NCBI GenBank assembly: GCA_000004985.1
Contig: GG739058.1
Origin: Naegleria gruberi
Lineage: Eukaryota
Strand: one strand, 5' to 3'
DNA length: 8,656 nt
Part shown: positions 1 to 8,656 of the stretch, one piece after another
How positions within the stretch are numbered: the first letter of the stretch is position 1
How the letters are laid out: each line of letters opens with the position of its first letter
The notes under the pieces: model-generated
The model's database searches: none
The model's input: only the letters and a program-made list of their open reading frames with translations
What the model was told of the DNA's origin: nothing
Made by a program: the position numbers and the translations under genes

Positions 1-252
1 TACCTCTGTTGATAAGCCAGCTCCGAGAGCAACTTGTCTAGTAGGATTTTGTCCCAGACCAGCCTGTAAAACAGATCCCATAATTACCTCTTCAACTTGT
101 CCTAATGAAAGATTGGATCTCTGAATGGCTTCCTTGAGTGCAACGGAACCAATTTTTATGGCAGAGAGTGATGAGAGGCTTCCTCCATTAGATCCGATTG
201 GTGTTCTAACAAAGGAAACAATATAGGCTCCTTGATCTCTTAGTATTTGCAT
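1..252 (-). CDS. Acetyl-CoA C-acetyltransferase (acetoacetyl-CoA thiolase, ERG10/ACAT type), N-terminal 84 codons; gene continues beyond the window start
   Basis: Hand translation of the reverse strand from the ATG at 252..250 gives MQILRDQGAYIVSFVRTPIGSNGGSLSSLSAIKIGSVALKEAIQRSNLSLGQVEEVIMGSVLQAGLGQNPTRQVALGAGLSTEV with no stop. This matches the conserved thiolase N-terminus (xIVSxxRTPIGSFxGSLSS ... LGxxAlKxA ... NVLQAGxGQxPxRQxALxAGL). The reading frame stays open to position 1. No presequence is present, so it looks like the cytosolic ERG10-like form. Confidence 0.85.
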   Translation of the reverse strand, partial: MQILRDQGAYIVSFVRTPIGSNGGSLSSLSAIKIGSVALKEAIQRSNLSLGQVEEVIMGSVLQAGLGQNPTRQVALGAGLSTEV

Positions 253-308
253 TTTTTTATTTTAAACAATTTAAAACCAATTCAAAAATTAGATAAATAA
301 ATTCAATC

Positions 309-397
309 TATTTTAAAATAATTAAACATCTCTAAGGTCGTTCTGATAAAAGAGACATTAAAGCTACAATTTATTATTTTAAAATAATTAAATATCT
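309..397. repeat. Two copies of a 23-24 nt direct repeat, tattttaaaataattaaa[c/t]atct, at 309-331 and 375-397 (period 66 nt). They lie in the 200-bp spacer between the biotin-ligase stop and the thiolase start.
   Basis: Read directly from the sequence: 23 of 24 positions are identical. The spacer must hold both the ligase 3' UTR and poly(A) signals and the thiolase core promoter. Confidence 0.6.
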
Positions 398-452
398 ATT
401 TATTGATTGACTAAGACTACTATTTACATTCTTAAAAGAGATTTTTTTGAAA

Positions 453-1313
453 TTATTCTAATGGTCGAATGGAAACTTCTTCAGCAATCATTTCCTTGAC
501 ACCTGTTCCATCTTTCATTTCAACCATCAAGTTACCAAACTTGGAAATACCAACAGCTTTGGCAGTATATGATGGTGATTTATCTGATGGTGATATGGTA
601 ATATCCTTTCCAATAAGAATATCATGTGATTTGTACAGAGTAATTACATCCTTTTGTGAAAATGCCAATAAGTTTTCCAAAGTATTACACAATTGAGCAA
701 GAAATTTTTCTCTATCTACACTCTTATTAGTAGCATCAAGGAATGAAATGGCAACATTTGGAAGAGCATTTTCACCTTGGGTAAGTGATGTACTCTTGAA
801 TGAACTATTGAGATTAATTCCAATTCCTGCCAATGCAAATAAAGTTTCTCCAGATTGTACACTATCAATTAACATTCCACTAATTTTAGATGGAAGTGAA
901 TCCTTTTCGTTTGGAATGACCCAAACATCATTTGGCCATTTAATTCCACAATTTTCCAATCCTTCATCTCTCAAAGTAATAGTAATTGCCAAAGGAATTG
1001 CCAAATTAAGTTTTATCAATTCCTGTGCATTATCCAATCTAACATGAAATACAATAGTAAAATACAAATTCTTTCCCTTCCCTGCACTACTCCATTCTCT
1101 ACCTCTCCTTCCCCTTCCTTTGGTTTGTTCCTCTGCCAAGATGAGTGTTCCAGTCAAACAACCCTCCTCAGCCTCTCTCCTTCCAATGTCCATTGTTGTT
1201 TCCACTTGATTCCGATACACGATCGATCGTCCTATATAACTTGTTTTTAGTAATTCTTGAAAACGTTTAATACAAAATAGAGAGTCTTTGGTATTGGCGT
1301 AGATTTGTTCCAT
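453..1313 (-). CDS. Biotin--[acetyl-CoA-carboxylase] ligase / biotin-protein ligase (BirA catalytic-domain type, 286 aa, no DNA-binding N-domain). Coordinates include the stop codon.
   Basis: The track ORF contains the diagnostic biotin-protein-ligase motif ...EQTKGRGRRGREWSSAGKGKNLYFTIV (BirA family GRGRRGRxWxSP) and the KWPNDVWV motif (BirA KWPNDLY). A C-terminal SH3-like region follows (...SHDILIGKDITI...). Start context is aaaaaaaATGG; stop TAA is at 453-455. Confidence 0.88.
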   Translation of the reverse strand: MEQIYANTKDSLFCIKRFQELLKTSYIGRSIVYRNQVETTMDIGRREAEEGCLTGTLILAEEQTKGRGRRGREWSSAGKGKNLYFTIVFHVRLDNAQELIKLNLAIPLAITITLRDEGLENCGIKWPNDVWVIPNEKDSLPSKISGMLIDSVQSGETLFALAGIGINLNSSFKSTSLTQGENALPNVAISFLDATNKSVDREKFLAQLCNTLENLLAFSQKDVITLYKSHDILIGKDITISPSDKSPSYTAKAVGISKFGNLMVEMKDGTGVKEMIAEEVSIRPLE

Positions 1314-1678
1314 TTTTTTTAAATATTCAATTTAAATATTATTTAATACCGATTGATTTAATAATATATAATAATAATAATATTTTAAATATATTGAAAA
1401 TGTAAATAATGGATTAATCATTCCAATTAATTTGGAGAGATTTTACCTGTTATTGATGATGCTGATAATGCTTGAATAGTACAATTCCGAACAGTAGAAA
1501 ATGTTCTTCTATTCATTTTCATATTATTATTTTGGAAATGATGATTTAATTCTCCTCTGAATTTTAAAGATTTGAAATAATTCATTTTTTCTTAATTTCG
1601 TCTTTAAAAAAATACAACAACTGTTTGAGGGAAACAGTTAGCGTCTTTGGCTAGAGGCCAGGTGCTAGCAGCACAGAG

Positions 1679-1811
1679 GTTGATCAACTACCAAAACTTG
1701 AGCATCGGGTTTAGAAGTCAGAGCAAATCGCGTACTCATATTAGCATGGAGGGTAATATAGTACAACTACCTTACGGTTCAAAGGTTTAAAGTAGATTTG
1801 GGTTGATCAAC
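1679..1811. repeat. Two copies of the perfect 10-bp palindrome GTTGATCAAC (1679-1688 and 1802-1811, each preceded by G), 123 bp apart. They sit inside an ORF-free, relatively GC-balanced noncoding island (about 1620-2230) that starts with the hairpin ctgttt-gaggg-aaacag (1621-1637).
   Basis: Read directly. Stops are dense in all six frames across 1560-2326 and the track shows no ORF there. Base composition differs from the flanking AT-rich spacers. Confidence 0.5.
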
Positions 1812-2326
1812 ATGGGCAAAAATAAAATAGCTAAGGTAATAGGAGAAGTGGAGAGTAATGATTTAATTATGAAAAGAATTTGAATGTATTGTAAAACGAA
1901 AACACATTGGTTCGTTGATATTGGTGAAGAATTAATTATTAGCATAAGACAGAATGTTCCATCCATTCCGCTCGGTGTCGTTGAGCAGGCACATAGAAGA
2001 CTTCCTGGTTAACTCTTATAACATCTTTATTAAGTGTATTCCTATTTATGGATAATCAAAAGGTTTAGTTTCGTTCCAAATCAAGCTTGAAGGCTAGGCG
2101 ATAACTCCAATGTCTCTACAAAAGTCCCCTTCATTTTAAATAATGATGTATCTGTGAAAGAAGCGCTGCTTCCTGCGAACTGTTTACAATTGGAGATCAT
2201 TGACTTCACGTCTTTGAAGCAGGAATCTGAATAGATTCGTATTGTAAACGTAATAAAACATTACCAGATTTTTTTTCTTAATTTCATGTAAATTTCATCA
2301 TCAACAAGAGAGAATAGTGCAAAGAT

Positions 2327-2723
2327 TTATTGTTGTTGAATTGACTTTTCCTTATCTCTATTGAGTAATTCTAACACATTGTGTGTTACCCAACTATTTG
2401 TCGGTATCTGCAATGGTTCTGCATACTTGTCCATTAAAATTTCATCTCCCTCTTTGAATTTTTCAATAAAGAGTGATTTTCTCTTTTCACTCTTGATGGA
2501 TTTGTAAGTATTGTTGGAGATGTGTAATTCATTAGTAATTCCAGTCATTTCCATTAGTTGAGCAATTTTAACATCAGACCCAAAGAGATCGTACGTTCTC
2601 TTCACTTTACCAACGACAGCTGCAATGACATCACCTCCTATTGAGGTGTGAATTCCAACTCTAACTTGTAAACTATTTCCTGTTGATTCTGAAAATTGAT
2701 TCACTGTTGTAATCATTAAAAGA
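2327..2723 (-). CDS. Class III nucleotidyl (adenylyl/guanylyl) cyclase catalytic domain, C-terminal fragment with a ~70-aa tail and stop. The 5' portion of the gene lies in the assembly gap. Coordinates include the stop.
   Basis: Interpretable translation: ...QFSESTGNSLQVRVGIHTSIGGDVIAAVVGKVKRTYDLFGSDVKIAQLMEMTGITNELHISNNTY... It aligns to the cyclase-homology-domain core (MRVGIHSGxVxxGVvGxxKxxYDvWGxxVNxAxxMESxG...IxVSxxTY). Stop TAA is at 2327-2329. Upstream sequence is N from 2724. Confidence 0.8.
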
Positions 2724-5700
2724 NNNNNNNNNNNNNNNNNNNNNNNNNNNNNNNNNNNNNNNNNNNNNNNNNNNNNNNNNNNNNNNNNNNNNNNNNNNNN
2801 NNNNNNNNNNNNNNNNNNNNNNNNNNNNNNNNNNNNNNNNNNNNNNNNNNNNNNNNNNNNNNNNNNNNNNNNNNNNNNNNNNNNNNNNNNNNNNNNNNNN
2901 NNNNNNNNNNNNNNNNNNNNNNNNNNNNNNNNNNNNNNNNNNNNNNNNNNNNNNNNNNNNNNNNNNNNNNNNNNNNNNNNNNNNNNNNNNNNNNNNNNNN
3001 NNNNNNNNNNNNNNNNNNNNNNNNNNNNNNNNNNNNNNNNNNNNNNNNNNNNNNNNNNNNNNNNNNNNNNNNNNNNNNNNNNNNNNNNNNNNNNNNNNNN
3101 NNNNNNNNNNNNNNNNNNNNNNNNNNNNNNNNNNNNNNNNNNNNNNNNNNNNNNNNNNNNNNNNNNNNNNNNNNNNNNNNNNNNNNNNNNNNNNNNNNNN
3201 NNNNNNNNNNNNNNNNNNNNNNNNNNNNNNNNNNNNNNNNNNNNNNNNNNNNNNNNNNNNNNNNNNNNNNNNNNNNNNNNNNNNNNNNNNNNNNNNNNNN
3301 NNNNNNNNNNNNNNNNNNNNNNNNNNNNNNNNNNNNNNNNNNNNNNNNNNNNNNNNNNNNNNNNNNNNNNNNNNNNNNNNNNNNNNNNNNNNNNNNNNNN
3401 NNNNNNNNNNNNNNNNNNNNNNNNNNNNNNNNNNNNNNNNNNNNNNNNNNNNNNNNNNNNNNNNNNNNNNNNNNNNNNNNNNNNNNNNNNNNNNNNNNNN
3501 NNNNNNNNNNNNNNNNNNNNNNNNNNNNNNNNNNNNNNNNNNNNNNNNNNNNNNNNNNNNNNNNNNNNNNNNNNNNNNNNNNNNNNNNNNNNNNNNNNNN
3601 NNNNNNNNNNNNNNNNNNNNNNNNNNNNNNNNNNNNNNNNNNNNNNNNNNNNNNNNNNNNNNNNNNNNNNNNNNNNNNNNNNNNNNNNNNNNNNNNNNNN
3701 NNNNNNNNNNNNNNNNNNNNNNNNNNNNNNNNNNNNNNNNNNNNNNNNNNNNNNNNNNNNNNNNNNNNNNNNNNNNNNNNNNNNNNNNNNNNNNNNNNNN
3801 NNNNNNNNNNNNNNNNNNNNNNNNNNNNNNNNNNNNNNNNNNNNNNNNNNNNNNNNNNNNNNNNNNNNNNNNNNNNNNNNNNNNNNNNNNNNNNNNNNNN
3901 NNNNNNNNNNNNNNNNNNNNNNNNNNNNNNNNNNNNNNNNNNNNNNNNNNNNNNNNNNNNNNNNNNNNNNNNNNNNNNNNNNNNNNNNNNNNNNNNNNNN
4001 NNNNNNNNNNNNNNNNNNNNNNNNNNNNNNNNNNNNNNNNNNNNNNNNNNNNNNNNNNNNNNNNNNNNNNNNNNNNNNNNNNNNNNNNNNNNNNNNNNNN
4101 NNNNNNNNNNNNNNNNNNNNNNNNNNNNNNNNNNNNNNNNNNNNNNNNNNNNNNNNNNNNNNNNNNNNNNNNNNNNNNNNNNNNNNNNNNNNNNNNNNNN
4201 NNNNNNNNNNNNNNNNNNNNNNNNNNNNNNNNNNNNNNNNNNNNNNNNNNNNNNNNNNNNNNNNNNNNNNNNNNNNNNNNNNNNNNNNNNNNNNNNNNNN
4301 NNNNNNNNNNNNNNNNNNNNNNNNNNNNNNNNNNNNNNNNNNNNNNNNNNNNNNNNNNNNNNNNNNNNNNNNNNNNNNNNNNNNNNNNNNNNNNNNNNNN
4401 NNNNNNNNNNNNNNNNNNNNNNNNNNNNNNNNNNNNNNNNNNNNNNNNNNNNNNNNNNNNNNNNNNNNNNNNNNNNNNNNNNNNNNNNNNNNNNNNNNNN
4501 NNNNNNNNNNNNNNNNNNNNNNNNNNNNNNNNNNNNNNNNNNNNNNNNNNNNNNNNNNNNNNNNNNNNNNNNNNNNNNNNNNNNNNNNNNNNNNNNNNNN
4601 NNNNNNNNNNNNNNNNNNNNNNNNNNNNNNNNNNNNNNNNNNNNNNNNNNNNNNNNNNNNNNNNNNNNNNNNNNNNNNNNNNNNNNNNNNNNNNNNNNNN
4701 NNNNNNNNNNNNNNNNNNNNNNNNNNNNNNNNNNNNNNNNNNNNNNNNNNNNNNNNNNNNNNNNNNNNNNNNNNNNNNNNNNNNNNNNNNNNNNNNNNNN
4801 NNNNNNNNNNNNNNNNNNNNNNNNNNNNNNNNNNNNNNNNNNNNNNNNNNNNNNNNNNNNNNNNNNNNNNNNNNNNNNNNNNNNNNNNNNNNNNNNNNNN
4901 NNNNNNNNNNNNNNNNNNNNNNNNNNNNNNNNNNNNNNNNNNNNNNNNNNNNNNNNNNNNNNNNNNNNNNNNNNNNNNNNNNNNNNNNNNNNNNNNNNNN
5001 NNNNNNNNNNNNNNNNNNNNNNNNNNNNNNNNNNNNNNNNNNNNNNNNNNNNNNNNNNNNNNNNNNNNNNNNNNNNNNNNNNNNNNNNNNNNNNNNNNNN
5101 NNNNNNNNNNNNNNNNNNNNNNNNNNNNNNNNNNNNNNNNNNNNNNNNNNNNNNNNNNNNNNNNNNNNNNNNNNNNNNNNNNNNNNNNNNNNNNNNNNNN
5201 NNNNNNNNNNNNNNNNNNNNNNNNNNNNNNNNNNNNNNNNNNNNNNNNNNNNNNNNNNNNNNNNNNNNNNNNNNNNNNNNNNNNNNNNNNNNNNNNNNNN
5301 NNNNNNNNNNNNNNNNNNNNNNNNNNNNNNNNNNNNNNNNNNNNNNNNNNNNNNNNNNNNNNNNNNNNNNNNNNNNNNNNNNNNNNNNNNNNNNNNNNNN
5401 NNNNNNNNNNNNNNNNNNNNNNNNNNNNNNNNNNNNNNNNNNNNNNNNNNNNNNNNNNNNNNNNNNNNNNNNNNNNNNNNNNNNNNNNNNNNNNNNNNNN
5501 NNNNNNNNNNNNNNNNNNNNNNNNNNNNNNNNNNNNNNNNNNNNNNNNNNNNNNNNNNNNNNNNNNNNNNNNNNNNNNNNNNNNNNNNNNNNNNNNNNNN
5601 NNNNNNNNNNNNNNNNNNNNNNNNNNNNNNNNNNNNNNNNNNNNNNNNNNNNNNNNNNNNNNNNNNNNNNNNNNNNNNNNNNNNNNNNNNNNNNNNNNNN

Positions 5701-6433
5701 NNNNNNNNNNNNNNNNNNNNNNNNNNNNNNNNNNNNNNNNNNNNNNNNNNNNNNNNNNNNNNNNNNNNNNNNNNNNNNNNNNNNNNNNNNNNNNNNNNNN
5801 NNNNNNNNNNNNNNNNNNNNNNNNNNNNNNNNNNNNNNNNNNNNNNNNNNNNNNNNNNNNNNNNNNNNNNNNNNNNNNNNNNNNNNNNNNNNNNNNNNNN
5901 NNNNNNNNNNNNNNNNNNNNNNNNNNNNNNNNNNNNNNNNNNNNNNNNNNNNNNNNNNNNNNNNNNNNNNNNNNNNNNNNNNNNNNNNNNNNNNNNNNNN
6001 NNNNNNNNNNNNNNNNNNNNNNNNNNNNNNNNNNNNNNNNNNNNNNNNNNNNNNNNNNNNNNNNNNNNNNNNNNNNNNNNNNNNNNNNNNNNNNNNNNNN
6101 NNNNNNNNNNNNNNNNNNNNNNNNNNNNNNNNNNNNNNNNNNNNNNNNNNNNNNNNNNNNNNNNNNNNNNNNNNNNNNNNNNNNNNNNNNNNNNNNNNNN
6201 NNNNNNNNNNNNNNNNNNNNNNNNNNNNNNNNNNNNNNNNNNNNNNNNNNNNNNNNNNNNNNNNNNNNNNNNNNNNNNNNNNNNNNNNNNNNNNNNNNNN
6301 NNNNNNNNNNNNNNNNNNNNNNNNNNNNNNNNNNNNNNNNNNNNNNNNNNNNNNNNNNNNNNNNNNNNNNNNNNNNNNNNNNNNNNNNNNNNNNNNNNNN
6401 NNNNNNNNNNNNNNNNNNNNNNNNNNNNNNNNN
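2724..6433. other. Assembly/scaffold gap: 3,710 consecutive N.
   Basis: Read directly. The 1,386-aa track ORF 2327..6487 is mostly X and arises from translating N. The real genes flanking the gap are the cyclase (-) and the kinase (+). Confidence 0.99.
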
Positions 6434-6471
6434 AATATACTTCATCTTCAAAAGTATCTCAAAATGATCCA

Positions 6472-6830
6472 ATGGATAGATATACAAATTTGGTAAAGAT
6501 TGGACAAGGTGGAAGTGTGTTTAAAGTGAATGACACTAAATGTAATAATGAAGTCAAAGCAATCAAAGTGGTTAGATTTGATAACCATGAAGATTTGAAC
6601 GTGACTATGAGAGAAGGAATTCAACTTTTAAAGATGAATCACCCAAATGTTCTCAAAGTGAATGATTTCTTTATTGGAAATGGTCAAATTCTATGTATTG
6701 ATATGACTTATTATGAGATGGGTGATTTGAATAGACTCATCACTGGATCCAAATTTTGTTCAGAACTGTTAATTGCTCAAATATTATTTCAATCTTGCAG
6801 TGCCTTGGATTATATTTTCATCAACTTTGG
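6472..6830 (+). CDS. Serine/threonine protein kinase, exon 1 (subdomains I-VIa). The first in-frame ATG after the gap was used. The frame is also open back to 6434, so the true start could lie in the gap.
   Basis: The Gly-loop IGQGGSVFKV and the catalytic Lys in VKAIKV are present. The exon ends at ttt gg|GTAAGT (donor at 6831), so the codon is split in phase 2. Confidence 0.8.
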
Positions 6831-6877
6831 GTAAGTTTAGAAACATATTAAAATATGTGGATTTAACACTAAATCAG

Positions 6878-7325
6878 AGTTATTCACAGAGATATTAAAC
6901 CTTCCAATATTTTCATTCAGAAAATGAATGATTCAGCCATTGACATTATCATTGCTGATTTTGGTTTGGCAAAAAACTCAAAACAATCAACCAGTTTTTC
7001 ATTAGCTGGAACTCCATTGTATATTTCACCAGAATTGTTGTGTGGAATTTCATGTGATCATAAAACTGATATATTCAGTTTGGGAGTTACTCTATACCAG
7101 ATTCTATCTCATGATACAACAACTTCCATCAATCAAATGTACATGTTAAAGGATTCTGAAACTGTCAAACAAATATTAAAGGAGAAGATTAGTTTACAGA
7201 TCTATTCATTAGAGTTGGTGGAGTTGGTGTTTAGCATGTTGGAGAAGGATCCAGAAAGACGACCAGATGCTGGTTCTATTTTAAAACATCACTACTTTTC
7301 ACAAAGAGGGTTGAATAACAATTAA
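6878..7325 (+). CDS. Serine/threonine protein kinase, exon 2 (subdomains VIb-XI, with stop). The intron is 6831..6877 (47 nt, GTAAGT...TTAAC...CAG).
   Basis: After splicing, gg+a gives Gly, and the exon continues VIHRDIKPSNIFIQ...IADFGLAK...GTPLYISPE...DIFSLGVTLYQIL...DPERRPDAG. These are the HRDxKPxN catalytic loop, DFG, the Ser/Thr-type activation and P+1 loop, and subdomain XI. Exon 1 (359 nt) plus exon 2 (445 nt to the stop) gives 804 nt, i.e. 268 codons exactly. In the exon-2 frame, a TAA at 6870-6872 closes the frame just upstream of the acceptor, as expected for an intron. Confidence 0.82.
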
Positions 7326-7513
7326 ACTTTTCATCTCAATTCTATATCGTTCATTTTGTAATATTGTTTTAATAAGTAACTTGAGGTATTAAGGTTTGCA
7401 CCTGACAGTGTTTTTCGGATAAAATGGTTATCAATTTTAAAAACAATAAGGTAAATGCAAACTTTGTGACAATCCCATTTACTGAAAATGAAATACTTTT
7501 AAGTTGACCACCA

Positions 7514-8275
7514 TTATTTACAAATTTTGAAAAAAGGACTTCCATTAGAAACGCATCTACTGCATAGCTTTCCATAGCAATCAGCATCAGAGTTACACAT
7601 AGTTAGACCTCCACAATTACATACAGCCATGTTACAATGGTTATTATTACAATTATCGGCTGGGCACAATAGTTTAGGATTATTGTAACAGTCACAGGAC
7701 AATACACGGCAGAGACCTGAAGGCAATAATCCTTCGAAATGATTGCTTCCTAAATGGATTCCAGTTAGTGAGGGTATTTCACCATACTCTTTTGGAATTT
7801 GACCTCCAATTGCATTGAATGCCAAATTAATAATCATGACACTTTGTAAAGAATCAGCAATTCCAGTTGGCAAGACACCTGTCAAGTTATTTCTTGCCAA
7901 ATTCAAAGACAAGACATTGTATTGATTTCCGATACATTTGACACCATACCAAGAGCAAAAGTTTGTCTCTTTACCAGTATCCATAGTATTCCAACCAGTA
8001 TTATTTCTCCAATAATGACCTCCAGTTGACAAGTAAAATTTACGTAAGAAATCTCTTTCGGATAGACCTTCACTGTCACTTTCAGCAAAGAACTCGAGTT
8101 GTTCTTTGAGTCTGTCAATTCTCCTTTGAAATTTTTCCAAATCTCTCTTGTAACCAATATTACGATCACGAAGAAGAGAAGATGATAGTTTGTTACTTCT
8201 TCCTTCTGCGCTCCGAGCAGAAACTATTACCACCATCAAAAACAGAACGAAAAGAGCAAGGACAGGGGCTTTCAT
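7514..8275 (-). CDS. Secreted leucine-rich-repeat protein: signal peptide, coiled/charged linker, LRRNT_2-like cap (CSWYGVKC), three plant-specific-type 24-residue LRRs, and a cysteine-rich C-terminal tail. 253 aa; coordinates include the stop.
   Basis: N-terminus MKAPVLALFVLFLMVVIVSARSA is a hydrophobic signal peptide. NFCSWYGVKC matches the CxWxGVxC cap of extracellular plant-type LRR domains. The repeats LSLNLARNNLTGVLPTGIADSLQS, VMIINLAFNAIGGQIPKEYGEIPS and LTGIHLGSNHFEGLLPSGLC fit LxxLxLxxNxLsGxIPxxlgxlxx. The last 60 aa contain 13 Cys. There are N-glycosylation sequons (NNT, NLT). Confidence 0.75.
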   Translation of the reverse strand: MKAPVLALFVLFLMVVIVSARSAEGRSNKLSSSLLRDRNIGYKRDLEKFQRRIDRLKEQLEFFAESDSEGLSERDFLRKFYLSTGGHYWRNNTGWNTMDTGKETNFCSWYGVKCIGNQYNVLSLNLARNNLTGVLPTGIADSLQSVMIINLAFNAIGGQIPKEYGEIPSLTGIHLGSNHFEGLLPSGLCRVLSCDCYNNPKLLCPADNCNNNHCNMAVCNCGGLTMCNSDADCYGKLCSRCVSNGSPFFKICK

Positions 8276-8491
8276 TTTTTTTGATTAATAATTCCTGAAA
8301 CAAACTCCGCCCTGGTATACCACCAATTGTTATGAATGCTATCTTTTGGGAATAGGAAATATCAACCAATGAAGAACAACTTTGTTATGATACAAGCACC
8401 AGATTGTTGACCATATTTTTTTATTTTGACCAATTAATGTTTGGCGCCCAAAATTTCCCGCCTCAAATCTACATTTTTAAATTTAAAAAAA
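8276..8491. promoter_or_regulatory. 216-bp divergent promoter region between the LRR gene (-) and the next gene (+). It has three CCAAT motifs (8323-8327, 8366-8370, 8430-8434), a CCGCCC GC-box (8307-8312) and two closely spaced E2F-like motifs, TTTGGCGCC (8440-8448) and TTTCCCGCC (8454-8462), 30-50 nt upstream of the ATG at 8492.
   Basis: Motifs read directly. They are assigned by similarity to eukaryotic consensus elements (CCAAT/NF-Y box; E2F TTTSSCGC) only. No functional evidence is available. Confidence 0.3.
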
Positions 8492-8571
8492 ATGTTTTCT
8501 CCAGCTAGTGAATATGTTGCCCCTGCAGTGCAAAATTGGCAACCACTGTTGGTGGAAGAAGATGATGAAAT
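8492..8571 (+). CDS. Putative first exon of an unidentified gene (MFSPASEYVAPAVQNWQPLLVEEDDE + 2 nt), followed by an intron. The intron starts at GTAAGT 8572, has a CTAAC branch at 8611-8615, and has an acceptor at either AG 8616-8617 or, more likely, 8629-8630. The reading frame stays open to the window end under either acceptor.
   Basis: An ATG-initiated 26-codon open frame ends exactly at a consensus GTAAGT donor whose TAA would otherwise terminate it. Branch and acceptor spacing match the kinase intron in this window. There is no recognisable domain, so the product is unknown. Confidence 0.35.
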
Positions 8572-8656
8572 GTAAGTAGTAAGGGTTTTTGATAGTATTC
8601 TTATAAATGACTAACAGTCTTGTTGAACCAGTTAGAAAACCAAACCTTTGTTCTGT

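Follow-up and report, generated by a model that had tools for sequence, protein, structure and literature searches.

The 3′ end of a class III nucleotide cyclase gene on a small scaffold of Naegleria gruberi raises the question of whether a cyclase domain that carries an adenylyl-type Asp, and is devoid of the Asn/Arg pair of the transition state, makes cAMP on its own, makes it together with a partner or no longer makes it. The window analyzed, a stretch of 8,656 nt, represents one whole N. gruberi scaffold (8.7 kb, 43% N). Within this window, the cyclase ORF fragment occupies positions 2330–2722 of the minus strand with 131 codons open; it ends in the stop codon at 2327–2329, where the initial annotation had also placed the stop (2327), and abuts an N gap at 2724–6433. 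The fragment is 100% identical to the annotated N. gruberi gene model NAEGRDRAFT_76633, and the neighboring gene, a kinase on the plus strand, begins at 6472. The following features were distinguished:

2327–2329, minus strand: TAA stop codon of the cyclase gene (direct sequence reading and ORF end)
2330–2482, minus strand: family-specific C-terminal tail, codons 81–131, standing in for the canonical '...RG..VKGKG.M.TYFL' end (alignment and P0157 model)
2483–2722, minus strand: C-terminal half of the class III cyclase-homology domain, codons 1–80 (PF00211 match; alignments to AC8, AC9, and AC5)
2555–2557, minus strand: Leu56 at the catalytic Arg position of NxxxR (aligned to R of 'ASRM')
2567–2569, minus strand: Lys52 at the catalytic Asn position of NxxxR (aligned to N of 'TVNLASRM', AC8 C2)
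2588–2590, minus strand: Asp45 (TY-D-LFG) at the position that specifies adenine, present (aligned with AC8 and AC9 by HMMER; MAFFT)
2660–2662, minus strand: Arg21 (QV-R-VGIH), equivalent of the phosphate-binding Arg, present (aligned to R of 'MRVGVHTG', AC9 C1, and 'LRIGIS', AC8 C2)
2724–6433, no strand: assembly gap of 3,710 N (coordinates of the N run)

The fragment is the 3′ end of an N. gruberi gene, the model of which is truncated by the assembly gap. Judged from relatives, about 1.5–2.7 kb of coding sequence would be missing upstream. The gap presumably hides an N-terminal region, two PAS domains, and a linker helix, together with the first cyclase-domain half, which bears the purine Lys and both metal Asp residues. 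The nearest environmental contigs with homologs contain only the 3′ part of their genes (L001, 1,029 bp, and L004, 5,268 bp). A plus-strand ORF overlapping the cyclase fragment (2361–2507, 48 aa) was regarded as spurious, and neither a tRNA nor an Rfam family was detected in the window, even when positions 1550–2330 were scanned with relaxed settings.

The identity of the domain was determined by the kind of profile search that the initial annotation had proposed as a check. Residues 1–80 of the fragment matched the Pfam family PF00211 (Guanylate_cyc) at profile positions 83–157 of 183 with an E-value of 2.5e-17 and 63.5 bits, which clears the curated Pfam cut-off of 21.9 bits. Solved cyclases were matched with E-values down to 1.4e-14 and, by these sequence scores, the class III cyclase match is far above chance. 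The cyclase-homology fold is predicted from the AF2 model of P0157, which is, like P0003, an N. gruberi paralog; the window itself holds only half of the domain. Block-mean pLDDT values were mostly between 76 and 95 across the cyclase domain of this model, and its best Foldseek matches were sGC alpha/beta chains, FixL PAS dimers, and cyclase domains (target-normalized TM 0.63–0.84). The strands of the domain reach to 3 residues from the C-terminus, which corroborates the earlier description of the cyclase domain as the most C-terminal one of the protein. In the last 50 residues, the tail is modeled as four beta strands (block-mean pLDDT 76–95), and its motif LF..x..EE..L(E/D)K.G...IP..T(W/F/Y)IT is kept throughout the family in the alignment.

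The transition-state motif of cyclases has been defined as NxxxR, with the Asn four residues before the Arg (PMC12264004). Alignment of canonical cyclases (TV-N-xAS-R-M) with the window (DV-K-IAQ-L-M) revealed K52 and L56 at these two positions, and the NxxxR of complete cyclases is not present. HMMER alignments to AC8/AC9 and MAFFT bear out the initial annotation in that Asp occupies the purine-specificity position (D45) and that the transition-state Arg is replaced (L56). The Asn is indeed absent, too; however, its replacement had been sought in the wrong place ('GN-T-V' against 'GS-D-V'), the true position according to the NxxxR definition being K52 of DVK. The phosphate-binding Arg of the RxGxH strand, which is contributed by the metal-binding half (PMC6592433), was found in the window as R21 of QVRVGIH. 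The proposed scoring of all canonical catalytic positions was hence completed in part within the window (purine Asp present, Asn and Arg absent); the Lys of the adenine-specifying pair and both metal Asp residues fall within the gap and were scored in relatives only. These sequence comparisons support the reading of the fragment as a cyclase-homology domain at the C-terminus that carries an adenylyl-type Asp and lacks the Asn/Arg pair of the transition state.

The pattern had also been described as almost residue-for-residue that of the adenylyl cyclase C1 half, a wording that turned out to overstate the likeness. In the 74 columns aligned, identity of the fragment was 41% to complete single-domain cyclases, compared to 35% for AC9 C1 and 30% for AC9 C2; HMMER bit scores favored C1 in the case of AC9 (32.6 vs. 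20.5 for C2) and C2 in the case of AC8 (29.8 vs. 24.8 for C1). A statistical likeness of the fragment to the C1 half does hold at the sequence level, since the 150 nearest representatives include 133 two-domain cyclases, in 107 of which the fragment scored best on the first domain. AC9 C1 features, like the window, Leu at the catalytic Arg position ('DVNLANLME' vs. 'DVKIAQLME' in the window) and has kept the purine-position Asp and the phosphate Arg. In tmAC, C1 is the first of two domains of a 12-TM chain, whereas the family described below has, by homology, one C-terminal domain in a soluble protein. Descent from a Naegleria two-domain cyclase was considered and rejected, the ten nearest two-domain matches checked originating from chytrids, a nematode, Diphylleia, and metagenomes. 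Because identity is higher to complete single-domain cyclases and the nearest two-domain matches are not from Naegleria, the C1-like signature looks like a secondary loss.

All close relatives of the fragment originate from Naegleria or Willaertia, and the top matches of an exhaustive HMMER search were solely Naegleria-type proteins with one C-terminal cyclase domain. P0003 was 58% identical to the fragment (E 6.9e-32), and the remaining top relatives showed 42–50% identity. Full-length close relatives from N. gruberi, N. fowleri, N. lovaniensis, and Willaertia magna are 619–1005 aa long. In all seven of the full-length relatives scanned, Pfam detected PAS, PAS, and one Guanylate_cyc domain, and the closest representatives have a single matched cyclase stretch at the C-terminus. 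No transmembrane-like hydrophobic segment was found in the full-length relatives: the maximum hydropathy over a 19-residue window (KD19) was 1.25–1.84 and always lay within PAS/cyclase core strands, while two-domain membrane cyclases, serving as control, reach 2.5. Regarding the sensor, PAS-B of P0157 matched the FixL heme domain (1d06) with an E-value of 7.5e-19 and with the proximal His aligned; this residue (H390) is invariant in 13 sequences. As read from the paralogs, PAS-B is of the FixL type and a putative heme-binding domain, the corresponding region of the window gene lying in the gap. PAS-A had no significant match among solved structures. Members of the family are thus predicted to be soluble proteins in which a variable N-terminus is followed by PAS-A and a FixL-type, presumably heme-binding PAS-B, with a linker helix leading to the single cyclase domain at the C-terminus. 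The same architecture is to be expected for the window gene itself, whose upstream part lies in the gap.

This layout does not agree with the 12-TM adenylyl cyclase framework in which the fragment had initially been placed, as the relatives have one cyclase domain after two PAS domains and are devoid of transmembrane-like segments. It also contradicts the first of the options put forward at that time, a pseudo-heterodimer with swapped domain order, although such an arrangement is real elsewhere. The 3.7-kb gap is physically large enough for another domain and might conceal a first, Asn/Arg-bearing cyclase domain, resulting in an inverted (C2-like, then C1-like) protein as known for alveolate guanylyl cyclases. 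In the Toxoplasma-type precedent, T. gondii TgATPaseP-GC, GC2 resembles the domain of the family in being C-terminal and in having the metal Asp residues, the phosphate Arg, and, in place of Asn and Arg, the hydrophobic residues L and M, but it belongs to a giant P4-ATPase membrane protein with two cyclase domains, in which GC1 provides N/R in cis (PMC6592433). An inverted order is likewise seen in P0167, a protein from a transcriptome. For the window gene, whose own domain count is cut short by the gap, an inverted two-domain protein is nevertheless very improbable: exactly one cyclase domain, C-terminal and after two PAS domains, was counted in 7/7 full-length relatives scanned, the closest paralog (58% identity) is single-domain, the window has the same family-specific tail, and the family is without transmembrane-like segments.

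Conservation across the family was recorded for each catalytic position. Of the 12 relatives covering the metal Asp1 column, 11 have D and one has E, and metal Asp2 is D in 14/14; the purine Lys is K in 13/14, the phosphate Arg is R in 14/15, and the purine Asp is D in 15/15 relatives. NxxxR is absent from all 15 relatives, the Asn column, never N, being variable (E, A, T, L, H or Q) and the Arg column, never R, always being hydrophobic (L, M or I). In the alignment, nearly all members retain the residues that would hold Mg-ATP, namely the two metal Asp residues, Lys and Asp of the adenine pair, and the Arg that binds phosphate. Further degeneration was observed in P0018 (Asp1 to Glu, phosphate Arg to Lys, and GFT to GIS), and the purine Lys is replaced by Ala in P0007.

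When PAS-B, linker, and cyclase domain are compared together, the nearest proteins outside the family (E 1e-57 to 1e-41) are FixL-like heme-PAS cyclases of uncultured eukaryotes and bacterial PAS/GAF/HAMP cyclases (P0163–P0168, P0174, P0193, and P0216). They share the FixL-like 'HD.Y...Y..TG' motif, and their cyclase domains are about 40–45% identical; in contrast to the family, they keep WGD.VN.ASRME and the KGKG end and are predicted to be complete homodimeric cyclases. Because these nearest PAS-cyclase relatives and the bacterial cyclases all keep N and R, the loss of NxxxR is family-specific. The degeneration of NxxxR is of a known kind; the protein family carrying it is new.

The location of the fragment on a small orphan scaffold of just 8.7 kb, 43% of it N, and its truncated gene model could also point to a decaying pseudogene or an assembly artefact, in which case the substitutions would be meaningless. 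Such an origin is hardly credible, given that 131 codons are open, the stop lies where homologs predict it, structural residues are kept at 57–58% identity to the closest paralog, and every intact paralog and ortholog has the same substitutions.

Degenerate cyclase domains in which the metal site is kept while NxxxR is lost are characteristic of cyclases that are asymmetric and under allosteric control (tmAC, sAC, sGC, and NeoR); here, this signature is fixed throughout a family of soluble proteins that each have one cyclase domain and a probable heme-PAS sensor. Tentatively, and with somewhat less than even confidence, we propose that the domain acts like tmAC C1, sGC alpha or chytrid NeoR, contributing to a heterodimer the half that holds metal and ATP. 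In a homodimer, ATP would be bound and cyclised poorly or not at all; in the heterodimer, a partner cyclase domain would supply NxxxR, and the PAS sensors would control the active site shared by the heterodimer.

Among the known systems, the sGC alpha subunit is the source of the metal Asp residues and lacks N/R. Its soluble sensor-PAS-coiled-coil-cyclase layout is similar to that of the family; furthermore, Foldseek ranked it first for the paralog model (8hbe_A, E 1.4e-17), and it was the best non-AC PDB sequence match of the paralog cyclase domain (6pas_A, E 3.6e-30, vs. 1.1e-18 for beta). However, in sGC a dedicated beta paralog bears N/R and the heme H-NOX domain. No beta-like paralog was found here, the putative heme site of the family is a FixL-type PAS domain of the same chain, and the base pair is Lys/Asp (ATP).

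NeoR, the neorhodopsin subunit of heterodimeric rhodopsin-guanylyl cyclases from chytrids, likewise combines a sensor with a single cyclase domain that is without NxxxR (T455/K459) and has kept the metal Asp and base residues; its isolated catalytic domain is inactive, and activity is obtained only with RGC1 or RGC2 (PMC12264004). Unlike the family, NeoR has a rhodopsin sensor instead of PAS, is membrane-bound and is guanine-specific (E/C). A third comparison is offered by Rv1625c, for which PMC4821796, citing Guo et al. 2001, states that the R376A variant is inactive and complements D300A into an active dimer. This homodimer-type domain without the transition-state Arg is accordingly active only when paired with an Arg-supplying monomer, but it is a laboratory mutant in which only the Arg was lost, whereas the family is naturally conserved.

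With respect to the partner that the heterodimer reading would call for, a sister subfamily that complements the family as beta does alpha in sGC was not found, and no close relative with the family-specific tail bears NxxxR. The genes neor, rgc1, and rgc2 form a cluster, so that the partners of NeoR are encoded alongside it (PMC12264004), in contrast to the family loci examined (contigs L002, L003, and L004), where no cyclase gene was seen beside the family members, whether in the N. fowleri-like contig (14 kb), the locus from Willaertia (22 kb) or the metagenome contig (5 kb). An indexed search with PAS-A and PAS-B, aimed at an NxxxR partner with the same sensor module, gave two FixL proteins from bacteria and one fragment resembling Naegleria; the index is lossy, as it missed the query's own source, P0157, and an earlier indexed search likewise left out P0003, P0009, and P0018, so that the absence of a partner cannot be concluded from it.

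These results also bear on a non-catalytic pseudo-cyclase, a homodimer of the type formed by other PAS-linked cyclases, with Mg-ATP in two symmetric dead sites, that would function as a nucleotide-sensing, dimerising or regulatory output module and not as a source of cAMP. NxxxR is missing in every paralog found, neither a complementary subfamily nor an adjacent partner gene was seen, the extra degeneration in P0018 and P0007 fits such a role, and loss of the Arg alone inactivates Rv1625c (PMC4821796). However, the characterized cyclase domains that have lost only NxxxR and still carry the metal Asp residues and the phosphate Arg (tmAC C1, sAC C1, sGC alpha, NeoR, and alveolate GC2) are all heterodimer halves, and the metal Asp residues have been kept over at least four species and several paralogs, beyond what a scaffold needs. 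A non-catalytic ATP-binding role is a serious rival, albeit one that we consider rather doubtful.

The residues retained by the family further raise the possibility of an active homodimeric adenylyl cyclase that is slow or uses other residues and would be gated by the heme-PAS sensor. The ATP and metal residues are conserved, including the adenine Lys/Asp pair, which a pure C1-type half does not strictly need; retention of this pair would fit a symmetric ATP-binding homodimer equally well. Because the nearest relatives outside the family are heme-PAS proteins with complete cyclase domains, cyclase output appears to be ancestral, and candidate substitutes for the lost residues are the family-specific Lys/Arg before YDLFG and the Lys conserved in the (E/D)K.G motif of the tail. 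Within the NxxxR motif itself, however, no conserved substitute was found: K, E, A, T, L, H, and Q all occur at the freely varying Asn position, and the residue in place of the Arg is always hydrophobic. In addition, the loss of the same Arg inactivates Rv1625c (PMC4821796), and NeoR-cat, which is without NxxxR, is inactive (PMC12264004). We therefore regard activity of the homodimer as unlikely.

In databases, the entry NAEGRDRAFT_76633 should be marked as being a 3′ fragment, and homology alone is insufficient for labeling it a functional adenylate/guanylate cyclase. Judged from its sequence, this cAMP-making domain probably needs a partner enzyme or has stopped making cAMP. The genus Naegleria, which includes the pathogen N. 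fowleri, has 80–100 cyclases. If partners are needed, the family would indicate combinatorial heterodimer signaling, possibly gas-regulated, well outside animals and fungi; if they are not needed, its members would be natural test cases for the role of an ATP-binding, non-catalytic cyclase domain. It is conceivable, though on the whole not probable, that these soluble proteins form a lineage-specific family of FixL-type heme-PAS gas sensors and are obligate 'alpha-like' subunits which, by pairing with ordinary cyclases, give them O2/NO/CO control, or that they represent the first heme-regulated ATP-binding pseudo-cyclases. Should they prove to be alpha-like subunits, a deep-branching amoeba would have arrived by convergence at a counterpart of soluble guanylyl cyclase that is built on PAS domains.

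The window, itself an entire small N. gruberi scaffold, is AT-rich (G+C about 31% outside the gap), and an N gap makes up 43% of its length. The following features were located:

453-1313, minus strand: biotin/lipoate ligase family protein
2327-2722, minus strand: open frame of 131 residues, running from the gap edge (codon 1 at 2720-2722) to a TAA stop (2327-2329)
2724-6433: assembly gap, 3,710 N
6472-6834 and 6924-7325, plus strand: split protein kinase
7514-8275, minus strand: leucine-rich-repeat protein

The open frame was found to be 100% identical to NAEGRDRAFT_76633 ('predicted protein', 129 aa, N. gruberi). This public model begins at the first Met past the gap and is a 3' fragment, not a complete protein, its annotated start Met being a gap artefact. 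About 1.5-2.7 kb of coding sequence would be needed to complete the gene, which is compatible with the 3.7-kb gap.

The neighbouring genes appear unrelated. The two kinase ORFs (6472-7325, plus strand) represent Pkinase profile positions 1-115 and 135-263, separated by about 90 nt that presumably correspond to an intron, and no more than about 40 nt separate the 5' end of this gene from the gap. The protein encoded at 7514-8275 (253 aa, minus strand) combines a hydrophobic leader at the N-terminus with leucine-rich repeats and a C-terminus rich in Cys, and looks like a secreted or surface protein. Between the ligase and the cyclase, the intergenic region 1620-2240 combines a positive GC skew with an elevated G+C content (0.34-0.35, compared to 0.26-0.31 in its surroundings). 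It contains no ORF longer than 60 aa and gave neither a tRNA nor, even at E<=1, an Rfam hit; UTRs, small exons or a non-coding RNA missing from the annotation could account for it.

Residues 1-80 of the fragment matched Pfam PF00211 (Guanylate_cyc; profile positions 83-157 of 183) with an E-value of 2.5e-17 and a score of 63.5 bits (cut-off 21.9), and solved adenylyl and guanylyl cyclases were also matched, with E-values down to 1.4e-14. At the sequence level, the fragment belongs, far beyond chance, to a class III cyclase-homology domain, the kind of domain named in the initial annotation, and represents its C-terminal half. Residues were assigned from HMMER alignments placing KRTYDLFGSDVKIAQLMEMTG of the window over AC8 C2 and over KLLYDIWGDTVNIASRMDTTG of AC9 C2, the second domains of two-domain adenylyl cyclases. 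The adenylyl-type Asp claimed for the purine position is present (D45, the adenine-specifying residue), as is R21 of 'QVRVGIH', the phosphate-binding Arg, which is supplied by the metal-binding half (PMC6592433). Both transition-state residues had been described as replaced, and both are indeed missing; the Asn, however, had been misplaced in a 'GN-T-V / GS-D-V' stretch. In the NxxxR motif, Asn stands four residues ahead of Arg (PMC12264004); in the fragment, Lys (K52) occupies the Asn position, four residues before the Arg position, where Leu (L56) is found.

Over 74 aligned columns, the fragment shared 41% identity with complete single-domain cyclases, 35% with the first domain of AC9 (C1) and 30% with AC9 C2. 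Bit scores favored C1 in AC9 (32.6 vs. 20.5), whereas C2 scored higher in AC8 (29.8 vs. 24.8). Two-domain proteins accounted for 133 of the 150 best representatives in an exhaustive HMMER search; 107 of these 133 gave the best score on their first domain, and N/R was present in 31 first domains compared to 100 second domains. AC9 C1, like the fragment, carries Leu at the Arg position. These results make 'C1-like' a fair label for the catalytic signature; the earlier wording 'almost residue-for-residue' was overstated.

The closest proteins each contained a single matched stretch at the extreme C-terminus; short environmental fragments were also among them.

Closest full-length proteins (identity to the fragment)
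P0003: N. gruberi NAEGRDRAFT_82217, 1005 aa, 58% (E 6.9e-32)
P0009: N. gruberi, 665 aa, 50%
P0004: N. lovaniensis, 646 aa, 48%
P0005: N. fowleri, 635 aa, 47%
P0008: N. fowleri, 619 aa, 47%
P0006: N. gruberi, 654 aa, 44%
P0018: N. lovaniensis, 868 aa, 39%

A second search added members from N. gruberi (P0157), Willaertia magna (P0159), N. lovaniensis (P0160) and N. fowleri (P0161). Seven full-length members share one Pfam layout, with a pair of PAS domains ahead of a single Guanylate_cyc domain. No transmembrane-like segment was found in full-length members, the maximum 19-residue hydropathy being 1.25-1.84 (vs. 2.5 in two-domain membrane controls) and always located within PAS or cyclase core strands. 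A swapped-order two-domain cyclase, as initially suggested, has real precedents, namely T. gondii GC2 with L/M at the Asn/Arg positions (PMC6592433) and the EukProt transcriptome protein P0167 (772 aa), but is contradicted by the single cyclase domain in every full-length relative scanned and is considered very improbable. P0167 is a membrane cyclase whose two domains stand in inverted order: in its first domain, Asn replaces one metal Asp ('KTITNCY') and N..R is kept ('WGDTCNVSSRM'), while in the second neither metal Asp is lost and the Asn/Arg positions are occupied by S/L.

The family and the window share a specific tail, LF...EE..L(E/D)K.G...IP..T(W/F/Y)IT, standing in for the canonical RG..VKGKG.M.TYFL ending; in the AF2 model of P0157 it forms four beta strands (block-mean pLDDT 76-95 over the last 50 residues). 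Compared to their paralogs, the public models of P0161 (lacking the first-metal-Asp segment), P0004 and P0006 (both lacking part of PAS-B) contain internal deletions, probably mis-called introns and not real losses. The long N-terminal regions of P0003 (residues 295-401) and P0018 (157-266) carry four to six L-x-(R/K)-E-(N/S)-S repeats (in P0003, five LQRENS and one LQRESS); by sequence, these look like phosphorylation sites of basophilic kinases (R-x-x-S), which could point to feedback control.

Catalytic positions, counted over the relatives covering each alignment column
Metal Asp 1: D in 11/12 (P0018, E)
Metal Asp 2: D in 14/14
Adenine Lys: K in 13/14 (P0007, A)
Phosphate Arg: R in 14/15 (P0018, K)
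Adenine Asp: D in 15/15
Asn position: never N; E, A, T, L, H or Q in relatives, K in the window
Arg position: never R; L, M or I

An environmental homolog (metagenome contig ERZ27315067 k141_364858) showed the same residue pattern once spliced. In the contig region 346-464, a 39-nt GT..AG intron lies inside the cyclase domain, just ahead of the second metal Asp (KT|IGDCYF). Two 114-aa products had been called from this gene, and splicing gives back the complete domain. The nearest relatives outside the family, i.e., PAS and cyclase proteins of uncultured eukaryotes or transcriptomes (P0163-P0165 and P0168) and bacterial cyclases, all read WGD.VN.A(S/A)RME. Since they all keep N and R, the NxxxR motif would have been lost in the ancestor of the Naegleria/Willaertia family, with the Mg-ATP-binding residues remaining under continued constraint. 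A pseudogene or assembly artefact is hardly credible in view of the intact frame and the family-wide conservation.

For the sensor part, PAS-B of P0157 matched the FixL haem domain from Rhizobium meliloti (E 7.5e-19) as well as Bradyrhizobium FixL and E. coli DosP, and the proximal His was aligned between P0157 (RQKHDYYLQRYLKTGEKRVVD) and FixL; this residue (H390) was invariant in 13/13 aligned sequences. PAS-A showed no significant match among solved structures. The P0157 AF2 model reached a mean pLDDT of 68, lowered by its disordered N-terminus, with block means mostly of 67-87 for the PAS domains and mostly of 76-95 for the cyclase domain. In Foldseek, the top matches were chains of sGC (alpha and beta), FixL PAS-A/PAS-B dimers, DosP, and isolated cyclase domains with a target-normalised TM of 0.63-0.84. 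A corresponding sensor part of the window gene, in the region hidden by the gap, is predicted from these paralogs.

Class III cyclases have their active site at the dimer interface, one monomer providing two metal Asp residues and the phosphate-binding Arg, the other the base pair and the transition-state-stabilising Asn and Arg (PMC6592433). In homodimeric Rv1625c, R376A is inactive, and pairing with the metal-site mutant D300A yields an active dimer (PMC4821796). In nature, the single-domain chytrid protein NeoR lacks NxxxR (T455/K459) and retains the metal and base residues; its catalytic domain shows no activity by itself and becomes active only with RGC1 or RGC2, and NxxxR is likewise missing in sAC and tmAC, which are heterodimeric and have one active site (PMC12264004). 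Based on the dimer-interface account and the Rv1625c and NeoR precedents, the window protein would, as a homodimer, bind Mg-ATP but catalyse very poorly or not at all. Because a domain that has selectively lost NxxxR and kept all other residues bears the hallmark of a C1, alpha or NeoR-type half, the explanation ranked first, albeit tentatively, is that the window protein may be a metal-donating subunit requiring an NxxxR-bearing partner. A non-catalytic, ATP-binding pseudo-cyclase homodimer represents a serious, if somewhat doubtful, alternative, with which the further decay in P0018 and P0007 is consistent; an unconventional yet active homodimer appears unlikely. Only half a domain is visible in the window, and its function is read from paralogs and by analogy.

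As to the putative partner, at least 81 cyclases were reported for the genus Naegleria (PMC9928731). Three related loci showed no cyclase gene next to family members, and no NxxxR-bearing protein with the family tail was found; negatives of the word-indexed homolog search do not equal absence, as this search was lossy (the query source proteins P0003 and P0157 were not returned, and members P0009 and P0018 were missed).

Degenerate cyclase domains are already a known kind. The combination of a soluble FixL-type PAS sensor with a single cyclase domain, NxxxR being lost in all paralogs of the lineage, appears undescribed in the searched literature.

What the first reader, a model, noticed from the sequence alone, without database searches (positions are those of the whole stretch)
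7514..8275. A plant-type (PGIP-like) secreted LRR protein with a cysteine-rich tail in a genome whose introns and spacing look fungal or protist-like
The domain grammar is: signal peptide, then CxWxGVxC cap, then 24-residue LxxLxLxxNxLsGxIP repeats. That is the extracellular 'plant-specific LRR' architecture of plant receptor-like proteins and polygalacturonase-inhibiting proteins. The genomic context does not look like a plant: 47-59-nt introns, CTAAC-type branch sites about 12-15 nt from the AG, and 200-bp intergenic spacers. The protein has only three repeats, then a 60-aa module with 13 Cys (CDCYNNPKLLCPADNCNNNHCNMAVCNCGGLTMCNSDADCYGKLCSRCVSNGSPFFKICK). I cannot assign that module to a known fold. 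It has a hevein-like LCPxxxC start but lacks the aromatic chitin-binding residues. A small secreted LRR plus Cys-knot protein could be an effector or host mimic, a horizontally acquired gene, or a lineage-specific surface/adhesion protein.
Basis: partly seen in the sequence, partly recalled or inferred. Interest (0 to 1): 0.5.

Follow-up and report, generated by a model that had tools for sequence, protein, structure and literature searches.

The report
Small secreted LRR protein of Naegleria
This is a real gene of the free-living amoeba Naegleria gruberi for a small secreted leucine-rich-repeat protein whose repeat module is common in bacteria, protists and plants, so it is not a plant import; only its cysteine-rich tail is unexplained.

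Summary
The ORF is real: 7514-8275, minus strand, 253 aa, no intron. It is identical to Naegleria gruberi NAEGRDRAFT_76635 (XP_002668455.1). The quoted 60-aa string has 12 Cys, not 13.

The PS-LRR call is supported by sequence and by fold. The best solved matches are plant receptor ectodomains (SERK, BIR, TMK3, GSO1). PGIP is not the best match.

Plant affinity is not supported. The only full-length relative is an N. lovaniensis orthologue (49% identity). The cap plus three LRRs is a very widespread module: 59,672 cluster representatives match. The best-scoring matches are tandem units in giant proteins from bacterial genomes and metagenomes, at 60-75 bits per unit against about 40 for plant N-termini. 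The cap carries a Y..T.G..W element found in those proteins and in Giardia cyst-wall proteins, but in none of 9 named plant hits. Pfam LRRNT_2 stays below threshold.

The closest characterised architecture is Giardia CWP1-3 (leader, same cap, LRRs, Cys-rich C-terminus). Specific orthology was tested and not found.

The tail begins with an LRR C-cap-like NNPKLLCP motif. Its last roughly 45 aa have no detectable relatives. This is a new member of a known kind, of low to moderate interest.

The parts
7514..8275 (-). Complete intronless CDS of NAEGRDRAFT_76635 (253 aa plus TAA stop at 7514-7516)
   Evidence: ORF list. It is 100% identical to XP_002668455.1. The orthologue ends at the same position. 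The chance of such an ORF is about 5e-9.
8204..8275 (-). Signal peptide, aa 1-24 (MKAPVLALFVLFLMVVIVSARSAE); the cleavage site is approximate
   Evidence: Hydropathy is 2.49 over aa 1-19 and there is no later hydrophobic segment. The orthologue also has a hydrophobic leader, but only 29% identity here. SignalP was not available.
8060..8203 (-). Poorly conserved charged helical linker, aa 25-72
   Evidence: AF2 predicts helix 32-65. Identity to the orthologue is 25%, with a 20-residue deletion in the orthologue.
7922..8059 (-). LRR N-terminal cap, aa 73-118: FLRKFYLSTGGHYWRNNTGW...CSWYGVKC, with the Cys pair C107/C114
   Evidence: Identity to the orthologue is 67% and pLDDT is 83-97. The segment aligns with the caps of units in proteins from bacterial genomes and metagenomes and with the Giardia CWP1 cap. 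Pfam LRRNT_2 gives only 17.6 bits, below its gathering score.
7697..7921 (-). Three 24-residue plant-specific-class LRRs, aa 119-193
   Evidence: Repeat parse. Pfam LRR_1 scores 27.3 bits, above its cut-off; LRR_8 scores 23.4 bits, below its cut-off of 27. PDB profile hits are plant LRR ectodomains. pLDDT is 89-98, with parallel strands at 120-125, 148-150 and 172-174.
7637..7696 (-). C-cap-like segment, aa 194-213 (CDCYNNPKLLCPADNCNNNH); with C189 it holds the first five tail Cys
   Evidence: Identity to the orthologue is 75%. HMMER aligns NNPKLLCP with NCNPDLTCP of Giardia CWP1. It aligns weakly with one of four plant C-caps tested. pLDDT is 68-72.
7517..7636 (-). Terminal 8-Cys module, aa 214-253 (C-x4-C-x-C-x5-C-x5-C-x4-C-x2-C-x10-C); no family assigned
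   Evidence: Identity to the orthologue is 62.5% and all 8 Cys are kept. There is no Pfam hit at E<=10, no PDB sequence hit at E<=10, and no metagenome relative. pLDDT is 47-76, with a predicted hairpin at 241-243/250-252.

Best explanation
The gene encodes a small, soluble, secreted, disulfide-rich LRR protein restricted, as far as can be seen, to the genus Naegleria.

After the signal peptide and a variable helical linker it carries one copy of an ancient, very widespread extracellular module. That module is an N-terminal cap (Y..T.G..W ... CxWxGVxC) followed by three 24-residue plant-specific-class LRRs. It is closed by a C-cap-like NNPKLLCP segment and a genus-specific 8-Cys terminal module.

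Shown: the gene is real, conserved and under constraint; the module's class and fold; its distribution; and the absence of a membrane anchor or kinase.

Inferred: the short curved beta-sheet (cap strand plus three LRR strands) is the ligand-binding face, as in other extracellular LRR proteins. The Cys-rich end stabilises the solenoid. It probably also cross-links or docks the protein in an extracellular matrix.

The protein is not a plant acquisition and not a host mimic. The best functional analogy is the Giardia cyst-wall proteins, which share the whole architecture. A role in the Naegleria cyst wall or cell coat is therefore my preferred specific guess, at about 25%, and it is untested.
For: Identity and reality of the gene:
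- The orthologue in N. lovaniensis is 49% identical over 99% of the length. All 14 structural Cys and the stop position are conserved.
- Region-wise identity is cap 67%, LRRs 55% and tail 66%, against linker 25% and leader 29%.

Class and fold:
- PS-LRR class by sequence.
- The AF2 model has pLDDT above 90 over aa 71-190.
- Foldseek is led by SERK, BIR and PEPR1 ectodomains.

Distribution of the module:
- 59,672 cluster representatives match at E<=1e-3. The top 149, after the query itself, are giant proteins with 10-31 tandem units matching profile positions of about 80-199.
- Those that carry a name are Aquimarina or IMG LRR proteins.
- Per-unit scores are 60-75 bits, against 40-42 bits for FLS2 and GSO1 N-termini.
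- The Y..T.G..W motif is in 139 of 149 and 92 of 118 hits, but in 0 of 9 named plant hits.

Giardia analogy:
- CWP1-3 share the leader, the same cap, LRRs and a Cys-rich C-terminus.
- CWP1 matches the Naegleria profile at 39.6 bits over cap plus LRRs. Its NCNPDLTCP aligns with NNPKLLCP.

No anchor or kinase:
- There is no transmembrane segment.
- The adjacent kinase gene is on the opposite strand and convergent.
Against: - No ligand, expression or localisation data exist. No paper mentions the locus tag.
- Signal-peptide cleavage was not tested with a dedicated predictor. The 18-residue hydrophobic stretch could in principle be a signal anchor.
- The tail is modelled at low confidence: pLDDT 47-59 over aa 211-230. 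Its role is pure inference.
- The Giardia analogy rests on architecture only. The tails are not significantly similar.
- A Giardia CWP profile scores units from bacterial and metagenome proteins at 110-130 bits but Naegleria at only 36-46 bits.
- No N. fowleri or other heterolobosean relative was seen. The tools cannot search eukaryotic genomes directly.
Confidence: 0.7

Rival explanations
1. The cap+LRR module entered the Naegleria lineage from bacteria, by ancient horizontal transfer from prey. It then gained a eukaryotic leader and the Cys-rich tail.
For: The highest per-unit scores are to units of giant proteins from bacterial genomes and metagenomes: 60-75 bits against about 40 bits for plant and Giardia proteins. 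BLASTP alignments to these hits span the whole cap+LRR unit (45-50% of the query), whereas named plant hits mostly span only the LRRs. N. gruberi eats bacteria (general knowledge).
Against: Identity to the best units is only 30-39%. The libraries are dominated by prokaryotic and metagenomic sequence, so 'best hit is bacterial' is expected anyway. The same cap type occurs in Giardia CWPs, so it is also eukaryotic. No phylogeny was possible with these tools.
Confidence: 0.15
2. One reading: a plant-derived or plant-mimicking secreted protein, either horizontal transfer from plants or an effector/host mimic of the PGIP type.
For: The best solved-structure matches are all plant LRR ectodomains. 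UniRef names the N. lovaniensis orthologue 'LRR-containing N-terminal plant-type domain-containing protein'.
Against: The PDB holds mostly plant examples of this LRR class, so the ranking reflects what has been crystallised. The cap carries the Y..T.G..W element absent from all 9 named plant hits. Pfam LRRNT_2 is below threshold. Most named plant hits cover only 24-34% of the query. PGIP ranks 45 and 49 in Foldseek. The organism is a free-living amoeba with no plant host (and general knowledge).
Confidence: 0.03
3. A true orthologue, not merely an analogue, of the Giardia cyst-wall proteins, inherited from a common ancestor and serving as a structural lectin of the cyst wall.
For: The architecture and size are the same: leader, Y..T.G..W/CxWxGVxC cap, 24-residue LRRs, NP.L.CP, and a Cys-rich end, at 241-253 aa. 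Both organisms encyst (general knowledge).
Against: The reciprocal test fails. The CWP profile ranks Naegleria below more than 1,400 unit matches in bacterial and metagenome proteins: 36-46 bits against 110-130 bits. Tail-to-CRR similarity is not above shuffles for CWP1 and CWP2 (70/500 and 181/500), and is marginal for CWP3 (4/500).
Confidence: 0.08
4. A spurious ORF or mis-annotated fragment of a larger gene.
For: The gene sits on a short 8.7-kb scaffold with a 3.7-kb N gap. It is annotated only as a 'predicted protein'.
Against: The chance of the ORF is about 5e-9. The orthologue has the same start region, the same stop and all Cys conserved. The fold is confidently predicted. Flanking genes are on the other strand.
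Confidence: 0.02

Closest known systems
Giardia lamblia cyst wall proteins CWP1-3
   Same: They share an N-terminal hydrophobic leader and a cap with the same two elements (IYDATDGANW...CTWTGVTC against FYLSTGGHYW...CSWYGVKC). [quoted passage not shown] The cap+LRR part is detectably homologous, at 39.6 bits.
   Different: Giardia has more repeats, described as about five in the literature (from memory; not counted here). The Cys-rich regions are not significantly similar. There is no reciprocal best relationship. CWP function (LRR lectin for the GalNAc polymer, PMC2924369) is shown only for Giardia.
Short plant LRR ectodomains (SERK1/BAK1, BIR2/3, SRF6, SOBIR1) and other plant LRR-RLK/RLP ectodomains, including PGIP
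   Different: The nine named plant hits examined lack the Y..T.G..W element. Pfam LRRNT_2 is not reached by the Naegleria cap. Plant receptors continue into a transmembrane helix and kinase; this protein has neither. PGIP has far more repeats (313 aa). None has the 8-Cys terminal module.
Giant multi-unit LRR proteins from bacterial genomes and metagenomes (e.g. Aquimarina WP_322289694.1, WP_298320825.1); solved Bacteroides LRR protein 4eco
   Same: They contain the same unit of about 115 aa (ALxxLYNATGGxxWTNNTNW...CxWYGVxC plus three or so PS-type LRRs). They give the highest per-unit scores, 60-75 bits and 30-39% identity. Some units are followed by a Cys-rich linker at the same position as the Naegleria tail.
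   Different: They hold 10-31 tandem units in proteins of 1,100-7,800 aa, against a single unit here. Their Cys-rich linkers show no significant similarity to the Naegleria tail: -7.6 bits, and no hit with the tail profile.

Membership tests
Plant-specific (PS) class of leucine-rich repeats | Repeats of 23-25 residues with consensus LxxLxLxxNxL(t/s)GxIPxxLGxLxx (as given in PMC2946307) | tested here: met
   There are three 24-residue repeats carrying NNLTGVLP, NAIGGQIP and NHFEGLLP. A profile search of PDB sequences is led by PS-class ectodomains.
Plant-specific (PS) class of leucine-rich repeats | Fold matches PS-class solenoids better than other LRR classes | tested here: met
Pfam LRRNT_2 (PF08263, plant-type LRR N-terminal domain) | Score at or above the curated gathering cut-off (20.7 bits) | tested here: not met
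   There is no hit on the full protein at E<=1. The isolated cap scores 17.6 bits, matching only the CxWxGVxC end. The orthologue has no hit at E<=10, although UniRef's automatic name implies an InterPro match elsewhere.
Polygalacturonase-inhibiting proteins (PGIP) | About ten PS-LRRs forming the PG-binding surface, with closest similarity to PGIPs | tested here: not met
LRR receptor-like kinases | Transmembrane helix and cytoplasmic kinase domain on the same polypeptide | tested here: not met
   No hydrophobic segment follows the leader, and the protein ends KICK*. The adjacent Pkinase gene (6472-7325) is on the opposite strand and convergent.
Giardia cyst wall proteins (CWP1-3) | [quoted passage not shown] | tested here: met
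   The architectures were compared directly using the CWP sequences of Fig S1, PMC2851657. The description of CWPs is in PMC2924369.
Giardia cyst wall proteins (CWP1-3) | Specific sequence relationship (reciprocal closest relatives; homologous Cys-rich region) | tested here: not met
   The CWP profile scores Naegleria at 36-46 bits, ranked below more than 1,400 unit matches in bacterial and metagenome proteins at up to 130 bits. The tail profile against the CWP Cys-rich region is not above shuffles for CWP1 and CWP2, and marginal for CWP3.
Giardia cyst wall proteins (CWP1-3) | Encystation-induced expression and location in the cyst wall | not testable with these tools
   No expression or localisation data are reachable, and no paper mentions the locus tag.
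Hevein / chitin-binding type 1 (CBM18) | Profile match, and an 8-Cys pattern with a CC doublet and aromatic sugar-binding residues | tested here: not met
   There is no Pfam hit of any kind on the tail at E<=10. The sequence has no CC doublet. The LCPxxxC stretch aligns instead with the post-LRR cap of Giardia CWP1.
Knottin (inhibitor cystine knot) | Six Cys with I-IV, II-V, III-VI connectivity and a knotted topology | not testable with these tools
   The spacing C221-x5-C-x5-C-x4-C-x2-C-x10-C252 lies within the usual knottin ranges (my own knowledge), and a terminal hairpin is predicted. However, pLDDT is 47-76, the model coordinates cannot be inspected, and the tail cannot be searched on its own.

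The most novel reading that the evidence does not exclude
The terminal 8-Cys (or the whole 12-Cys) tail is a previously undescribed disulfide-rich domain confined to Naegleria. The protein would then be a heterolobosean counterpart of the Giardia cyst-wall proteins. That would make 'one cap+LRR module plus a Cys-rich cross-linking end' a recurrent design for protist cyst-wall or cell-coat lectins, and would give the first molecular handle on the Naegleria cyst wall.
Probability: 0.2. Interest if true: 0.45.

Novelty: new member of a known kind. Interest (0 to 1): 0.25.

Why it matters
This is mainly a corrective result. A 'plant-specific' LRR with a CxWxGVxC cap in a protist is not evidence of plant affinity or horizontal transfer. 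The cap+LRR unit is among the commonest extracellular modules in bacterial and metagenome sequence, and it also builds the Giardia cyst wall.

The modest positive value has two parts. First, this uncharacterised Naegleria protein has the same overall design as the Giardia cyst-wall proteins. That gives a cheap, testable candidate for a Naegleria cyst-wall or surface component; the genus includes the pathogen N. fowleri, though no orthologue was seen there. Second, the conserved 8-Cys end has no detectable relatives and may be a new small disulfide-rich domain.

Tried and rejected
- AF2 with the two-sequence alignment gave pLDDT 40 and was unusable. It was replaced by a 40-row alignment that included units from the giant proteins.
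- Tail-only searches all came back empty: Pfam at E<=10, PDB sequences at E<=10, the word-index protein search, which found no candidates, and two metagenome scans with back-translated tail and cap motifs.
- HMMER extended some alignments of bacterial or metagenome units through the Naegleria tail (P0058, P0094, P0141). A tail-only profile did not find these segments. A profile of their Cys-rich linkers scored the Naegleria tail at -7.6 bits. Homology is rejected as unsupported.
- Homology of the tail to the Giardia CWP Cys-rich region is not above composition-preserving shuffles for CWP1 and CWP2.
- Equivalence of NNPKLLCPADNC to the plant N..LCG...C C-cap: only one of four plant C-termini aligned through it, at low posterior. 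This is kept only as a weak inference.
- Synteny with the N. lovaniensis locus: the neighbours differ.
- The afdb50 fold library was unavailable.
- A literature search for the locus tag and for Naegleria CWP homologues found nothing.
- The full-length search of cluster representatives is dominated by multi-unit giants. Small single-unit relatives scoring below about 288 bits could not be listed.

Full report
**What is there**

The window is an entire 8,656-nt scaffold of Naegleria gruberi (Heterolobosea, Discoba). The 253-aa product of the minus-strand ORF 7514-8275 is 100% identical to 'predicted protein' XP_002668455.1 / NAEGRDRAFT_76635 / UniProt D2W5E4, recorded on a contig of exactly this length. 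Given the window's base composition (33% G+C, stop probability 0.073 per codon), a 253-codon open frame has a chance probability of about 5e-9.

Read directly:
- The convergent kinase gene (6472-7325, +) has a 47-nt intron (6831-6877) whose removal restores HRDIKPSN.
- The divergent gene starting at 8492 has an intron of about 60 nt with CTAAC.
- The spacers are 188 and 216 bp.

**Anatomy**

| Residues | Feature | Evidence |
|---|---|---|
| 1-24 | Strongly hydrophobic leader; nothing hydrophobic afterwards, so no membrane anchor or GPI signal | |
| 25-72 | Charged helix; 25% identical to the orthologue and partly deleted there | |
| 73-118 | LRR N-cap FLRKFYLSTGGHYWRNNTGW...CSWYGVKC | |
| 119-193 | Three 24-residue repeats of the LxxLxLxxNxLtGxIP type | |
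| 189-253 | Tail with 13 Cys | |

C196 is not conserved in the orthologue. So 12 tail Cys plus the two cap Cys are conserved.

Pfam gives LRR_1 at 27.3 bits, above its cut-off, and LRR_8 at 23.4 bits, below its cut-off. LRRNT_2 is not reported on the whole protein. On the isolated cap it reaches only 17.6 bits against a cut-off of 20.7.

**Relatives**

The only protein covering the whole length is N. lovaniensis XP_044542207.1: 240 aa, 49% identity, 99% coverage. Constraint is uneven: cap 67%, LRRs 55% and tail 66% identity, against linker 25% and leader 29%. The tail is therefore as constrained as the cap. The two loci are not obviously syntenic.

A profile of the two sequences, searched against 1.84 billion cluster representatives, gave 59,672 hits at E<=1e-3. 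After the query itself, the top 149 are all giant proteins of 1,100-7,800 aa. Each contains 10-31 stretches matching profile positions of about 80-199. In other words, the cap plus three LRRs is a unit of about 115 aa that these proteins repeat in tandem. The few that carry names are Aquimarina (Bacteroidota) proteins and IMG 'LRR protein' or 'RHS repeat-associated protein' entries.

Single units score 60-75 bits and are 30-39% identical to the Naegleria protein. Their caps read ALxxLYNATGGxxWTNNTNW...CxWYGVxC. For comparison, the N-termini of plant FLS2 and GSO1 score 40-42 bits over a shorter stretch that begins at the CxWxGVxC element.

A second search, with a 40-row alignment, gave 1,300 hits. 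In that search:
- Metagenomic and bacterial proteins align over 45-50% of the query, which is the whole unit.
- Most named plant proteins align over 24-34%, which is the LRRs only.
- Nothing but the orthologue covers the tail.

The [LF]Y..T.G..W element is present in 139 of 149 and 92 of 118 hits of the two searches, and in none of the 9 named plant hits. Most top hits are unnamed, so 'bacterial' is established only for the named ones.

**Fold**

With the 40-row alignment, AF2 gave mean pLDDT 80.6. Confidence is above 90 over aa 71-190, 68-72 over 191-210, 47-59 over 211-230 and 68-76 at the end. The model has a cap strand and three LRR strands.

'PGIP-like' is not the best description. The plant-only look of the PDB list reflects which proteins of this class have been crystallised.

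**The tail**

It has no Pfam hit at E<=10, no PDB sequence hit at E<=10 and no metagenome relatives.

Its first part, YNNPKLLCPADNC, sits directly after the last repeat. HMMER aligns it with NCNPDLTCP of Giardia CWP1, and weakly with one of four plant N..LCG...C caps.

The last 40 residues hold 8 conserved Cys in the pattern C-x4-C-x-C-x5-C-x5-C-x4-C-x2-C-x10-C. The last six have spacings compatible with a knottin, and a terminal hairpin is predicted. This rests on my own knowledge plus a low-confidence model and could not be tested.

Some bacterial or metagenome units are followed by Cys-rich linkers at the same position. Neither direction of profile search supports homology.

**Closest characterised architecture**

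[quoted passage not shown] Their sequences (Fig S1 of PMC2851657; machine-read, one or two residues lost) show a leader, the same two-part cap (IYDATDGANWKTNNW...CTWTGVTC), 24-residue LRRs, NCNPDLTCP and a Cys-rich end, in 241-247 aa. CWP1 matches the Naegleria profile at 39.6 bits over cap plus LRRs.

Specific orthology fails, however:
- The tail profile does not score the CWP Cys-rich regions above shuffles for CWP1 and CWP2, and only marginally for CWP3.
- A CWP profile scores units from bacterial and metagenome proteins at 110-130 bits but the Naegleria proteins at only 36-46 bits.

The resemblance is therefore a shared module and a shared design, not demonstrated common descent of the whole protein.

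**Interpretation**

Shown:
- The gene is real and conserved.
- It encodes a leader-bearing protein with no membrane anchor.
- That protein is built from one widespread cap+PS-LRR module plus a genus-specific Cys-rich end.

Inferred:
- It is secreted.
- It binds a ligand on the small concave sheet.
- It uses the disulfide-rich end for stability and perhaps for matrix cross-linking.

By analogy with Giardia, and because Naegleria encysts, my preferred specific role is a cyst-wall or cell-coat component, at about 25%.

A plant origin or host mimicry is very unlikely. A bacterial origin of the module is possible but cannot be separated from database composition without a phylogeny.

**Verdict**

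This is a new member of a known kind. The plant-like grammar is not surprising in a protist. A 2026 survey also reports LRR-RLK-like sequences across eukaryotic supergroups (PMC13091385). The orphan tail and the CWP-like design give it low to moderate interest.

Noticed in passing
window 2724-6433: A run of about 3,710 N (an assembly gap) takes up 43% of the scaffold. It interrupts a minus-strand gene whose 3' part (2327-2722) encodes an adenylate/guanylate cyclase catalytic domain (Pfam Guanylate_cyc, 63.5 bits).
   Followed up: partly
window 453-1313 (-): A 286-aa ORF with a biotin/lipoate protein ligase domain (BPL_LplA_LipB, 45.9 bits) and a weak BPL_C match. It is probably the biotin-protein ligase gene.
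   Followed up: partly
window 6472-7325 (+): A two-exon protein kinase gene (Pkinase, 44.7 and 72.5 bits on the two exons) with a 47-nt intron at 6831-6877. It is convergent with the LRR gene, so the two do not form a receptor kinase.
   Followed up: partly
window 1590-2320: A stretch with coding-like G+C (31-40%) but no long ORF on either strand. Rfam found nothing at E<=0.1 over 1300-2720. It could be a multi-exon gene or an undescribed RNA.
   Followed up: partly
Giardia CWP1-3 (PMC2851657 Fig S1) against proteins P0074, P0145, P0079 and others: A profile of the Giardia cyst-wall proteins scores single units of the giant proteins from bacterial genomes and metagenomes at 110-130 bits over nearly the whole cap+LRR region. 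That is far more than it scores the Naegleria protein (36-46 bits). This hints at an unusually close link between Giardia CWPs and that module.
   Followed up: no
proteins P0058 (740-814, 1162-1236, 1373-1446) and P0094 (215-284): In some giant LRR proteins each cap+LRR unit is followed by a Cys-rich linker of about 70 aa ending in IDCGGPxCxxC. It occupies the same position as the Naegleria tail but shows no significant similarity to it.
   Followed up: partly
window 8492-8656 (+): The start of another gene (MFSPASEYVAPAVQNWQPLLVEEDDEM...) with an intron of about 60 nt from 8572 that carries a CTAAC. It is cut off by the end of the scaffold and was not identified.
   Followed up: no
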